Below are positions 1-64,000 of a DNA stretch of 64,000 nt, piece by piece (position 1 is the stretch's first letter; each line of letters starts with the position of its first letter). The stretch is from an uncultured Planctomycetota bacterium. GTDB taxonomy: Bacteria; Planctomycetota; Planctomycetia; Pirellulales; Thermoguttaceae. The translations under genes and the position numbers were made by a program. The notes beneath the pieces were generated by a model that saw only the letters and a list, made by a program, of their open reading frames with translations, was not told where the DNA came from and did not search any database. The DNA is taken from assembly GCA_902796885.1 (NCBI GenBank), contig CADBQY010000077.1, forward strand, positions 126-64,125, in the 5' to 3' direction.

Positions 1-665
1 GTCGGAATCTGATGACGCTTCCCGCGGATGTTCCCGCTCCAAATGGAGGTGAAGAGCAAAAGCGAGGCGTTGCAGCGCGACCCGACGATCGTCGGAAACC
101 GGAGCCGATCCGGCTTCACTTCGATTTCGCACCGCCGCCCCTGGTATTCGAGCGGCCGCTGCGCGATCCCTCCCCGGCACGCCAGCGGATAGCAGACCTC
201 CGGATAATCCTGGGCGATGGGAAACTCCGGCTCCCACGCCCCGTCCTCGGTCAGCGTGTCGCTCTGCAGGTTCACCGCAAAGAAGTTCGCCGCATCGGCG
301 CTCATCGAATCGACCGCCGAGATATAGATCCCGTAACGCGTCACCCCCATCAGGTGCGCCCGTTCCATCAGCCCGGAGAGAATCGACGTCTTCCCGAACG
401 AGCGGTAGGCGTTGACGTTCTGATACCCCCGCCGCTCGATCGCGTTCCACGCCAGATCGATGAACTCGGTCTGCGATTCCGAAAAGTCGAGATAGAAATG
501 TTCGGGGTGGTAGGTGCGCAGCCAGAGCGCCGGATCTGCCTCGCACGCGCGCCGGCGGTCCGGATCCTTCACGGCGGGAATCTCACCGATGTCGTTGAGT
601 TCCTTCTGCGCCTGAACCCGCCGCGCCTTCGCCTGTTTCTGTTTTTCAATGCCGTAGCTCGGCAC
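1..665 (-). CDS. phage terminase large subunit, N-terminal part (CDS continues past the left window edge)
   Basis: This ORF is not in the track because it is open at the window edge. I translated the minus strand from GTG 665, which has GGAGGAG 7 nt upstream. It reads VPSYGIEKQKQAKARR...ACEADPALWLRTYHPEHFYLDFSESQTEFIDLAWNAIERRGYQNVNAYRSFGKTSILSGLMERAHLMGV... with no stop down to position 1. It has a Walker-A-like RSFGKTS and an N-terminal context typical of terminase ATPase domains. Confidence 0.55.
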   Translation of the reverse strand, partial: MPSYGIEKQKQAKARRVQAQKELNDIGEIPAVKDPDRRRACEADPALWLRTYHPEHFYLDFSESQTEFIDLAWNAIERRGYQNVNAYRSFGKTSILSGLMERAHLMGVTRYGIYISAVDSMSADAANFFAVNLQSDTLTEDGAWEPEFPIAQDYPEVCYPLACRGGIAQRPLEYQGRRCEIEVKPDRLRFPTIVGSRCNASLLLFTSIWSGNIRGKRHQIP

Positions 666-1044
666 AACCACACTCCTCCAAACTTTTCCGCTCTCTCCCC
701 CGCCGCCGAACCCGTCGCCGAATTCCCGCGAACCTGCCGTCAACCCCGCCTCCCGCGCCGTCCGTCACCGGTTCCCGCGCGTTTTCCCCCCGGGGGTAAA
801 AAAATCCCTCCCCCGCGGGCGCTGCCCCCGACCTTTCGGATTTTGGCGGCGGGGGAAGGACCCCGAGCGTGCGCGGGCCGCCGGCCGTGCGGGGCGATTT
901 GGGGCCGATTCCGCGCCGGCGGGTGCGGGATGCAGCGAAAAGCAATATAACCGAAGAAAAAAAGAGGTTTTTTACGTTTTTGAAGCGTGTTCAGCGGCGC
1001 ATGAAAAGCTTGACTTTGGGCATTTCCTACCTGACTGTAGGTCT

Positions 1045-1580
1045 ATTTCTACATTTTTCATGCAGTACCCCTCTCCAAAATCCTGTAAAAATCGACACCC
1101 CCCCAGAAGCATGTAGAAACGTAGAAATATATATAAAAATAAAAAAAAAAAAAAAGAATATATATATTAGTATATAGCTTGAGAGCGATTTTACCTATCT
1201 TCTCAAAAATGTTAAGATGCGCTGTTTTTATAGTGCTTTTCATTTCTACATCAAAATGTAGAAAAATGTAGAAATGGTAGAAATCAATAGCACTATAAAA
1301 ATTATGTATCTTATCTATCTTCTATATAGTGATATAAAAACGCCCTATTTTAACTGTTAAACTGGGTTGAATCTATATCACTATACGCAAGATAGGCAAG
1401 ATATATTTATTTTAAATCTTGCCTATCTTATCAATTATACTACACGAAACAGTCATTTTTTTAATAGCACTATAAAATCAACCTATATTAACATCTAAAT
1501 TACCTAGTTTAGCAAGACGTCACCATGAATTTAATCTATTTTATCATAAGTTCAACCTATCTTAACATTTCGTTTCTACA
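1045..1580. repeat. NTGTAGAAA 9-mer family, at least 8 copies in both orientations
   Basis: Forward copies lie at 1111-1119, 1120-1128, 1257-1265, 1266-1274 and 1275-1283 (GGTAGAAA variant). Reverse copies (ATTTCTACA or GTTTCTACA) lie at 1045-1053, 1242-1250 and 1572-1580. Confidence 0.85.
1325..1429. repeat. two perfect inverted repeats
   Basis: TATAGTGATATA at 1325-1336 pairs with TATATCACTATA at 1374-1385. AAGATAGGCAAGAT at 1389-1402 pairs with ATCTTGCCTATCTT at 1416-1429, across a 13-nt A/T-only spacer. Confidence 0.9.
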
Positions 1581-1630
1581 CAGCACTATAAAATCAACCT
1601 ATATTAACATAGATTTAACCTATCTTAACA
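1466..1630 (+). repeat. 29-bp perfect direct repeat plus four direct copies of AACCTAT(A/C)TTAACA
   Basis: AGCACTATAAAATCAACCTATATTAACAT occurs at 1466-1494 and 1582-1610. The 14-mer occurs at 1480-1493, 1554-1567, 1596-1609 and 1617-1630. AGCACTATAAAA also occurs at 1289-1300, and inverted at 1225-1237. Confidence 0.9.
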
Positions 1631-1663
1631 AGGCTCAAACTAATCATTCCCGCCGGCCGGCAT

Positions 1664-1691
1664 AAAAAAAGCCGGCCGAAGAACGGCCGGC
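1664..1691 (-). terminator. rho-independent terminator of the leftward immunity-side cassette
   Basis: The minus strand reads GCCGGCCG-TTCTT-CGGCCGGC followed by TTTTTTT. It begins about 20 nt after the stop of CDS 1712..2251. Confidence 0.8.
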
Positions 1692-1711
1692 GCGATAAAA
1701 TTCTGATCTTA

Positions 1712-2251
1712 TCAATAGATTTCAGGGACATGACCTTGACTATTAGTCAGTTCAATTAACTGCGTGATATGGTAGGCAAGGTCTCTGGACTGATCGCGCA
1801 GTTCAATCAAGGCTTGCGCCCAGTCCTGACTATCGCCGCTGTCCAATTGTTTTTTCATGTCGCGCGCTAACTTAATCTGCGCGTCAATTTCATTCTTGAT
1901 TTCTTCCTTGAATGCGGCGAGGTCACGCGGAGGTTCATGAGTCAGAAATCGAAAACCCGCTTCGAGTCGGCGACGAAACGCAAGATTTTTATCAACTACG
2001 GATTCAGCATTACCGGAAAGCGGCCAAAACAGTAAAGTGAGACTGCAATAATTTTCACGAGCCGCAGCTAGGACCGTGCAACTGTTGCTTTCCTGCGATT
2101 CAAGAAGTTCTTGCAAACAGTTTTTGGCGCGCTGAAGATCGTGTTCGACAATTCCTAACCAGTACAACTCTTCTCGGATTGAATCATTAGTAAGTCGTTT
2201 CGCCCACGACCAGTCTTTCAGTTTGCCCCAATCTCTGATGTCGGTATTCAT
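1712..2251 (-). CDS. hypothetical protein, apparently all-helical, with an Rx4H (HEPN-like) motif near the C-terminus
   Basis: This is a 179-aa ORF starting 12 nt downstream of the preceding gene on the same strand, with the terminator directly after it. The motif SRDLAYH (R156..H161) fits the HEPN Rx4-6H pattern. No family was recognised with certainty. Confidence 0.6.
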   Translation of the reverse strand: MNTDIRDWGKLKDWSWAKRLTNDSIREELYWLGIVEHDLQRAKNCLQELLESQESNSCTVLAAARENYCSLTLLFWPLSGNAESVVDKNLAFRRRLEAGFRFLTHEPPRDLAAFKEEIKNEIDAQIKLARDMKKQLDSGDSQDWAQALIELRDQSRDLAYHITQLIELTNSQGHVPEIY

Positions 2252-2263
2252 ATAAAATTTCTC

Positions 2264-2830
2264 CTAATCTTTGGCCGCAAGGAAACGGCCGATCGCACAT
2301 ACGAAGTAAATGACATAGGCCTGAAACATTGATTCTCCTCCAACAGCGAGTGCGCCCAGTCCTACACCAAATAGCGTAGGACTGTATTTGGGATCAGAAA
2401 TAATAAAAGCGGCAACGATAGCGCATATTCCTCCAATCGCACATATTGAACTAAAAACAAGCCATATCGTTCCAAAAGTGCGTAGGTTTCTGGAAGCGTC
2501 ATCAAGATCTACTGCGCGCTGCCGATGAGAATAGCTTTTCCCTTTAGGTTGCAAAACATAGACAACTCGTTCCGACGCCTCATTCCCCCCAGCAGCTTCC
2601 GCCGGTTCCGGTTCGGGCGTGTTGTCCGTTTGATCGGCGGCCTGAACCGGTGGCAATTCTGCCGGGTCTTTGGGAAATTCGAGCCCCTTGACCTTCCGCG
2701 CAGGATAGATTTTCCCGTCGCATTCGATGGGGACATCCGGAGCGATCGTTCCATTTAGAGCAAGTTCTTTGAGAGTGGCGGTGTCGATCGGTCCAATTCG
2801 CTGACCGTTTTTGTAGTAGAAGAATTCCAT
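2264..2830 (-). CDS. GYF_2 (DUF4339)-like N-terminal domain protein with C-terminal transmembrane helices
   Basis: The N-terminus MEFFYYKNGQRIGPIDTATLKELALNGTIAPDVPIE fits the GYF_2 pattern. A P/E-rich linker follows. The hydrophobic stretches IWLVFSSICAIGGICAIVAAFII and LFGVGLGALAVGG...VIYFVCAIGRFL look like transmembrane helices. Confidence 0.65.
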   Translation of the reverse strand: MEFFYYKNGQRIGPIDTATLKELALNGTIAPDVPIECDGKIYPARKVKGLEFPKDPAELPPVQAADQTDNTPEPEPAEAAGGNEASERVVYVLQPKGKSYSHRQRAVDLDDASRNLRTFGTIWLVFSSICAIGGICAIVAAFIISDPKYSPTLFGVGLGALAVGGESMFQAYVIYFVCAIGRFLAAKD

Positions 2831-2992
2831 GGAGCAAGCCTTTCGTTAAGTATTGGGAATCAAAGATATTTTTATTGTACTCAAACGAAAGGTAGCCGCA
2901 AGTCCTCCAGAGGTTAGACTCTAGATCAGAAAATGTCGGAGCCGAGTAGACGTCGGGCGAGTTCGCGGATCAAATCAAGATTGCTTAGTGAT

Positions 2993-3340
2993 TTAGTTTT
3001 TGAAGTTAAAAAAATTTTCTTTTTGCAGCTGTTGAATTGCCTCCCATACGATTTTACGGTTTTCTTCCGAAAGATCGTTGAGAACGCTCTTTACAAAATT
3101 GAGAGTCGCCTGGGTAGTATCAGTCTCTTTAACGGAAACAAACATTTCGCCTTTTCCGGTTCTGAGCCAAGTTTCGGACACGTCATAGGTTGAACAAATG
3201 AGGTTCACTAGACGTGGCGTAAAAGAATTTTTTCCACTAATGACTCGTGATAAATAACTGGGAGTGAACCCGAGTTCTTTGGACATAGTGTTAAGGGACA
3301 GTCCCAAGGCGTCGGCCACAGAGATAATTCGCTTTTCCAT
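2993..3340 (-). CDS. XRE-family HTH repressor (CI-like position, no S24 peptidase domain)
   Basis: The sequence ISVADALGLSLNTMSKELGFTPSYLSRVISGKNSFTPRLVNLICSTYDVSETWLRTGKGEMF shows a classic XRE HTH plus the WLxTGxG motif. GGAGG lies 6 nt upstream of the ATG. The gene is divergent from the early operon. Confidence 0.85.
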   Translation of the reverse strand: MEKRIISVADALGLSLNTMSKELGFTPSYLSRVISGKNSFTPRLVNLICSTYDVSETWLRTGKGEMFVSVKETDTTQATLNFVKSVLNDLSEENRKIVWEAIQQLQKENFFNFKN

Positions 3341-3361
3341 AGATAACCTCCACTGTTTACT

Positions 3362-3466
3362 AGAATACTCGAATCATTGATTTTGTCAATGAATTCAGGG
3401 AAATAAAAATTTTTTCGCTTACCGGTATTGACATAGTAAATATTTTCGGTTATTCTTATTGATATA
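3362..3466. promoter_or_regulatory. divergent back-to-back promoters with candidate operators (lysis-lysogeny switch)
   Basis: Rightward promoter: TTGACA 3428-3433, 17-nt spacer, TATTCT 3451-3456. Leftward promoter: TTGACA on the minus strand at 3389-3384, 16-nt spacer, TATTCT at 3367-3362. The near-palindrome ATCATTGA-N5-TCAATGAA (3373-3393) overlaps the leftward -35. TATTGAYATA occurs at 3426-3435 and 3457-3466. Confidence 0.6.
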
Positions 3467-3496
3467 AACAACAGTTCAAGGCGAAAGGACACAAAA

Positions 3497-3688
3497 ATGG
3501 TTCCGACACCAACCCAGATTATGAATTTGGTCAAAAAACTCGATTCCCACGGGCAAGTAGCCGTGGCGGTGATCGCTGGCGCAGTATTACAGACGCAAAA
3601 AAATTCAGAAAAGATACTTCAACTTGCCAATCATTCCGCGCCGACGAGAGCGACCGCGCCCCCGACCCCGGCGGAGCCGAAGGAGTAA
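3497..3688 (+). CDS. hypothetical small protein, first gene of the rightward operon (Cro position)
   Basis: This is a 63-aa ORF with AAAGGA upstream of the ATG, directly downstream of the rightward promoter. No HTH was recognised. Confidence 0.45.
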   Translation: MVPTPTQIMNLVKKLDSHGQVAVAVIAGAVLQTQKNSEKILQLANHSAPTRATAPPTPAEPKE

Positions 3689-4193
3689 CCCGCCAGCGGC
3701 GAAAGCGTTTCCCGTCATCTCTACTCAGCGGGGTCGCCGGTAGCCTGGCCGAGGTGCGTCGCGAGTGCCTCGTTAATGCGGGTTCTTTCTCGAATTTTTC
3801 ATTCCCGCGGAACCGCGACACACGGCGTTTTATCCCGAACGTCGATTCTCCTTTGAAAGGACCGCGAAGGAAACCCGGCAGTCCGTTCAGGGCTGCCGGC
3901 GCCACGGTTCGATTCCGTGGCGCGGTCTTCGCCGCTTCGGCGGCATCGTGAACCTGGTTAGCACGGTGATGCGTGTTTTCGAACCGGGAGGGTGCTCCGG
4001 CATGTAGAGCGCTGCGTGCCGACCCTGGGCTTTCTGGGACAGACAGAGACCGTTGACATCACACACCAGTCCTGTTCAGGCGGGTTCGACTCCCGCCGGA
4101 AGCCTTCGCCGTCTCCCCGAAACGGCCACTGATCGGGGGGCGTTCCCCCGCGGGGAGACGGCGCCTTTTACACGAGTGCACGGAGGACGCACA
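3689..4193 (+). ncRNA. ORF-free, GC-rich, highly structured transcript segment with two tRNA-like modules (candidate cis-acting or processed RNA)
   Basis: Module A (3860-3927) has the stem GACCGCG/CGCGGTC, a 10-bp hairpin at 3875-3899, and CCACGG-TTCGATT-CCGTGG. Module B (4028-4104) has GGCTTTC/GGAAGCC, GGAC/GTCC, and GGCGGG-TTCGACT-CCCGCC. A UUCG hairpin GCCGC-TTCG-GCGGC lies at 3931-3944. Only implausible R/P/G-rich ORFs are found on either strand. Confidence 0.4.
4108..4169 (+). terminator. compound hairpin with a U-tract (terminator or attenuator within the early operon)
   Basis: A 12-bp perfect stem GCCGTCTCCCCG (4108-4119) pairs with CGGGGAGACGGC (4151-4162). It encloses an inner GGGGGG-CGTT-CCCCC hairpin. 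GCC TTTT follows at 4163-4169. The structure lies 25 nt upstream of ORF 4194. Confidence 0.5.
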
Positions 4194-4316
4194 ATGTCGG
4201 AATTTGATTCAGCCAGTGCGTTCCTTGAATATCTTAACGGAGGAGCCGTGACGGAATTGCAGGAAATACAGGAATGGGCACGCGAACTTTTCAGCGTAGA
4301 GAGGAGCGATAAATGA
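4194..4316 (+). CDS. hypothetical small protein (40 aa)
   Basis: An internal ATG of track ORF 4053..4316 is preceded by GGAGGA 6 nt upstream. The stop overlaps the next start (ATGA). The upstream part of the track ORF lies inside the structured RNA segment. Confidence 0.45.
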   Translation: MSEFDSASAFLEYLNGGAVTELQEIQEWARELFSVERSDK

Positions 4317-4564
4317 CCGCGCAACGAAGTCAAGAAGAAGTCACGCTGATTTACCGCAAAGCGGTTGAACTGCGTGACCGGATCGAGGAACTCGACACGG
4401 ACGATCCTGGCCTGGGGCTCGACAAGAGCGGGCTGGACCTTGCTATCCGTGCCCGGTGGCAAGGGGGAAGCAACGAATACAAGTATAACAGACTCCGCGA
4501 CGCGGTGGTGAACGCGGAGGCTGGGTTGCGAAAGTATCAATATTTGACGGAGGACAAATCATGA
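4313..4564 (+). CDS. hypothetical phage protein
   Basis: This 83-aa ORF has ATGA overlaps with both neighbouring genes, indicating translational coupling. Confidence 0.6.
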   Translation: MTAQRSQEEVTLIYRKAVELRDRIEELDTDDPGLGLDKSGLDLAIRARWQGGSNEYKYNRLRDAVVNAEAGLRKYQYLTEDKS

Positions 4565-5148
4565 AACGAACATTGATGTTCAGTCTGTTAATTCTTGCCG
4601 CTGCACTGATCGGCGGCTGCTCATCGGCCAGCGCGCAGTGCGTCGGCGGAAACTGTTCGCGCGGCTGGGGCGTCTGGTCGCCCTGGGTCGGCGGGTATTA
4701 CTGGCAGTCGCCGTGCGCTGGGGGGAAGTGTTCTGTGACGAAGAAAGCGGAACCGGGCGGGGAAGCCCCCGCGTCGGTCGCCGAGGAACCCGACGAACCG
4801 ATTCCCGCCGACGAAGCGCCTCAGCTCGTCGAGTTCAAACCGTTCTGTCTTCGCGTGGCGGAACTCGTGAACGTCCGCCGCAAAGCGGCCGGACTTCCCG
4901 CGCTGGAGCTCGACGAATCGCTCTGTTCCGGGTGCGACCGGCACAGCGCGTGGATGGCCTCCGGCGGCGGCCTGACACACGCCTACTACGGCGGCGGCCG
5001 CGAGTGCATCGCGCAGGGTGTCCGCTCTCCGGAGGCGGTCGTCAATCTCTGGCTCGGGTCGAGCGGCCACCGCGCGATCATCCTCGGCACCGGCCGCACG
5101 CTCGGCGTCGGCTGCAGCGGGTCGTTCTGGACCCTGAGAGTGAGGTGA
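4561..5148 (+). CDS. CAP/SCP (YkwD-like) domain lipoprotein with a Cys-rich N-terminal region
   Basis: The signal peptide and lipobox read MKRTLMFSLLILAAALIGGC. The CAP-like core is RRKAAGLPALELDESLCSGCDRHSAWMASGGGLTH...GHRAIILG. Confidence 0.7.
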   Translation: MKRTLMFSLLILAAALIGGCSSASAQCVGGNCSRGWGVWSPWVGGYYWQSPCAGGKCSVTKKAEPGGEAPASVAEEPDEPIPADEAPQLVEFKPFCLRVAELVNVRRKAAGLPALELDESLCSGCDRHSAWMASGGGLTHAYYGGGRECIAQGVRSPEAVVNLWLGSSGHRAIILGTGRTLGVGCSGSFWTLRVR

Positions 5149-5151
5149 GTT

Positions 5152-5337
5152 ATGTGGCGACAGATCGAAGATATTAGAGCGGACCTCGCTGTACTGCATG
5201 CCGAGAACCGGGCGCTGAACAGGAGGATCGACGAACTGGTTCGCGAGCTGACCGGTAAAAAGACCGAGAACAAGGAACAATTCAACGAGAAAGGACATTC
5301 AAATGACAATGACACCGAAAGAACAGAAGAAGTATGA
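5152..5337 (+). CDS. hypothetical small coiled-coil protein
   Basis: This is a 61-aa ORF with GAGGTGA upstream, starting 3 nt after the preceding stop. Confidence 0.5.
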   Translation: MWRQIEDIRADLAVLHAENRALNRRIDELVRELTGKKTENKEQFNEKGHSNDNDTERTEEV

Positions 5338-5677
5338 AAAGAAGATTCGCAAGGCGCGCGAACGGTTCCGGGAATCGGCGCGGGAGCTGATCGCCCTGTA
5401 TTGCAAAACCCCGGAAGTGAGCGAATGGATGATCGACGGTATGATCCTCCCCGGCGCGGCAGGTCTGCACGGCACCTGGACGGTTCTGCTCGGCCCGTCG
5501 TTTGTCATGTCGAGGAAGGCAACGGAAACCGCGAAATCTATTCGTGAAGCGGCGCTCAATCAGATGAAAGAGGCGCTCGGTTTGGCGAAATACGATGAGA
5601 TCAAAAACGAAATCAAAGAAATGCTCGGCGCCCGTACGGAAGGACAAAAAGATAAGGAAGAAGAGGAACAACAATGA
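5303..5677 (+). CDS. hypothetical phage protein
   Basis: This is a 124-aa ORF with AAAGGA upstream. Its stop overlaps the next start. Confidence 0.6.
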   Translation: MTMTPKEQKKYEKKIRKARERFRESARELIALYCKTPEVSEWMIDGMILPGAAGLHGTWTVLLGPSFVMSRKATETAKSIREAALNQMKEALGLAKYDEIKNEIKEMLGARTEGQKDKEEEEQQ

Positions 5678-5919
5678 CCGTTAATCTCGACGACACAAAA
5701 GCACTGAATCGGATCGCCGACGCACTGGAAGCGATCAATATGACGATTAAAGTTAAAGGCGGCTTGGAAGCACTGACCGCGGGGCTGGCGCTGATGAGCA
5801 TTAGGCCGGGCGCGCTCGGCGGCGAGGCAGAGCATTTCGTCAAGGAATCTATCCGCGGGACGATTGAAGCGATGGCGCGCGAACGCGAGAAGAACCAGAA
5901 AGAGGAGCCCGTCGAATGA
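5674..5919 (+). CDS. hypothetical phage protein
   Basis: This 81-aa ORF has ATGA overlaps with neighbours on both sides. Confidence 0.55.
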   Translation: MTVNLDDTKALNRIADALEAINMTIKVKGGLEALTAGLALMSIRPGALGGEAEHFVKESIRGTIEAMAREREKNQKEEPVE

Positions 5920-6731
5920 GCCGCCGGCCGTGGGTGACGCCGGCGCTGGAACCGGTGATTCTGGAGCTCTTCACGGCGGGGAAAACCTATCGTGAGATCA
6001 AGCGGACGGTCGGCTGTTGCGACGACACGATCAACGCAGTGCTTGCGAAAAACGGGATCCCGCGCCGGAGAGACGGGAAGCCGACGACGGCGGGGAACGC
6101 CGCGAAGATCGAGGCTCTGGCCGCCGCCGGCAAGACGAACTCCGAGATCGCCGAGTCGACGGGGCTGTCGGAACAGACGATACGGCGGTACCGTTACGAT
6201 CACGGGATTTCGCAAGACCCGCGCAAGCGCCGTCCGTTCGCGAGCCGTCTCGACGCGCACGACGAAACGGTCAGACGAATGCGGAGCTGCGGCGCAAGTT
6301 ACGTCGAAATCGGCGAGGCGCTCGGCGTGGGGCCCGGAACGGTCAGCCGCTACTGCGCGAAACGCGGTTACTGCGCCCCCGAATTTCCCGCGGAGACGCG
6401 GGAGAAGGTCCTCGACTTGGCGCGCGCCGGCGAACCGTGGCGCGTGATCGTGCAAGAGTCGGGACTGACAATCCATTTCGCCAAGGCGGTCTGTCGCACG
6501 GCGGGGCTCTGGCCGAAACCGCAAAAAAACCGGATATACGATCCGGAAGACGACGAGATCTGGTTCCCTCCCGCGGACGCGCCGGATTACGGCGACAATT
6601 TCCAACTCAAGCCGCAGCACCGCGAACGGCTGGAACACGTCCGCCGGTGCTTGCGGCACGGAAAATCGGTCTCTGGGAAACACAGACGAGTCATTAAATT
6701 TACACACCGTTCAACGAAAGGAACGACATGA
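5916..6731 (+). CDS. DNA-binding protein built of about four tandem HTH modules
   Basis: Four repeats fit a resolvase- or sigma-r4-type HTH pattern. They are ELFTAGKTYREIKRTVGCCDDTINAVLAKNGI, ALAAAGKTNSEIAESTGLSEQTIRRYRYDHGI, RMRSCGASYVEIGEALGVGPGTVSRYCAKRG and DLARAGEPWRVIVQESGLTIHFAKAVCRTAG. Confidence 0.7.
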   Translation: MSRRPWVTPALEPVILELFTAGKTYREIKRTVGCCDDTINAVLAKNGIPRRRDGKPTTAGNAAKIEALAAAGKTNSEIAESTGLSEQTIRRYRYDHGISQDPRKRRPFASRLDAHDETVRRMRSCGASYVEIGEALGVGPGTVSRYCAKRGYCAPEFPAETREKVLDLARAGEPWRVIVQESGLTIHFAKAVCRTAGLWPKPQKNRIYDPEDDEIWFPPADAPDYGDNFQLKPQHRERLEHVRRCLRHGKSVSGKHRRVIKFTHRSTKGTT

Positions 6732-7075
6732 CGAACTCACTTTTGAAACAGGTCCGCGCGCTGGTAAACGCCGCGCGGAACGAAAACTGGATCCCGTGCG
6801 GCAAGGCGTATGTGGCGCTCATGACGGTACTGCGCGTGGCGGTCCGTGAAGTTCTCGGCGAGAACACCGCGCAGACGACGCTGACGAAAGTCGCCTATGC
6901 GTGGCTCGAAGCGGCGGTTCAGGGTCAGGACGTGCCGTGCGAACTGCCGAAAAAGGCCGAGCCGAAACCGGCAGCCAAAACGGCAGCCGCGAAAGCAAAA
7001 CCCGCGGCGAAGAAATCCGCAAAGAAAACCGGGAAGCCCGCCGCCAAGCCCGCGAAGAAGGGAGCAAAGAAATGA
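6728..7075 (+). CDS. hypothetical protein with a histone-H1-like A/K/P-rich C-terminal tail
   Basis: This is a 115-aa ORF whose tail reads KKAEPKPAAKTAAAKAKPAAKKSAKKTGKPAAKPAKKGAKK. It has an ATGA overlap with the upstream gene. Confidence 0.65.
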   Translation: MTNSLLKQVRALVNAARNENWIPCGKAYVALMTVLRVAVREVLGENTAQTTLTKVAYAWLEAAVQGQDVPCELPKKAEPKPAAKTAAAKAKPAAKKSAKKTGKPAAKPAKKGAKK

Positions 7076-7372
7076 CCGACGCTCAAATTTTCCGCCCAGT
7101 GTGCGCGGCTCGAAAAACTTCTCGTCGCCAAGCACGCGAACTACGGCCGGAGCGCGGAGGAACGCCCGATCCTCGTTCCCGCGATCACGCCGAAGTTGGC
7201 GATCCTCGTCCGGATGTCGGACAAAGTCGCCCGGATCGCCGCGCTCAACGCGGGCGAAACGGACCGGGTCGGCGAATCGCTCGCCGACACCGTCCGCGAT
7301 CTGGCGGGCTACTGCGTATTGTGGCTCGCACTGCACGACGCGGCGTCCGAGGATCACGCGCTCGAAGTTTAA
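7076..7372 (+). CDS. DUF1599-like (nucleotide modification associated domain 1) protein; start codon unresolved
   Basis: My own translation in the frame of 6728..7075, directly after its TGA, reads PTLKFSAQCARLEKLLVAKHANYGRSAEERPILVPAITPKLAILVRMSDKVARIAALNAGETDRVGESLADTVRDLAGYCVLWLAL...EV*. The KHxxYG, RxxDKxxR and DxxxDLxxY motifs match my memory of DUF1599. The first in-frame ATG, GTG or TTG is TTG 7196, which lies after the conserved N-terminal motif. Confidence 0.55.
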   Translation, partial: PTLKFSAQCARLEKLLVAKHANYGRSAEERPILVPAITPKLAILVRMSDKVARIAALNAGETDRVGESLADTVRDLAGYCVLWLALHDAASEDHALEV

Positions 7373-7403
7373 CAGGAACCGTTTTTTGTCGAAAGGATTC
7401 ACA

Positions 7404-7619
7404 ATGCTCTGCATCACACGCTATCCCGGCGAATCGTTCGTCCTGACCCTCCCCGGCGGAGAGGAGATTTTCGTCGAAATCGCCGGCGAGTGCCGGCACC
7501 GTCTCAAGGTCCGGATCTCCGCGCCTGGCGAGGTGAAAGTGCTCCGGACCGAGCTGCTCGACCACACGCCGAACATTTACTTAAAGGGAAAACCCGTTCC
7601 GAATAAGGAGGTGAAATAG
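7404..7619 (+). CDS. csrA: CsrA-family RNA-binding protein (phage-encoded)
   Basis: MLCITRYPGESFVLTLPGGEEIFVEIAGECRHRLKVRISAPGEVKVLRTEL aligns with E. coli CsrA [53 protein letters not shown] lies upstream. This is only the 3' part of track ORF 6897..7619. Confidence 0.75.
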   Translation: MLCITRYPGESFVLTLPGGEEIFVEIAGECRHRLKVRISAPGEVKVLRTELLDHTPNIYLKGKPVPNKEVK

Positions 7620-8381
7620 ATGGCATTCACACACGCCAGCCGGGACCGCGTCCCTGTCAAAATCGGCCTGACCGGCGTTTCCGGCTCGGGCAAGACGTAT
7701 TCGGCGCTCCGGCTCGCCCGCGGGCTGGTCGGCCCGTCCGGCCGGATCGCCGTGATCGACACCGAAAACCATTCCGCGTCGATCTACGCCAGCGCGTTCG
7801 ACTTCGACGTCGACGACATCGAGGACTACCGCGCGAAAGTCTTTGAGGAATCGATTTCCGCCGGCGTCCGCGCGGGTTACGACTGCCTGATCGTCGACTC
7901 CGCGTCCCACATCTGGGAAGGCGTTTTGAGCTACAAGGTCAAGCTCGACAAGACGGGCGGAAACTCGTTTACGCACTGGCAGGACGCGGGCGAGAAGTGG
8001 AAGACGGTGATCAGCTCGCTGCTGCACGCGCCGATCCACGTGATCTGCTGTTTCCGCTCGAAGTCGGCGTACGTCCTCGACGACCAGGACGGCAAGCAGG
8101 TTCCGCGCAAGGTCGGGATGGCGCCGGTCGCGCGCGAGGGGGTCGAATACGAATTTTCTATCGTCTTCGACATCGCACGATCGCACCTGGCGATGACCGA
8201 CAAGGACCGGACGGGCCTTTTCCTCGACGACGACCCGTTTCTGATCACCGAAGAGACGGGGCGGAAGATCGCCGACTGGCTCCGGACCGCTCCCGCGCCG
8301 AAACCGGCAAAACCGGCGGAACCTCCCGCCGACCCGTGGTCGGACTGGACCAAAAACACCTTTACTAAAAAAACATCCTAA
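7620..8381 (+). CDS. Sak4-like (AAA_24) RecA-fold ATPase, phage recombination protein
   Basis: It has the Walker A GLTGVSGSGKTYSALRLA and Walker B CLIVDSASH, and is about 250 aa long. A DUF669 gene follows it, which is the usual pairing. Confidence 0.75.
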   Translation: MAFTHASRDRVPVKIGLTGVSGSGKTYSALRLARGLVGPSGRIAVIDTENHSASIYASAFDFDVDDIEDYRAKVFEESISAGVRAGYDCLIVDSASHIWEGVLSYKVKLDKTGGNSFTHWQDAGEKWKTVISSLLHAPIHVICCFRSKSAYVLDDQDGKQVPRKVGMAPVAREGVEYEFSIVFDIARSHLAMTDKDRTGLFLDDDPFLITEETGRKIADWLRTAPAPKPAKPAEPPADPWSDWTKNTFTKKTS

Positions 8382-8421
8382 AAATTTTACTTAACACAAT
8401 CAGTTTAAGGAGCAAACACAA

Positions 8422-9015
8422 ATGATTTTCAATAACGAAAACCCGAACGACATCAACACCGACCTGGGATTCGGCGGTCTCGCCGCCGTGTTTCCGAACG
8501 GCTGGTATAAACTCGCCCTCACCGCCGAGACGGAAGAGAAGTTGACCCGCAAAGGGGACAAGATGGGGCAGAATTTCACGTTCACGGTCGCCGAAGGGGA
8601 ACACGCCGGCAAGACCATCTCGACCTGGCTCTGTTCCCGTTGCCGTAACTCGGCCGACTCGTGGATGGAAGACCGCACGCGCGCGTTTTTCGCGCGGATC
8701 GCGCAGGTCTGCGGCGTGTCGAAGCTGACCAGCACGCAGCAGCTCCAGGGGCATCCGTTCGTCGCGCACCTCGTACAGGAGGAATACGACCGGCAGACCG
8801 TCGACAAGGAAACCGAAGAGGTCCGGGTCGAGAAGGCAAAACGCATGACGTTCGCACCGGGGAAGTTCACGGACATTATCGCGTCGCCGGCCGAACACGC
8901 CGCGCAGACTGCCCCCGCAACCGCCGAAACGCGCCGGTTCGTCAAAGCCGCGCGTCCCGCCGCTCCCGCCGAAGCCCTTCCCGACGCCGAACACACAAAC
9001 GAGGTGCCGTGGTGA
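8422..9015 (+). CDS. DUF669-like phage ssDNA-binding protein
   Basis: This is a 197-aa ORF with a strong AAGGAG site. Its position after Sak4 and its N-terminal pattern (GWYKLALTAEE...KGDKMGQNFTFTVAEGEHAGKTI) fit the family. Confidence 0.6.
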   Translation: MIFNNENPNDINTDLGFGGLAAVFPNGWYKLALTAETEEKLTRKGDKMGQNFTFTVAEGEHAGKTISTWLCSRCRNSADSWMEDRTRAFFARIAQVCGVSKLTSTQQLQGHPFVAHLVQEEYDRQTVDKETEEVRVEKAKRMTFAPGKFTDIIASPAEHAAQTAPATAETRRFVKAARPAAPAEALPDAEHTNEVPW

Positions 9016-9497
9016 CGTCAGCGCCGTTCGAGGCCCCGTCCGAGCCGTCCCGGATACGGATCCATTTTTCCGGCCTCCCCTGCTCCACCAATCGCGCGTG
9101 GCGCACGTTCGGGAGCCGGTGGGTCCTGTCGGACGCTTACGAACGGACGAAACGGGACGTGGCTGCGGCGGTCCTCGTTCAGTGCCGCCGTCTCCCCGGC
9201 GGGCTGGTTCTGCCGTGGCCGTTCTGCCGGGTCACCATCCATCTTTTTCCGCCGAACTGGCGCGAGATCGACGTGGATAACCGTTCCAAAACGCTTTTCG
9301 ACGCGCTGACCGACTGCGATTTTTGGCCGGACGACAAGTGCGTGACGGAAATGACAGTTCAGAAATGCCGCCCGGTTCGCGGCGGCCTGACGATCGTCGA
9401 TTTTACACGGAGCCCGGACCGCGCCGAGTGGCTCGGGTTCCCACCCGTCACACTGGATTTTCTCCCTCCAAGGAAGACTCCGAAAAAGCAAGGATAA
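9009..9497 (+). CDS. rusA: RusA-family Holliday junction resolvase
   Basis: The sequence IDVDNRSKTLFDALTDCDFWPDDKCV matches the RusA D-DN-K...D-L...DD-V motif. A GTG start at 9009 or 9012 overlaps the upstream stop. The longer track ORF 8661..9497 overlaps DUF669. Confidence 0.75.
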   Translation: MVTSAPFEAPSEPSRIRIHFSGLPCSTNRAWRTFGSRWVLSDAYERTKRDVAAAVLVQCRRLPGGLVLPWPFCRVTIHLFPPNWREIDVDNRSKTLFDALTDCDFWPDDKCVTEMTVQKCRPVRGGLTIVDFTRSPDRAEWLGFPPVTLDFLPPRKTPKKQG

Positions 9498-9499
9498 AA

Positions 9500-11506
9500 A
9501 TGGAATTACGCTACTACCAGCGGGCGGCGATCGACGCGCTGGCCGACTTCATCGGAAAGGACACACGGAACCCGTGCGTCGAAATCCCGACCGGCGGCGG
9601 CAAGACGCCGGTCATCGCCACGCTCACAGGCGAACTCGTCGCCTCAGGATATCGCGTGCTGATCCTGGCGCACCGCAAGGAGCTTTTGGAGCAGACTGCC
9701 GCCAAGATGGCTGTCTGGGCGCCGGACGTGAAGTTCGGCGTTCTCTCGGCAGGGCTGCGCCGGCGCGAGTTCGAAGGTCAGGCGCTGATCGCGGGGATCC
9801 AGTCCGCGTATAAATACGGCACGCGGATCAGCGCGTTCGGCCAGATCGATTTCGTGATCGTTGACGAATGCCACCTTATCCCCCCGGAACAGGAACGTAA
9901 AGGCGGGATGTATCAGACACTCTTCGCCGACCTCAAATCGTGCAATCCGGACCTGACGATCATCGGGTTCACGGCGACGCCTTACCGGCTCGCCTCTGGG
10001 CCCGTCTGTTCCGAAGACGGGTTTCTTAACGAGATCATTTATTCCGTTTCCGTCAAGGAGCTGATCGATCAGGGGTTCCTGTCGCCGCTGGTGACGAAGA
10101 TTCCCGATTTCAACGCCGATTTTGCCAAAATGCGGGTCGAGCGGGGCGAGTTCAAGGACGAAGACGTCGATTCGGTCTACGCCGCGCCGGCGAACGTGCA
10201 AAAGGCGGTCGCCGAAATGCTCACGTTCTGCGCCGCGCGCCGGAGCGTATTGATTTTCGTCAATACGGTCAAGGTCGGCAAAGCGGTTCTCGACGAGATC
10301 CGGCGCCGAACGGACGAATCCGCCGACTCGGTGTTCGGCAATACGGCCGCCGCGCGCCGCGCCGAGCTGATCGACCGGTTCCGCGCGGGCGAGTCGGGCA
10401 AGAAAAATCTGCTCGTCGACAAAGCGGAGCCGCTGAAATACCTCGTCAACTGCGGCGTGCTCACGACCGGATTCGACGCGGCGAACGTCGACGCGGTCGT
10501 CCTGCTCCGCCCGACGATGTCGCCGGGCCTCTATTACCAGATGGTCGGGCGCGGGTTCCGGATCTGTCCCGGCAAGACCGACTGTCTGGTCCTCGATTAC
10601 GGCGGGAATATTCTCCGGCACGGCCCGGTCGACGCGATCAAGCCGGAGAAAAAAACGCGGAAAAACGGAGATCCCGGTGCGCCGAAAGTGAAAAAATGTC
10701 CGAAATGCTCGACCGCCGTTCCGCAGTCCGAGCTCGAATGTCCGAACTGCGGCTACACGTGGCGGGACGAGTCGAACTTCTTCCCCTGTCCCGAATGCCG
10801 CGAACTGAACGCGCCGCGGAACCTGTTCTGCTGGCACTGCGGGTGCCGGTTCCCCGTCGAATCGAACGTCGAGGAACACGCCGAAACAGACGCGCCGAGC
10901 CTGTCGGGCGGGAACCGGCTCTCCGACCGCGCGGTCTTTTCCGAGCCGGTCGTCGAGACGCGCTACTGGCTTCATCACAAAAAGAACGATCCCGACGCGC
11001 CGCCTATGGTCTGGGTGCAGTACCGGACCGAGTCGGACGAAAAAGTGTCGGAATTTCTCCATTTCGAGAAGCCCGCGGGGACGTGGGGCCGCCGGCACGC
11101 CGAGGAATGGTGGGCGCAGCGCACGTCGATGCGCGAATGCCCGAAAACCGCCGCCGAGGCGGTGTATCACCTCGAACGCGGCGCGGCGTCCGAAGCGCTC
11201 GAAATCTCCTATCGCCCGGCGACGGCGTCCAGCCGATGGCCGGAGTTGGTTCGCGTCACGTCGACGACGCCGATCCCTGCCGACTACAAGCCGGGTCTGT
11301 TCCTCCCCGCGTGCGACTGCGGCGAGCTGGCGTGCCGGTATTTCTACGATCCGGAAATCGACGGCTACTCGGTGATTTGCGACACGTGCGGCACGCTTCG
11401 GCTCTACTTGGAACCGGACGAATACCGGCGCCGGAAACCGGAGTTCGACCGGCTCGGCGTCGAGTTCACGCCCTACGATCCCGCCGCCGACGAAGACGTT
11501 TTTTAG
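9500..11506 (+). CDS. SF2 DEAD/DEAH-box helicase with C-terminal zinc-ribbon cluster
   Basis: The protein starts MELRYYQRAAIDAL and has motif I PTGGGKT, motif II VIVDECH, and motifs V and VI TTGFD / QMVGRGFR. The CxxC pairs are CPKCS...CPNCG and CPEC...CWHCG. ATG 9500 with AAGGA upstream is the start, since the upstream part of the track ORF overlaps rusA. Confidence 0.85.
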   Translation: MELRYYQRAAIDALADFIGKDTRNPCVEIPTGGGKTPVIATLTGELVASGYRVLILAHRKELLEQTAAKMAVWAPDVKFGVLSAGLRRREFEGQALIAGIQSAYKYGTRISAFGQIDFVIVDECHLIPPEQERKGGMYQTLFADLKSCNPDLTIIGFTATPYRLASGPVCSEDGFLNEIIYSVSVKELIDQGFLSPLVTKIPDFNADFAKMRVERGEFKDEDVDSVYAAPANVQKAVAEMLTFCAARRSVLIFVNTVKVGKAVLDEIRRRTDESADSVFGNTAAARRAELIDRFRAGESGKKNLLVDKAEPLKYLVNCGVLTTGFDAANVDAVVLLRPTMSPGLYYQMVGRGFRICPGKTDCLVLDYGGNILRHGPVDAIKPEKKTRKNGDPGAPKVKKCPKCSTAVPQSELECPNCGYTWRDESNFFPCPECRELNAPRNLFCWHCGCRFPVESNVEEHAETDAPSLSGGNRLSDRAVFSEPVVETRYWLHHKKNDPDAPPMVWVQYRTESDEKVSEFLHFEKPAGTWGRRHAEEWWAQRTSMRECPKTAAEAVYHLERGAASEALEISYRPATASSRWPELVRVTSTTPIPADYKPGLFLPACDCGELACRYFYDPEIDGYSVICDTCGTLRLYLEPDEYRRRKPEFDRLGVEFTPYDPAADEDVF

Positions 11507-11521
11507 AAGGGATTCCGAAAA

Positions 11522-13969
11522 ATGGCAACGACCGCAACGACCGAAATTGCCGCCGCCGGCGCGTCGTATCTCGCCGCGGGTCTGAACGCGCTCCCCGCGT
11601 ACGCGGCGCGGAAATGTCCCGTCGGGTCGTGGAAGATCTACCAGACGCGGCCGAATGCGGACCCGGATTCGTTCCGCCGTGGCGACGCGCTCTGTCTGGT
11701 CGCCGGCGCGGTCTCCGGAAACCTTGAAATCGTCGATTTCGACCTTGAGGGCGAATTATACGCTCCCGCGCGCGAAAAGCTCGACGCCGAGTTCGGCGCC
11801 GACTGGACCGCGCGGCTCGTCGTCGAGCGCTCACCCTCCGGCGGCTACCATCTCGCCTACCGGTGCGAAGGGCCGGTCGCGGGGAATCAGAAGCTGGCGA
11901 TAAAAAAGGTCGATGTCGGAAAGACTGGAAGTTCGACGGTTTCATTCCAGAAAAAACAGTATCAGATTCAGCCCGACGGCGCGATCTACCCGGTCGGGAT
12001 CGAAACGCGCGGCGAGGGGGGGATCTGTCTGATCGCGCCGTCCCCCGGCTACACGCTGATTCAGGGCGACTGGACCGAACCGCCGACGATCACCGCCGCC
12101 GAACGCGAAAAGATCCTTGAAATCTGCCGTTCGTTCGACGAATCGCCTCAAAAGACGTCGGAGCCGAAGCCGGTTTCGGGCGTGAACCGTCTTTTGGCGG
12201 CGCGTCCCGCGGGTCCGGCGTCCGACGATCCATCCGTCTGGGCGCGGGAACAGGACTATTCGCCGAAACTCCTGGCCAAGCACGGATGGACGAAAGTCTG
12301 CGAAACCGATCAGTTCGAGCAATGGCGCCGGCCGGGCAAAGCCGACGGGATCAGCGGATCGCTTTATAAGGATACGCGCCTGTTCAAGTGCTTTTCGACA
12401 AACGCACCGCCGCTGATCGGCGACGGGACCTACACGCCGCTGCAGCTGATGGCGGCGTTCGAGACGGGCGGGGATTGCGCTGAAGCCGCCCGCCGAATCC
12501 GCGCCGTCATGCCCTCCGCAATCGGCACAAAACCGCACGAAACCGGAGCAAAACCGCCCGCGAGCGGAGCGAACAGCGCCGAAACGCACCCTCCCCGACA
12601 GAGACGTCCCAGAAAGCCAGCGGAAACGAAAAAGGCGTTCCCTGCGTCGGCGCTACAATGCGGAGGGACACTCGGCGCGATCATGGATTTCACGCGCGCC
12701 GTGTCGATCAAGGATCAGCCGGTTCTCGCCTACGCCGGCGCACTGGTGGCGATGAGCTACCTCTGCGCGCGGCGGGTCCGGACCCCGTCGAACGTCCGTC
12801 CGAACATCTACGTCTGGGGGATCAGCGGCGCGGGAACGGGCAAGGAGGCGGCGCGCCGCGTCTGCCGGAAAATTCACGCCGCATACGCCGAGTTCGGCTC
12901 GACCTGCCCCGAACGCTACGAATCGAAACAGGCGCTGGCGAACCACGTGCTGCACGACGGGCAGGTGATGGCGGTGCAGGACGAAGGGGGCCGGATGCTC
13001 AAAGCGATGGTCAGCCCGCGCGCGGGGAACTACGTCGCCGGAATCATCGACGAGGAGCTGATCCTCTACTCCTCGGCGAACGACACGCACTACACGCCCC
13101 GCATTTGCGCCAGCGAGGCGGTCAAAAACACGGCCAAAAGCGTCAGCCAGCCGCATTTCTGCCTCTACGACACCACCAACCCGGACGATTTTTTCGACGC
13201 GCTTAACTGGAACCTGATTTCCAACGGGTTCATTCCGCGCTGCCTCCTTTTCGAGGGGGAGGAGAAGCCAATGCGGATCGAGCGCGGCCTAAACGACGAA
13301 ATCGACTTCACCATTCCGCCGGCGTTGGCCGAAACGGTCCGCGCGTGGCGCAATTTCCGCCGCCCCGACTCGAACGCCGCGACGAAAGAGAACAACCCGC
13401 CCGACCCGCTCACGGTCCGCTACACGCCGGAAGCCGAAACGCTGATGGCGGCGTTCATCCGCGAACTCGACGACGCCGACCTTCCCGAAAAGGAGCTCCG
13501 CGAGTTCTACTCGCGCGCCGCCGAGAACTGCCACAAGCTCTGCCTGCTCCACGCATGTAGCAAGTTCGGGCCCGACGAGGAGAAGCTCGCGATCGACGCC
13601 GACTGCGTCCGCGCCGCCGTGGACGTGATCCGGTTTCTGCTGGCGCAGTTCCGCCGCTGGATCCGTCAGTATGTCGCGGAGAACTCCTACGAGGCGAACG
13701 TGAAGAAGGTCAGTGCGTGGTTCGCGCAGCAGCCGGGCGATTCCGTCACGCTCAGCAAGTTCACGCACCGCTGGTCCCGGTTCAAGAAGATCGAGCGCGA
13801 GGACATCCTCGACACGCTCATCGCCGCCGGCGAAATCAAGAAGGATTACACAACCGGAAGATGCCTGATACAGATTCGCGGCGAAGAGGAAGAGATTGAC
13901 ACGCAGGAACAAAAAGGACAAGAAGAGCCCGAACCGCTCCCGGCGCAGGCCGGCGCCCGGCAGCAATAA
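11522..13969 (+). CDS. bifunctional primase-polymerase (PrimPol) N-terminal domain fused to a P-loop NTPase domain
   Basis: The PrimPol motifs are LEIVDFDLEG (DxD) and SPSGGYHLAYRC. The C-terminal Walker A reads VWGISGAGTGKEAARR. The protein is 815 aa. Confidence 0.8.
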   Translation: MATTATTEIAAAGASYLAAGLNALPAYAARKCPVGSWKIYQTRPNADPDSFRRGDALCLVAGAVSGNLEIVDFDLEGELYAPAREKLDAEFGADWTARLVVERSPSGGYHLAYRCEGPVAGNQKLAIKKVDVGKTGSSTVSFQKKQYQIQPDGAIYPVGIETRGEGGICLIAPSPGYTLIQGDWTEPPTITAAEREKILEICRSFDESPQKTSEPKPVSGVNRLLAARPAGPASDDPSVWAREQDYSPKLLAKHGWTKVCETDQFEQWRRPGKADGISGSLYKDTRLFKCFSTNAPPLIGDGTYTPLQLMAAFETGGDCAEAARRIRAVMPSAIGTKPHETGAKPPASGANSAETHPPRQRRPRKPAETKKAFPASALQCGGTLGAIMDFTRAVSIKDQPVLAYAGALVAMSYLCARRVRTPSNVRPNIYVWGISGAGTGKEAARRVCRKIHAAYAEFGSTCPERYESKQALANHVLHDGQVMAVQDEGGRMLKAMVSPRAGNYVAGIIDEELILYSSANDTHYTPRICASEAVKNTAKSVSQPHFCLYDTTNPDDFFDALNWNLISNGFIPRCLLFEGEEKPMRIERGLNDEIDFTIPPALAETVRAWRNFRRPDSNAATKENNPPDPLTVRYTPEAETLMAAFIRELDDADLPEKELREFYSRAAENCHKLCLLHACSKFGPDEEKLAIDADCVRAAVDVIRFLLAQFRRWIRQYVAENSYEANVKKVSAWFAQQPGDSVTLSKFTHRWSRFKKIEREDILDTLIAAGEIKKDYTTGRCLIQIRGEEEEIDTQEQKGQEEPEPLPAQAGARQQ

Positions 13970-14435
13970 GGTCACGCCGCGGGAGGAGCGCCACATCCTC
14001 TACCTGATCGACCAGGGGAAGACCGTCGGCGAAATCCTCCGCGTCTCCGGCCGCGGGTATTACACCGTCCGCGCCATCGCCGAGCGGAACGGCCGGAAGC
14101 TCGCCCACCCGGTTCCCGCCGAACCGACCGAGGAGCAGAAGTCCTTAATGCTCGAACTCGGCGGAAAAGGGCTGGGCGTCGCCAAAATCGCCCGGCTGAT
14201 CGGGCTTCCCGAAAAGGCGGTCCGCAGCCACCTTCAAAAGGAGGGAATCTTCGTCGGACGCGGCGGAATGCTCTCCCCCGCGATTCAGGCGGAACCGTCG
14301 TTTCCGGAAACCGACGATTTTCACCTTTCGCCCGCCGAACGCGCCCGGCTCGAATACATCCGCCGACTCAAAAAAGCGAAATGGGAGCATTTGCACCCCG
14401 AACCCGGAAAGGAAAACGACAATGACACTGATTAA
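13896..14435 (+). CDS. two-module HTH DNA-binding protein
   Basis: The HTH modules are YLIDQGKTVGEILRVSGRGYYTVRAIAERNG and LELGGKGLGVAKIARLIGLPEKAVRSHLQKEGI. A TTG start with GAGGA upstream overlaps the primase gene by 74 nt, so the start is uncertain. Confidence 0.6.
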   Translation: MTRRNKKDKKSPNRSRRRPAPGSNKVTPREERHILYLIDQGKTVGEILRVSGRGYYTVRAIAERNGRKLAHPVPAEPTEEQKSLMLELGGKGLGVAKIARLIGLPEKAVRSHLQKEGIFVGRGGMLSPAIQAEPSFPETDDFHLSPAERARLEYIRRLKKAKWEHLHPEPGKENDNDTD

Positions 14436-14676
14436 GTACCGCACCGGCAACGCCCCGCTCCGCTACGCGCGCCCGATGAACACGCGCCCGCTGCGCCCCG
14501 CCGAAACCCTCAACCTCGCCGAGGCGGCGGAGTTCCTCGGCGTCTCGACCAAATGGCTCCGCGCCCAGGTCGATTCGGGAACGGTTCCCGGCCGGCGTCT
14601 CGGGCGGAAATACCTCTTTTCGCGCGCCGCTCTGAACTCTTGGATCGCAAACTCGGTATCCGACGCTGGCGATTGA
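14422..14676 (+). CDS. excisionase / HTH_17 (AlpA-Xis type) DNA-binding protein
   Basis: The sequence LNLAEAAEFLGVSTKWLRAQVDSGTVPGRRLGRKYLFSRAALNSWI is typical of the family. The gene lies directly upstream of the integrase. Confidence 0.75.
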   Translation: MTLIKYRTGNAPLRYARPMNTRPLRPAETLNLAEAAEFLGVSTKWLRAQVDSGTVPGRRLGRKYLFSRAALNSWIANSVSDAGD

Positions 14677-14749
14677 CCCGATCGGGCCGGCCGGATAAAA
14701 TGATGGCGCCGTCAAACGCCAGCATTTTTAGAAAGGCAGGGAAAGCATT

Positions 14750-15976
14750 ATGGCGTTTGTCATAAGTACAAAAGAGAAAAACGGCACCGCGCACAAGGTC
14801 CGGTTCTCGCTCGGAGGCCGCTTGCGCGTCATTTCGTTCGGCCGGAAATACCGGAAGCAACAGGTCGAGGAGATCGCCGTCTTCGTGCAGCGGATCGCCG
14901 ACTGCATCGAGACCGGTTCGCCGCCGTCGAAACAGCTTTCGGCGTGGCTCGATTCGCTGACGGACGATTTGCGCCGACGATTGGAACGCGCCGATCTCTT
15001 GACGCCCCAGGACCGGGACGCCACCGAGATCACGATCCGCCAGCTCTACGGCAGCTGGCTCGCTTATCCGTTCGACCGGAAGGAATCGACGCTGCAAAAT
15101 CACGAGACGACGTTCAAACGGGTTTGCGACTTCTTCGATCCGGACGAACGCGCCGCGGGCGTAACGGTCGAGCGCGCGCTGGAGTTTCGGCGCTATCTTC
15201 TCGGTACCGGCAAGGCGCCGGCAACCGTCTCCGGTCACGTGAAAAATCTCCGTCAGTGGTGGAATTTCGCGGTAAAGGAGAATCTGGCGGCGTCGAATCC
15301 GTGGAACGAGGTTCCGCGCGACTCGCAGCGGAACCCGGCGCGCGGCTTTTACGTCACGCCGGAAATGTACAGCGCGCTTCTGGACGCCTGTCCCGACCAG
15401 GACTGGCGAACGCTGATCGCGTTGTGCCGGATCGGCGGTCTGCGATGTGACTCCGAAACGAGCCGCGTCCGCTGGATCGACGTGAACTGGGAAAAGAAAA
15501 CGCTCTTGGTCCATTCGCCGAAGACGGAACGCTACGGCAAGGGGTTCCGGCTGATTCCGCTCTTTCCGGAGCTTGAACAGGAACTTTCCCGTTCGTGGGA
15601 ACAGTCTGAGGAGGGCGCCGAGTTCGTCCTGTCGCGTCAACGCAACCGGATGAACTTGCGAATTCAGATGACGCGGATCATTTTCCACGCGGGGCTCTGT
15701 CCGTGGGAGCGGGTTTTCAACAATCTTCGGGCGAGCCGGGCGACGGAACTGCTCCAGCGGTTTCCGGCGCACGTCGTAGCAGCGTGGCTCGGACACACTC
15801 CGGAAGTGGCGGAAAGTCATTACCTGATGGTCCGCCGTGAAGATTACGAAGCCGCGGCGTCCCTAAGCCTTGAGGGTCCGAACCCCCAACCCGCCCCGAA
15901 AAAGGGCCGTTTTTCCGACCGAAAGTACCAAAATCCGGAATTGCCGAAAATTGGTACTTTTTCCGACCGTTCCTGA
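14750..15976 (+). CDS. int: tyrosine-type phage integrase
   Basis: The catalytic region shows RIGGLRCDSE..., NLRASRATEL and AWLGHTPEVAESHY (R...xxR...H...Y). The gene is adjacent to the tRNA gene. Confidence 0.85.
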   Translation: MAFVISTKEKNGTAHKVRFSLGGRLRVISFGRKYRKQQVEEIAVFVQRIADCIETGSPPSKQLSAWLDSLTDDLRRRLERADLLTPQDRDATEITIRQLYGSWLAYPFDRKESTLQNHETTFKRVCDFFDPDERAAGVTVERALEFRRYLLGTGKAPATVSGHVKNLRQWWNFAVKENLAASNPWNEVPRDSQRNPARGFYVTPEMYSALLDACPDQDWRTLIALCRIGGLRCDSETSRVRWIDVNWEKKTLLVHSPKTERYGKGFRLIPLFPELEQELSRSWEQSEEGAEFVLSRQRNRMNLRIQMTRIIFHAGLCPWERVFNNLRASRATELLQRFPAHVVAAWLGHTPEVAESHYLMVRREDYEAAASLSLEGPNPQPAPKKGRFSDRKYQNPELPKIGTFSDRS

Positions 15977-16084
15977 GCGGAATCAGGGGTATTTGAGCGG
16001 ACTTTTCACCGTCCCCAAAGATACCAAAATTTCGCAAGACCCCTAAAAATAAGCACCTAGAACAATCCTCCCCACCCCATCAAG

Positions 16085-16158
16085 CACGCCCGGAGGGATT
16101 CGAACCCCCAACCCTCGGTTCCGAAGACCGATGCTCTATCCAGTTGAGCTACGGGCGC
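16085..16158 (-). tRNA. tRNA-Arg (anticodon UCG)
   Basis: The minus strand reads GCGCCCG-TA-GCTC-AACTGGATA-GAGC-A-TCGGT-CTTCGGA-ACCGA-GGGTT-GGGGG-TTCGAAT-CCCTC-CGGGCGT-G. This folds by hand into a full cloverleaf. The 7-nt anticodon loop CTTCGGA gives anticodon TCG. CCA is not encoded. Confidence 0.9.
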
Positions 16159-16219
16159 CTGGATCGGCCCGCGCACTGTTGACCCGATGCGGGAGGCGCT
16201 ACGCCGACGTCTCCGCCAT

Positions 16220-16247
16220 ATTATACCAGCAAAGAGCGGTATCGCAA
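16220..16247 (-). promoter_or_regulatory. candidate promoter for tRNA-Arg
   Basis: On the minus strand, TTGCGA (16247-16242) is followed by a 16-nt spacer and TGGTATAAT, an extended -10 with TATAAT at 16225-16220. This lies about 60 nt upstream of the tRNA. Confidence 0.4.
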
Positions 16248-16294
16248 GGGGAAGAGAGAGAAGAGTGCGTTCCGTTTATATCATCCCGTTTTGT

Positions 16295-17107
16295 TCAATC
16301 GGCATATTTTAACACATGCTCAGCCAGTGATACTGCGATATCCAGATCGGTCTTCGCATAGAGCATCCGCGTGCCGACCGCGTCCTCTATTTCATTAAAG
16401 ACAGGTTTACCCCGGTCGAAGATGAAGTCGATCCCTGCCAAACCGAAACGGAATCGTTCGGTGATCCGGTCGACTTGTCGGACGATTTCCGGCGGTATCG
16501 TCTCGCACCGTTCGGCATGACCCCCGAGACAAAAATTACTCCGAAAGTCGGTCTCGGAATGTCGAAACATCGCGGCGATAATCTCCTTCCCAAGTACGTA
16601 GACGCGCAAATCTTTCCCCAGGTCCGACGCCGCACGTTGGAAAACCGCCGTCGGTTTACCAATTGCGGTAAACGCCTCGATCAAATCCTTTCGGTCGCGT
16701 ACCAAAAAAACTTCGGTTCCCCCATGCCCGTCACGTGACTTTAAAACCGCGGGAAACAGGCCGGAAATCGTTTCGATATCTTTCGCCGTTACCAGACGGT
16801 TCGGAATCGAAGCGACCCCCGCCTCTTCCATCGTTCGGTAGGTCAGGTACTTGTCGTTACAGATTCGAGATATTTCGGCGTTGTTCCAAACCCTTGTGCC
16901 CTCCTCTTCGAGCCTCGCGGCCATTTCGGAATCGGCGCTCCGGTTTACGACAATGTCGGGAAGATCGGGGGGAAATTCGCCGGGCGAATCGGCGAGAACC
17001 AACCGAGCTTGCGCTCCTCGTTCACGGAACGCGCCACAGAGGCGTTCGGCAAACCAGCGATTGACCGCCAGACGGGAATGATTATAGAGGATCCAAACGT
17101 CCATCAC
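16295..17107 (-). CDS. RimK-family ATP-grasp ligase (paralogue 2)
   Basis: The ATP-grasp pattern includes NDKYLTYRTMEEAGVASIP, AVLKSRDGHGGTEVFLV, DLRVYVLGKEIIAAM and GLAGIDFIFDRGKPVFNEIED. Confidence 0.75.
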   Translation of the reverse strand: MMDVWILYNHSRLAVNRWFAERLCGAFRERGAQARLVLADSPGEFPPDLPDIVVNRSADSEMAARLEEEGTRVWNNAEISRICNDKYLTYRTMEEAGVASIPNRLVTAKDIETISGLFPAVLKSRDGHGGTEVFLVRDRKDLIEAFTAIGKPTAVFQRAASDLGKDLRVYVLGKEIIAAMFRHSETDFRSNFCLGGHAERCETIPPEIVRQVDRITERFRFGLAGIDFIFDRGKPVFNEIEDAVGTRMLYAKTDLDIAVSLAEHVLKYAD

Positions 17108-17991
17108 ACCTTATCGGAATCGCGGTACCGCGTCTCTTTAAGAATATAGTCGGCCAGCATTTCCTCAAACGAAATACCCAGCGCGTTATCCAGATTCACA
17201 AAGTGGGCGTTCGAGTTCACTTCACAAACAATCGGCGTCTCCCCTTCCCCATACATGAGATCGATTCCGGCAAAATCGAGCGCCAGTACACGCGCTGCAT
17301 CAAGCGCGATCCTCTGAAACGCCGGGGAAAGATTTAGAGGCTCCATCCGTCCGCCGGCGGTTACGTTAGAGCGAAAATTTCCCGGCGCCCCGAAACGCGC
17401 CGTTGCGGCGACGATCCTGTCGCCAAGAGTCTGAACCCTAACGTCCCGTCCGAAACTTGTCTTGATAAACTCCTGAAAAATCCAGGCGGCGTTAGGATGC
17501 GCGCGCAGAACGGTACGAACTTCTTCAAGCGAGTGAAGCAAATACACCTGGGCACCGAATGAACCAACCCGTTCCTTCATCACCAACGGAACCCCCAGCT
17601 GTTCGACAACCGAATCCAAAAAAGTATCGTCTCCGTAGGGACCGGAATTGAATTTCAACGGAGCGACGATCGTCTTCGGGTGCGGAATCCCCGCACGTTC
17701 CAAAGCCAGCGCGGTCAGAGCCTTATCATCACACAACTCGATTCCTTTTGGCCGATTGAAAAGAGGAATCCCGGCGTTTTCCAACCGATACGCCAGGGGA
17801 ATATCCTTGTCCCAAAAGAGAACAAAATCGGGTCGATTCAAAACCGAAGCGCCAAGGGCAGAAACGAGTTCGGCGTTACTTTTACGCAACAGCACTCCCC
17901 CACGCAAGGAAAACGCCCGGATCAGCCGGGCGTAGATCTCCTCAAATTTTATTGAATGCAAAAAGGCGTTAACGACGAGCCAGCCTGTCAC
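17104..17991 (-). CDS. RimK-family ATP-grasp ligase (paralogue 1)
   Basis: The sequence shows DDKALTALALERAGIPHPKT, VMKERVGSFGAQVYLL, DVRVQTLGDRIVAA, NFRSNVTAGG and FAGIDLMYGEGETPIVCEVNSN. An ATGA overlap links it to the downstream paralogue. Confidence 0.8.
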   Translation of the reverse strand: MTGWLVVNAFLHSIKFEEIYARLIRAFSLRGGVLLRKSNAELVSALGASVLNRPDFVLFWDKDIPLAYRLENAGIPLFNRPKGIELCDDKALTALALERAGIPHPKTIVAPLKFNSGPYGDDTFLDSVVEQLGVPLVMKERVGSFGAQVYLLHSLEEVRTVLRAHPNAAWIFQEFIKTSFGRDVRVQTLGDRIVAATARFGAPGNFRSNVTAGGRMEPLNLSPAFQRIALDAARVLALDFAGIDLMYGEGETPIVCEVNSNAHFVNLDNALGISFEEMLADYILKETRYRDSDKV

Positions 17992-18006
17992 GGAGTCGCT
18001 CCGACA

Positions 18007-19146
18007 CTACTTCGCGGCACGGGCGTTGCAAACCGCGGTCCACGCCTCTTTGATTTTCGGGTCAACCGAACTGGTTAGTTGAACCATGTAGATTCGCGCT
18101 TCCCCCGTTTTGATATTCGCGCGCCCTTCGGTGCCAAGCGCGCCGCCATGCCATATCCATTCGCCGTCGGTCCACATGCCGACCGAATAGGGATCGTCGA
18201 TACCGTTGGGAGTCTGTTTCGTTGCCATCGTCTGAACCGCTTCCTCCGAAAGGATTCGTTTTCCGCGGTACTGACCTTTTCCGGCAATCATTTGGTAGAA
18301 CTTAATGATGTCGCGCGGGGTCGAAAAGAGACCGCCGCCCCCTTCGGCAAACCGGTGCTGACGATCGGTAAACGGATAGGCGAGATTGTTGGTGGTGTCG
18401 GGAATGCAACGGTCGTCCAGAACCTTATAAGGGGTGACGAGACGTGCATTCTGCTCATCGGTAAGCCAGAACGAAGTGTCGTACATCTGTAAAGGATCAA
18501 AAATTCGTTTTTTCAGAAACTCTTCGAACGGGAACCCGGTCACCGCTTCGATGATCGCCGCGCCGACGTCGATACCCAGATTGCTGTAACTGAACTGCGT
18601 GCCGGGATCGGCGAAAAGAGGAACGTCGACCATCGAAGTCGCCAACGCGCGCGCCGGAAAGACGTCGATTCCGTACCGCTCCATCGCCGGAGTAATAAAA
18701 CGCAGCCCGCCCATATGACACATCACTTGCCGAACCGTCAGTTTCGTCTTCGGGGAACGGAGGACCAGAACGCCGTTTTCGCTCGGTTCCGCGACCCGGA
18801 TATTGGCGAATTCGGGCAGGTAGGTCTCGACGGATGCGTCGAGGTCGACGAGCCCTTCGTCAACAAGGATCAAGAGTCCGGCGCCAACGACCCCTTTGGT
18901 CATCGAGGCAATCCAAAAGACACTGTCCATCGTCATCGGTTCGGAGCTTTCGATATCGGACCAGCCGACCGATTCGGCCGTTAGATGCCCGTCCTTATCG
19001 GCGGTCACCGAAACCAGACCGGGAAAAACACCTCGGTCGACGAACGGCTTAACCGCTTCGGAAACCGATTCCTGAGCTCCAACCGCACCCGCTGTCAGAA
19101 TGGCAAGAAGCAAGGCGGTAATACGAATCATTCGGCGTGTTTTCAT
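18007..19146 (-). CDS. secreted serine hydrolase, beta-lactamase/transpeptidase-like family
   Basis: It has a signal peptide (MKTRRMIRITALLLAILTAGAVGA) and the SxxK motif IASMTKG. Confidence 0.75.
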   Translation of the reverse strand: MKTRRMIRITALLLAILTAGAVGAQESVSEAVKPFVDRGVFPGLVSVTADKDGHLTAESVGWSDIESSEPMTMDSVFWIASMTKGVVGAGLLILVDEGLVDLDASVETYLPEFANIRVAEPSENGVLVLRSPKTKLTVRQVMCHMGGLRFITPAMERYGIDVFPARALATSMVDVPLFADPGTQFSYSNLGIDVGAAIIEAVTGFPFEEFLKKRIFDPLQMYDTSFWLTDEQNARLVTPYKVLDDRCIPDTTNNLAYPFTDRQHRFAEGGGGLFSTPRDIIKFYQMIAGKGQYRGKRILSEEAVQTMATKQTPNGIDDPYSVGMWTDGEWIWHGGALGTEGRANIKTGEARIYMVQLTSSVDPKIKEAWTAVCNARAAK

Positions 19147-19193
19147 ATCGGAATCCCCTTAGTTAGGTTCAGAAAGGAATGGAACCTGTAAAT

Positions 19194-22016
19194 TTACTTG
19201 CGTTTTTTGTTCTTCTTATTGTAGTTCTGGCGGTCTGCGGCTTTTTTCCGCTTTTCAAGTTCCGCTTTGGCGAGCTTCTGCTGTTCTTTTGTCTTTTCGA
19301 GGATCTCCTGCCATTTCGCGCGCCAACCTTTCTTCTCCGGTTCGGCGGATGTATTCGTTCGGCGATTACGGCGCGCGTTGTGCGGCTTACCCAACTTTTC
19401 GGCGTCGGAAGCCGGAGCCGGCGTCACGTCGATGACAGCGGTTCCGTCGTCGGTGACGATTTCCTGATCTCGTTTCGGCAGGAAACGGCGTTCAAGAATC
19501 CCCCAGAGCGCGCTGGTAATGAAGTAGATGCAGAGCCCGCACGGAACTTTAAAGAACATGAAGCCCATCATGACCATCATGACTTTCATCATAAAGCGCA
19601 TCATCTTCTGCTGCTGAATCTCTTCGGGAGTACGACCGGTAACCGGCGGTGAAAGAATCGCCTGCTGCACCAGGAAGAGAGCTACGGTCAGAAGAGGAAG
19701 AAGGTTCAGGTAAGGGCCCAACGAAAAGATTCCCATACCCAAATTGAACGACGTCCACCCGTGCGAATTCCAGAAATCGCTCCAGTTCAGAAGCATATCG
19801 GGCGCCGCCAGATTCGAGCACCAACGCACCTTTTCGCTGATCAGCGGCGCGCCATACAGGTTGACGTCCAGGTTCAGAACCTTGTAGAGTCCGCAAAAAA
19901 CGGGAATCTGAAGGAACACCGGCAAACAACTGCCCAGAGGGTTGACTTTGTTCTTTTTCCAGAGCTCGCGCTGAGCTTTCATGAGCGCGTTCGCGTCGTC
20001 TTTGTATTTTGCCTGAAGTGCGCTAATCTGCGGCTGAAGTTTCTGCATTCGAAGCGAGCTGGCCACCATCTTGATACTGATCGGAAACATACAAAGACGC
20101 ACCAGGATCGTCAGTAAAATAATCGCCAGCCCGTAATTAAAGACCATGTAGTGGCGGAAGAATTCCAGAATCCAGGCGAGCGGTTTCGAAACGAACCAGA
20201 ACCAGCCGTAGACGAGCGTCTCGCCAAGTCCGTATGATTTCAAGTCGGCGGGGCGTTTTGGACCGATAAAGACGGTGTAACTTTCGGATGCCGTGTCGCC
20301 GTTCTGACCCGCGGGCGCGAGTTCCTTTTCGCCGCTTTTAAGACGGAACGAAGTATTCGTGAAGGTCTCTTTTCCGGCAAGACGGGCACCGACGCGTAAC
20401 GGAAGGTACTCAAACAACGGCGTCTGTCCGTCCCGTGCCTCGGGAATCATCGTCGCCTCAAAGTATTGCGAATCGACTCCGATAAAGTCAATGGAAACAG
20501 GATCGCTCGGACGGCTGTTCTCCTTTTTTTCAAGCGCGATATCGGTACATTTGAAGACGCTGAAGTTATTTCCGCCCAGCTTTAAAATGACGTCGTGCAG
20601 ACCGTAGGTTCCCCATCCCGGACCGGTTTTGCGACCCATCGAGTACCAAAGCCCCTCGACCGGAAGCGACGTCGGTCCGTCCAGAAAATACGAAACGGTA
20701 TGTTTTTCGGTATCGAGGTTACGCAACTCGACGGTTAGGTTCAAGCCAAAATCTCTCCCGCCCCGTTTTTTATTTTCGGTATCGGCGGATTCCAAAGAGC
20801 TGAGCGAAAAGACTTTTCGAGCTTCAAGACGATGTCCGGGAAGGACTTTCCGAAATACGGCAGTCGATTCGTTCGACTCGTCGGCGACGTATTCCCAGTC
20901 ACCCGCACGCATCCCAGCTTCGGCCGAAGGGATCAGCGTTCCGTCTTCGGTAAAAGCGTAGAATGGAAGCTCGTTGTCAAGGATCGAATTACGGCCGACC
21001 GTTGTCTTTCGGTCTCCTTCGCGATAAACGGGCCACGGCAGGGTTTCCTTGTCGTCGTAGGTAGCCAGAGTCATCAGGAACGAACTCGCGTCGGTATTCG
21101 GGCGGCGGCGGAATTCTTTTTCACTGAAAACATCATACGCATCGTTCGAGTAATCCCGGCTGACACCCTGCAGACCAACCATATTGACATAATCGCCGTA
21201 ATTAGCGATCACTCCCATCGGACGAATCACCTGTAAGGGGGCTTCGCCGAGCGTGACCGCCACCGATTCCGCTTCCGGAACATCGCCTTCAGCGGCCGAA
21301 ACGGTGTCGGCTCTCAGAATGCCGAGTTTGACGAGTTCGTCCGGCTTTGTTTTCAAAAGGGCGTCGCGCAGATCCTCAAACGCGGCAATTTCAACGACTC
21401 CGCCGGCCGATTCGGTCTCGGAAAGGTCGATTGAAACGATTCGATCCCCCGGTTTCAAACCCGCGGCGGCGGCGGGCGTCCCGGCGCCGACCGTCTGAAT
21501 CCCGAGCCCCGGAAGTCCCGAAAGGATCTCGTTGGCGGCGACGGTCTCGTCGGCAACGATCTGCCCGAGATATCCCGAAGCATCGGCACAGTCCCGGAAC
21601 CCCTTTTCGTTCATTTCAACGCGGGTTACCGCCGCGCCGCGATTTGAGATCGTCACAAGCATACGATACGGACTGTTCGGATCGAGACTCCCCAGGGTGA
21701 CGAATTGCGGGCCTATCTTCCGTTGCGCCTCTTCCCTCAAATCGGGTGAAAGAGTCTCTGCGATCGCCGCCAGATATTCCTCCCCCTTCGGCTGAATCTG
21801 AACCGTCTGAGGCAGATTTTCTTCCGGAACCGGACTCGGTTCCTTCTTTTTTGTAAACAAGGCGATCACTGCCCACGCCAGGCAGAACATCAGTAAGATA
21901 TTGAAACAGCCGCCCCCCTGGCGAGATTCGCCGGATGAAGACGAGCCCGTACGCGGGACGGAAGGGGGTGTTGAATATTGAGGAAGCTTCGGTAATGCCA
22001 TAAATGTCACTTTCAA
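19194..22016 (-). CDS. yidC: membrane protein insertase YidC, long form with PDZ-like insert and basic C-terminal tail
   Basis: The YidC core reads YGLAIILLTILVRLCMFPISIKMVASSLRMQKLQPQISALQAKYKDD...NPLGSCLPVFLQIPVF. The PDZ-like stretch is GLGIQTVGAGTPAAAAGLKPGDRIVSIDL. The tail is K/R-rich. Confidence 0.85.
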   Translation of the reverse strand: MKVTFMALPKLPQYSTPPSVPRTGSSSSGESRQGGGCFNILLMFCLAWAVIALFTKKKEPSPVPEENLPQTVQIQPKGEEYLAAIAETLSPDLREEAQRKIGPQFVTLGSLDPNSPYRMLVTISNRGAAVTRVEMNEKGFRDCADASGYLGQIVADETVAANEILSGLPGLGIQTVGAGTPAAAAGLKPGDRIVSIDLSETESAGGVVEIAAFEDLRDALLKTKPDELVKLGILRADTVSAAEGDVPEAESVAVTLGEAPLQVIRPMGVIANYGDYVNMVGLQGVSRDYSNDAYDVFSEKEFRRRPNTDASSFLMTLATYDDKETLPWPVYREGDRKTTVGRNSILDNELPFYAFTEDGTLIPSAEAGMRAGDWEYVADESNESTAVFRKVLPGHRLEARKVFSLSSLESADTENKKRGGRDFGLNLTVELRNLDTEKHTVSYFLDGPTSLPVEGLWYSMGRKTGPGWGTYGLHDVILKLGGNNFSVFKCTDIALEKKENSRPSDPVSIDFIGVDSQYFEATMIPEARDGQTPLFEYLPLRVGARLAGKETFTNTSFRLKSGEKELAPAGQNGDTASESYTVFIGPKRPADLKSYGLGETLVYGWFWFVSKPLAWILEFFRHYMVFNYGLAIILLTILVRLCMFPISIKMVASSLRMQKLQPQISALQAKYKDDANALMKAQRELWKKNKVNPLGSCLPVFLQIPVFCGLYKVLNLDVNLYGAPLISEKVRWCSNLAAPDMLLNWSDFWNSHGWTSFNLGMGIFSLGPYLNLLPLLTVALFLVQQAILSPPVTGRTPEEIQQQKMMRFMMKVMMVMMGFMFFKVPCGLCIYFITSALWGILERRFLPKRDQEIVTDDGTAVIDVTPAPASDAEKLGKPHNARRNRRTNTSAEPEKKGWRAKWQEILEKTKEQQKLAKAELEKRKKAADRQNYNKKNKKRK

Positions 22017-22106
22017 ACGGAAAGAAAACCGGCGTCGTGCCGGAACGATAATCCACGGTCGGCTCGTCGGCCCTCATCGGTCGCGACAATCGACCGATCA
22101 TAAAAA

Positions 22107-22895
22107 TCAGCGTCCCTGCTTTAACCTTTCGCCGAGAAAATCGTCAAGCTCGGGAATCTTAATGATCTTCTCAAATGTCTTGTCGATATCGTAGGGGATA
22201 CGGCGAAATTCAAGAAGTTCGCCGTCATGCAAAAGGGCGTAACAGGCACGCGGATCATGATCTCGCGGCTGACCGACTGAACCGACGTTGACCATCACTT
22301 TATCGGTACCAATCTTATACTGATAATTCGGGAGCTGGTCGAGAGAAAGGAAATCGTACGGGAAGACCGTATCGGGCGTATGTTCGCAGGTAAAGACCCC
22401 GGGGACATGAGTATGTCCCATAAAACAGCACCGCGGAACCAAACCGAATAGCTTTTCCATTTTACTGTCGCGAACGTCTTCTTTAAAAACATATTCGCAG
22501 GTCGGGTTCTTCGGCGATCCGTGAACGAAAAGAAAATCTCCCTCTCGATACGCTCGTTTGAGCTGACCGCTGACAAAATCGAGCCGCTCTTCCTTTTTTC
22601 GATCCCGCGCCTCTTCCAACTGCGATCGGGTCCAGTAGATCGCTTGTTCGGCCACCGAGTTAAAACCGCTCGGCTCATAAACCGCGGCGTAATCGTGATT
22701 TCCCATAATGCAGACCTTAACCTTCGTCTCCGGCTTCATTGCCAGGTCAACGCACTCTTTGGGATTGGGGCCGTACCCGATCAGATCGCCGAGACAGTAA
22801 ACCTCCTCGACCCCCTGAGCGTCCATGTCGGCAAGAACCGCCTGAAACGCCTCAAGATTACTGTGAATATCGCTGATAATTGCCTGTTTCACCAA
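22107..22895 (-). CDS. metallophosphoesterase (calcineurin-like)
   Basis: The motifs are IISDIHSN, CLGDLIGYGPNP, GNHD and GHTH. Confidence 0.8.
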   Translation of the reverse strand: MVKQAIISDIHSNLEAFQAVLADMDAQGVEEVYCLGDLIGYGPNPKECVDLAMKPETKVKVCIMGNHDYAAVYEPSGFNSVAEQAIYWTRSQLEEARDRKKEERLDFVSGQLKRAYREGDFLFVHGSPKNPTCEYVFKEDVRDSKMEKLFGLVPRCCFMGHTHVPGVFTCEHTPDTVFPYDFLSLDQLPNYQYKIGTDKVMVNVGSVGQPRDHDPRACYALLHDGELLEFRRIPYDIDKTFEKIIKIPELDDFLGERLKQGR

Positions 22896-23002
22896 GCGCC
22901 TCTCGCTTAAAAATCGTTCCTATGGTTGCGATCGAACTTGTAAATAAACAGCTGTTAGTATAATATAAATAAAAAAAATAGAAATAGGAAGAGCTGAGCA
23001 AA

Positions 23003-23770
23003 TTGACGAAACTCTTAGCGATCGAAACAACCGGATTACAAGGGAGCGTTGCCTGCGCTGATAAAGGGGAACTCCTGGCCTGTGAGCTCCTTCGCCCCGA
23101 TCAGCGGAGCGCGCAGTCTCTCGTCCCGGCAATCGACAAAATCTTAAAGTCGCAGGGGTGGTCTCCCACGGACTTGAACGGGATTGCGGTAGCGATCGGT
23201 CCCGGCTCCTTTACCGGTCTTCGAGTAGGGGTGGCGACGGGCAAAGTTCTCGCATGGGCATGCGGTGCGGCTCTCTACGGGGTCGACTCGCTCGAAGCCG
23301 CGGCCTGGACCATTGCCGCCGATCTCCCCGATTTTCTTCAAAATTCCGCCGGAAACCCACTTTACGCCGAAATTCTGAAACGCGAAGCCGTCATGGTCAC
23401 TATCGCCCTGAACGCGCAAAGGGGAGACGTTGTCTCGCGGGACTTTCTGATTCGACTCGGTCAACCGCGTCCGATTCCGCAAGATCCGTCGTTTCGGCTC
23501 GAACCGCTTGCCGACTGGCTAAATCGGCGGGTGAAAGGCTCATCGAAAGAAGTCTTTCCCCTCCTTTACGCCGGATCTCCCCTCGCCTCGCGGCGGCTGA
23601 AAACGACGCCGGAACAAATATCGGCATTCCTCCCTGAACCATTCGGCATCCCGACGGCCGACGGAGTTGCCAAGGCGGCGGCGACAGCTGCCCCGGCCGA
23701 TCCGTTCGACCTCCTTCCGATTTATTCCCGAGAGAGTGCCGCGGAAGAGAAAAGAAAAATGGCAAAATAA
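23003..23770 (+). CDS. tsaB: tRNA threonylcarbamoyladenosine biosynthesis protein TsaB
   Basis: The sequence LLAIETTGLQGSVA...IAVAIGPGSFTGLRVGVATGKVLAWA is typical of YeaZ/TsaB. The start is TTG. Confidence 0.8.
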   Translation: MTKLLAIETTGLQGSVACADKGELLACELLRPDQRSAQSLVPAIDKILKSQGWSPTDLNGIAVAIGPGSFTGLRVGVATGKVLAWACGAALYGVDSLEAAAWTIAADLPDFLQNSAGNPLYAEILKREAVMVTIALNAQRGDVVSRDFLIRLGQPRPIPQDPSFRLEPLADWLNRRVKGSSKEVFPLLYAGSPLASRRLKTTPEQISAFLPEPFGIPTADGVAKAAATAAPADPFDLLPIYSRESAAEEKRKMAK

Positions 23771-23860
23771 ACGATAATGTCTACTGCTGGGTAAAACAGC
23801 GAGTTTCATCCGAATCTATCGTTTCGATTCGGAAAACCAAAAAGGAAAGGATTTTAAACG

Positions 23861-24523
23861 ATGGCTGACACGAACAACGTTGAGGTTTATTGGCATCAGT
23901 TTGCCGTTCCGCGAAACGAACGGGAAGCCGCAAATAAAAACAAAGGATGCATCGTCTGGTTTACCGGTCTGAGCGCCAGCGGTAAAAGTACAATTGCCAA
24001 TATCGTTGACCATAAACTCTTTCGGCTCGGGAAGAAAAGCTTCGTCCTCGACGGCGACAATGTCCGCCACGGTCTGAACGCCTCGCCGAAAATACTCTCC
24101 GAAGAACATAGTGAGGAATTCTCGAAACGATTCGGGCTCGGATTCTCTGCGGAAGACCGCGAAGAGAACATCCGTCGAATCGGCGCGGTTGCCAAGCTCT
24201 TCGCCGAATCGGGAACGATCGCCCTGACCGCGTTCATCAGTCCGTACCGAATCGACCGCGACCGAGTCCGCAAAACAATGACGGAAAACGATTTCATCGA
24301 AATCTTCGTCGACACACCGCTCGAAGTCTGCGAAGCTCGCGACCCGAAAGGACTCTATAAAAAGGCTCGCGCAGGCGAAATGAAAGGATTCACCGGGATT
24401 GACGACCCCTACGAGGCTCCGCTCAATCCCGAGTTGGTTCTCGACGGCGCCAACAAGTCGGCGGAAGAGCTCGCCGACAAGGTCATCGCCTATCTCAAAG
24501 AACGCGGAATTCTTCTGTCCTAA
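23861..24523 (+). CDS. cysC: adenylyl-sulfate kinase
   Basis: The sequence GCIVWFTGLSASGKSTIAN...LDGDNVRHGLN...FISPY...ARAGEMKGFTGIDDPYE shows canonical APS kinase motifs. Confidence 0.9.
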   Translation: MADTNNVEVYWHQFAVPRNEREAANKNKGCIVWFTGLSASGKSTIANIVDHKLFRLGKKSFVLDGDNVRHGLNASPKILSEEHSEEFSKRFGLGFSAEDREENIRRIGAVAKLFAESGTIALTAFISPYRIDRDRVRKTMTENDFIEIFVDTPLEVCEARDPKGLYKKARAGEMKGFTGIDDPYEAPLNPELVLDGANKSAEELADKVIAYLKERGILLS

Positions 24524-24544
24524 ATGTAATCGGATCAATGTAAA

Positions 24545-24584
24545 AACCGACTCACTCGAAATTTCTCTCGGGTGAGCCGGTTTT
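24545..24584. terminator. bidirectional hairpin terminator between convergent cysC and the WYL regulator gene
   Basis: AACCGACTCAC...GTGAGCCGGTT forms a stem with one mismatch, flanked by an A-run upstream and TTTT downstream. Confidence 0.45.
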
Positions 24585-24608
24585 ATAACGGTGCTTTCAA
24601 ACGCGTGA

Positions 24609-25733
24609 TCAAGAGTGGCAATTCCTGCAGATTGCCCGAAGTTCGTCCTTGACTCGATTGCATATCTCTCGAGGCTCAAGTACTTCGGCGCTCTCGCCGA
24701 AACTCAATATCCACCTCACAAATGCTTCCGGCTCGGCGCTCAGTCGTCCGACATAGAATTCTTTCTCTTCGTCAACCGGTTCGGGTTTTTTGACCCATTT
24801 CAAGTTCAGCTCGTTCAGATAGGGAACAACCTTACGATGAAAGCGCACCTTAACCGTAATCTGGTCCTGATGGCTTTGGTCGAGTGAAAAAATCCCGCTG
24901 AAATAATTGTCGAACTCGAAGTTTTCGGGATGACGGAACTGAATCGCCGTCAATTTCACCCCGTGAATCCGACTCAGTTTCCAGAGGTACGGACGCGGAT
25001 TATCATTATTCGAATCGGCGACGTCTTTGTACTTGTAGGCGACCAGATAGATAAACCCGTCGTTATAAAGCAACCTGACCGGGATAACGGTATAAACCTT
25101 CCGCCGTTCCAATTCGACGCTATAATACAAAATCTTCAAACCGCGTCCGTGGTACAGACCCGAAACGATCGTATTGATAAACCGGCCGGAACGGTTATTG
25201 GCCGGGCGTTTGAATTCCGGACGGCAAAACATCGAGACAAGACGGTCGACCCGTTCGAGAGTCTCCTTTCTGAGGCAGTGGCGCATTTTATCGCAACCCG
25301 AACGCATATTGTCGCCGAACGCTGTTCCGCGCAAAGGCCCCATTAGCCGTTGCGCCACGCAAAAAGAGACCAACTCTTCCCGATTCAACCCTCGCGATTC
25401 GCTACCGTGATCGCTTCCGATCGGAATTCCCTCCATGGTGAAACGTCGTTTACCCCACTTTTCAAGCGTGGAGTCAAACCCGTTGAAAACCACGTCGAAT
25501 ATTCCTAAATCACGGCGGATCGTACGGGGACTCACGCCAAAATGGGCGGCAAGCTCTTCAATGGTATATCCGTCTTCGGAATCGATCACCATATTGATGA
25601 TCGCCCATTTGCGCCGAAAAGATTTCATATCGGCGTCGTCGGCAATTTCAGGAGCAATGGTGTTCTTCGGTTCTTTCGGAACGATGATCGTTGGTTTTCC
25701 GAGATCAATAGCGGAATTTTCTTGCGTTTTCAT
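24609..25733 (-). CDS. HTH + WYL domain transcriptional regulator
   Basis: The HTH reads YTIEELAAHFGVSPRTIRRDLGIF and the WYL core reads VIPVRLLYNDGFIYLVAYKY. The start is set at ATG 25733 (MKTQENS) because the longer track ORF overlaps the upstream gene end. Confidence 0.8.
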   Translation of the reverse strand: MKTQENSAIDLGKPTIIVPKEPKNTIAPEIADDADMKSFRRKWAIINMVIDSEDGYTIEELAAHFGVSPRTIRRDLGIFDVVFNGFDSTLEKWGKRRFTMEGIPIGSDHGSESRGLNREELVSFCVAQRLMGPLRGTAFGDNMRSGCDKMRHCLRKETLERVDRLVSMFCRPEFKRPANNRSGRFINTIVSGLYHGRGLKILYYSVELERRKVYTVIPVRLLYNDGFIYLVAYKYKDVADSNNDNPRPYLWKLSRIHGVKLTAIQFRHPENFEFDNYFSGIFSLDQSHQDQITVKVRFHRKVVPYLNELNLKWVKKPEPVDEEKEFYVGRLSAEPEAFVRWILSFGESAEVLEPREICNRVKDELRAICRNCHS

Positions 25734-25902
25734 TGTTTGAAACCGTCGGGTAAAGTGACGCGGCCCACGCCTGACCTCTTTCAAGGAACAGACGGAACAG
25801 ATTTTTAGCGGCAGGCCGAAACCCAAACCGCGATCTCCATATAATCTCCTTCCAGTCATTATACAGGAAAAAATTTTAAATAAAATCCCCGTAACGGAGC
25901 AT

Positions 25903-28011
25903 TCAGCGTTTTGTGCTGTTTTCCAGATAATAAAACCGACCGTCTTCGGCGCCGAGGACCAGATCGGGACGGCCGTCGGCATTAAAATCGGCGGTTGTCG
26001 GGCTGCTGGAATGACCCGCCAAGATTGTCGAACTCAGATCCCCCATATTCTCAAAGTACCAGTCCTCCCCTTCAACTTTGAGACAACGAAGAAGCCCGGC
26101 ATTGCGTGTATTGACCAAAAGATCGGGGAGTCCGTCCCCGTCCCAATCGGTCACGCTGATTTTCCGCCGACCGCTCGCTCCCGCTTTATTGGGGTTCAGC
26201 CGGAGCGGAACACCCTCCTGATCCATAAACGCCCGGCGCGGCGATTTGAGCTTCAGATCGCCTTTTTCATCGCGGTACCGTTCAAAGAGGACGAAATAAC
26301 CTTCAGTATCGAGCATCGAAAGATCCGCCAACCCGTCCCCCGTCCAATCATAGGCCAGCGGAGTGGTCCGCCACTGAGTCAGCAAAGCTTTTCCAGGCTC
26401 GCTCGGAAAAACTTCCGGCGGCCGACAGACGGGAAACGTATCGTTTTCGGGAGTCATCCACCCCCACTCTAGACGGGGCTGCGAACCTTCCCATTCCACC
26501 TCGATTCGACGCGGCGTGTCGAAAGCCGGTTCGGTCGCGCTGCCGATATTCCGAAGCCAGACCACTTTTCCTAAAATCGAATTGACGAGGACGTCCGGAA
26601 GACCGTCCGCGTCCCAATCAGTCACCGAAACGGCCGTATAGCCGTATTTTCGTTCGATCGGCCCTTGAATTGAACCGCTGATCCCGGCCGTGATCCGAAA
26701 AACCTCGTCCCCGTCTTTACCGCGTGCTTTCAGATAGATCGGCCGCGCCCATGTCGGAAACTCCTCGCCGGGAGACGAAAGGTTCTTGAAAAAGAGGATC
26801 GTTCCTTCCGTCGTTCCGGTCACGATATCGACGGAGCCGTCCCCGTCGATATCGGCACAACAGGGCGTTGCCAGCGACGAGGCCTTCAGCTCGTCCGCCT
26901 CCTGTTGGAAATAGAGAGGACGTTTGAAAAGAGGAACAGAAACCGGCGTGGACCAAGCCCCTTCCCCGGAGGTCACCTTCATAAACTTGCCGGTATTCTC
27001 AAAAAAAGAAACCCGCCCGTCTTCGTTCCCTGCGATAATGTCGGGAAATCCGTTGCCGGTCCAGTCGAAGAGAACCGGAGTCGGCATACAGAGATTTTCG
27101 CTGGCGAATGTCCCATCCTCAAAAAGAACCGGAACTCCGGGGGCGTAGAGCGGTTCTTCCGCCGTACCGATATTCTCAAAATAGGTAAAATGCTCAATAA
27201 ACTCGCCGCAGAAAAGATCAAAATCCCCGTCGCGGTCAAAATCGGCGAAGTTCGGGCTCGGCCAGGCGTAGGTTTCAATCTCCTTTCCGTCAACCGTCTG
27301 CAAACGATAAGGCTTTTCATAAATCGGGTTATCTTCGGTCCCGTTGTTGATCATCACGTAGACCCAACCCGATGCCTGCGGGTTCTGCCAAATTCCCGCG
27401 GAATCATAAGCGTTGTCCCATCCGTACTTGGTCCAGTCGTCAACACCGGCAACAAGATCGGTTCGGCCGTCGCCGTTGAAATCGACATGCTTCCACATAT
27501 TCGCCCGTCCGTCGGGAGGCAATTCCGTCAGCCCCGGAATCGGTTCGGGCCGGTTCATCCCCGTTTCGGCAAATTCGGGATACCGTTTCCCGCGGGATAA
27601 AACACGAAGCGATCCGTCGATCCAGCTTGGCACAAGGTTCCTGTCGGCACGGCTGACCGGTTTACCCGCCGGTTTAAAGACCGGCATCGCGGCGTTCGGA
27701 ACGGGAACCGGGGATTCGGGCGGTGTCCCACATCCCGGCAGTTCGGAAGTTATCGGAAGACTCTCAAAGCGAAAAACGCCGTTATACGGAACGCATTCGC
27801 TACTGACGATCAGATCGAGTCGGCCGTCGCGATTAAAGTCGGCCGGAATCGGCCAGCTCCAAAGGCCGACCGCCAGATCGTCGAGGAGACCGGGATGATT
27901 GTAACGCATAATCGTCAGTTCCGGCTTCGCCTCGTCTTGAGCGAGACATGGCAGCAACGCCAGAAATAGAAAAATGACGGTAATCAGGACAAGACTCCTC
28001 ATTTCTCTCAT
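25903..28011 (-). CDS. secreted FG-GAP/VCBS repeat protein
   Basis: It has a signal peptide and at least 9 repeats of the type DFNGDGRTDLVAG, DIDGDGSVDIVTG and DWDGDGLPDLLVN. Confidence 0.85.
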   Translation of the reverse strand: MREMRSLVLITVIFLFLALLPCLAQDEAKPELTIMRYNHPGLLDDLAVGLWSWPIPADFNRDGRLDLIVSSECVPYNGVFRFESLPITSELPGCGTPPESPVPVPNAAMPVFKPAGKPVSRADRNLVPSWIDGSLRVLSRGKRYPEFAETGMNRPEPIPGLTELPPDGRANMWKHVDFNGDGRTDLVAGVDDWTKYGWDNAYDSAGIWQNPQASGWVYVMINNGTEDNPIYEKPYRLQTVDGKEIETYAWPSPNFADFDRDGDFDLFCGEFIEHFTYFENIGTAEEPLYAPGVPVLFEDGTFASENLCMPTPVLFDWTGNGFPDIIAGNEDGRVSFFENTGKFMKVTSGEGAWSTPVSVPLFKRPLYFQQEADELKASSLATPCCADIDGDGSVDIVTGTTEGTILFFKNLSSPGEEFPTWARPIYLKARGKDGDEVFRITAGISGSIQGPIERKYGYTAVSVTDWDADGLPDVLVNSILGKVVWLRNIGSATEPAFDTPRRIEVEWEGSQPRLEWGWMTPENDTFPVCRPPEVFPSEPGKALLTQWRTTPLAYDWTGDGLADLSMLDTEGYFVLFERYRDEKGDLKLKSPRRAFMDQEGVPLRLNPNKAGASGRRKISVTDWDGDGLPDLLVNTRNAGLLRCLKVEGEDWYFENMGDLSSTILAGHSSSPTTADFNADGRPDLVLGAEDGRFYYLENSTKR

Positions 28012-28035
28012 CTATTGGTCTCCTCCCAAAGCGGT

Positions 28036-30075
28036 TCAGTCGAACATCGGAGTACTGTAATCCCAGAATAAGGCATACAGACAAATGGTGGTGATCACCA
28101 CTAAAATTCCGATAACGACCGCAATCTTCGAGAACGAAAGATTGAGCGTCGTCTTTGCCTCGAGGGCAAATGCCTCTTTGCGCGGAGAGAGAACGGTGAT
28201 GACCAAGTCAAGTACAATGATGGCAAAGAAGGTAACCACCATTCGGTTCAAGAAATCGAGGCTCGGCACAAAGACGTGCAGACAGCCGTAAATGACCGGG
28301 CAAAGTAGGAGCGATACCACGCCGCAAATCGAAGGGGCCCGCTTCACGCAGAATCCGATAGCGAACGCCGCAAGAATACCGGGGGAAATATACCCCTGGA
28401 ACTCCTGGATAAATTTGAAAATTCCGCCGAAACGGGGATTCGCCAGCTGCGGAGCGAGCCAGCAGCCGACAATGACAAAGACAACAACCGCCATGCGGCC
28501 GACGGAAACAAGATGCCGGTCGGAAGCCCGTTTGCCGAAATACTCCCTGTAGATATCCATGGTGAAGATGGTCGAGGCGGCATTGAGCATGGCGGCGACC
28601 GAACTGATAATTGCGCCAAGAAGCGCGGCGAGAAGGAAACCTTTGAACCCGCCGCGCGGAACGAGTTTCTTTACCAGGAGAGGAAACGCCGCGTCGTAGT
28701 CGCAGAAAGCCACGTTGGGGTTGAAACTGTAATCGAAAGAAGGATCAGTCCTGTCCTTTTCGAGAAGCTTCGCCTTAAAATCCTCGTGCATATCCCCCAA
28801 ATCGTCCTCGGTTTCGTCAAGTTCAACCTCGATAATCGCCGCGTTGGCCAGTAGCATTTCTCGTGCTTTTTCGGGATTCCTCTCACCAAACTCGTCGGTA
28901 AACGAAAAGAGCGCCTCGTCGGCGAGGGTGGTGTCTTCGCCACTTCGAATCTGCTGAAGGCGTGTCATTTCGGCGGCGGCATTTTCAGCGGCACTCTGTT
29001 TCATATCACCGTAATAGAGATTGTAGGCGATGATTCCCGGAAAGACGATAATGAACGGAATGATCAGTTTCATGACCGCCGCGAATACGAGCCCCTTCTG
29101 CCCCTCGGCCAAACTCTTCGAACCGAGCGTTCTTTGAATGATATACTGGTTCAGTCCCCAGTAGTAAAGGTTCGGGATCCAGATTCCCAGAAGGAGCGCC
29201 GTAATCGGAAGAAACTTATCGGACGACGGCAGATTCATCCTAAGTTTCCCGAGGTTAAGCTCACGGAATCGCTCAATGGCACCGTGATCGGACAAGGAAT
29301 CCAGATTCCCAGAAAACTCAGCAGCGTGCATGGGAGCGGGAGTGAGAGTCTGCGGATCCGCCTGACCTAAGGTATGCAGGGCAAAATAAAGAACGATCGC
29401 CCCGCCGACAATGAGAGCCGACCCCTGGAGAAGATCGGCCCAGGCGCACGCTTTCAGACCGCCGGCAAAAACATAGGCCGCAGCCAGAATCCCAATGAAC
29501 CAGCTGAGAGTGGTAAGATTGACCGGGTCGCCGGCAAAAATGCCGCTTGCGACACGGAACTCGGAAAAGACGACGTCAAAATATTTCGCCCCGGCGTAGG
29601 TCACGGCGGTAAAGTTGACGGCGATGAGCATGATCACCATCATCAGCGACATGATCGTACGAGCCCCTTTACTGAAACGGTTTTCGAGGTATTCGGGGAT
29701 TGTATAAATTCCGGCCCGTAGAAAACGCGGCAGGAAGAAGAACGCGACGATAACCAGCGAAAGAGCGGCAATCCACTCGTAACTGGCGACGGCCATTCCG
29801 ATATAGTCCGAGGCGTTCCCCGACATTCCGATGAACTGTTCCGCCGAGATATTGGCGGCGATAAGCGAGACGCCGATCAGCCACCACGAAAGTCCGCGTC
29901 CGGCCAGAAAATACGATTCGCTTCCCGTGTTCGATTTGCGGCTGACCGAAAAAGCGGTGAAAATGACGGCCAAAAGGAACAGGACAAAGACGACAATGTC
30001 GGCACAATAACCGCGTGTTCCCTCTACCGCGGTATCGGAAACAGATTGCGCCAACAGAAACAGGTTCGACATCAC
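28036..30075 (-). CDS. sodium:solute symporter (SSS family, SGLT-like)
   Basis: This is a 679-aa polytopic membrane protein. The N-terminal pattern YFLAGRGLSWWLIGVSLIAANISAEQFIGMSG is typical of SSS transporters. Confidence 0.85.
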   Translation of the reverse strand: MMSNLFLLAQSVSDTAVEGTRGYCADIVVFVLFLLAVIFTAFSVSRKSNTGSESYFLAGRGLSWWLIGVSLIAANISAEQFIGMSGNASDYIGMAVASYEWIAALSLVIVAFFFLPRFLRAGIYTIPEYLENRFSKGARTIMSLMMVIMLIAVNFTAVTYAGAKYFDVVFSEFRVASGIFAGDPVNLTTLSWFIGILAAAYVFAGGLKACAWADLLQGSALIVGGAIVLYFALHTLGQADPQTLTPAPMHAAEFSGNLDSLSDHGAIERFRELNLGKLRMNLPSSDKFLPITALLLGIWIPNLYYWGLNQYIIQRTLGSKSLAEGQKGLVFAAVMKLIIPFIIVFPGIIAYNLYYGDMKQSAAENAAAEMTRLQQIRSGEDTTLADEALFSFTDEFGERNPEKAREMLLANAAIIEVELDETEDDLGDMHEDFKAKLLEKDRTDPSFDYSFNPNVAFCDYDAAFPLLVKKLVPRGGFKGFLLAALLGAIISSVAAMLNAASTIFTMDIYREYFGKRASDRHLVSVGRMAVVVFVIVGCWLAPQLANPRFGGIFKFIQEFQGYISPGILAAFAIGFCVKRAPSICGVVSLLLCPVIYGCLHVFVPSLDFLNRMVVTFFAIIVLDLVITVLSPRKEAFALEAKTTLNLSFSKIAVVIGILVVITTICLYALFWDYSTPMFD

Positions 30076-30271
30076 TCACCTCTTATGAGTAAAGGGGGCC
30101 ATAAAACGAAACGGATTAAATCTGATGACGGAATTATAAGAGAAAAAGTAATCCGATTCAAGTGTTTTGTGCCGAACCGATCTCTTGATGCGGGCAAACA
30201 GTTCCGCCCGCAAACTTCGGTTAAACCTAAAAACAGACTCGCCGGGGAATTAATCCGAAATACGGATACCC

Positions 30272-30868
30272 TCAGCCGAGCGAAGCGAGAAACGAATCGA
30301 CCGTCGGCACCTCGCCGAATATCGGTGCGATCTGGCTTGTCACATACTCGTGAATTTCACGGGAAGCCGAAGCGCATGCCTCGGTGATCATTCGGACTCG
30401 GAACCCCAGGTCATAGGCGCTCCACGCCGTCGCCTGGGCGCAAACATTCGTCAATTGGCCGGTCACGATCAGATTTTTAATCCCGGCAAACCGGAGAATC
30501 TCCGCCAGATTGGTGTGCGAAAACGCGCTGAGGGAACGTTTCCCCTCAATAACGACCTCTCCCTCGATCGGACGGAGTTCGTCGATAATCTCGTGTCCCC
30601 AGCCGCCCGGCGCAAAAAAGCCTCCGTCGTAAATCCCTTTCAAAAGCCCTTCCACCTGACAGTTTTCACTCCAAGCGCGGTCTAGGGTAAAGGGTGAATG
30701 AATCACTTTGCATCCCGCACGCCGGACACCGTTCAGAAGACGCTGCGCGTTGGCCACGGTTCCCAGACGGGACAATTCCGACTTCACGGTATCATAGAGA
30801 AGACCGTTCGGATGACAAAAATCATTTTGAAATTCAATGAAGATGACCGCGGTCTCATTCGCGTTCAT
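30272..30868 (-). CDS. isochorismatase-family cysteine hydrolase
   Basis: The sequence AVIFIEFQNDF...LIVTGQLTNVCAQATAWSAYDLGF shows the D-K-C triad context. Confidence 0.75.
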   Translation of the reverse strand: MNANETAVIFIEFQNDFCHPNGLLYDTVKSELSRLGTVANAQRLLNGVRRAGCKVIHSPFTLDRAWSENCQVEGLLKGIYDGGFFAPGGWGHEIIDELRPIEGEVVIEGKRSLSAFSHTNLAEILRFAGIKNLIVTGQLTNVCAQATAWSAYDLGFRVRMITEACASASREIHEYVTSQIAPIFGEVPTVDSFLASLG

Positions 30869-30895
30869 AGGTCGGTTCCTTTCTTCCTAAGGGGA

Positions 30896-31936
30896 TTACT
30901 TCCAGCCGTATTCCTGCCGTACCTTCACCATCATTTCGAGAACGTCGTTCCAGGTCTCCTGTTTGAGCATCACGTCGTTCGGGAACATACAGCCGTCCCA
31001 ACAGATATGGTTAAACATTTTAAGGAGGCCGTCTTCGTCTTTGAGCCAAAAACCGGCGTACTTCACGATATCAAGTTTTCCGTTCGGGTCTTTCGGAAGG
31101 CAGTGCCTACCGGTCTTGTCGTGCGAGCCGGATCCGAACACGGTGGCGTCATTTTGCGCGATATGCAGATCGACCGTCCAGGGACGAAGTTTATCGGTCA
31201 TCTTGGCATAGGCGGCGTCGAACGTCGCAGTGTCGGACCAGTCGAAATGTTCGGGAAGAAGACGGTCTTCCGGCGCGTTGTATCCCAAAAGGTAAAGAAG
31301 CGTATGCGCCAGGTCAGCCTGAAATCGAAGTGTCTGCGGACGGTCAACCATCTCCAAAAGCTCGAGCATTCGCCTCCAGCTGTGCATCCCTCCCCAGCAG
31401 ATTTCGCCTTCGGCGGCCAGGACTTCGTCGTACTCGTTCGCAATGTCGCAGGCGGCGTCGAAAGTTTCGGCCAGCTGTTTCTGGTTCCCCTCCGGGTCTT
31501 TCATCCACTCGGCCACCGATGTCGAAGAATCGATTCGAACGCATCCGTTCGGACGAACCCCCAGATCGCGCAACTCTTTGGCAATCGAACAACCGAGCCG
31601 CACCCGATCGAGAAAATGCTTCCGTTTTTCTTCCGAACCGATCGCCGATCCGCTCCAGATCGGCGCGACGACGGTACCGATCTCCAGGTTATAACTGCGG
31701 ACAAGTTCGGCCATCTCTTCGGCCGCGACGTGCCCCCCTTCGACGTCGTAGTGGGGATGATCCAGGAACAAGTCGACCCCGTCGAAGCGGACGCCTTCGT
31801 ACTCGGCGTTTTTGGTCAGCTCAAGCATCTGCCGCAGTTCGATCACCGGATTATCGGGAGACCCTTTCCCGACCACGCCCGGCCAGGTCGCGTTATGTAG
31901 TTTCGGAAAATTTTTCTGAGCTTTCGGTCTTGCCAT
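30896..31936 (-). CDS. sugar phosphate isomerase/epimerase (xylose isomerase-like TIM barrel)
   Basis: This is a 346-aa ORF. The call rests on general family resemblance and its sugar-locus context. Confidence 0.6.
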   Translation of the reverse strand: MARPKAQKNFPKLHNATWPGVVGKGSPDNPVIELRQMLELTKNAEYEGVRFDGVDLFLDHPHYDVEGGHVAAEEMAELVRSYNLEIGTVVAPIWSGSAIGSEEKRKHFLDRVRLGCSIAKELRDLGVRPNGCVRIDSSTSVAEWMKDPEGNQKQLAETFDAACDIANEYDEVLAAEGEICWGGMHSWRRMLELLEMVDRPQTLRFQADLAHTLLYLLGYNAPEDRLLPEHFDWSDTATFDAAYAKMTDKLRPWTVDLHIAQNDATVFGSGSHDKTGRHCLPKDPNGKLDIVKYAGFWLKDEDGLLKMFNHICWDGCMFPNDVMLKQETWNDVLEMMVKVRQEYGWK

Positions 31937-32030
31937 CGATCATGACTCCTAAATCGTATCTCGACTGCGCCGTTTCTACAACACGGGCCGGCACATTCGA
32001 CGAATTGTCCGCATATTGTTCAACGTAAAA

Positions 32031-32963
32031 TCACCCTGCCGGTTCCGCCGGGGTAACTGAGGGGGAAATGGAGGCGTCGGGCCAGTATCGAATCGGATCC
32101 TGTTCGCACCGACTCACCCAAACCGTCAGCGCGGGAAAAAGGGTGGCCAGGCGTCCCGCTATCGTTTCCATCGCAAAGTGCTCGGTCGCGTAATGTCCCG
32201 GTAAAACCAACGTTAGACCTAACTCTTCGGCCAGGAGCGCGCCGTGAAAACGCGCCTCGCCCAGCAGGAGAGCGTCGGCGCCTGCTCGAGCGGCCTCGGT
32301 AATAAAATCGTCGGCGGCGCCGCAGCCGATTGCCAGACGCCGGAGTATACGGTTCGGATCACCGACATAGGTCAGGTTCGGCTGATGCAACTTTTCGCGA
32401 ACCGATTGCAACAGGCTCGAAAGGGACGTCGGTTTGGGAAACGTCCCGAGACGACCGCTCCCCAAAAAGGCGCCGACCTCACCGTTCAGAACATGCGCCT
32501 TCCCCGGCGCGATCCCCTGAATCATCGCGGGGGAAGCGGTCAAGTTCCCCTCATGGAGGGGAACCACGTCGACAAGACCGAACAGGTCGGCCAGCTGCCG
32601 ATTCACCCCCCAAAAGGCGGAATCGTGAGCGGTATGCGGGCTGTAAACGGCGACTCCACCCCGAATGAGAGAAAGGAGAATCGAACCGGTCGGAGTTTCA
32701 CTCGTCCAGCGTTTTTCGGCGCGAAAAGGAAACGGGTGGTGCGAAACAATCAGATCCGCCCCCTCTCGAACCGCCTCGCCGACCGTCGAAGAAGTCACCG
32801 ACAGACAGGTCATCACCTTACGAATTTCTTTTTCGGTCTGACCGAGCAAGAGCCCCACGTTATCCCACTCCTCTGCCAGAGGCAGAGGGCAGGCGGCGCG
32901 GAGCGCGGCGGTTAACTCGTTACAGGTGACCATAGATCGTTCCCTCGAACCCAAACCGATCAC
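32031..32963 (-). CDS. Nif3-family dinuclear metal centre protein
   Basis: The sequence shows LAEEWDNVGLLLGQ and LIVSHHPFPF. Either the GTG start at 32963 (GTGA overlap with the upstream stop) or ATG 32933 could be used. Confidence 0.75.
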   Translation of the reverse strand: MIGLGSRERSMVTCNELTAALRAACPLPLAEEWDNVGLLLGQTEKEIRKVMTCLSVTSSTVGEAVREGADLIVSHHPFPFRAEKRWTSETPTGSILLSLIRGGVAVYSPHTAHDSAFWGVNRQLADLFGLVDVVPLHEGNLTASPAMIQGIAPGKAHVLNGEVGAFLGSGRLGTFPKPTSLSSLLQSVREKLHQPNLTYVGDPNRILRRLAIGCGAADDFITEAARAGADALLLGEARFHGALLAEELGLTLVLPGHYATEHFAMETIAGRLATLFPALTVWVSRCEQDPIRYWPDASISPSVTPAEPAG

Positions 32964-34291
32964 TGAATCCCGAACTTGTGAACGGTCGTCTGACGATACG
33001 TTTCACCGGGATGGAGAATTGTATTCGGAAATGTCGGTTTGTTCGGAGAATCCGGGTAATGCTGAGCCTCCAGGCAGAAAGCAGTGTGCTGCTCGTACTT
33101 GTAATCCCCGACTCCGGTTGTGCCGTCAAGCCAGTTTCCGGAATAAAACTGAACGGCCGGTTCGGTCGTTTCAATTTCCATCGTCCGCCCCGATTTCGGA
33201 TCGGCGACAAACGCGCAAAAGCTTAGTTCCCCCTCCCGCGCCTTGTCGAGAACCAGGCAATGGTCAAAACCGCCGCGGAACCACGGATCGGTAATCTGAG
33301 CGATATCCCGCCCGATCGGCTTGGGAGTGCGGAAATCGAGCGGCGTCGATTCGACCGAAGCGACTTCGCCGGTCGGAATCAGCCCGTCATCGGTCGGCAG
33401 ATAGTGTGAGGCGCCGAGTTTCAGGACATGATCGAGAACCAAGCCTGATTGAGCGCCTCCCAGGTTCCAGAACGTGTGGTTTGTCAGGTTGAGCGGAGTC
33501 GCTTTGTCGCATGTGGCGGCGTACTCAATTGTCAGGGCATTGTCGTTTGAGAGAATATAACGGACCTCAACGGCCAGGTTTCCCGGATACCCTTCTTCCC
33601 CGTCCTTGGCGGTATAGGTCAGGCGGACTCCAACGCCGTTGTCGGTCATAAACGGTTCGGCATCCCAGATTTTCTGGTCAAAGCCGGAAAGCCCCCCGTG
33701 GAGCGCGTTGACACCGTCATTAACGGGGACCTGATACTCCGTCCCGTCAAGAGTGAACTTCCCCCGAGCGATCCGGTTTCCGAAACGGCCAACCAGGGAT
33801 CCGAAATAAGGACGAAACTGCTGATATTCGGCAACCGTGGCCAGATTACAGGAAATGTTGTCAAGCTTCCCGTCACGATCAGGGGTTTCCATGGAATAAA
33901 GAACCCCGCCGAAATTCAAGATCACGGCTTTCAACCCGTTGGCGTTGGTCAGCGTATAAGCCGTGACAGTTTTCCCCTCGTTGGTCTGTCCGAAAGGTGC
34001 GGATTGGTACCCCATCATCGTATATTCTCCCGTTTGATGCCTGCTGGAATTGTTAAAAACCTGCCGCATACACTGAACGCGGCCGCCGACTCCCGGATTA
34101 AAGATCGGGATCGGCATAAAACCGGAACCGAGCGTTGGAAAAATCGGTTCCGGAAGAAGCTGGTTTTGGTACTCTCCCGTTCGAACCGTCCCGGTAAAAA
34201 CCGGAGTCGGAAACAAATTTTGCGCCGACGTCATGGCAATGGCGCACAAGGCCAATACCAACGCCGCCGCCCCTGCATAACGAAACTTCAT
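32960..34291 (-). CDS. galM: aldose 1-epimerase (galactose mutarotase), secreted
   Basis: It has a signal peptide. The sequence GSLVGRFGNRIARGKFTLDGTEYQVPVNDGVNALHGG...LNLTNHTFWNL is classic for a mutarotase. Confidence 0.85.
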   Translation of the reverse strand: MKFRYAGAAALVLALCAIAMTSAQNLFPTPVFTGTVRTGEYQNQLLPEPIFPTLGSGFMPIPIFNPGVGGRVQCMRQVFNNSSRHQTGEYTMMGYQSAPFGQTNEGKTVTAYTLTNANGLKAVILNFGGVLYSMETPDRDGKLDNISCNLATVAEYQQFRPYFGSLVGRFGNRIARGKFTLDGTEYQVPVNDGVNALHGGLSGFDQKIWDAEPFMTDNGVGVRLTYTAKDGEEGYPGNLAVEVRYILSNDNALTIEYAATCDKATPLNLTNHTFWNLGGAQSGLVLDHVLKLGASHYLPTDDGLIPTGEVASVESTPLDFRTPKPIGRDIAQITDPWFRGGFDHCLVLDKAREGELSFCAFVADPKSGRTMEIETTEPAVQFYSGNWLDGTTGVGDYKYEQHTAFCLEAQHYPDSPNKPTFPNTILHPGETYRQTTVHKFGIQ

Positions 34292-34790
34292 CTCTGCTCT
34301 CCGTCAAAAGAGTTCGGGTATTCCCCAAGGCGTGTACCGCGGCGGAAAAAGAAAGCCGCGAAGTTTTTCGTGGTCTCTTCCCCCCTGAATTATATCTGAT
34401 TTTAATTGAGGAGACAAGCTTGCCGAAAACCGGCTTCAAATAAAGGGCGATTGTCTTAGGTACCGGTTTTTCCCGAAAATCGTCGGTTTACGGCTTCCGG
34501 CAACCGGAATGAAACGTTTTATCATCTGGATGACCGCCTCCGGAGAGGGTGACTCGCTCAACGACGGCAAACCGACAAAAGGAAAAATTTACCCAATCCC
34601 CCGTTTCAAAACATTCCGTTCTTCTTGCAGAGGTTTAAATTCCGGTTAAAATGGTCTCGTCGAGGGGGCGTAACCGGGAATGATTATGTTCTGCCTTAGA
34701 AAAGGTCGAGAGTTTGCTGTCCCCTTTCCTTAAGCGTAGAAAAACAGGAAAAAACTTTAAACTTGACCATCGCCTTAGAACCAGGAGCCT

Positions 34791-36971
34791 ATGATGAACC
34801 CTGATATTTCTCGAAATCACCCTCAGGATGCCGATAATCAGCCGAAAACCGCCTACGAAAAGCTCAATGCCCTCGCCCACAACATCTGGTGGACTTGGCA
34901 TCAGGATGTCGTCGGAATCTTCCAGACGATCGATCCGGTTCTCTGGCGAAACTTGGGTCACAACCCGATCGCCCTTTTAAAGCAGTTCACTCCGGAGGAA
35001 ATAGAGGCCCGCGCGCTTGATTTGGTCCTTCAGACACGAATCGACCAAGCCTACCGCCGGATGCGCGAGTATATGCGATCCCGTCCCCTTACGTCTCAGC
35101 AGTATACCGGCGTTCTCGGATCAAAACCGGTCGCCTACTTCTCGCTCGAATTCGGTCTCCATGAGTCTGTTCCCATCTATTCCGGCGGACTCGGAATTTT
35201 GGCGGGTGACCATATCAAAAGCGCCAGCGGTTTGGGAGTCCCTCTTGTCGCGGTCGGGCTTTTCTACGACCAGGGATATTTCCGTCAGTATCTTGACAAA
35301 GACGGTTGGCAGCGGGAAGAGTACGTGGACACAAAAGTCGAGTACGTTCCCCTCGAAACGGCGGTCGATAAAGATGGTAACAAAATCACGATTCAAGTCG
35401 AGACGACCAACGGCCCGATCTACGCCCGTGTCCGAAAGATACAAGTCGGCCGGGTGACTCTTTACCTGCTCGACACCGATCTGCCCGAAAACTCCAGTGA
35501 AGACCGCGAGTTAACCAGTACCCTGTATGGGGGTGACAAGCGCACCCGGATTCGTCAGGAAATTGTCTCGGGAATCGGCGGGGTCCGCGCCCTCCGCGCT
35601 CTGGGGATCACCCCCGGCGTCTACCACCTGAACGAGGGGCATAACGCGTTCGTCACTCTCGAGGTAATTCGCGAACTGATGGAAGACAACGGTCTGACGT
35701 TCGAAGACGCCGCGCGCGAAGTTGCCCAAAAGACGGTCTTTACTACCCACACCCCGGTCGAAGCGGGCCACGACTACTTCAGCAGCGACCTGATCAACGA
35801 ACATCTGGCGCCGCTGCGTCAGAAGTTGGGATTGACTCACGAGCAGCTCATGGCGCTCGGACGGAAGAACCCGTTCGACCAGAACGAACTGTTCTGCATG
35901 ACAATTCTCGGAATGAAACTCGCCCATTATGCCAACGCGGTCAGTTCCCTGCACGGGAAAGTGACCCGTCACATGTGGCGCAATCTCTGGCCTCAGACAC
36001 CCGAAGAGAACATTCCGATCGGACATATCACCAATGGAGTCCATGTCCCCAGCTGGATGGCCTGGCAGATGCGCGTTCTTCTTGAACGTCATATTCCCGG
36101 CTGGGACGAAGAATCGATCGATCCGGCCCTCTGGGCACAGGTCTACAACATTGATTCCGGCGAATTGTGGGAGACGCACAACGCGCTGAAGATGATCCTT
36201 CTCAACTTTGTGCGAACTCGTCTCTCCTCGCAACTGATTCGCCTGGAATCACCGCTCGACGAAATCGAACGTGCCAAACACGTCCTGAACCCGAACGCCC
36301 TGACAATCGGTTTCGGGCGCCGATTCGCCACCTACAAGCGGGCGACCCTCCTTTTCCAGGACATCGACCGTCTCGCACGAATTGTGAACGATCCGGCGCG
36401 TCCGGTTCAGTTCGTCTTCGCCGGGAAAGCGCATCCCGCCGACGAACCGGGAAAACGCCTGATCCGCGAGATTTCGCAGATCCGCAACGACGAACGGTTC
36501 GCCAACAAGGTCATTTTCATCGAAAACTACGATATCAACGTGGCTCGTCATATGGTTCAGGGTGTCGACGTCTGGCTCAACAACCCGCGCCGTCCCCTCG
36601 AAGCGTCCGGGACGAGCGGCCAAAAGGCGCTTCTGAACGGTGCGCTCAACTTCTCGGTTCTCGACGGCTGGTGGGCGGAAGCTTACGACGGCACAAACGG
36701 TTTTTCGATCGGAAACGGAACTCACCACATCTATGACGTGATCACTGACCAGCGCGACCAGGAATCGCTGATGGACGTTCTCGAGCACCAGGTGATCCCG
36801 ATGTATTACGACCGCGACAAATACGGCCTTCCCCGCACTTGGGTTCAGTACATGAAAAACTCGATCGCGACGCTCGCTTGGCGTTTCAGCGCTCACCGGA
36901 TGGTCGCCGACTACGTCCGACTCGCATATCTTCCCGCCGCCGGCGGGATCAGCGCCAAAATGCCGTACTGA
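34791..36971 (+). CDS. glgP: alpha-glucan phosphorylase (GT35)
   Basis: The motifs are YFSLEFGLHESVPIYSGGLGILAGDH, FTTHTPV and EASGTSGQKALLNGALNFSVLDGWW. Confidence 0.9.
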   Translation: MMNPDISRNHPQDADNQPKTAYEKLNALAHNIWWTWHQDVVGIFQTIDPVLWRNLGHNPIALLKQFTPEEIEARALDLVLQTRIDQAYRRMREYMRSRPLTSQQYTGVLGSKPVAYFSLEFGLHESVPIYSGGLGILAGDHIKSASGLGVPLVAVGLFYDQGYFRQYLDKDGWQREEYVDTKVEYVPLETAVDKDGNKITIQVETTNGPIYARVRKIQVGRVTLYLLDTDLPENSSEDRELTSTLYGGDKRTRIRQEIVSGIGGVRALRALGITPGVYHLNEGHNAFVTLEVIRELMEDNGLTFEDAAREVAQKTVFTTHTPVEAGHDYFSSDLINEHLAPLRQKLGLTHEQLMALGRKNPFDQNELFCMTILGMKLAHYANAVSSLHGKVTRHMWRNLWPQTPEENIPIGHITNGVHVPSWMAWQMRVLLERHIPGWDEESIDPALWAQVYNIDSGELWETHNALKMILLNFVRTRLSSQLIRLESPLDEIERAKHVLNPNALTIGFGRRFATYKRATLLFQDIDRLARIVNDPARPVQFVFAGKAHPADEPGKRLIREISQIRNDERFANKVIFIENYDINVARHMVQGVDVWLNNPRRPLEASGTSGQKALLNGALNFSVLDGWWAEAYDGTNGFSIGNGTHHIYDVITDQRDQESLMDVLEHQVIPMYYDRDKYGLPRTWVQYMKNSIATLAWRFSAHRMVADYVRLAYLPAAGGISAKMPY

Positions 36972-36989
36972 AATCAATCGAAAACTCCA

Positions 36990-37028
36990 AAGAGACGCCT
37001 CTCCCGAAAAGGAAAGGCGTCTCTTTTT
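36990..37028. terminator. bidirectional hairpin terminator between glgP and the aldo/keto reductase gene
   Basis: AAGAGACGCC (36990-36999) pairs with GGCGTCTCTT (37016-37025) and TTTTT follows. An A-run lies on the other side. Confidence 0.7.
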
Positions 37029-37031
37029 CGT

Positions 37032-38186
37032 TCATAAGCCGAATCGCGCCGCGGCGGCTCGCATTCTTTCGGCGACCGGAACGCCAAACGGACACCGTTT
37101 TTCACACTGTCCGCATGCCATGCAATCCGAGGCGTGGCGAACGAGGCCTTTGTAATGTTCCCGAATCGTTCCGGGAATTTCATTTGAAAACGACGCCAGA
37201 TCGGCCAACTTATTAACCATCGCCACGTCGATTTTTACCGGACAGGGCGCGCAATGTCCGCAATAGAGACACTGACCGGAATAGGCATGTTTTGGCGCGC
37301 AAGCCAGTACCGAAGCGTAGTCGAACGATTCCGGGGGTGCCGTCTCGTAAGCGACCGCCTCGTCGATATGTTTCGGCTCGCTAAACCCTGCCAAAACCGA
37401 AGCAACCGCCGGTCGGGTCAGCGCGTAATGGATACATTGCAGAGGAGTCAGCGCAACGCCGAACGGTGAACTCTTCTCCTTGAGCAGATTCCCGCCGCCG
37501 TAACACTTCATCACGGTCAGCGCCACTCCTTCCCGATCGCAAAAACGGTAAAAATCGTCTCTCTCCGGCTGAATAGCGCCCCCAAGCTTCGGATCGGCAT
37601 AAACGGCTTCCTCGAACATCGACATAATATCGGTGTTTGAAGGGAGGAGATCGAACGCGGGATTGACGCTGAAAAGAATGACATCGACCCAACCGCTGGC
37701 CGCCGCCATTTTCGCCGTTCGCGCGTCATGTGAACTTAAACCGATATAGCGGATTTTTCCCTCCTCTTTCAGCCGACGGGCGTAGTCGAAAACCCCGTCC
37801 CGAACGACGGCGTCGTACTCGTCGGGCGTATCGACGTAATGGATCATTCCGACGTCGATGTAATCGGTTTTCATTCGGCGAAGCAGGTCTTCGAAAAAGA
37901 ACTTGACCTTTTTCATGTCCCGGCTTTTTCCGTACTGTCCATTCTCCCAAACCGAACAGAGGTGTCCTTGCACAACCCATTTCTCGCGTCTCGGCGCGAT
38001 TGCCGCACCGATACGGTCACGCACCTCTGGATTTGACATAAAACAGTCGAGAATGTTGATTCCAAACTCCGCCGCGCGGTCAATCATCGACTTGACTGAC
38101 TCGGCGCTTTGCCGCTCCAACCATTCGCCGCCAAGTCCGATTTCGCTCACTTCAAGTCCGGTCCGTCCCAGAATACGGTATTTCAT
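37032..38186 (-). CDS. aldo/keto reductase with C-terminal 4Fe-4S ferredoxin-like domain
   Basis: The AKR N-terminus reads MKYRILGRTGLEVSEIGLGG. The C-terminal cysteine motifs are CLYCGHCAPCP and CMACGQCEKRCP. Confidence 0.8.
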   Translation of the reverse strand: MKYRILGRTGLEVSEIGLGGEWLERQSAESVKSMIDRAAEFGINILDCFMSNPEVRDRIGAAIAPRREKWVVQGHLCSVWENGQYGKSRDMKKVKFFFEDLLRRMKTDYIDVGMIHYVDTPDEYDAVVRDGVFDYARRLKEEGKIRYIGLSSHDARTAKMAAASGWVDVILFSVNPAFDLLPSNTDIMSMFEEAVYADPKLGGAIQPERDDFYRFCDREGVALTVMKCYGGGNLLKEKSSPFGVALTPLQCIHYALTRPAVASVLAGFSEPKHIDEAVAYETAPPESFDYASVLACAPKHAYSGQCLYCGHCAPCPVKIDVAMVNKLADLASFSNEIPGTIREHYKGLVRHASDCMACGQCEKRCPFGVPVAERMRAAAARFGL

Positions 38187-38208
38187 CTTTCGATTTTCCT
38201 TAAATGAA

Positions 38209-41200
38209 TTACGCCGTCCTGTTCCTCCGTCCGAAAAGCATCCGGATCACCGAATAGAAGACGGGGGTCAGGAATATCCCAAAGAGGGTGACGCCGATCA
38301 TTCCGCTGAAGACCGCCACGCCAAGGGTAAAACGCATTTCGTGCCCCGCACCGCTCGAAATCAGGAGCGGAACCACCCCCAAAATAAACGCCAGCGATGT
38401 CATAATGATCGGACGGAGCCGAATCCGGCAAGCCTCGGAGGCGGCTTCAAAGCGCGAAAGACCTTCGTCTTCTTTGACTTTGGCAAACTCGACGATCAAA
38501 ATCGCGTTTTTACACGCCAATCCCATCAGGACCAAAAAACCGATCTGTGTAAAAATGTTCATATCGAGGTCGCAGAGGATCACGCCGATCAACGAACAGA
38601 GCAGGCACATCGGCACGACCATAATAATCGCAAGCGGCAGGGTCCACGACTCGTAGAGCGCCGCCAAAACGAGAAACACAAAGACGATCGCGAAGAAGAA
38701 GGTCAGAATCGCGCTGTTTCCCGCGTTCTTCTCCAAGTAGGCCAGCTCGCACCATTCGTAGTTCATCGTATTTGGAAGCATTTCCTTGGCAAGGTCTTCC
38801 ATCACTTTCAGGCTTTCCCCCGAGCTGACTCCTTCGGCGGGGGCGCCGATAATCGCCGCCGAAGGATACATATTGAACCGGCTGACCGACTGCGGACCGT
38901 TAAAATCGCCGATCGTGATCAGACTCCCGAGAGGAACCATTCCTCCGCGTTCGCTCTTGATATGAATTCTGTTCAGATCGGTCTGATGGCTCCGGAACGG
39001 ACCGTCGGCCTGGACTTTCACTTGGAAGTTACGCCCGACGTAGGTCAGATCGTTCACATAATTTGAACCGAGATAAGTCTGAAACGCGTCGAAGATATCT
39101 TCGACCGGAATTCCCATCGCGATCGCCTTTTTCCGATCGATCGTGATAAACTTCTGCGGTGAGTTCGCTCGATACTGCGTCAGAACGTTTCGAAGTTTCG
39201 GGTCGGCGTTTGCCGCCTCAATCATCTCGTCGGCCATCTGCTGAAGAACATAGACCCCCATATCCCCGCGATCCTGCAACTGAAACTTGAATCCGCTCGA
39301 CGACCCCATCCCGTCGACCGGCGCCGGGCGGACCACACGGACGCTTGCCATCGTGATATTATCGTTCATTCGCCGCGTCAGTTCTTCCTGAACCATCACG
39401 TCGGTGATTCCCGACTTTTTCCGCTCCTCGAACGAATCGAGAATCACGGTCAGCGTCGCCATATTCGGCGAGGTGCTCGACGTCAAAAAAGACATCCCCA
39501 CCGTCGAAATCACGGTGCGGATTCCCGGTACCGGCTCGATCCCCTTCTCCTCGTTCCCGTAACATTGATCCTGAATCTGCCGAATCACCGCTTTTGTTCG
39601 ATCAAGGGATGAGGCGTCAGGGAGCTGGATAAACATCATCAGATATCCCCGATCCTGGATCGGAATGAATCCGGTCGGCACGTTGGTGAAAGTCTTGTAA
39701 GTCAGAAAGAGAAGCCCGCCGTATAGAAAAACCACAATCAGACTCAGACGGAGGAACCCTCTGACCAATTTCACGTAAGCCGCCGTCGTGGCGTTAAACG
39801 TAAAATTAAAAAGCCGGAAAAACGAACCGAATGTCAGATCCCCCAAACGAGCCAACACGCCCTTCGACTCGCCTTTCGGTTTGAGAAGGATGGCCGAAAG
39901 GGCCGGCGAAAGAGTAAGCGAATTGAACGCCGAGATCACCGTCGAAATGGCAATCGTCAGCGCGAACTGACGGAAGAACTGCCCCGTCACCCCCGAAAGG
40001 AACGCACACGGAACAAAGACACAGCAGAGAACCAGAGCGATCGCCACCAGGGCGCCCGAAACTTCGTCCATCGCCCGGCGCGCGGCCTCTTTGGCCGAAA
40101 GCCCTTCGCTCATGTGTCTCTCGACGTTTTCGACCACCACGATCGCGTCGTCGACGACGATGCCGATCGCCAAGACCAGACCGAAGAGAGAGAGATTGTT
40201 CAGACTGAACCCCAAAAGGGACATCACCGCGAAGGTTCCGATCAGCGAAACGGGAACCGCCAAAAGCGGAATCAGAGCGGCGCGCCACGACTGGAGGAAA
40301 AGAAGCACCACCAGCGCGACCAGAATCACCGCGTCGCGCAGCGTATGCTGCACCTCGGTTATCGACTCCTCGATAAACGGTGTGGTGTCGAAAACAATGG
40401 TGTATTTCACATCGGGGGGAAACTTCGCCCCAAGTTCAACCATCTTTTCCTTGACAACCCGAGCCGTGTCGAGAGCGTTGGCGTCTGGCAACTGCGAAAC
40501 GGCGAGCGTACACCCCGGCAACGCTCGGTAGACCTTCTCGGCGCTTACGTTCGCCGCGGACTGATATCGGGAATCGATGGTCGAAAGATTCCCATCCAGA
40601 AAGTTGACCACGTCGACCGATTTGGCGCCGACCTCGACGCGCGCCACATCTTTCAACAGGGTGATTCTCCCCTCGTCGTCCGCCTTGACGATGATATTTT
40701 CGAACGACTCCACGTCGGGCAGGCGTCCCTGCGTTCGGAGAATATACTGGAACATGACCGGATCGTCGAGCGGCTGCTGTCCCAGCTGACCGGCGGCGAC
40801 CTGAGTGTTCTGATTTTCAATGGCGTCGGCGATATCCTCGGCGGAAAGACGGCGTATCTGCATCTTATCCGGATCGAGCCAGATCCGCATGCTGTACTCC
40901 TTTTCCCCGTAGATCGACGTATCCCCCACCCCGGGCAGGCGCGCGATAACGTCGCGCACGTTCAGCCGGACATAGTTGCTCAGAAAGATCTGGTCGTAGA
41001 CCTCCGAAAAAAAGTTCACGTAGAGGATCGTCGTCGGACTCCGTTTTCGGGTTGTCACCCCGAGCGAACGGGTTACGGCGGGAAGTTTCGGCGTGGCGAC
41101 ACCGACGCGGTTCTGCACCAGAACCTGGGCCATATTCAGATCGGTTCCCACCTTAAAGGTCACAATGATGCGGCACATCCCGTCGTTTGTGCAGACCGAT

Positions 41201-41439
41201 TCCATATAGAGCATATCTTCCACGCCGTTGATCTGCTCTTCGAGCGGAATCGCCACCGTTTCGGAAAGGGTCTGAGCGTCGGCGCCGGGATACTGGGCGT
41301 TCACAAAAATCGTCGGCGGAGCGACGTTCGGATACTGAGCCTGGGGTAAACGATAGTAGGAGATCGCGCCGATAATGACGATAAGAATCGACAGCACGCT
41401 CGCGAAAATCGGTCGGTCAATAAAAAATCGGGCAAACAT
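38209..41439 (-). CDS. RND efflux transporter permease (AcrB/HAE1 family)
   Basis: This is a 1076-aa ORF starting MFARFFIDRPIFASVLSILIVIIGAISY, with typical 12-TM architecture. Confidence 0.9.
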   Translation of the reverse strand: MFARFFIDRPIFASVLSILIVIIGAISYYRLPQAQYPNVAPPTIFVNAQYPGADAQTLSETVAIPLEEQINGVEDMLYMESVCTNDGMCRIIVTFKVGTDLNMAQVLVQNRVGVATPKLPAVTRSLGVTTRKRSPTTILYVNFFSEVYDQIFLSNYVRLNVRDVIARLPGVGDTSIYGEKEYSMRIWLDPDKMQIRRLSAEDIADAIENQNTQVAAGQLGQQPLDDPVMFQYILRTQGRLPDVESFENIIVKADDEGRITLLKDVARVEVGAKSVDVVNFLDGNLSTIDSRYQSAANVSAEKVYRALPGCTLAVSQLPDANALDTARVVKEKMVELGAKFPPDVKYTIVFDTTPFIEESITEVQHTLRDAVILVALVVLLFLQSWRAALIPLLAVPVSLIGTFAVMSLLGFSLNNLSLFGLVLAIGIVVDDAIVVVENVERHMSEGLSAKEAARRAMDEVSGALVAIALVLCCVFVPCAFLSGVTGQFFRQFALTIAISTVISAFNSLTLSPALSAILLKPKGESKGVLARLGDLTFGSFFRLFNFTFNATTAAYVKLVRGFLRLSLIVVFLYGGLLFLTYKTFTNVPTGFIPIQDRGYLMMFIQLPDASSLDRTKAVIRQIQDQCYGNEEKGIEPVPGIRTVISTVGMSFLTSSTSPNMATLTVILDSFEERKKSGITDVMVQEELTRRMNDNITMASVRVVRPAPVDGMGSSSGFKFQLQDRGDMGVYVLQQMADEMIEAANADPKLRNVLTQYRANSPQKFITIDRKKAIAMGIPVEDIFDAFQTYLGSNYVNDLTYVGRNFQVKVQADGPFRSHQTDLNRIHIKSERGGMVPLGSLITIGDFNGPQSVSRFNMYPSAAIIGAPAEGVSSGESLKVMEDLAKEMLPNTMNYEWCELAYLEKNAGNSAILTFFFAIVFVFLVLAALYESWTLPLAIIMVVPMCLLCSLIGVILCDLDMNIFTQIGFLVLMGLACKNAILIVEFAKVKEDEGLSRFEAASEACRIRLRPIIMTSLAFILGVVPLLISSGAGHEMRFTLGVAVFSGMIGVTLFGIFLTPVFYSVIRMLFGRRNRTA

Positions 41440-41496
41440 ATGGTCTGAATCCTCTCCGGGCGAAAGACTAAAGGGAAAAAAGGACGGCTTGAAAAT

Positions 41497-42756
41497 CTAC
41501 ATCCCTTGACGAAGTTTTTCGAGCGTCGTCTCCTTCGCTTCCACATCGGCGTCGGGACGCAGACGCAACAGACCGCTGACAATCACCTCGTCGGTCGGTT
41601 CAATTCCGCTGCGAACCACACGCATATTGTCTTCCTGCAAAGGTCCGAGTTCCGGACGGCGAACACGCGCTTTTCCCTCGGCATCTTTGACATAGAGGAT
41701 TCGCGTTCCCTGTTCCGTTCCGAACGCTTCTTCCGGAACCAGGAGCGCCGAATAGCGGCCGGTCACCGGAATACGGATATGAACCATCATTCCCGGTATG
41801 ATCTCGCTGATCCCGCCGTCGCTAATCGGAGGATTCGGACAAACGGCCCGAAGAAGAACGGTTCCCGACGATTCGTCCATCTGGGGATCCGCATACCGGA
41901 CCGATCCGGCGTGAAGCGGGTTCCCCGCTTCGTCGGTCCATGATTTTTCGTTGGTCAGCCGAAACTCGATTTTCAATTCTTCCGGAGTTTCGCCGACGGC
42001 GACCTGGCTTTTCGCGTTTTCGATCAGCTTCAGAAATGTCGTCTCATCGACGTAGAAAAAGACGTAGATCGGATCGTGCGAGACGATCTGCGCCAGCTCG
42101 GTTTTGTGATCTTGGATCAGGTTCCCCTCGGTCACCAGTTTACGGGAAATATACCCGTCGATCGGGGAAAAGATTTTCGTATATTTCAAATTAATCGACG
42201 CTTGCTGCGCCTCGGCGGTCGCCTTGAGAATATCGGCTTCGGCCTTGGTGATCTTTGCCAAGCATTCGTCGTGCGCGGCTTTCGCTTCGTCGTAATCGGA
42301 TTTCGAAACCGCGTTGGCCTGAACCAGTTTGGCGTTCCGGTCGAGTTCAATCCGAAGTTGCGGCTCGCGCGCTCTGAGAACCGTCAATTCCCCTTTCGCG
42401 CTTTCGAGGTTACCGATGGCTGTATCGAGCGCGGCCTGATAGACTTCCGGCTCAATTTCAAACAGGACTTCGTCTTTTTTGACAAACGCCCCCTCGGCAA
42501 AATCGCATTTCGTCAGAATCCCGGAAACCTGAGCTTGGAGTGTAACGTAATTCACCGCGTTCGTATTGCCGGTAAACTCCTCGTAATCGATAACGTCTCG
42601 GCGCAGGGGACGCATCGTCTCGACCGAAACGGGAGGCCGTCTCGCTTCGGCCCCCCCTTCTTTCTTCCCCATCATCTTGTCCCAGAGGTCGCACCCCGTA
42701 AAAAGGAGGACTCCGAGAGAAATCATCATGCCAAACAAACAACTGCGATTGAACAT
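41497..42756 (-). CDS. RND efflux periplasmic adaptor (MFP), lipoprotein
   Basis: A lipobox (LLFTGC) follows ATG 42756. A coiled-coil hairpin and barrel motifs are present. The gene lies directly upstream of the RND pump gene. Confidence 0.85.
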   Translation of the reverse strand: MFNRSCLFGMMISLGVLLFTGCDLWDKMMGKKEGGAEARRPPVSVETMRPLRRDVIDYEEFTGNTNAVNYVTLQAQVSGILTKCDFAEGAFVKKDEVLFEIEPEVYQAALDTAIGNLESAKGELTVLRAREPQLRIELDRNAKLVQANAVSKSDYDEAKAAHDECLAKITKAEADILKATAEAQQASINLKYTKIFSPIDGYISRKLVTEGNLIQDHKTELAQIVSHDPIYVFFYVDETTFLKLIENAKSQVAVGETPEELKIEFRLTNEKSWTDEAGNPLHAGSVRYADPQMDESSGTVLLRAVCPNPPISDGGISEIIPGMMVHIRIPVTGRYSALLVPEEAFGTEQGTRILYVKDAEGKARVRRPELGPLQEDNMRVVRSGIEPTDEVIVSGLLRLRPDADVEAKETTLEKLRQGM

Positions 42757-42885
42757 AACCGTACTCACCGGGATCGGGTAAAGGAATTCGCCTCCTAGCA
42801 TTGTTCTCCGGATATATTATAGTCGGACACTCACTCCGAAACAACATTCGGATCGGGTACATTCCCCGCAACGACGTTTGCGGCT

Positions 42886-44901
42886 TCAATCGAAAACCGC
42901 CCCGTCGCGAAAATCCCGCCAGACGTTTTCAAACCATTCGTCGGTCTCGGGAAAGTCGGGAAGCGGCCGCCATCGGCTTTGAAAAGCATCGTTCTCTTCG
43001 GAAAGTCGAGTTATAAGGATCTGCTCGCGATACATGGGATTTTCAGGCTTGATCCGCCACGAATCGGGAAATTTCGAGTGGATCGTCTCCCCCTGCGGGT
43101 CGAGAACCAGAGCCGAACCGCGCGAACCTGCGTCGAAGGCGGCATTTAGAGCCGAAAGGTAGGCTTCTTGCGCGACAAGAAGCTGCCGGTTTCGAAAAAT
43201 CTCCGCCGCCTCGGCTGAAGAAATGCCGACGACCGGGATTTCCGCATCGGAAGACAAAAGGGAACGCTCGGCGCGCCGACGTTCGGCGGTAATCCGGAAA
43301 GCCTCTTCAACGGACTCCTTCCGACGCAGATGGCCGGCCGACCGAGTCATCTGTCGCTGAAACGACGCGCGCTCCTGCCGCCAATCGTACCCGATCCGCC
43401 CGGTCAAACGCGCCAAATATCCCATGAGCTGGACGGCATCCTCTTTCAAAGCTTTTTCGGCGGCGGTTTCGTCAAGGCTCCATCCGCCGTACCGCCGCGC
43501 GATCCGCTGCGCCGCGCGTTGCGCGCCGACCTGTCCCGCGTTGAGTGCCGAACCGCCGGGGCGTGTCACGCCGTGCGAACCGTTCACCTCGCCGACCGGA
43601 AAAAGATGAGGAATATTCTCCGACTCGTACCACACGGTCCCTTTCAGTCCCCCGTTGTTGTGTTGGGCGCAAAGGGCAATTTCAAGCGGTTCGGCAGCAA
43701 GATCGATTCCGTGATCCCGATACAACGCGACCGCGCCCGGGTTCATTTTCGCCGGACGCGCCAAGGGAGTTTTCAGAAGCGCGCCCGACTTTCGGAGATA
43801 TTCCCGCGCTTCCGGTTCCAGTTCTCCGAACGAAAAGTCCGCCGGATCGGTTCGATAGTCGAGAAAGACGCGCCGCCCCAAAACAGCCGTCTCGTAAAAA
43901 ACCGCCATGTCGATAAGCGACGATCCCCTGGGGAGTTTCCGCGAATCAAACGGCCATTGATACCCCTTCAGAAAAACCAAGCTGTTGATCGCGCCAAGCG
44001 AATTAATATAATCTCGCAGGAATTCCCGTGCGTCGCTTTTGCCGTCCGACTCCGTTGAAACGAACCGGGGGAGAACCTGCATATAGGTGCCGGAGACGTT
44101 CCACCGGAAGGAACTCGGCCGGTCGCAGATCGGATCGATCTCGACCTTGCGCGCCGAAATATCGGTAACCGAAGCGAGTCCGAACTGACTTTCGGGGAGC
44201 GATGCAGCCGCCGCTCCGATCTCCAATGCCAGACCGATCGCGCCGTACTGCGACGCGGGAAAGACACTCGCTTCGTAGAGACCGCCCGGTCCGCCAACCG
44301 CAAAAACGAGGTTTTCGCAACAATACGGTTCCAACCCGTCTTCGGTCGTATTGACCGCGATCAGACCGCAGAGACGGCGCGAATCATCGGTCGCCGCGTA
44401 TGTCGTAAGTTTCACCGCCGACCGGTTTTCAAAAATCGGGATCCCGTCTGTTTTGGCCCGGCGCAAAAGAGCGCGGCACATTTCGCGCGACGTGTACGGC
44501 CCGCAACTGGTCGCTCGGCGCAACGGATCGTGATCAGTCTTATACCCGACATACTCCCCGAAACGGTTGTGCGGAAAAGGAACCCCCAGGTTGACCAAAT
44601 GGAAAAACGCACGCGTCGAACCGGCCGCCTCGGTCAACGCGACGAGCGGATCCGCGCTCCCCCCCTTGAGGTATGTTAAAGCAAGATCGCGGGGAGAATC
44701 CGCCTCACGACCGCAGAGCCCGAGTTTATAGTAGGTCTGTTTGTCACTGCCGGCATTGACAGAAGTCCCGAACCGGACCCCTTCGGTTAAAATCGCAACA
44801 TCCTCTACCCCTTCGGCCCGAAGCCGAACCGCCGCCGCCAATCCGGCCGCCCCGCTACCGAGAACGATCGTATGAAACTTTTTCGTCGGAAGAATTTTCA
44901 T
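42886..44901 (-). CDS. FAD-dependent oxidoreductase (fumarate reductase / aspartate oxidase flavoprotein-like)
   Basis: The dinucleotide-binding motif is IVLGSGAAGLAAAVRL. Also present are HNNGGLKG and GEVNGSHGVTRPGGSALNAGQV. Confidence 0.7.
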   Translation of the reverse strand: MKILPTKKFHTIVLGSGAAGLAAAVRLRAEGVEDVAILTEGVRFGTSVNAGSDKQTYYKLGLCGREADSPRDLALTYLKGGSADPLVALTEAAGSTRAFFHLVNLGVPFPHNRFGEYVGYKTDHDPLRRATSCGPYTSREMCRALLRRAKTDGIPIFENRSAVKLTTYAATDDSRRLCGLIAVNTTEDGLEPYCCENLVFAVGGPGGLYEASVFPASQYGAIGLALEIGAAAASLPESQFGLASVTDISARKVEIDPICDRPSSFRWNVSGTYMQVLPRFVSTESDGKSDAREFLRDYINSLGAINSLVFLKGYQWPFDSRKLPRGSSLIDMAVFYETAVLGRRVFLDYRTDPADFSFGELEPEAREYLRKSGALLKTPLARPAKMNPGAVALYRDHGIDLAAEPLEIALCAQHNNGGLKGTVWYESENIPHLFPVGEVNGSHGVTRPGGSALNAGQVGAQRAAQRIARRYGGWSLDETAAEKALKEDAVQLMGYLARLTGRIGYDWRQERASFQRQMTRSAGHLRRKESVEEAFRITAERRRAERSLLSSDAEIPVVGISSAEAAEIFRNRQLLVAQEAYLSALNAAFDAGSRGSALVLDPQGETIHSKFPDSWRIKPENPMYREQILITRLSEENDAFQSRWRPLPDFPETDEWFENVWRDFRDGAVFD

Positions 44902-45019
44902 CGCTTTTATCCTGAACGACCGCGTTAACTCCTTTAAACATTATGCGGGAGGATTCTCCGCACATCTTGCTGTTTACAGCGCGTCGCACGCCTCCGCGCG
45001 TTGGCGGAACGCGCACGAT

Positions 45020-45964
45020 TCAGCGGAATTTCAGGGTCCCGACCAGCTCGGCAGGAGTCGAAACTCCCGCCTCGTCCAGGAGCCGGGGCAGGTCTTCCAA
45101 AATCCGTTTCGGCGCGTCGGGCTGATAGAAATTCGCCGTCCCGACTTCCACTGCCGAAGCGCCGGCAACAATGAATTCCATCACGTCTTCGGCCGATTCG
45201 ATCCCGCCGATCCCGATCACGGGAATTTTCACCGCGCGAAAAATCTGACTGACGCAACGCAAAGCGACCGGTTTAACCGCCGGTCCGCTGTACCCGGCAT
45301 ATCCGTTCGCGATTCTCGGAACCCGACGGCGCCAATCGACCGCCAACCCATAGAGAGTATTGATTGCCGAGATCATGTCGGCCCCCCCCGCCTCGGCCGC
45401 TTTCGCCACGTCGGTGATCGAGGTCACGTTCGGGGAAAGTTTTACGCACAGGGGAATCGAGCAGCGAGTTTTCATCCGAGAGACGATCTTTTCACAGAGA
45501 GCCGGATTCGTTCCGAAATCGACCCCGCCCGAAACATTCGGACAACTGACATTCATCTCAAGCGCCGCAATCCCATCGGCCGCGGCGAACTTTTCGGAAA
45601 ACAGATCGCACTCTTCGATTTTCTTCGCGGCGAAACTGACGATAATCGGCGCGCCGAGACTCCGAAGCCAAGGAAGTTTCGTTGCTAAAAACTCGTCCAC
45701 GCCGTCGTTATCGAGCCCGATCGCGTTCAAAAGCCCGGCTGTCACCTCTACGGTGCGGGGCGGCCGATTCCCCGGCCGGGGAGCGAGAGTAATTGTCTTG
45801 GGAATGATCCCGCCGAGACAGGAGAGATCGTAAAGTCCCGCGATCTCTTTGGCGTACCCGAAAGTGCCCGAAGCGGTCAAAATCGGGTTCGGAAGAGTCA
45901 GGGGACCGAGTTTCACCGACAAAGTCTTTTTTGGCATCGTTGTTATTTTTCTTTCAATCGGCAT
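45020..45964 (-). CDS. pyrD: dihydroorotate dehydrogenase, class 1
   Basis: The motifs are LPNPILTASGTFGY, EMNVSCPNV, AINTL and IGIGGI. Confidence 0.85.
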   Translation of the reverse strand: MPIERKITTMPKKTLSVKLGPLTLPNPILTASGTFGYAKEIAGLYDLSCLGGIIPKTITLAPRPGNRPPRTVEVTAGLLNAIGLDNDGVDEFLATKLPWLRSLGAPIIVSFAAKKIEECDLFSEKFAAADGIAALEMNVSCPNVSGGVDFGTNPALCEKIVSRMKTRCSIPLCVKLSPNVTSITDVAKAAEAGGADMISAINTLYGLAVDWRRRVPRIANGYAGYSGPAVKPVALRCVSQIFRAVKIPVIGIGGIESAEDVMEFIVAGASAVEVGTANFYQPDAPKRILEDLPRLLDEAGVSTPAELVGTLKFR

Positions 45965-46194
45965 CGGAAAGTACGCCCAGCCCGTTTCGGTGATCCAATT
46001 TCAAAACGGAAGGGGCGGCGCCTATTCCCCTCGAGTTTACCCCTTTCCCTTCGAATTTTAAAGAGGGGACGGCCATAACGGCCGCGCGAACCGCATTTGC
46101 GGTATGATCCCGATTCTGATATAATACGCCCGTTCCGTAAGATCGGGGAACAACAAATCGGTCGAATGCCGTTCAAAGTCCATAAGGGGGCCCC

Positions 46195-48993
46195 ATGCAA
46201 AGACATTTACTGCTTTATCTTCTCGGATTTTTTTTCCTCGGCACCGTATGTGCCGTCCGGCTCGTTTCAGCCGACGAAACGCGCAAACCCTCCCCGATGC
46301 GGCCGAGTGAGCTGACTTGTGAAAATCTCACCGACCCGGTCGGCATCGACGCTGCCGTTCCGCTTTTGAGCTGGAAGTTCACCACTGACGGCGCGAAACT
46401 TCAAAACTGGAACCAAACAGCCTATCGGATCCTGGTCAGCACTTCCGACTCCGCACTGATCGACGAAATCGCCTCGGGAATCGTCTGGGATTCCGGTTGG
46501 GTCGAATCCGACCAAACGCGCAACATTGAGTACGGCGGCGCTCCTCTCAAGTCGGACAGCACCTACTACTGGAACGTCCGTGTTCGAGACAACAAAGGGG
46601 GAGAATCGACCGCCAGCTCGATCGGCAAATGGACGACCGCTCTCCTCGATCCGGCCGAATGGACCGCCGAATGGATCGGCACGGGGCTCGACTACATCGC
46701 CGACGGAGACGGTTCGGCACGGCCGTTCGACCCTTGGTTCCGAAAATCGATTGACCTCGAATCGCGTCCCGACAAGGCCCTCTTTCACCTCGCCTCGGTC
46801 GGCTATCACGAACTCTATATCAACGGATTCAAAGTTGATGACGCCGTTCTTTCCCCCTGCGCGACCGATCACAAGCATCGGGCGCGGTACATCACCTACA
46901 ACATTGCCCCGTACCTTGTTCCCGGCAAAAATGTGATCGGCGTCTGGCTCGGTGCCGGCTGGAGTATCTTTGAGGACTACCAGGTCGAAGGGCGCCCGAA
47001 CGCCCCGATCTTCAAAGCGCAGTGCGACATCGTCACCAGCCGCGGGGTCGAACGGCTCGTCACCGACGCGACGTGGAAATGCGCCATGAGCGGAAACAAG
47101 CTCCTGGGTCAGTGGAAATTCGCCCAATTCGGCGGCGAGTACCAGGACGGCGATATCAGCACCACCGACTGGGCGCAAATTTCATTCGACGACTCCGCCT
47201 GGCTCGACTCCGTCGTCTACACGCCCAACCTGACCGTCTCGGCCCAGCAAGTCGAAGTGAACCGCCCGATGACGCTCCTTTCGCCCGTCGAGATCGCCAA
47301 AGTCGGCGAAGACACGTGGCGAATCGACATGGGAAAGATCTTCACCGGCTCGATGGAAATTGACGTCACGGGAAATCCGGGCGATGTGATCGAATTCCGT
47401 TTTTCGGAATATCCCGATATGGAAATGACGTTCAATCTTTTCAGCCGAATCAAGATCGGCCGGTCGGGACATAGCGTTTTTAAAAATCGGTTCAATTACA
47501 GTGCCGGCCGCTGGATCACCGTCCGCGGCTTGAAAAAAGAGCCGACCCGCGACCAGTTCCGGGGCTGGATGATCCGAACCGATTTCAAAACGGCCTCCTC
47601 GTTCCAATGTTCCGACGATCTGCAAAACTGGATCTATGACACCGCCCTCTGGACCTACGAAAATCTCTCGTTGGGTGGGTACATCGTCGACTGTTCCCAG
47701 CGTGAACGAATGGGATACGGCGGGGACGCCCACGCCACGTGCGAGACCGGTATGCTCAACTACCGACTCGCGGCGTTTTACAAGAAATGGATGGAAGACT
47801 GGCGAGACGTTCAGGGGGAATTCCGGGGTTGGCTCAACGACATCGAAAACATCAATCCGGGCCAGGTCGAAGACGCGCTACGAGGCGTTCTGCCAAACAC
47901 CGCCCCGACCTATTGGGGCGGCGGCGGGCCGGCCTGGGGCGGCATTGTCGTCACGCTTCCCTGGTTCTACTACAACTACTACGGCGATAAGGAAATCCTT
48001 TCGGACAACTTCGAGCTGATCACCCGCTGGCTCGCTTTCTTTAACAGCTTCGTAAGTGACGGTCTCCTTCGTTGTTACGGCGATCAGTGGGCGTTCCTCG
48101 GCGACTGGCTCTGGCCGGGCGCTCCCGACGGCCCCGATCCGGACACAGAAGAATCGGTCTGTCTGAACAACATGTACCGCATTTTCAATCTCCGAACCGC
48201 CGCTAAAATCGCCCGCGTTCTGGACGAGACGGAAAAGGAACAGCTCTGGACCCGTCTGGCCGACGAGGGACAACGCGCGGTACACGAAAAGTATTTCCAT
48301 CCGGAAGACGCATCGTACGGGAGCGGCCGACCGGCCATTTTAGCGGCAGCGCTTCTTGCGGAAGTTCCCCCCGTCGAAGAACTTCCGCGGGTCAAAAAAC
48401 GGTTGGAAGAGCGGATATTGAACGAGGACGGCGGGCACGTCGGGGTCGGGATCACCGGCGGGGCGATGCTCTTTCGCTGGCTCCGCCAGGAAGGCCGCGA
48501 CGACCTCATCTACACCATGGCGTCGCAAACCGAATACCCCGGCTGGGGATTTATGCGCGCGAACGACGCGACGACCATTTGGGAAGCGTGGGAACTCCGA
48601 CGCCCGGGCCACTCCCTCTGCCACAGTTCGTTCCTATACATCGGCTCGTGGTATATCGACTCGGTGCTCGGAATCCAATCCGATCCCGCAGCGCCCGGCT
48701 TTAAAAAGATCACGATTCACCCGCCAAAATACGACGACACGCCGCTCCGTTGGGCGCGCGGACATTTTGACGCTCCGACCGGAAAGATCAGCGTCGACTG
48801 GCACAAGCAGACGGCCAACAAGACGTTTTATATGAACGTCACGACCCCGGTCAACACCACAGCGACCGTCTACGTTCCTTCCGACGGCGCCGTCGGCGCG
48901 ACGGGGGGCGCCGTCTCGATCGGCACGATTCCGGGTTACACAATTTTCCAAATCGGTTCCGGACATTACGAATTCAAAAGCCGGATGAAATAA
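46195..48993 (+). CDS. alpha-L-rhamnosidase (GH78), secreted
   Basis: It has a signal peptide. The N-terminal domain pattern is LSWKF...QTAYRILVS...WDSGWVESDQ...YYWNVRVRD. A six-hairpin region with RERMGYGGD follows. Confidence 0.8.
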   Translation: MQRHLLLYLLGFFFLGTVCAVRLVSADETRKPSPMRPSELTCENLTDPVGIDAAVPLLSWKFTTDGAKLQNWNQTAYRILVSTSDSALIDEIASGIVWDSGWVESDQTRNIEYGGAPLKSDSTYYWNVRVRDNKGGESTASSIGKWTTALLDPAEWTAEWIGTGLDYIADGDGSARPFDPWFRKSIDLESRPDKALFHLASVGYHELYINGFKVDDAVLSPCATDHKHRARYITYNIAPYLVPGKNVIGVWLGAGWSIFEDYQVEGRPNAPIFKAQCDIVTSRGVERLVTDATWKCAMSGNKLLGQWKFAQFGGEYQDGDISTTDWAQISFDDSAWLDSVVYTPNLTVSAQQVEVNRPMTLLSPVEIAKVGEDTWRIDMGKIFTGSMEIDVTGNPGDVIEFRFSEYPDMEMTFNLFSRIKIGRSGHSVFKNRFNYSAGRWITVRGLKKEPTRDQFRGWMIRTDFKTASSFQCSDDLQNWIYDTALWTYENLSLGGYIVDCSQRERMGYGGDAHATCETGMLNYRLAAFYKKWMEDWRDVQGEFRGWLNDIENINPGQVEDALRGVLPNTAPTYWGGGGPAWGGIVVTLPWFYYNYYGDKEILSDNFELITRWLAFFNSFVSDGLLRCYGDQWAFLGDWLWPGAPDGPDPDTEESVCLNNMYRIFNLRTAAKIARVLDETEKEQLWTRLADEGQRAVHEKYFHPEDASYGSGRPAILAAALLAEVPPVEELPRVKKRLEERILNEDGGHVGVGITGGAMLFRWLRQEGRDDLIYTMASQTEYPGWGFMRANDATTIWEAWELRRPGHSLCHSSFLYIGSWYIDSVLGIQSDPAAPGFKKITIHPPKYDDTPLRWARGHFDAPTGKISVDWHKQTANKTFYMNVTTPVNTTATVYVPSDGAVGATGGAVSIGTIPGYTIFQIGSGHYEFKSRMK

Positions 48994-49025
48994 CCGCCGT
49001 TTTTTCCAAGACAAAGGGGCAAATA

Positions 49026-50474
49026 ATGGCCGAGTTCCGCAAAATCGCATCCTTTCACGACATCGATGAGTTTCGCGCTTACGCCCGCGGTATCGGAGCG
49101 GATCTTCCCGTTCCCGACGCGGCGAACGCGCTCGACCCCGCGCCGTTCAAGACTCCGTTTGAATACACCAGCGGTATCACCGGCAAAACGACCGTCCTGA
49201 CCAACCGCTGGGCGATTCTTCCGATGGAAGGATGGGACTGTCTGCCCAACGGAGCCCCAAGCGCCACCGCTCGCCGCCGTTGGCTCCGGTTTGCCGAAAG
49301 CGGCGCCAGTCTTATTTTCGGTTGCGAAGCCGCCGCGGTGATGAAAGAAGGAAAAGCGAACACTCGCCAGATGACAATCACCCGCGAGTCGGCCGAAGCG
49401 ATCGGCGCGTTGCGGGAAGAGATGACCGCCCGTCACGTCTCTCTTTACGGCGACCGACCGATGGTCGGTCTCCAGCTGACCCACTCGGGCCGATTCAGCA
49501 AACCGAACGACGACGCCCGTTTGGAATCGCGTACTGCTTACGAGCATCCCTACCTCGATCTGAAATTTCACTGTACAGCCAAGAACGTTCTTTCCGACGG
49601 CGAGGTCGAAGCGATCGTTGAAAAGTTCCGCGAAGCGGCCTGTCTGGCCTACGACGCGGGGTTTGACTTCGTCGATATCAAGTGCGCCCACGGTTACCTG
49701 GGGCACGAATTCCTTTCAGCCCGCTCCCGTCCGGGAAAATACGGCGGTTCCTTTGAGAACCGCACGCGTTTCTTTCGCGAAATCGTCGAAGGGATCAAAA
49801 AAGACGCTCCGGGACTCGATATCGCCGTGCGTCTGAGTCTGGGCGATATGATCCCGTTCGTCAAGGGACCCGACGGCGTCGGAGAACCCGTGGCGCGATG
49901 CGGCCGCGAGAATTCCTACCTCTACGCCTTCGGCGGGGACGGCACCGGAATCGGTTTCGACTTTACCGAGCCGGCGGCGTTCGTCAAATTGGCCTATTCG
50001 CTCGGAATACGAATGATCTGCGCCACACTCGGCTCTCCGTATTACGTTCCGCACATTCAGCGTCCGGCCGCCTATGCGGTCAGCGACGGATACCGGCCGC
50101 CGGAAGACCCGCTTCTGGGCGCGGCGCGTCAGATCCGCGCGGTACAGACGATGAAATCCCTCTGTCCCGAATCCGTCTTCGTCGCCTCCGGAATGACCTA
50201 CCTTCAGGAATTTCTCCCGGCGGTCGGCGGCGAACTTCTCCGCGGCGGCGGCGCCGATTTTGTCGGGATCGGGCGAATGACGCTCTCCTACCCGGAAATC
50301 TGCGCCGACAGCATGGCGGGCAAGCCGCTCAATCGGCAGAAGATATGCCGCACGTTCGGCGACTGTACCAACGCGCCGCGCGCCGGTTTGATTTCGGGTT
50401 GCTTTCCCCTCGACCCGTTCTACAAAGTTCATCGGGACGGATTGAAGCTCAAAGAGATCAAGAAGCGGGGTTAG
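49026..50474 (+). CDS. NADH:flavin oxidoreductase (Old Yellow Enzyme family)
   Basis: The motifs are LQLTHSGRF, GFDFVDIKCAHGYLGHEFLS and GRMTLSYPE. Confidence 0.8.
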   Translation: MAEFRKIASFHDIDEFRAYARGIGADLPVPDAANALDPAPFKTPFEYTSGITGKTTVLTNRWAILPMEGWDCLPNGAPSATARRRWLRFAESGASLIFGCEAAAVMKEGKANTRQMTITRESAEAIGALREEMTARHVSLYGDRPMVGLQLTHSGRFSKPNDDARLESRTAYEHPYLDLKFHCTAKNVLSDGEVEAIVEKFREAACLAYDAGFDFVDIKCAHGYLGHEFLSARSRPGKYGGSFENRTRFFREIVEGIKKDAPGLDIAVRLSLGDMIPFVKGPDGVGEPVARCGRENSYLYAFGGDGTGIGFDFTEPAAFVKLAYSLGIRMICATLGSPYYVPHIQRPAAYAVSDGYRPPEDPLLGAARQIRAVQTMKSLCPESVFVASGMTYLQEFLPAVGGELLRGGGADFVGIGRMTLSYPEICADSMAGKPLNRQKICRTFGDCTNAPRAGLISGCFPLDPFYKVHRDGLKLKEIKKRG

Positions 50475-51754
50475 TCGTTCTTTTTAAAGACGACGCGCAC
50501 GGCCTTCCCCTCCTGTCGCGGAAGTGTCCCCGGCTTAAAAACGTCTCCTTTCGGCGAGAAGCCGAGCCGTTCCTTCAAGTGTTTGGCGACGGTGTAGCCT
50601 GTCACGCCCTCTTCGGCCTCGACGTTTACGCGAATATCCTTCACCCCTCCGGTCTCTTCGATCACGATCTGATAGTGGGGATGGACGCCCGGAATTTCGA
50701 GGAGCGCCTGCTCGACCTGGGCCGGAAAGAAATTCACCCCTTTGATAATCAGCATATCGTCGGTCCGACCGGCGATATTGTCGATCTTGATATGGGTTCG
50801 TCCGCAAGCGCACTTTTCGCGCGAAACGATGCGGGTCAGGTCGCCGGTCTTATACCGGAGCACCGGAATCGCCTCGCGCGTGAGCGAGGTAACCAGCAGT
50901 TCGCCGAGTTCGCCGTCGGGGAGCGGCTCCTTCGTAACCGGATCGACCACTTCCAGGTAATACTGGTCTTCCCAGACGTGAATCCCCGAATGATCTCCGC
51001 AGTCGCATCCCAGGGTACCGACGCCGCCGGTTTCGGTCATCCCGTAAATGTTGAACGCTTCGATATTCAGTTCCGACGAAATCCGCTTGGTCATCGGCCG
51101 GGTCAGAGACTCGGCGCCGAAAATCCCGATTTTCAGATCGGGCAGTTCGATTCCAAGCCGATTCATCACCTCGGCGATCCGAATCGAATAGGAAACGACC
51201 GCAGTAATGATCTTCGTTTTGAAATCGCGAGCCAGCTTAACCTGACGCTCGGTGTTCCCCGAACCGGTCGGAATAACGAACAGATCGGCCAGTCGTGCGC
51301 CGTGATACATTCCGAATCCGCCGTTAAACAGACCGAACGACGGCGTGATCTGGACCACGTCGCTCGGATATCCGCCGGCCATACGATAACAGCGCGCCAT
51401 ACAGTCGGCCCACTGACGCAGGTCGTTTTGCGTGTACGCCATCACCACCGGAGTTCCGGTCGACCCGCTCGACATATGCATTTCCCGAAGTTCTTCCTTC
51501 GGCCGACAACAGAGTCCCAGAGGATAGGTGGTTCGAAACGTCTCTTTGGTAATGATCGGCAGCTTCGGAACATCCTCGATCCCCCGAAAATCGCCCGGAA
51601 CCACGCCGGCCTCGTCGAGCAGACCGCGCATGATCGCGTTTTTTTCGTAGATGTAAGCGACAAGCTCTTTGAGCTTTCGGTTCTGGAGATCGCGAATCTC
51701 GTCCTGCGACATGGTTTCGGCGGCAGGATCAAAGTAGGGGGAACAGGTCGTCAT
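50471..51754 (-). CDS. paaK: phenylacetate-CoA ligase family adenylating enzyme
   Basis: The motifs are MHMSSGSTGTPVV, YGMTETGG and RYKTGDL. Length is 427 aa. Confidence 0.8.
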   Translation of the reverse strand: MTTCSPYFDPAAETMSQDEIRDLQNRKLKELVAYIYEKNAIMRGLLDEAGVVPGDFRGIEDVPKLPIITKETFRTTYPLGLCCRPKEELREMHMSSGSTGTPVVMAYTQNDLRQWADCMARCYRMAGGYPSDVVQITPSFGLFNGGFGMYHGARLADLFVIPTGSGNTERQVKLARDFKTKIITAVVSYSIRIAEVMNRLGIELPDLKIGIFGAESLTRPMTKRISSELNIEAFNIYGMTETGGVGTLGCDCGDHSGIHVWEDQYYLEVVDPVTKEPLPDGELGELLVTSLTREAIPVLRYKTGDLTRIVSREKCACGRTHIKIDNIAGRTDDMLIIKGVNFFPAQVEQALLEIPGVHPHYQIVIEETGGVKDIRVNVEAEEGVTGYTVAKHLKERLGFSPKGDVFKPGTLPRQEGKAVRVVFKKND

Positions 51755-52008
51755 GGTTACGAACCCTTATCGTGGAAAGATGGAAAACACTCCGGCAATT
51801 CCGGGAGACGGGCAAAAGCCGGAACTTAATGAACAACAGAGCGGATTATATTTTCTAGAACAGTTATTGTCCAGTAGCCCGTCCTCAAAAAAATCGCCGG
51901 AACTTCCGCTTTCCCCGCGAGGGGGCTGGAACACTCCCCTCCGACAGTCTAAAATGGAGGGGTAATAGCCGAGAACCGATAAACCGGAAAATCGAGAGCG
52001 AGGATAAA

Positions 52009-52980
52009 ATGAACCGAAAAATTGTTGTGCTTGACGGATGGACACTCAACCCCGGCGATCTTTCCTGGTCAGATCTTGAAGAATTGGGTGAGGTCACCGT
52101 CTACGACCGAACCCCTGCCGATGAAATTCTCTCGCGGGCCGAAGGCGCCGCGGTAGCGCTGACGAACAAAGTCCCCTTCACCGCCGAAACAATCGCCTCT
52201 CTCCCCGAACTGCGTCTGATCAGCGTCCTGGCGACCGGAGTAAATCCGATCGACGTTGAAGCCGCGCGGCGGCGCGGTATCCCCGTCTCGAATGTCCCCG
52301 GATACAGTACCGAATCGGTCGTACAATCGACCTTCGCCCATCTTCTGAACCTTGCCTCGGCACTGAGTTACTTTACGTCAAAAACCCGCGAAGGGACCTG
52401 GACCGCCGCGCCCGACTTCACTTTCTACGGACTCCCCCTGGTCGAACTGGCGGGAAAGACGTTCGGTATCGTCGGTTACGGCGCGATCGGCAAACGGGTC
52501 GCGCAGGTTGCCGAGGCGTTCAGGATGAACGTGATCGCTTACAGCAGGAGTTTGACGCCGGGTGAAAAAATCGGTTCGGTAACCGCCGTAACGCTCGATG
52601 AACTTTTCGCCAATTCCGACGTCGTCTCGCTCCACTGCCCGCTGACCGCCGAAAACCGGCATATGGTCAATCGCGACCGGCTCGCGTCTATGAAAAAATC
52701 TGCTTTTCTGATCAACACCGCTCGCGGTCCCCTCGTCGACCCGCAGGCACTGGCCGACGCCCTCAACGAAGAACGTCTTGCGGGCGCGGGAATGGACGTT
52801 CTCACCGCCGAACCTCCGGCCGAAACCGAGCCCCTCCTTTCGGCCCGAAACTGCTTTATCACTCCGCACAACGCCTGGGCCACCCGTGAAGCACGGCTTC
52901 GTCTGATGGCCGAAACCGTCGCCAACGTCCGTGCCTTCTTTGAAGGAACGCCTCGGAACGTTGTCAACGGGCTCGGATAA
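52009..52980 (+). CDS. D-2-hydroxyacid dehydrogenase (glycerate dehydrogenase-like)
   Basis: The NAD-binding motif is FGIVGYGAIGKRVAQVA. The catalytic region shows NTARGPLVD...ITPHNAW. Confidence 0.85.
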   Translation: MNRKIVVLDGWTLNPGDLSWSDLEELGEVTVYDRTPADEILSRAEGAAVALTNKVPFTAETIASLPELRLISVLATGVNPIDVEAARRRGIPVSNVPGYSTESVVQSTFAHLLNLASALSYFTSKTREGTWTAAPDFTFYGLPLVELAGKTFGIVGYGAIGKRVAQVAEAFRMNVIAYSRSLTPGEKIGSVTAVTLDELFANSDVVSLHCPLTAENRHMVNRDRLASMKKSAFLINTARGPLVDPQALADALNEERLAGAGMDVLTAEPPAETEPLLSARNCFITPHNAWATREARLRLMAETVANVRAFFEGTPRNVVNGLG

Positions 52981-53023
52981 CTCTCGTATCCGGGATATCC
53001 GTCGGATTCACCCTCTCCGGGGA

Positions 53024-53051
53024 TTGACAGTCCTCAGATAAAGGCTAAAAT
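53024..53051 (+). promoter_or_regulatory. candidate rpsO promoter
   Basis: TTGACA lies at 53024-53029, followed by a 16-nt spacer and TAAAAT at 53046-53051. This is about 115 nt upstream of the rpsO start. Confidence 0.5.
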
Positions 53052-53168
53052 AAAACTGTCGTATTGTTTTTTAACTTTAACGGAAGGAATAAACCAGACA
53101 TTCCAAACAGATCGATGATTCAGACGCGCTTTGCGCGGACTGCAATCGTAGCAGAAAGAGGTTATCAG

Positions 53169-53441
53169 ATGACGATCATGACCAAAGAAGAAAAACAGGC
53201 GATCATTACCGAATTTCAGCGCAGCGCCGGCGACACCGGTAGTCCCGAAGTTCAGATTGCCCTTCTTACCAAAAAGATCAACGCCCTGACCGAACACATG
53301 AAAGCCAACAAAAAAGATTTCGCCACTCGGCGCGGTCTTCTCCAGATGGTTTCCGATCGGCGGAGCCTTCTCGATTACCTCAAACGGCTCGATCTTGAAC
53401 GTTATGCCGCCGTCATCAAGAAGCTAGGCATTCGTAAGTAG
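53169..53441 (+). CDS. rpsO: 30S ribosomal protein S15
   Basis: The sequence reads [78 protein letters not shown] lies upstream of ATG 53169, and ATG 53178 is an alternative start. Confidence 0.9.
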
Positions 53442-53454
53442 TTCATCTCCAACT

Positions 53455-53485
53455 CCCGCCGACACTTTTCCGAAGCGTCGGCGGG
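53455..53485 (+). promoter_or_regulatory. stem-loop just after rpsO (attenuator or processing site in the rpsO-pnp leader)
   Basis: CCCGCCGAC (53455-53463) pairs with GTCGGCGGG (53477-53485). There is no U-tract, so it is not a clear intrinsic terminator. Confidence 0.4.
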
Positions 53486-53874
53486 ATCCGGTTCCGGACT
53501 CGTCGAGTCGTCCCCGGATAAGTTCCGTCGCCATCGATATTCCTTATCACAACGTCGGCTCGATTCTCCGGTCTTTCCGGATAATCGCTGAGGGTGTCTT
53601 TTGGTTTTTCTCCCCATCAGTTGAAAAATGTCGTTTTCGCGACCGGCGCGGGCCGGTCGGAAGCAGATTCGGCGGAAGGCGCCGTCGTCCGGCGCGTACC
53701 GGTTTTCGTCCGTTTCGGAATCGAGTTGGGCCGAACAATCGGTTTTCGGAACGTATTCTTTGAAGGCTCCCCGGGCGGAGCGGGACGTTTCTCGAATCGA
53801 CCGTTTGGATTCTGCGTTGTGTCGGTTAAATTATTATTTTTATGTTGGCAGAAGAAAGAAAGAGTAGTCAAAAA

Positions 53875-56007
53875 ATGAAACAACGAGTTGAAAAAGTCAT
53901 CGGCGGAAAGAACTTCTGGATTGAAACTGGTGAATTGGCAAAACAGGCCCACGGCAGCTGTCTTATCGGATGCGATGACACCGTTCTTCTTTGTACCGTA
54001 ACCACGGCGCCCAGCAAACCGGGCGCTGATTTCTTTCCCCTGACTTGTGATTACCGTGAACGAATGTCCGCCTCCGGCAAGTTTCCGGGCGGTTTTCTCA
54101 AACGAGAAGGGCGTCCCGGTCTGAAAGAGGTCCTGACCTCCCGCCTGATCGACCGGCCGATGCGCCCCCTCTTTCCGGAAGGGTTCTTTAACGAGGTTCA
54201 GGTTCTGGCTCAGGTCTTCGCCTGCGATCAAACGATCGATCCTGACATTATCGCGATGAACGGTTGCGCCACGGCGGTTCAGCTGAGCCCCGTCCCGTTC
54301 AACGGTCCGCTCGCCTCGGTTCGTCTCGGCCTGATCGATGGCGAATTCATCCCCTTCCCGAACTTTGAACAGCTCGAATCGAGCGAACTCGACATGGTTG
54401 TTTCGGGAAACCTCGACTCGGTTCTCATGATCGAAGGGTTCTCGCGCGAACTTCCCGAACCCAAAGTCTACGCCGCCATTTTAAAGGCGCACGAATACGT
54501 CAAAGAACTTTGTAAGCTTCAGCTGGAACTGGTCAGTCTGGTCGCTCCCGAAAAGGTCGAGTTTACGCCTCCCCCGACGGAAACGCTCTATAAGGCGATT
54601 CACAAGAAGTTCTACAAAGATTACACCAAAGCCAAAAAAACCGAAGGAAAAATCGCTCGGGCCGACGCTTGTGCTCAGGTCAAAGAGGCCGCCAAGGAAG
54701 CGCTCGTCGCCACCCCCGAACAGATCGAGCAAGACGCCCTGGCCGGAAAAGAAAATCTCTACACCCCCGAACTGTTTGAAGTCGCCTTCCACGACTTCGA
54801 ACGTCGTGTTGTCCGCGACATCATCTTGGGAGGGGAACGTCTCGACGGCCGCGGCCGGAAAGAAGTCCGTCCGATCGAATGTCGGATCAACGTCCTTCCT
54901 CGCGTTCACGGTTCGGCGGTTTTCCAGCGGGGCGAAACGCAGGCTCTGATCACCGTCACGCTCGGCACGGCAAAAGATGAACAGCGGGTAGACGGTCTTT
55001 TCGACGAATACTCGAAACGTTTTATGCTCGATTACAACTTCCCGCCCTACTCGGTGGGTGAATGCAAGCCGATCCGCGGGACGGGCCGTCGGGAATACGG
55101 TCACGGTGCGCTGGCCGAGCGGAGCGTCAAACCGGTTCTTCCCGAAGCCGAAGAGTTCCCCTATACGATCCGCGTCATCAGCGACATTCTCGAATCGAAC
55201 GGATCCAGTTCGATGGCGTCCGTCTGCGGCGCCACGCTCGGCCTGATGTCGGCAGGCGTTCCGATCGCCAACCCCGTAGCCGGTATCTCGATCGGCCTGG
55301 TCAAAGAATCCGACGAAGACTGGATCACGATCACCGACATTATGGGCGATGAAGACCATTTCGGCGATATGGATTTCAAAGTCGCCGGAACGCAAAACGG
55401 GATCACCGGTATCCAGCTCGACCTCAAAATCGGCGGAATCACCAAAGAGATCATTCAGCAGACCTTAAAGCAGGCGCGTGAAGCGCGGATCGGAATCCTC
55501 CGCAAGATGCTCTCGGTCATCCCCTGCCCGGCCGATGACATCTCTCCTTACGCTCCGCGCCTCTACCGAACGGTCATCGACCAAGATAAGATCGGTCTTC
55601 TGATCGGCCCCGGCGGCAAGACGATCCGCGCCATTCAGGACGCGACCGGCGCGTCGATCGAAATTGAAAACGACGGCACCGTCTCAATCGCTTCGAACGA
55701 CGAAGCGAGCGCGCAGGCCGCCCTTGACGAAGTCAACCGTCTGACGGCCAATGTCGAAGTCGGCAAGATCTACCACGGCCGCGTCGCCAGCATTCAAAAT
55801 TTCGGCGCCTTCATCGAAATCCTTCCCGGTCGAGATGGGCTCTGTCATATCAGCGAGCTTTCCGACGAATATGTCGGCGACATTCACTCGGTCTGCAAGG
55901 TCGGGGACGAGATGGACGTCAAGGTCATCTCGATCGACGACCAGAACCGTGTCAAGTTGAGCCGCAAAGCGGTAATTCTTGAAGAAAAAGAAGGAAAACA
56001 ACGGTAA
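53875..56007 (+). CDS. pnp: polyribonucleotide nucleotidyltransferase (PNPase)
   Basis: Two RNase PH domains are present (e.g. MGDEDHFGDMDFKVAGT), followed by KH (LLIGPGGKTIRAIQ) and S1 (GKIYHGRVASIQNFGAFIEI) domains. Confidence 0.95.
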   Translation: MKQRVEKVIGGKNFWIETGELAKQAHGSCLIGCDDTVLLCTVTTAPSKPGADFFPLTCDYRERMSASGKFPGGFLKREGRPGLKEVLTSRLIDRPMRPLFPEGFFNEVQVLAQVFACDQTIDPDIIAMNGCATAVQLSPVPFNGPLASVRLGLIDGEFIPFPNFEQLESSELDMVVSGNLDSVLMIEGFSRELPEPKVYAAILKAHEYVKELCKLQLELVSLVAPEKVEFTPPPTETLYKAIHKKFYKDYTKAKKTEGKIARADACAQVKEAAKEALVATPEQIEQDALAGKENLYTPELFEVAFHDFERRVVRDIILGGERLDGRGRKEVRPIECRINVLPRVHGSAVFQRGETQALITVTLGTAKDEQRVDGLFDEYSKRFMLDYNFPPYSVGECKPIRGTGRREYGHGALAERSVKPVLPEAEEFPYTIRVISDILESNGSSSMASVCGATLGLMSAGVPIANPVAGISIGLVKESDEDWITITDIMGDEDHFGDMDFKVAGTQNGITGIQLDLKIGGITKEIIQQTLKQAREARIGILRKMLSVIPCPADDISPYAPRLYRTVIDQDKIGLLIGPGGKTIRAIQDATGASIEIENDGTVSIASNDEASAQAALDEVNRLTANVEVGKIYHGRVASIQNFGAFIEILPGRDGLCHISELSDEYVGDIHSVCKVGDEMDVKVISIDDQNRVKLSRKAVILEEKEGKQR

Positions 56008-56008
56008 G

Positions 56009-56788
56009 ATGTCCAAAGACAGGTCGGTAAACCGATCCGAAACCGAAGAGTCGCTCCGGCGGCAGCTCGACGAGATCACCCGCCTGGCCGAAGGCCTGGT
56101 ACATCGGGTGAAAAACTCGTTGTCGACGATTCAGATGAGGATGGGTTTACTGACCGAGGAAATCGAAAAGGATTCCGAGCCGATTTTCCAGAACCGGATT
56201 CTCAAAAAGATCCACACCGTTCAGCGTGACTCGAAACATCTCCAGCAGCTCCTCGACGACTTTCTCTGTCTAACGGAAACCCAGCATCTGGAACTGACCA
56301 ACGCCGATATCAACGAAGAGATTGAACGCACCCTGCGGCTCTTTAAACCGGAAGCCGACGAGAAGCACGTGGAAATCCACAAGTTGATCACATCCAATCT
56401 GCCGACTGTCCGCCTAAATCGGGACGCGTTTCACCAGGCGGTGATTAACATCCTCCGAAACGCAATCCAGGCGATGAAAGAAGACGGCGGCAGGCTGGTC
56501 GTCCGTACGCGCGATCTGAGCAAATGGGTCGCCCTCGATGTCATCGACTACGGTTCGGGGATGGACAGCAAAACGCTTTCACGAATTTTTGAGCCATTCT
56601 ACTCGACAAAAAAGGACGGTTCCGGTCTCGGACTTCCGATCGTCCGGCAAATCATTTTCGGACACGGCGGACATATCGCCATCAGCAGTGAAGTCGGTTC
56701 CCGAACTCAGTTTACCGTCACGCTCCCCATCGCAACGCAGATTCCCGACTTCCCGCCCCCCTCGGTCGTCATCCTTCCGAAAGACTAA
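56009..56788 (+). CDS. cytoplasmic histidine kinase (HisKA + HATPase_c) without a sensor domain
   Basis: The H-box reads LVHRVKNSLSTIQ, the N-box LRNAIQAM, and the G-boxes DYGSGM and GSGLGLPIV. There are no TM segments. The ATG lies 1 nt after the pnp stop. Confidence 0.8.
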   Translation: MSKDRSVNRSETEESLRRQLDEITRLAEGLVHRVKNSLSTIQMRMGLLTEEIEKDSEPIFQNRILKKIHTVQRDSKHLQQLLDDFLCLTETQHLELTNADINEEIERTLRLFKPEADEKHVEIHKLITSNLPTVRLNRDAFHQAVINILRNAIQAMKEDGGRLVVRTRDLSKWVALDVIDYGSGMDSKTLSRIFEPFYSTKKDGSGLGLPIVRQIIFGHGGHIAISSEVGSRTQFTVTLPIATQIPDFPPPSVVILPKD

Positions 56789-57729
56789 GCGGCATTTCGG
56801 CGGCGCGTGTCGGCGTGACTCCGCGGATGCGCACGATCATACGCCTCGCGCATCGCTTCAAGACTGACGTGGGTGTAGATCTGGGTTGTCACAAGATTCT
56901 TATGCCCCAGGAGTTCCTGGATCGAACGGATATCCGCGCCGGCGTTCAGCAGGTGGGTGGCAAAAGAGTGCCGGAGGGTGTGGGGCGAGACCTTTCGGTT
57001 CAGGCCTGTCTCTTTGATGTACTTTTCGACCATTCGTTCGACGCTTCTGGCCGTAATCCGCACCCCGGTCGATCCCAGAAAGACCGGATTCCCTTTCACC
57101 TTATCGGGACGCCGTTTTAGAATCTCCGGCCGTTGGTTCAGCCACGCCATCAACGACTCGACGGCATAATGTCCCAGAAAAGCGTACCGTTCTTTCATCC
57201 CTTTTCCCCGAACGCGAATCATCCCTTCGTCGAGGATCAGGTCGTCCAGATTGAGGTCAACCAGCTCCCCGACACGGATACCGGTAGAATAAACCACTTC
57301 CAAAATCGCTCGGTTTCGAAGCCCCTGCCAACGCGTAGTATCGGGAGCGGCCAGGAGCCGGTTGATTTCGTCGGTCGATAAAAAGAGAGGAAGGCGGCGA
57401 CCGATTTTCGGGTTCCTCACCGAGGCCGCCGGATTCTCGCTACACCAGCCCTGACGTTGGGCGAATCGAAAAAAACTCCGTAAAGACGCCATTCGCCTCG
57501 CGGCGGTCGACTTGGCGTAATCGACCTCGTTCATCGCCGCCAGATAACCGCGAATCTCAGGCGAATTAATATTCTCCAAAAGGGGAAGTCGGCCGTCGTG
57601 AAGTTCATAGGTATACTCAAGCCACCCTTCCATGTCTTCGGCATAACTTTTCAACGTCATCGGCGTAGCGTTCTTTTCAACCCTAAGGTATTGAATGAAC
57701 TCCGCGATTTGTGATTTCAATCCGCTCAT
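56785..57729 (-). CDS. xerC: tyrosine recombinase, XerC/XerD family
   Basis: The sequence shows FIQYLRVEKNATPMTLKSYAEDM..., ARRMASLRSF, HTLRHSFATHLL and LGHKNLVTTQIYTHV. Confidence 0.8.
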   Translation of the reverse strand: MSGLKSQIAEFIQYLRVEKNATPMTLKSYAEDMEGWLEYTYELHDGRLPLLENINSPEIRGYLAAMNEVDYAKSTAARRMASLRSFFRFAQRQGWCSENPAASVRNPKIGRRLPLFLSTDEINRLLAAPDTTRWQGLRNRAILEVVYSTGIRVGELVDLNLDDLILDEGMIRVRGKGMKERYAFLGHYAVESLMAWLNQRPEILKRRPDKVKGNPVFLGSTGVRITARSVERMVEKYIKETGLNRKVSPHTLRHSFATHLLNAGADIRSIQELLGHKNLVTTQIYTHVSLEAMREAYDRAHPRSHADTRRRNAA

Positions 57730-57811
57730 TTACCGCGATTTCCGGTTCCTTTCAATGTCGATCGAGGAAAACAAACCTCATAAGATTATAGCCGACAAAT
57801 CGAATAGAAAT

Positions 57812-57838
57812 AAAAAAAAGCACCGGAACCCCGGTGCT
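57812..57838 (-). terminator. rho-independent terminator after the 87-aa gene
   Basis: The minus strand reads AGCACCGG-GGTT-CCGGTGCT followed by TTTTTTTT. Confidence 0.75.
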
Positions 57839-57867
57839 CTCAGCGAAACTCAGAAAATGAAAAATAC

Positions 57868-58131
57868 TCAAAAATGATTTTGGCGGTTCAATTTATTGAA
57901 ATGATCCGAAACCGGAGTCTGATCGTAGCGGGCCGACAGGGATTCTCGGTGAGATTCACGGCGCATCTTTTGGCTCAAAACTGCGGCGTCATACCAAGAG
58001 AAATTCAACTCGGGATTCGAAGCGTAACGTCCTAAAGTCCGCATCGTCTCTGAACGGGTTTCTTCACTGTAGACAAAAACATAACGCTCATCACCTTTAA
58101 CCAGAGCCAAAACATTGATTTCGCGGTTCAC
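57868..58131 (-). CDS. hypothetical small protein
   Basis: This is an 87-aa ORF with its own terminator. No family was recognised. Confidence 0.5.
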   Translation of the reverse strand: MNREINVLALVKGDERYVFVYSEETRSETMRTLGRYASNPELNFSWYDAAVLSQKMRRESHRESLSARYDQTPVSDHFNKLNRQNHF

Positions 58132-58498
58132 TGAAAATTCCCTACCTATTGTCTGTCGATTTTTCCGAGCGCCTCGACGCCCACATTTTCTTCTATCGGC
58201 CTAACTCCGATAACAATTTGACGAAAAGACCGGTTCTCGAAAAAAGGAATTGAACGTCCGTTCCGCTGATCATTCATCAACGCGCTTTTCTTCCGACCTT
58301 TTGCCGTTGAAGCTTTCGCCTCTGTTATTATTATCGGTAAAATCCAACTCTCTTCTCCAGTTTAAACCGCGTTATTTTCCAGAATTCGGTGAATCTTCGA
58401 AGACCGGGACGCAACAATAAGCGAAATACGCTGACTTTAACGGCAAACAAGGTTTAAAATAAGAATAATAGATAATTTAAATAAAGAGATATTACGCC

Positions 58499-59140
58499 TT
58501 ACTCTTTTGCTTCCGGCGGAGAGTTGTCCACGCGCGATGATCCGCAAAACTCGGTCATCGTCGCCTCCCCTTCCGACGATATTCCTTCTCGAGCAAAGAC
58601 TGTGACGAATGTCATCAGGACGATTTTCAGATCGACGAAAAAGGAGTAGTTTTCGACATACCATACGTCGTAGATAAACTTCTCTTCCCATGAAATCGCG
58701 TTTCGTCCGTTCACTTGAGCCCACCCGGTGATCCCGGGTCGTACCAGATGCCGGCGCGTCTGTTCGGCGGAATAGAGGGGTAGATATTTGACCAGAAGGG
58801 GACGGGGTCCGACCAGACTCATATCCCCTTTCAGGACGTTGAGAAGTTCGGGAAGTTCATCAAGACTCGTCCGGCGAAGAAAATTCCCGAACCGCGTCAT
58901 CCGCTCCGCGTCGGGAAGAAGAATTCCGTCCGCTCCGCGCGCGTCGGTCATCGTTCGGAACTTGTACATTCGAAAGATTTTCTCATTCAACCCCGGGCGT
59001 TCCTGTCGGAAAAAAATTGGACGTCCTAAGAAAAGACGAACCCCCAATGCCAGAAAAACGAGGGGAATCGCCAATAGAAACAAGAGAATCGAAGACGCGA
59101 GAATATCGATCAACCGCTTTCCGAAAACGTGATAGATCAT
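58499..59140 (-). CDS. undecaprenyl-phosphate sugar phosphotransferase (PglC/WbaP C-terminal type)
   Basis: The sequence shows [58 protein letters not shown] and [10 protein letters not shown]. Confidence 0.9.
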
Positions 59141-60360
59141 GGCCGATTTCCTCCGTCCGGCGTCAGAAGCCGTGAAAATAGGGCGATGATCCGCCGATAC
59201 CCGATCTCAAACGCCATTTCGTTCTCGTAGAACCGTTGACCGGCCCGCCCCATTTCGGCAAGTTTCTCCTTTGGCATTTCCGTTATCCGCTGAACCGTGT
59301 CGGCGAGCGATTGGGGATTCTCCGGCTCGAAAGTCAATCCGGCCGACGCCTTTTCGATCAGGCGCGCGGTCTCCCCTTCAATCCCGCAGAGGATCGGTCT
59401 GCCGGAACGCAGATAGGTCTGCGTCTTCCCGGGAATGGTAATTTTAAAGAGATCCATCTTTTTCAGATGCAGAAGAAGAACGTCGGCTCCCGCCAGTTCC
59501 GCTCCGATTCGGTCAGACGGCATCCAGGGGACGAACGAAAGATTCGACAGTCTCTTTTCGGTGGCGAGCATTTTGAGCCGTTCCAATTCAATCCCGCCGC
59601 CGATCAGGCGGAAAACGGCGGGAACATTCCGTTGTGCCAAGATTTCCGCCGCGGCGATCAGGGTATCGATTCCCTGATAGACCCCCATATTTCCCGCATA
59701 GACGGCGGTAAAGCGGGGATTCGGCGCCGTCGCAACCGGCGGAACCGGCTCCGACTCGTTGGTCCAGTTATAGACAACCTCAATTCGGTCTGGGTCGACC
59801 CCGCGTCCGACAAGCGCCTCTTTAAAACCGGGAGAAAGTCCGGTCAAGGCGTCGGCGCTTCGATAGAACCGTCGGCACCATCGGTCGAGGCATCGACCGA
59901 GAATACGGCTGTTCATCATTCCCGAACCGACTACCGATTCGGGCCAGAGATCCTGCACCATAAGAACGAATTTCGCTCCGCGGAAAAGCCGAAAGAGGCG
60001 CGCGGCCCATCCCAGGGTCGGCAGGTTATAGACGAAGACAATATCGGGACGTTTGAGTCCGAACTGTCCGAGGGTCGCCGCCGAAAGGCCGAACGATGTA
60101 TAGCAGCAGATTCGTCCCGCCCCGCTCCGGCTCTGGCTGATAAAAAGAGGGAGTCGAACCACCTTCACGCCGTCGAGCATCTCGGTCTGTCGAATTCGAA
60201 GACGGTAACCCGGCACAATTTTCCCATCGACCAGCGAATAGGGAACGGCCGAGAGGACCTCAACGCCGAAACCGTCGGCCGACAGACGGCGCGCCAGATC
60301 GCGCAGCTGCATCCACGTATCGGGAAAATACCATTGGGAAAGGATTAAGATGTTCGGCAT
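59137..60360 (-). CDS. glycosyltransferase family 4 (GT-B)
   Basis: This is a 407-aa ORF. The C-terminal GT1/GT4 pattern includes the region GIEGETARLIEKASAGL. It overlaps both neighbouring genes. Confidence 0.75.
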   Translation of the reverse strand: MPNILILSQWYFPDTWMQLRDLARRLSADGFGVEVLSAVPYSLVDGKIVPGYRLRIRQTEMLDGVKVVRLPLFISQSRSGAGRICCYTSFGLSAATLGQFGLKRPDIVFVYNLPTLGWAARLFRLFRGAKFVLMVQDLWPESVVGSGMMNSRILGRCLDRWCRRFYRSADALTGLSPGFKEALVGRGVDPDRIEVVYNWTNESEPVPPVATAPNPRFTAVYAGNMGVYQGIDTLIAAAEILAQRNVPAVFRLIGGGIELERLKMLATEKRLSNLSFVPWMPSDRIGAELAGADVLLLHLKKMDLFKITIPGKTQTYLRSGRPILCGIEGETARLIEKASAGLTFEPENPQSLADTVQRITEMPKEKLAEMGRAGQRFYENEMAFEIGYRRIIALFSRLLTPDGGNRP

Positions 60361-61484
60361 CCCCGAATGACCTTTACAACGCGTTCCAAGTCCTCGTCGC
60401 TCATATCCGAACAGCTCGGGAGACAGAGACCATCCCGAAATATTCCGTCCGCAACGCCGGAAATCGCTCGGTCACACCCTGCAAAGAAAGGCTGGAGATG
60501 CATCGGTTTCCAGATCGGCCGCGCCTCGATGTTGTCGGCGGCCAATGCCAGACGGATCGCTTCGCGATCGGCGCCGAACTTTTCCGGATCGACCAGGATA
60601 CAGGTAAGCCACTTGGTCGAAAACCACTCGTTCCGATCGGGCTCTTCCATCAGCGAAACACCGGGCATGTCGTCAAGCGCCTTTTTATAAAACCCAAAGA
60701 TCTCGCGGCGCCGCGCAATTCGTTCGTCGATCCATTCAAGTTGACCGCGACCGACCGCCGCCGAGAGATTGCTCATCCGGTAGTTGTACCCCAGTTCGCT
60801 GTGCTGGTAGTAGGGAGCCGGATCCCGCGACTGAGTCGCCCAGAAACGAACCTTCCGCGCGGCGCTCTCATCGTCGGTCAGAAGCATCCCTCCGCCGCTT
60901 GTCGTGACGATTTTATTACCGTTAAACGAGAGAATCGAAACGCGGCCGAACTGTCCGGCACGGCGTCCCTTGTACGACGCCCCTTGAGCCTCCGCCGAAT
61001 CCTCCAGAATCGGAACGTCGTACCTGGCGCAAATGTCGGCAATCTCATCCCACCTGCAACACTGTCCGTAGAGGTCGACCGGAACTATCGCTTTCGGCAA
61101 AGATCCTTTCGCCGCGCGTTCTTTGAGAGCCGACTCGAGAAGATTCGGATCCATATTCCACGTTTCCGATTCCGAATCGATCAGCACCGGCCGCGCCCCC
61201 AGATAGCAGATCGGGTTGACCGATCCGGAAAAAGTCAGGGTCGAGACGAAAACCTCGTCCCCTTCCCCGACCCCCAGGAGTTTCAGTCCCAGGTGAATCG
61301 CGGCGGTCCCACTCGAAAGAGCGCAGCCGTATCCTCGTCCGATATAAGCGGCTGTTTCCGCCTCGAACGCGTCGACGTGAGGCCCCAGGGGGGCGACCCA
61401 GTTCGAATCGAACGCGTCCAGCAGAAGTTCACGTTCGCGAAGACTGACGTGAGGGCGGGAAAGATAGATGCGAGAAGTGGTCAT
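60345..61484 (-). CDS. DegT/DnrJ/EryC1/StrS-family sugar aminotransferase (PglE-like)
   Basis: The sequence shows ALSSGTAAIHLGL and SILSFNGNKIVTTSGGGML, the latter containing the PLP lysine context. Confidence 0.85.
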   Translation of the reverse strand: MTTSRIYLSRPHVSLRERELLLDAFDSNWVAPLGPHVDAFEAETAAYIGRGYGCALSSGTAAIHLGLKLLGVGEGDEVFVSTLTFSGSVNPICYLGARPVLIDSESETWNMDPNLLESALKERAAKGSLPKAIVPVDLYGQCCRWDEIADICARYDVPILEDSAEAQGASYKGRRAGQFGRVSILSFNGNKIVTTSGGGMLLTDDESAARKVRFWATQSRDPAPYYQHSELGYNYRMSNLSAAVGRGQLEWIDERIARRREIFGFYKKALDDMPGVSLMEEPDRNEWFSTKWLTCILVDPEKFGADREAIRLALAADNIEARPIWKPMHLQPFFAGCDRAISGVADGIFRDGLCLPSCSDMSDEDLERVVKVIRGCRTS

Positions 61485-63409
61485 GACGGGTTCCCCGGTG
61501 TCGTTGGGTGGTATTCCGGAACCAGCTCTTTAAACATTCGTCGCAGCGCCGTCTCGTCGGCGGTCTTCGCCAGATTCAGCAGATCGTTGATCTGCCGCTG
61601 AACCAGGTCGCGACGAAATTCACGGTGTCGCGCGGCATAAATTTTTTGATGTGGAGTATTGATTTTCTGTTCCGACTCGAAGTAAAGCTCTTCGAAGAGC
61701 TTCTCTCCCCGGCGCAACCCGATCTGCCGAATTTCGATGGCATTGTCGGGCAAACCGGCCAGACGGATCATATCGCGAGCCAAATCCAAAATACGAACCG
61801 GATTCCCCATATCGAGGACAAAAATCTCACCGCCGTTCCCCATCATCGAAGCTTCCAATACCAATTGTGAAGCTTCCGGAATCGTCATAAAGTAACGGGT
61901 CATCCGAAAATCGGTGACGGTAATCGGCCCCCCTTTTTCGATTTGTTCTTTGAAAATCGGCACCACACTTCCGGTCGAACCAAGAACATTTCCGAACCGA
62001 GTGACGATGAACTTCGTCTGCGAAGTTTCGGCGGCGGCGTTGACATAACGTTCGGCCAGATGCTTGGTCAGCCCCATCACGCTGGTCGGGTTAACCGCTT
62101 TATCCGTTGATATCAGAACGAACCTCTCCGCGCCGAATCGGTCGGCGGCGTCGACCACGTTTTTGGTCCCCCCCACGTTGTTCCGAACGGCCTCCGAGAC
62201 GTTCGCCTCCATCAACGGAACATGTTTGTGCGCGGCGGCATGGTAAATGTAGTTTGGCCGCGCCATCTCAAAAATACGGTTAATCCGGAGCGTATCGGTC
62301 ACGTCGGCAATCAGCGGAACGATCTTTGTTCGCTTTCCGAGTTCCCGCAATTCCCGATCGAGGAAGAAAATTCGGTTTTCTCCGCGGCCGAGAACCAACA
62401 GTTCCTCCGGCTCGAACTCGATGATCTGGCGGCATATTTCCGACCCGATACTCCCCCCGGCGCCGGTAACTAAGACCTTTTTTCCGCGGAACCGCTGTCG
62501 GAGCTCGTCGATATTCAGATAAACCGGATCGCGTTTGAGAAGGTCGTTGATTTCAATTCTACGAATCGGAATTGTCTGACTCAGGGAAATTTGAGCCGCC
62601 GGAATGACATGCAGTTCGATCCCCGCCTTATGGCACTCTTCGAACAAAGCGCGAAACTGAGGGCCGGGAAGATAGCCCGCCACGACCAGGAGATCACGAA
62701 CGCCGGCCGATTCACATTGACTCACCAGGGTATCGATCGTACAGACGACGGGAATAAAATCAAGTTCCGACTCGACCCGGTAGTCGCTCCCCTCCGAAAC
62801 CACATAGCCGACGACCCGATATCCGACCGACTGGCGCGAATTGATCATATTGACAATCCGCGCCGTTTCGGCCGACGCACCGATCATATAGGCCGATTTC
62901 GTATCGGGGGCGGCTCTCATCGCCAGGAACTCTTCCCGGAAAAGACGGGCGATAAACTGCACTCCCCCCAAAAAAAGGATCGTCAGAGTAAAATCGATCA
63001 GAATGATCCCGGTCGACGAACTGACAATCGGAAACGCCAAACCGTAGCGGGAATTCAAAATCTGAGCGAGTTGTTTCAGAAGGAGAAAAGTGACTCCCGC
63101 ACAGATGGTACTTTCCATCAATTTCCGCAAGCTTTTGAGCGATGCGAAAAACATATCGTTTCGAAAATGGTGGTGAACATAAAAATAGGCAATTTTGATA
63201 AGAATTACCACCCCGACCGTCTGGAGAAACTCCCCGCGAAACTTTTCGCCCGGATCGAAATCGAATCGGATCTGGTAAGCGACCCAATAGGCGATGAAAA
63301 AAACCGTCGTATAGGCAAACAGACAGAACCCGCGCAAAATCAGTTGCGAACGCAACCAAACGCGTTTGAACGGAAGCCAAGCGAGAAGTTTACCGGCAAA
63401 GGAAGTCAT
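61481..63409 (-). CDS. membrane-anchored UDP-sugar 4,6-dehydratase (CapD/PglF family)
   Basis: The N-terminus has TM helices. The Rossmann motif is VLVTGAGGSIGSEICRQ. Also present is YHAAAHKHVPLME. Confidence 0.85.
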   Translation of the reverse strand: MTSFAGKLLAWLPFKRVWLRSQLILRGFCLFAYTTVFFIAYWVAYQIRFDFDPGEKFRGEFLQTVGVVILIKIAYFYVHHHFRNDMFFASLKSLRKLMESTICAGVTFLLLKQLAQILNSRYGLAFPIVSSSTGIILIDFTLTILFLGGVQFIARLFREEFLAMRAAPDTKSAYMIGASAETARIVNMINSRQSVGYRVVGYVVSEGSDYRVESELDFIPVVCTIDTLVSQCESAGVRDLLVVAGYLPGPQFRALFEECHKAGIELHVIPAAQISLSQTIPIRRIEINDLLKRDPVYLNIDELRQRFRGKKVLVTGAGGSIGSEICRQIIEFEPEELLVLGRGENRIFFLDRELRELGKRTKIVPLIADVTDTLRINRIFEMARPNYIYHAAAHKHVPLMEANVSEAVRNNVGGTKNVVDAADRFGAERFVLISTDKAVNPTSVMGLTKHLAERYVNAAAETSQTKFIVTRFGNVLGSTGSVVPIFKEQIEKGGPITVTDFRMTRYFMTIPEASQLVLEASMMGNGGEIFVLDMGNPVRILDLARDMIRLAGLPDNAIEIRQIGLRRGEKLFEELYFESEQKINTPHQKIYAARHREFRRDLVQRQINDLLNLAKTADETALRRMFKELVPEYHPTTPGNPS

Positions 63410-63424
63410 TTTCCCTTTATCGGC

Positions 63425-64000
63425 TTATTTCGCTGGTCTGTTGACTATCCATTTTTCGATACCGATTTTACCGGTTTTCGAGCGAACCGTCAGCTTGTGA
63501 TGGCCGTTGACGCAGTTCTGAACGATCACCGTTCGTTCACCCGCGACGCCTGGGGTGTAGGCGGAGGTAAACATCGGGCGGGTCGACCAGGTCACCTGAA
63601 AATCTTTCGGAAGTTGTTGTTTAAAATAGGGAAATTGCCAAAGCGCGCCAATGTCGCTCGGATCGATCGCCGCGCGACCCGAGTTCGAAACAAACATTTC
63701 GCTTGAATTCCCCGAACCGTCTTCACCGGTCACGCTCCCGGCAACCTTATAGGCGATGTAAGTGCCGTCCTCTTTCGATCCGTCGACCGCGGTCAGAGTC
63801 CAGTCTTCAGCCACCGGTGCCTTTTCAAACCCGACATAGTTAATCGCGGGCATCCAGCACGGGCCGTTACTCGGGCGGGTCGAAGTCCAAAGGTCAATGT
63901 TCCCCTCCATCGGTTCTCCATCGAGGAGAAAAGAGACCTCTCCGTCGGCCGTCCCGTCCGAAACGGCCGTCACCCGATTCCCGTCGAACGAAAAGGTCAC
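63425..64000 (-). CDS. hypothetical protein, C-terminal part (CDS continues past the right window edge)
   Basis: The reading frame is open to position 64000. No family was recognised with confidence. Confidence 0.5.
   Translation of the reverse strand: MTFSFDGNRVTAVSDGTADGEVSFLLDGEPMEGNIDLWTSTRPSNGPCWMPAINYVGFEKAPVAEDWTLTAVDGSKEDGTYIAYKVAGSVTGEDGSGNSSEMFVSNSGRAAIDPSDIGALWQFPYFKQQLPKDFQVTWSTRPMFTSAYTPGVAGERTVIVQNCVNGHHKLTVRSKTGKIGIEKWIVNRPAK

Follow-up and report, generated by a model that had tools for sequence, protein, structure and literature searches.

A repressor-linked operon with a conserved GYF-domain membrane protein and a variable terminal slot in a prophage of a probable planctomycete host

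In bacteriophage lambda, the repressor gene cI is followed on the same strand by rexA and rexB, i.e., by genes for a soluble and a membrane protein, and the unit is flanked by a terminator and by an adjoining divergent promoter/operator region. RexB has four transmembrane helices. We found a similar layout in the window (the whole stretch of 64,000 nt that was analysed), where an XRE repressor gene (2993..3340, minus strand) precedes a gene for a GYF-domain membrane protein of 188 aa, here called GYF-TM (2264..2830, minus strand), and a gene for a helical protein of 179 aa (1712..2251, minus strand), which belongs to an orphan family and forms the terminal cassette of the operon. The preliminary description had given these coordinates, the strand, and a spacing of 12 nt between the last two genes, all of which proved exact, and had compared the position of the gene pair to that of rexAB. 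This comparison holds as well, with both genes located 3' of the XRE repressor gene on the same strand and divergent TTGACA-type promoters upstream of the repressor. The 12-nt spacer (2252..2263, minus strand) contains AGGAG as ribosome-binding site of the 179-aa gene. The repressor (115 aa) comprises an HTH_3 domain (Pfam, E = 1.4e-8) without a peptidase domain, matches PHROG transcriptional regulator/repressor families (E down to 5.7e-13), and is 50% identical to the repressor of the related locus L015 across the HTH half.

A signal scan of the operon revealed no terminator between the repressor and position 1691. The unit ends at an intrinsic terminator (1661..1691, minus strand; GCCGGCCG-TTCTT-CGGCCGGC, then T7), whose stem of eight GC pairs at 1691..1671 and following T7 run agree with the strength ascribed to it before, and which would insulate the AT-rich block and the large-terminase gene further downstream. 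Immediately 5' of the repressor gene lies a promoter-like site, TTGACA-16-TATTCT (3362..3389, minus strand; 10 of 12 consensus matches), and a promoter scan further revealed a divergent site directed at the early genes, TTGACA-17-TATTCT (3428..3456, plus strand); these calls are sigma-70 consensus matches, and the probable host is a planctomycete, whose promoters may differ. Repeats containing ATTGA(C/T) (3376-3390, 3427-3441, and 3458-3466) overlap both divergent -35 boxes and look like operators, and the site at 3362..3389 is a candidate maintenance promoter of the repressor operon. From the lambda-like layout, expression of the operon in lysogens would be expected. The 162-nt spacer between the repressor and GYF-TM genes (2831..2992, minus strand) contains a weak candidate for an internal promoter, TTGCGG (2901-2896) and TACAAT (2879-2874) with a 16-nt spacer. 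Both hexamers are present as described earlier, but the -35 box has only three of six matches and the element falls below the promoter-scan threshold; identical hexamers, with two changes in their spacer, recur only in L008 and L009, whose leaders are closely related, and the element is missing from other alleles. No remnant of the small transmembrane gene of related phages was found in the 162-nt spacer by tblastn, and an Rfam scan of positions 1-5000 gave nothing above threshold.

The element carrying the operon is a prophage integrated at tRNA-Arg, which its integrase gene adjoins. Its replication module comprises Prim-Pol/DUF3987, a helicase, and AAA_24, and the large terminase is encoded at the left edge of the window. 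A comparison of the tRNA-Arg region with positions 1-1800 revealed no att repeat of at least 11 nt, which fits a prophage that extends past the left window edge. Host-directed genes occur elsewhere in the prophage, i.e., a CsrA-like gene and a gene for a CAP-domain lipoprotein. The AT-richness noted for the segment was confirmed: the AT-rich block of the operon has a GC content of 41-50% and a GC3 of 0.44-0.46, compared to a GC3 of 0.74-0.84 in other prophage genes. The phage is temperate, its host probably a rumen or gut planctomycete, and the unit would be its lysogeny (immunity) operon.

In GYF-TM, an N-terminal GYF_2 domain (residues ~1-52) is joined by a disordered Pro/Glu-rich linker (57-97) and a basic juxtamembrane stretch to a two-helix membrane hairpin (~100-187). 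The GYF_2 match scored 27.3 bits, compared to a Pfam gathering score of 25.8, and residues 3-43 were modelled by AF2 as a beta-beta-alpha-beta-beta domain (strands 3-7 and 10-15, helix 17-25, strands 34-37 and 40-43). Foldseek matched this domain to GYF domains (7rup, 7z3c, and 3fma; GIGYF2, GltJ, and Smy2 among them), and the predicted fold reached TM-scores of 0.45-0.63 to solved GYF domains (target-length normalised). With the gathering score passed and a GYF fold predicted, the protein is assigned to Pfam GYF_2. The hydrophobic helical hairpin was predicted with a pLDDT above 90 (72 for the whole protein); TM1 (Kyte-Doolittle score 2.45) is preceded by a net charge of +3, and the protein lacks a signal peptide. 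Both the GYF_2-like N-terminus and the C-terminal transmembrane helices proposed in the preliminary description were thus recovered. The hairpin itself gave weak Foldseek matches only, to heads of alpha-pore-forming toxins and to S-2TMbeta effectors (E at least 0.019, not significant); regarding an S-2TMbeta/2-TM CBASS-like effector, there was no Pfam match, and the BFVD Foldseek match had E = 0.019 and a TM-score of 0.28. Homologues (P0005-P0009 and P0013) form a family of about seven clusters at 90% identity among billions of proteins. The GYF domain is almost invariant among them, whereas the full-length proteins are just 36-43% identical. The dN/dS of GYF-TM is 0.21-0.36 overall, with a lower dN within the GYF domain, and purifying selection applies to both GYF-TM and the 179-aa gene (dN/dS 0.09-0.36). 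Neither family was found in an IMG/VR scan or by tblastn against GenBank phages, and a literature search for DUF4339, DUF2513, and the GYF domain together with prophages returned nothing relevant.

The GYF-TM gene lies 3' of an HTH repressor gene in the window and in L002/L003/L013, L008, L009, L015, and L016; every recovered related phage module has it after the repressor, with or without the 179-aa gene. In this phage lineage, the lysogeny operon has GYF-TM as its conserved core. The related repressors have 115-136 aa and an HTH only, and several of them carry Pro/Lys-rich C-terminal tails, a feature that the window repressor lacks. The neighbours of GYF-TM are interchangeable. The slot 5' of it holds an 89-98-aa protein, a DUF2513 gene (a true one in L016 and L018), or nothing, and the slot 3' of it is empty or filled with the 117-aa or the 179-aa protein or with the two together. 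The 179-aa gene is missing beside GYF-TM in L002, L009, L015, and L010, and L009 and L015 have no soluble partner gene downstream at all. L001 and L012 carry the 179 family but not GYF-TM; in L004, a short contig, no GYF-TM was seen in the 740 nt upstream of the 179-family gene. The two are combined in one operon in three arrangements (the window; L017; L016/L018/L019). Elsewhere, the gene that precedes the 179-family gene encodes a 117-aa protein, an RHH protein, or an AbiLi-like ATPase. A 117/120-aa family bridges both, as GYF-TM is followed by 117 aa in L002 and 120 aa are followed by 178 aa in L004; a likeness of this family to DUF2513 was rejected (hhalign probability 0.7%, not significant). 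One GYF-TM allele adjoins glgC in a planctomycete chromosome, without a repressor (L010 and L014). The universal presence of GYF-TM beside the repressor would fit a core role in lysogeny control as well as an exclusion or protective role, and the three arrangements count against a view of independent genes, with functional coupling being possible.

In a blastn comparison, L018 was 94.9% identical to the window from position 2261 to 1582, while its GYF-TM gene aligned over the first 170 nt only (74%). The 12-nt spacer holds a sharp recombination boundary between a divergent and a near-identical segment, and the 179-aa gene forms a discrete, swappable recombining cassette. The terminator of the window operon is identical in L017, and a copy with 86% identity directly follows GYF-TM in L015, where the 179-aa gene is missing. 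The idea of a dedicated two-gene module that stays next to repressors in related prophages did not stand as a whole: GYF-TM is repressor-linked throughout the modules, but the pair does not consistently co-occur, each gene is found alone, and the mosaic boundary lies in the spacer between them. The association between GYF-TM and the 179 family is facultative but real, and not that of an obligate pair. The gene order of repressor, conserved GYF membrane protein, variable terminal slot, and terminator is established.

Searches of 5.8 billion and 1.84 billion proteins recovered only P0001-P0003 and P0010 as members of the 179-aa family, i.e., about five clusters among billions of proteins. The gene has a dN/dS of 0.09-0.16. 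In line with the helical character proposed before, AF2 modelled the protein as all-helical with five helices, at low confidence (mean pLDDT 49), and it is predicted to be soluble. At this pLDDT, a relationship at the level of the fold is possible. An exhaustive profile search brought up two TPR-repeat proteins, P0011 and P0012, one repeat unit of which resembles residues 81-119 (ESVVDKNLAFRRRLEA..THEPPRDLAAF); a TPR-like assignment was rejected at an hhalign probability of 4.8%, no TPR family was found in Pfam at E ≤ 1, and the resemblance, which is inflated by the repeats, is a weak lead.

We consider it about an even bet (probability roughly 0.5) that the operon is an array of accessory genes, expressed in lysogens and built around a membrane-anchored GYF core, for which superinfection exclusion is a possible function. 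The promoter of the repressor would drive the whole operon in lysogens. GYF-TM would insert with both termini inside (N-in/C-in) via its helical hairpin and expose its highly conserved GYF domain to the cytoplasm at the inner membrane, where it could bind a proline-rich partner. Its most likely role would be to exclude superinfecting phages or otherwise protect the prophage, as a factor that works on its own. Such a role is inferred from the position, by analogy with lambda rexAB and other repressor-linked prophage exclusion genes, i.e., P22 sie (sieB), lactococcal Sie2009, and HK97 gp15; no similarity to any of them was detected. The 179-aa protein may be an independent, non-enzymatic helical accessory, a binding factor or modulator, that adds a second function or tunes that of GYF-TM, rather than the nuclease half of a two-component toxin.

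The latter had been the initial proposal, i.e., a two-component abortive-infection or toxin module of a HEPN RNase (179-aa protein, R156/H161) and GYF-TM as its membrane partner. The string SRDLAYH near the C-terminus of the helical window protein does fit Rx4H, the pair occupies a rexAB-like position 3' of the repressor, and the remote member P0010 directly follows an AbiLi-like ATPase. The string is at chance level, however, with Rx4-6H arising in 59% and Rx4H in 25% of composition-preserving shuffles, and it is not conserved: R156 is replaced by K in P0001 (97% identical), P0002, and P0003 and by S in P0010, where H161 is also changed to K and H105 to G, and the five-sequence family alignment contains no invariant His and no conserved Rx4-6H. 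No HEPN model matched at E ≤ 1 in Pfam or PADLOC, these two databases, NCBIfam, and PHROGs yielded no HEPN, nuclease, or defence family, and among PDB profiles nothing came up below E = 0.7. Foldseek matches of the low-confidence model (pLDDT 49) were generic helical bundles (E at least 0.06), with no HEPN protein among the best matches, and at this confidence they carry little information. On motif non-conservation, chance rate, and profile searches, with no fold match in addition, we rejected the HEPN assignment and with it the putative RNase; the protein has no conserved HEPN or other catalytic His motif. GYF-TM and the 179-aa gene are not an obligate pair either. The conservation pattern has largely refuted the toxin module, which we regard as highly improbable.

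Another candidate is abortive infection in the manner of Rex, modular and with no HEPN nuclease: GYF-TM might be a conserved membrane effector with a pore-forming or depolarising hairpin, and the 117-aa and 179-aa proteins interchangeable cytoplasmic sensors or regulators, perhaps docking via the GYF domain. Two extremely rare families meeting in one operon in three arrangements, the 117/120-aa family bridging them (L002 and L004), the 179 family ending an AbiLi-like operon in L012, and the weak resemblance of the hairpin to toxin heads and S-2TMbeta effectors (Foldseek E at least 0.019) would agree with this. However, the fold matches are not significant, GYF-TM lacks a soluble partner in L009 and L015, L001 and L012 have the 179 family without GYF-TM, the proline-rich linker is on GYF-TM itself while the soluble proteins are devoid of PPG-type motifs, and all co-occurrences fall in one phage lineage, where shared descent and cassette shuffling explain them; we hold this to be rather unlikely. 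Its boldest form would be a previously unknown modular exclusion or abortive-infection system, encoded by prophages of planctomycetes, in which the cytoplasmic GYF domain of the GYF-TM effector docks interchangeable 117-aa and 179-aa sensor cassettes and an AbiL-like ATPase system recruited the 179 family as terminal component; we hold this to be slightly less likely still. An equally unlikely candidate to the Rex-like one is that GYF-TM is a core part of lysogeny control: it might respond to a signal from the envelope or the state of the cell, or else sequester the repressor or an antirepressor or stabilise it, and the 179-aa gene would be an unrelated moron. GYF-TM is found in every recovered immunity module, unlike typical variable morons, and the repressors (115-136 aa, HTH only) have no self-cleaving peptidase domain, so that GYF-TM could be their membrane-anchored partner, with the Pro/Lys-rich tails of several related repressors as possible GYF ligands. 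The window repressor has no such tail, though, one GYF-TM allele lies by glgC without a repressor, and we know of no precedent for this. The genes could also serve lysogenic conversion and act on host physiology (e.g., on the envelope, on motility, or on carbon storage), but neither in phage-phage conflict nor in lysogeny control. Outside phages, GYF_2 domains are found in bacterial membrane and motility proteins (Myxococcus GltJ is among the fold matches), and both the allele adjoining glgC and the CsrA-like and CAP-domain lipoprotein genes of the prophage are compatible with this. Repressor linkage is the dominant context, and we regard lysogenic conversion as quite unlikely.

The accessory array that we favour matches a familiar pattern of accessory genes behind a repressor, and nothing contradicts this; what sets the otherwise ordinary cassette behind the repressor apart is that both of its protein families are very rare. 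It is a clean example of a phage immunity operon with one conserved core gene and plug-in slots, from a barely studied group of phages and hosts (rumen and gut planctomycetes), and it places two very small orphan families at a defined genomic location. Dropping the HEPN label also prevents the spread of a false nuclease or toxin annotation. Should GYF-TM turn out to exclude phages, it would be the first protein of its kind, i.e., with a bacterial GYF domain, known to take part in phage-phage conflict, and it could help to find the ligand that bacterial GYF_2 domains bind.

Compared with lambda Rex, the window operon shares the layout but not the proteins, which have no similarity to RexA/RexB or to any exclusion or other defence family of PADLOC or PHROG. 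The membrane gene precedes the soluble gene, unlike in rexA-rexB, the two are not an obligate, co-inherited pair, and GYF-TM has a GYF domain, predicted to be cytoplasmic, and two helices instead of the four of RexB. With the HEPN superfamily, i.e., the Rx4-6H RNases of Abi and toxin-antitoxin systems, the 179-aa protein has a predicted all-alpha structure and one Rx4H string near the C-terminus in common, but neither this motif nor any His is conserved in its family. Residues 81-119 bear a weak likeness to one unit of the TPR_10/TPR_12 repeats of STAND/NACHT-TPR proteins. The link to AbiL operons is made by P0010, the last gene product of an operon that opens with an AbiLi-like AAA_21 ATPase (PADLOC, E = 9e-32 and 3.7e-25); this is one locus, its ATPase is broken by an in-frame stop, its 250-aa middle protein has no AbiLii model match, and nothing similar is found in the window. 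At the domain level, GYF-TM is related to Pfam GYF_2 (PF14237, formerly DUF4339), whose members, e.g., Myxococcus GltJ (PDB 7z3c), resemble its N-terminal 50 residues. Unlike these relatives, GYF-TM combines the GYF domain with a disordered linker and a two-helix hairpin, and does so in a phage immunity operon.

The element carrying the operon is a prophage. A tyrosine integrase gene (14750-15976) adjoins a tRNA-Arg(TCG) gene (16084-16158), and the plus-strand genes encode Prim-Pol/DUF3987, a DEAD/ResIII helicase, an AAA_24 ATPase, an HTH protein, and a CAP-domain lipoprotein. The minus-strand gene for the large terminase, of which the N-terminal part is present (approximately 1-760; phrog_38, E=7.7e-6), continues past the left edge of the window; the structural genes therefore lie outside it, and the lysogeny operon is transcribed toward them. 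A search of positions 1-1800 found no att repeat matching the tRNA region, which fits a prophage extending further left. L002, a related 40.9-kb metagenomic phage contig, shares the early module (helicase, RusA, AAA_24, CsrA, and CAP). It also carries an immunity region and an AT-rich block, after which come a large-terminase gene (phrog_38, E=4.7e-14) and genes for portal and capsid. Metagenome sample names among the related loci include STEW19 and XIEF21.

Within the early/replication operon, a CsrA-like protein of 71 aa (MLCITRYPGESFVL...; 7404-7619, plus strand), whose syntenic counterpart in L002 weakly matches Pfam CsrA, gives the phage its own version of a global RNA-binding regulator. 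The CAP/SCP-domain protein of the early operon (4561-5148, plus strand) carries a lipoprotein-type signal (…LIGGCSS), and the related phages L002, L005, and L015 have it too; a secreted protein of this type is unusual as a phage early gene. A 115-aa protein of the same region (6728-7075, plus strand) has a long Ala/Lys/Pro-rich, histone-H1-like C-terminal tail (…KPAAKTAAAKAKPAAKKSAKKTGKPAAKPAKKGAKK).

All three minus-strand ORFs of the preliminary description were recovered at identical coordinates: the 115-aa repressor (2993-3340), a 188-aa protein with a GYF_2 domain and hydrophobic hairpin, here GYF-TM (2264-2830), and a 179-aa protein (1712-2251), which starts 12 nt downstream of the GYF-TM gene and is preceded by AGGAG. 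The repressor is indeed an HTH_3/XRE regulator (Pfam E=1.4e-8; also PHROG repressor and regulator families), and the proposed strong intrinsic terminator is present (minus strand, stem 1691..1671 with eight G-C pairs, then T7). Upstream of the repressor, the scan called divergent promoter-like sites, TTGACA-16-TATTCT (3389..3362, minus strand) and TTGACA-17-TATTCT (3428-3456, plus strand), as matches to a sigma-70 consensus that may not fit a planctomycete host; ATTGA(C/T) motif repeats overlap both. The suggested internal promoter exists as a sequence (TTGCGG at 2901-2896, a 16-nt spacer, and TACAAT at 2879-2874), but its -35 element matches at only 3/6 positions and the scan did not call it. 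The reported AT-richness was borne out, with 41-50% GC in the three operon genes versus ~62% in the remaining prophage, and GC3 of 0.44-0.46 versus 0.74-0.84 in other prophage genes. We infer that the repressor, GYF-TM, and 179-aa genes are transcribed together in lysogens.

Between the operon terminator and the terminase gene lies a non-coding block (950-1660; 27-35% GC) with three dense motif families: TGTAGAAA (six copies, seven in the whole window, 0.8 expected), AGCACTATAAAA (four copies versus 0.14 expected), and CCTATCTTA-like motifs (eight copies). Many copies form inverted pairs. The block and its motifs are kept in L009, L015, and L018 (70-86% identity), and in L002 an equivalent block of 29% GC sits immediately ahead of the terminase gene. 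The block in the window is a candidate for a pac/cos site, a late promoter, or an origin.

The assignment of a GYF_2 domain and C-terminal transmembrane helices to the 188-aa protein holds: its N-terminus passes the Pfam gathering score (27.3 vs 25.8 bits), and the AF2 model (pLDDT 72) comprises a beta-beta-alpha-beta-beta domain (residues 3-43) joined through a disordered, Pro/Glu-rich linker (57-97) to a long helical hairpin (100-144 and 150-187, pLDDT >90). In Foldseek, the N-terminal domain matched solved GYF domains (GIGYF2 7rup, GltJ 7z3c, and Smy2 3fma), the hairpin only generic helical hairpins. TM1 is strongly hydrophobic (Kyte-Doolittle 2.45), the second helix less so, a signal peptide is absent, and the net charge ahead of TM1 is +3; the topology would therefore be N-in/C-in with a cytoplasmic GYF domain. 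The family is rare, with seven 90%-identity clusters among 5.8 billion proteins (profile query included), no homologues found in IMG/VR or GenBank phages, and a single match in the genome-collection search, an uncultured rumen planctomycete. Whole proteins are 36-43% identical and the GYF domain is nearly invariant; dN/dS is 0.21-0.36 overall and lower within this domain.

The 179-aa protein is soluble (maximum Kyte-Doolittle 0.9) and, as described before, helical, with five helices in an all-helical AF2 prediction of low confidence (pLDDT 49). Its gene shows dN/dS of 0.09-0.16 against three homologues and is a real gene. A word-index search returned three relatives, and an exhaustive profile search against 1.84 billion representatives yielded a single further genuine but remote member, P0010 (154 aa, E=6e-28), along with two TPR-repeat proteins whose own repeats inflate their scores. 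The SRDLAYH segment had been noted as fitting the HEPN Rx4-6H signature. In the alignment, however, three relatives, P0001 (97% identical), P0002, and P0003, have K in place of R156, and P0010 has S there as well as K at H161 and G at H105, leaving no invariant histidine; composition-preserving shuffles contain Rx4-6H in 59% and Rx4H in 25% of cases. No HEPN or other nuclease model matched (Pfam and PADLOC at E<=1; PHROGs, NCBIfam, and PDB profile search), and Foldseek with the low-confidence model returned generic bundles only. The HEPN reading is therefore rejected.

Gene order varies among the related loci. L017 resembles the window (XRE, spacer, GYF-TM, 179, terminator) in carrying GYF-TM (74% identical), the 179-aa gene (97% identical), and the same terminator. 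The order in L016, L018, and L019 is HTH, DUF2513, GYF-TM (36% identical), a 117-aa protein, and 179 (>90% identical); in L002, L003, and L013 it is HTH, a 95-aa TM protein, GYF-TM, and the 117-aa protein, then opposite-strand genes. HTH, an 89-aa TM protein, and GYF-TM occur in L008, whose contig stops just after, and in L009, where a terminator-like hairpin and the AT-rich block follow; in L015, HTH, a 98-aa protein, and GYF-TM precede a terminator 86% identical to that of the window and the AT-rich block. GYF-TM lies between glgC and a 143-aa TM protein in L010 and L014, with no repressor. Homologues of the 179-aa protein also occur in L004 (RHH, a 120-aa protein matching the 117-aa protein at 30% identity and E=2e-18, 178-aa homologue), L001 (ThyX fragment, 105 aa, 82 aa, 173-aa homologue, 98 aa), and L012 (AbiLi-like AAA_21 ATPase, 250 aa, P0010).

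In L012 (896-3324), the ATPase (PADLOC E=9e-32 and 3.7e-25) is split by an in-frame stop (1754-1756), and P0010 abuts the 250-aa protein, which lacks a family match, with zero gap (2859/2860). The L001 proteins of 105 aa (466-783) and 98 aa (1670-1966) are paralogues (32% identical) bracketing the 82-aa and 173-aa genes, which suggests a duplicated flank around that cassette. The GYF-TM allele P0008 (L010 310-879; L014 5692-5796), from a rumen planctomycete assembly, follows glgC after 66 nt and is close to mraZ, in a segment with GC below that of flanking host genes; this segment may be what is left of a prophage, or the gene may have originated in the host.

L018 is 94.9% identical to the window from 2261, ten bases ahead of the 179-aa start codon (ATG), through the terminator, and its GYF-TM gene aligns over the first 170 nt only (74%). 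From this break and the recovered gene orders, the immunity operon of this phage lineage has GYF-TM as its conserved core, whereas the 179-aa gene is a discrete cassette occupying a terminal slot of variable content. The dedicated pair of the preliminary description is not supported, as each gene also occurs without the other. Their association is facultative, yet non-random: these two families, both very rare, are found together in one operon in three distinct arrangements.

Superinfection exclusion or another form of prophage protection is the most likely role of GYF-TM, which would act as a membrane-anchored cytoplasmic adaptor binding a proline-rich partner, with the 179-aa protein as a putative non-enzymatic helical accessory factor. 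This is an assignment by positional analogy with lambda rexAB and sie genes. Less likely readings are a modular, Rex-like system that combines an effector with sensors, a core role for GYF-TM in lysogeny control as partner of a repressor that lacks a peptidase domain, and lysogenic conversion directed at the host. A modular defence system in which a GYF anchor takes exchangeable sensors likewise appears improbable.

Neither GYF-TM nor the 179 family is detectably related to Rex, Sie, Abi, TA, or HEPN families. The operon fits the known pattern of prophage repressor operons, in which accessory genes are co-transcribed with the repressor; its two accessory proteins belong to uncharacterised, lineage-restricted families.
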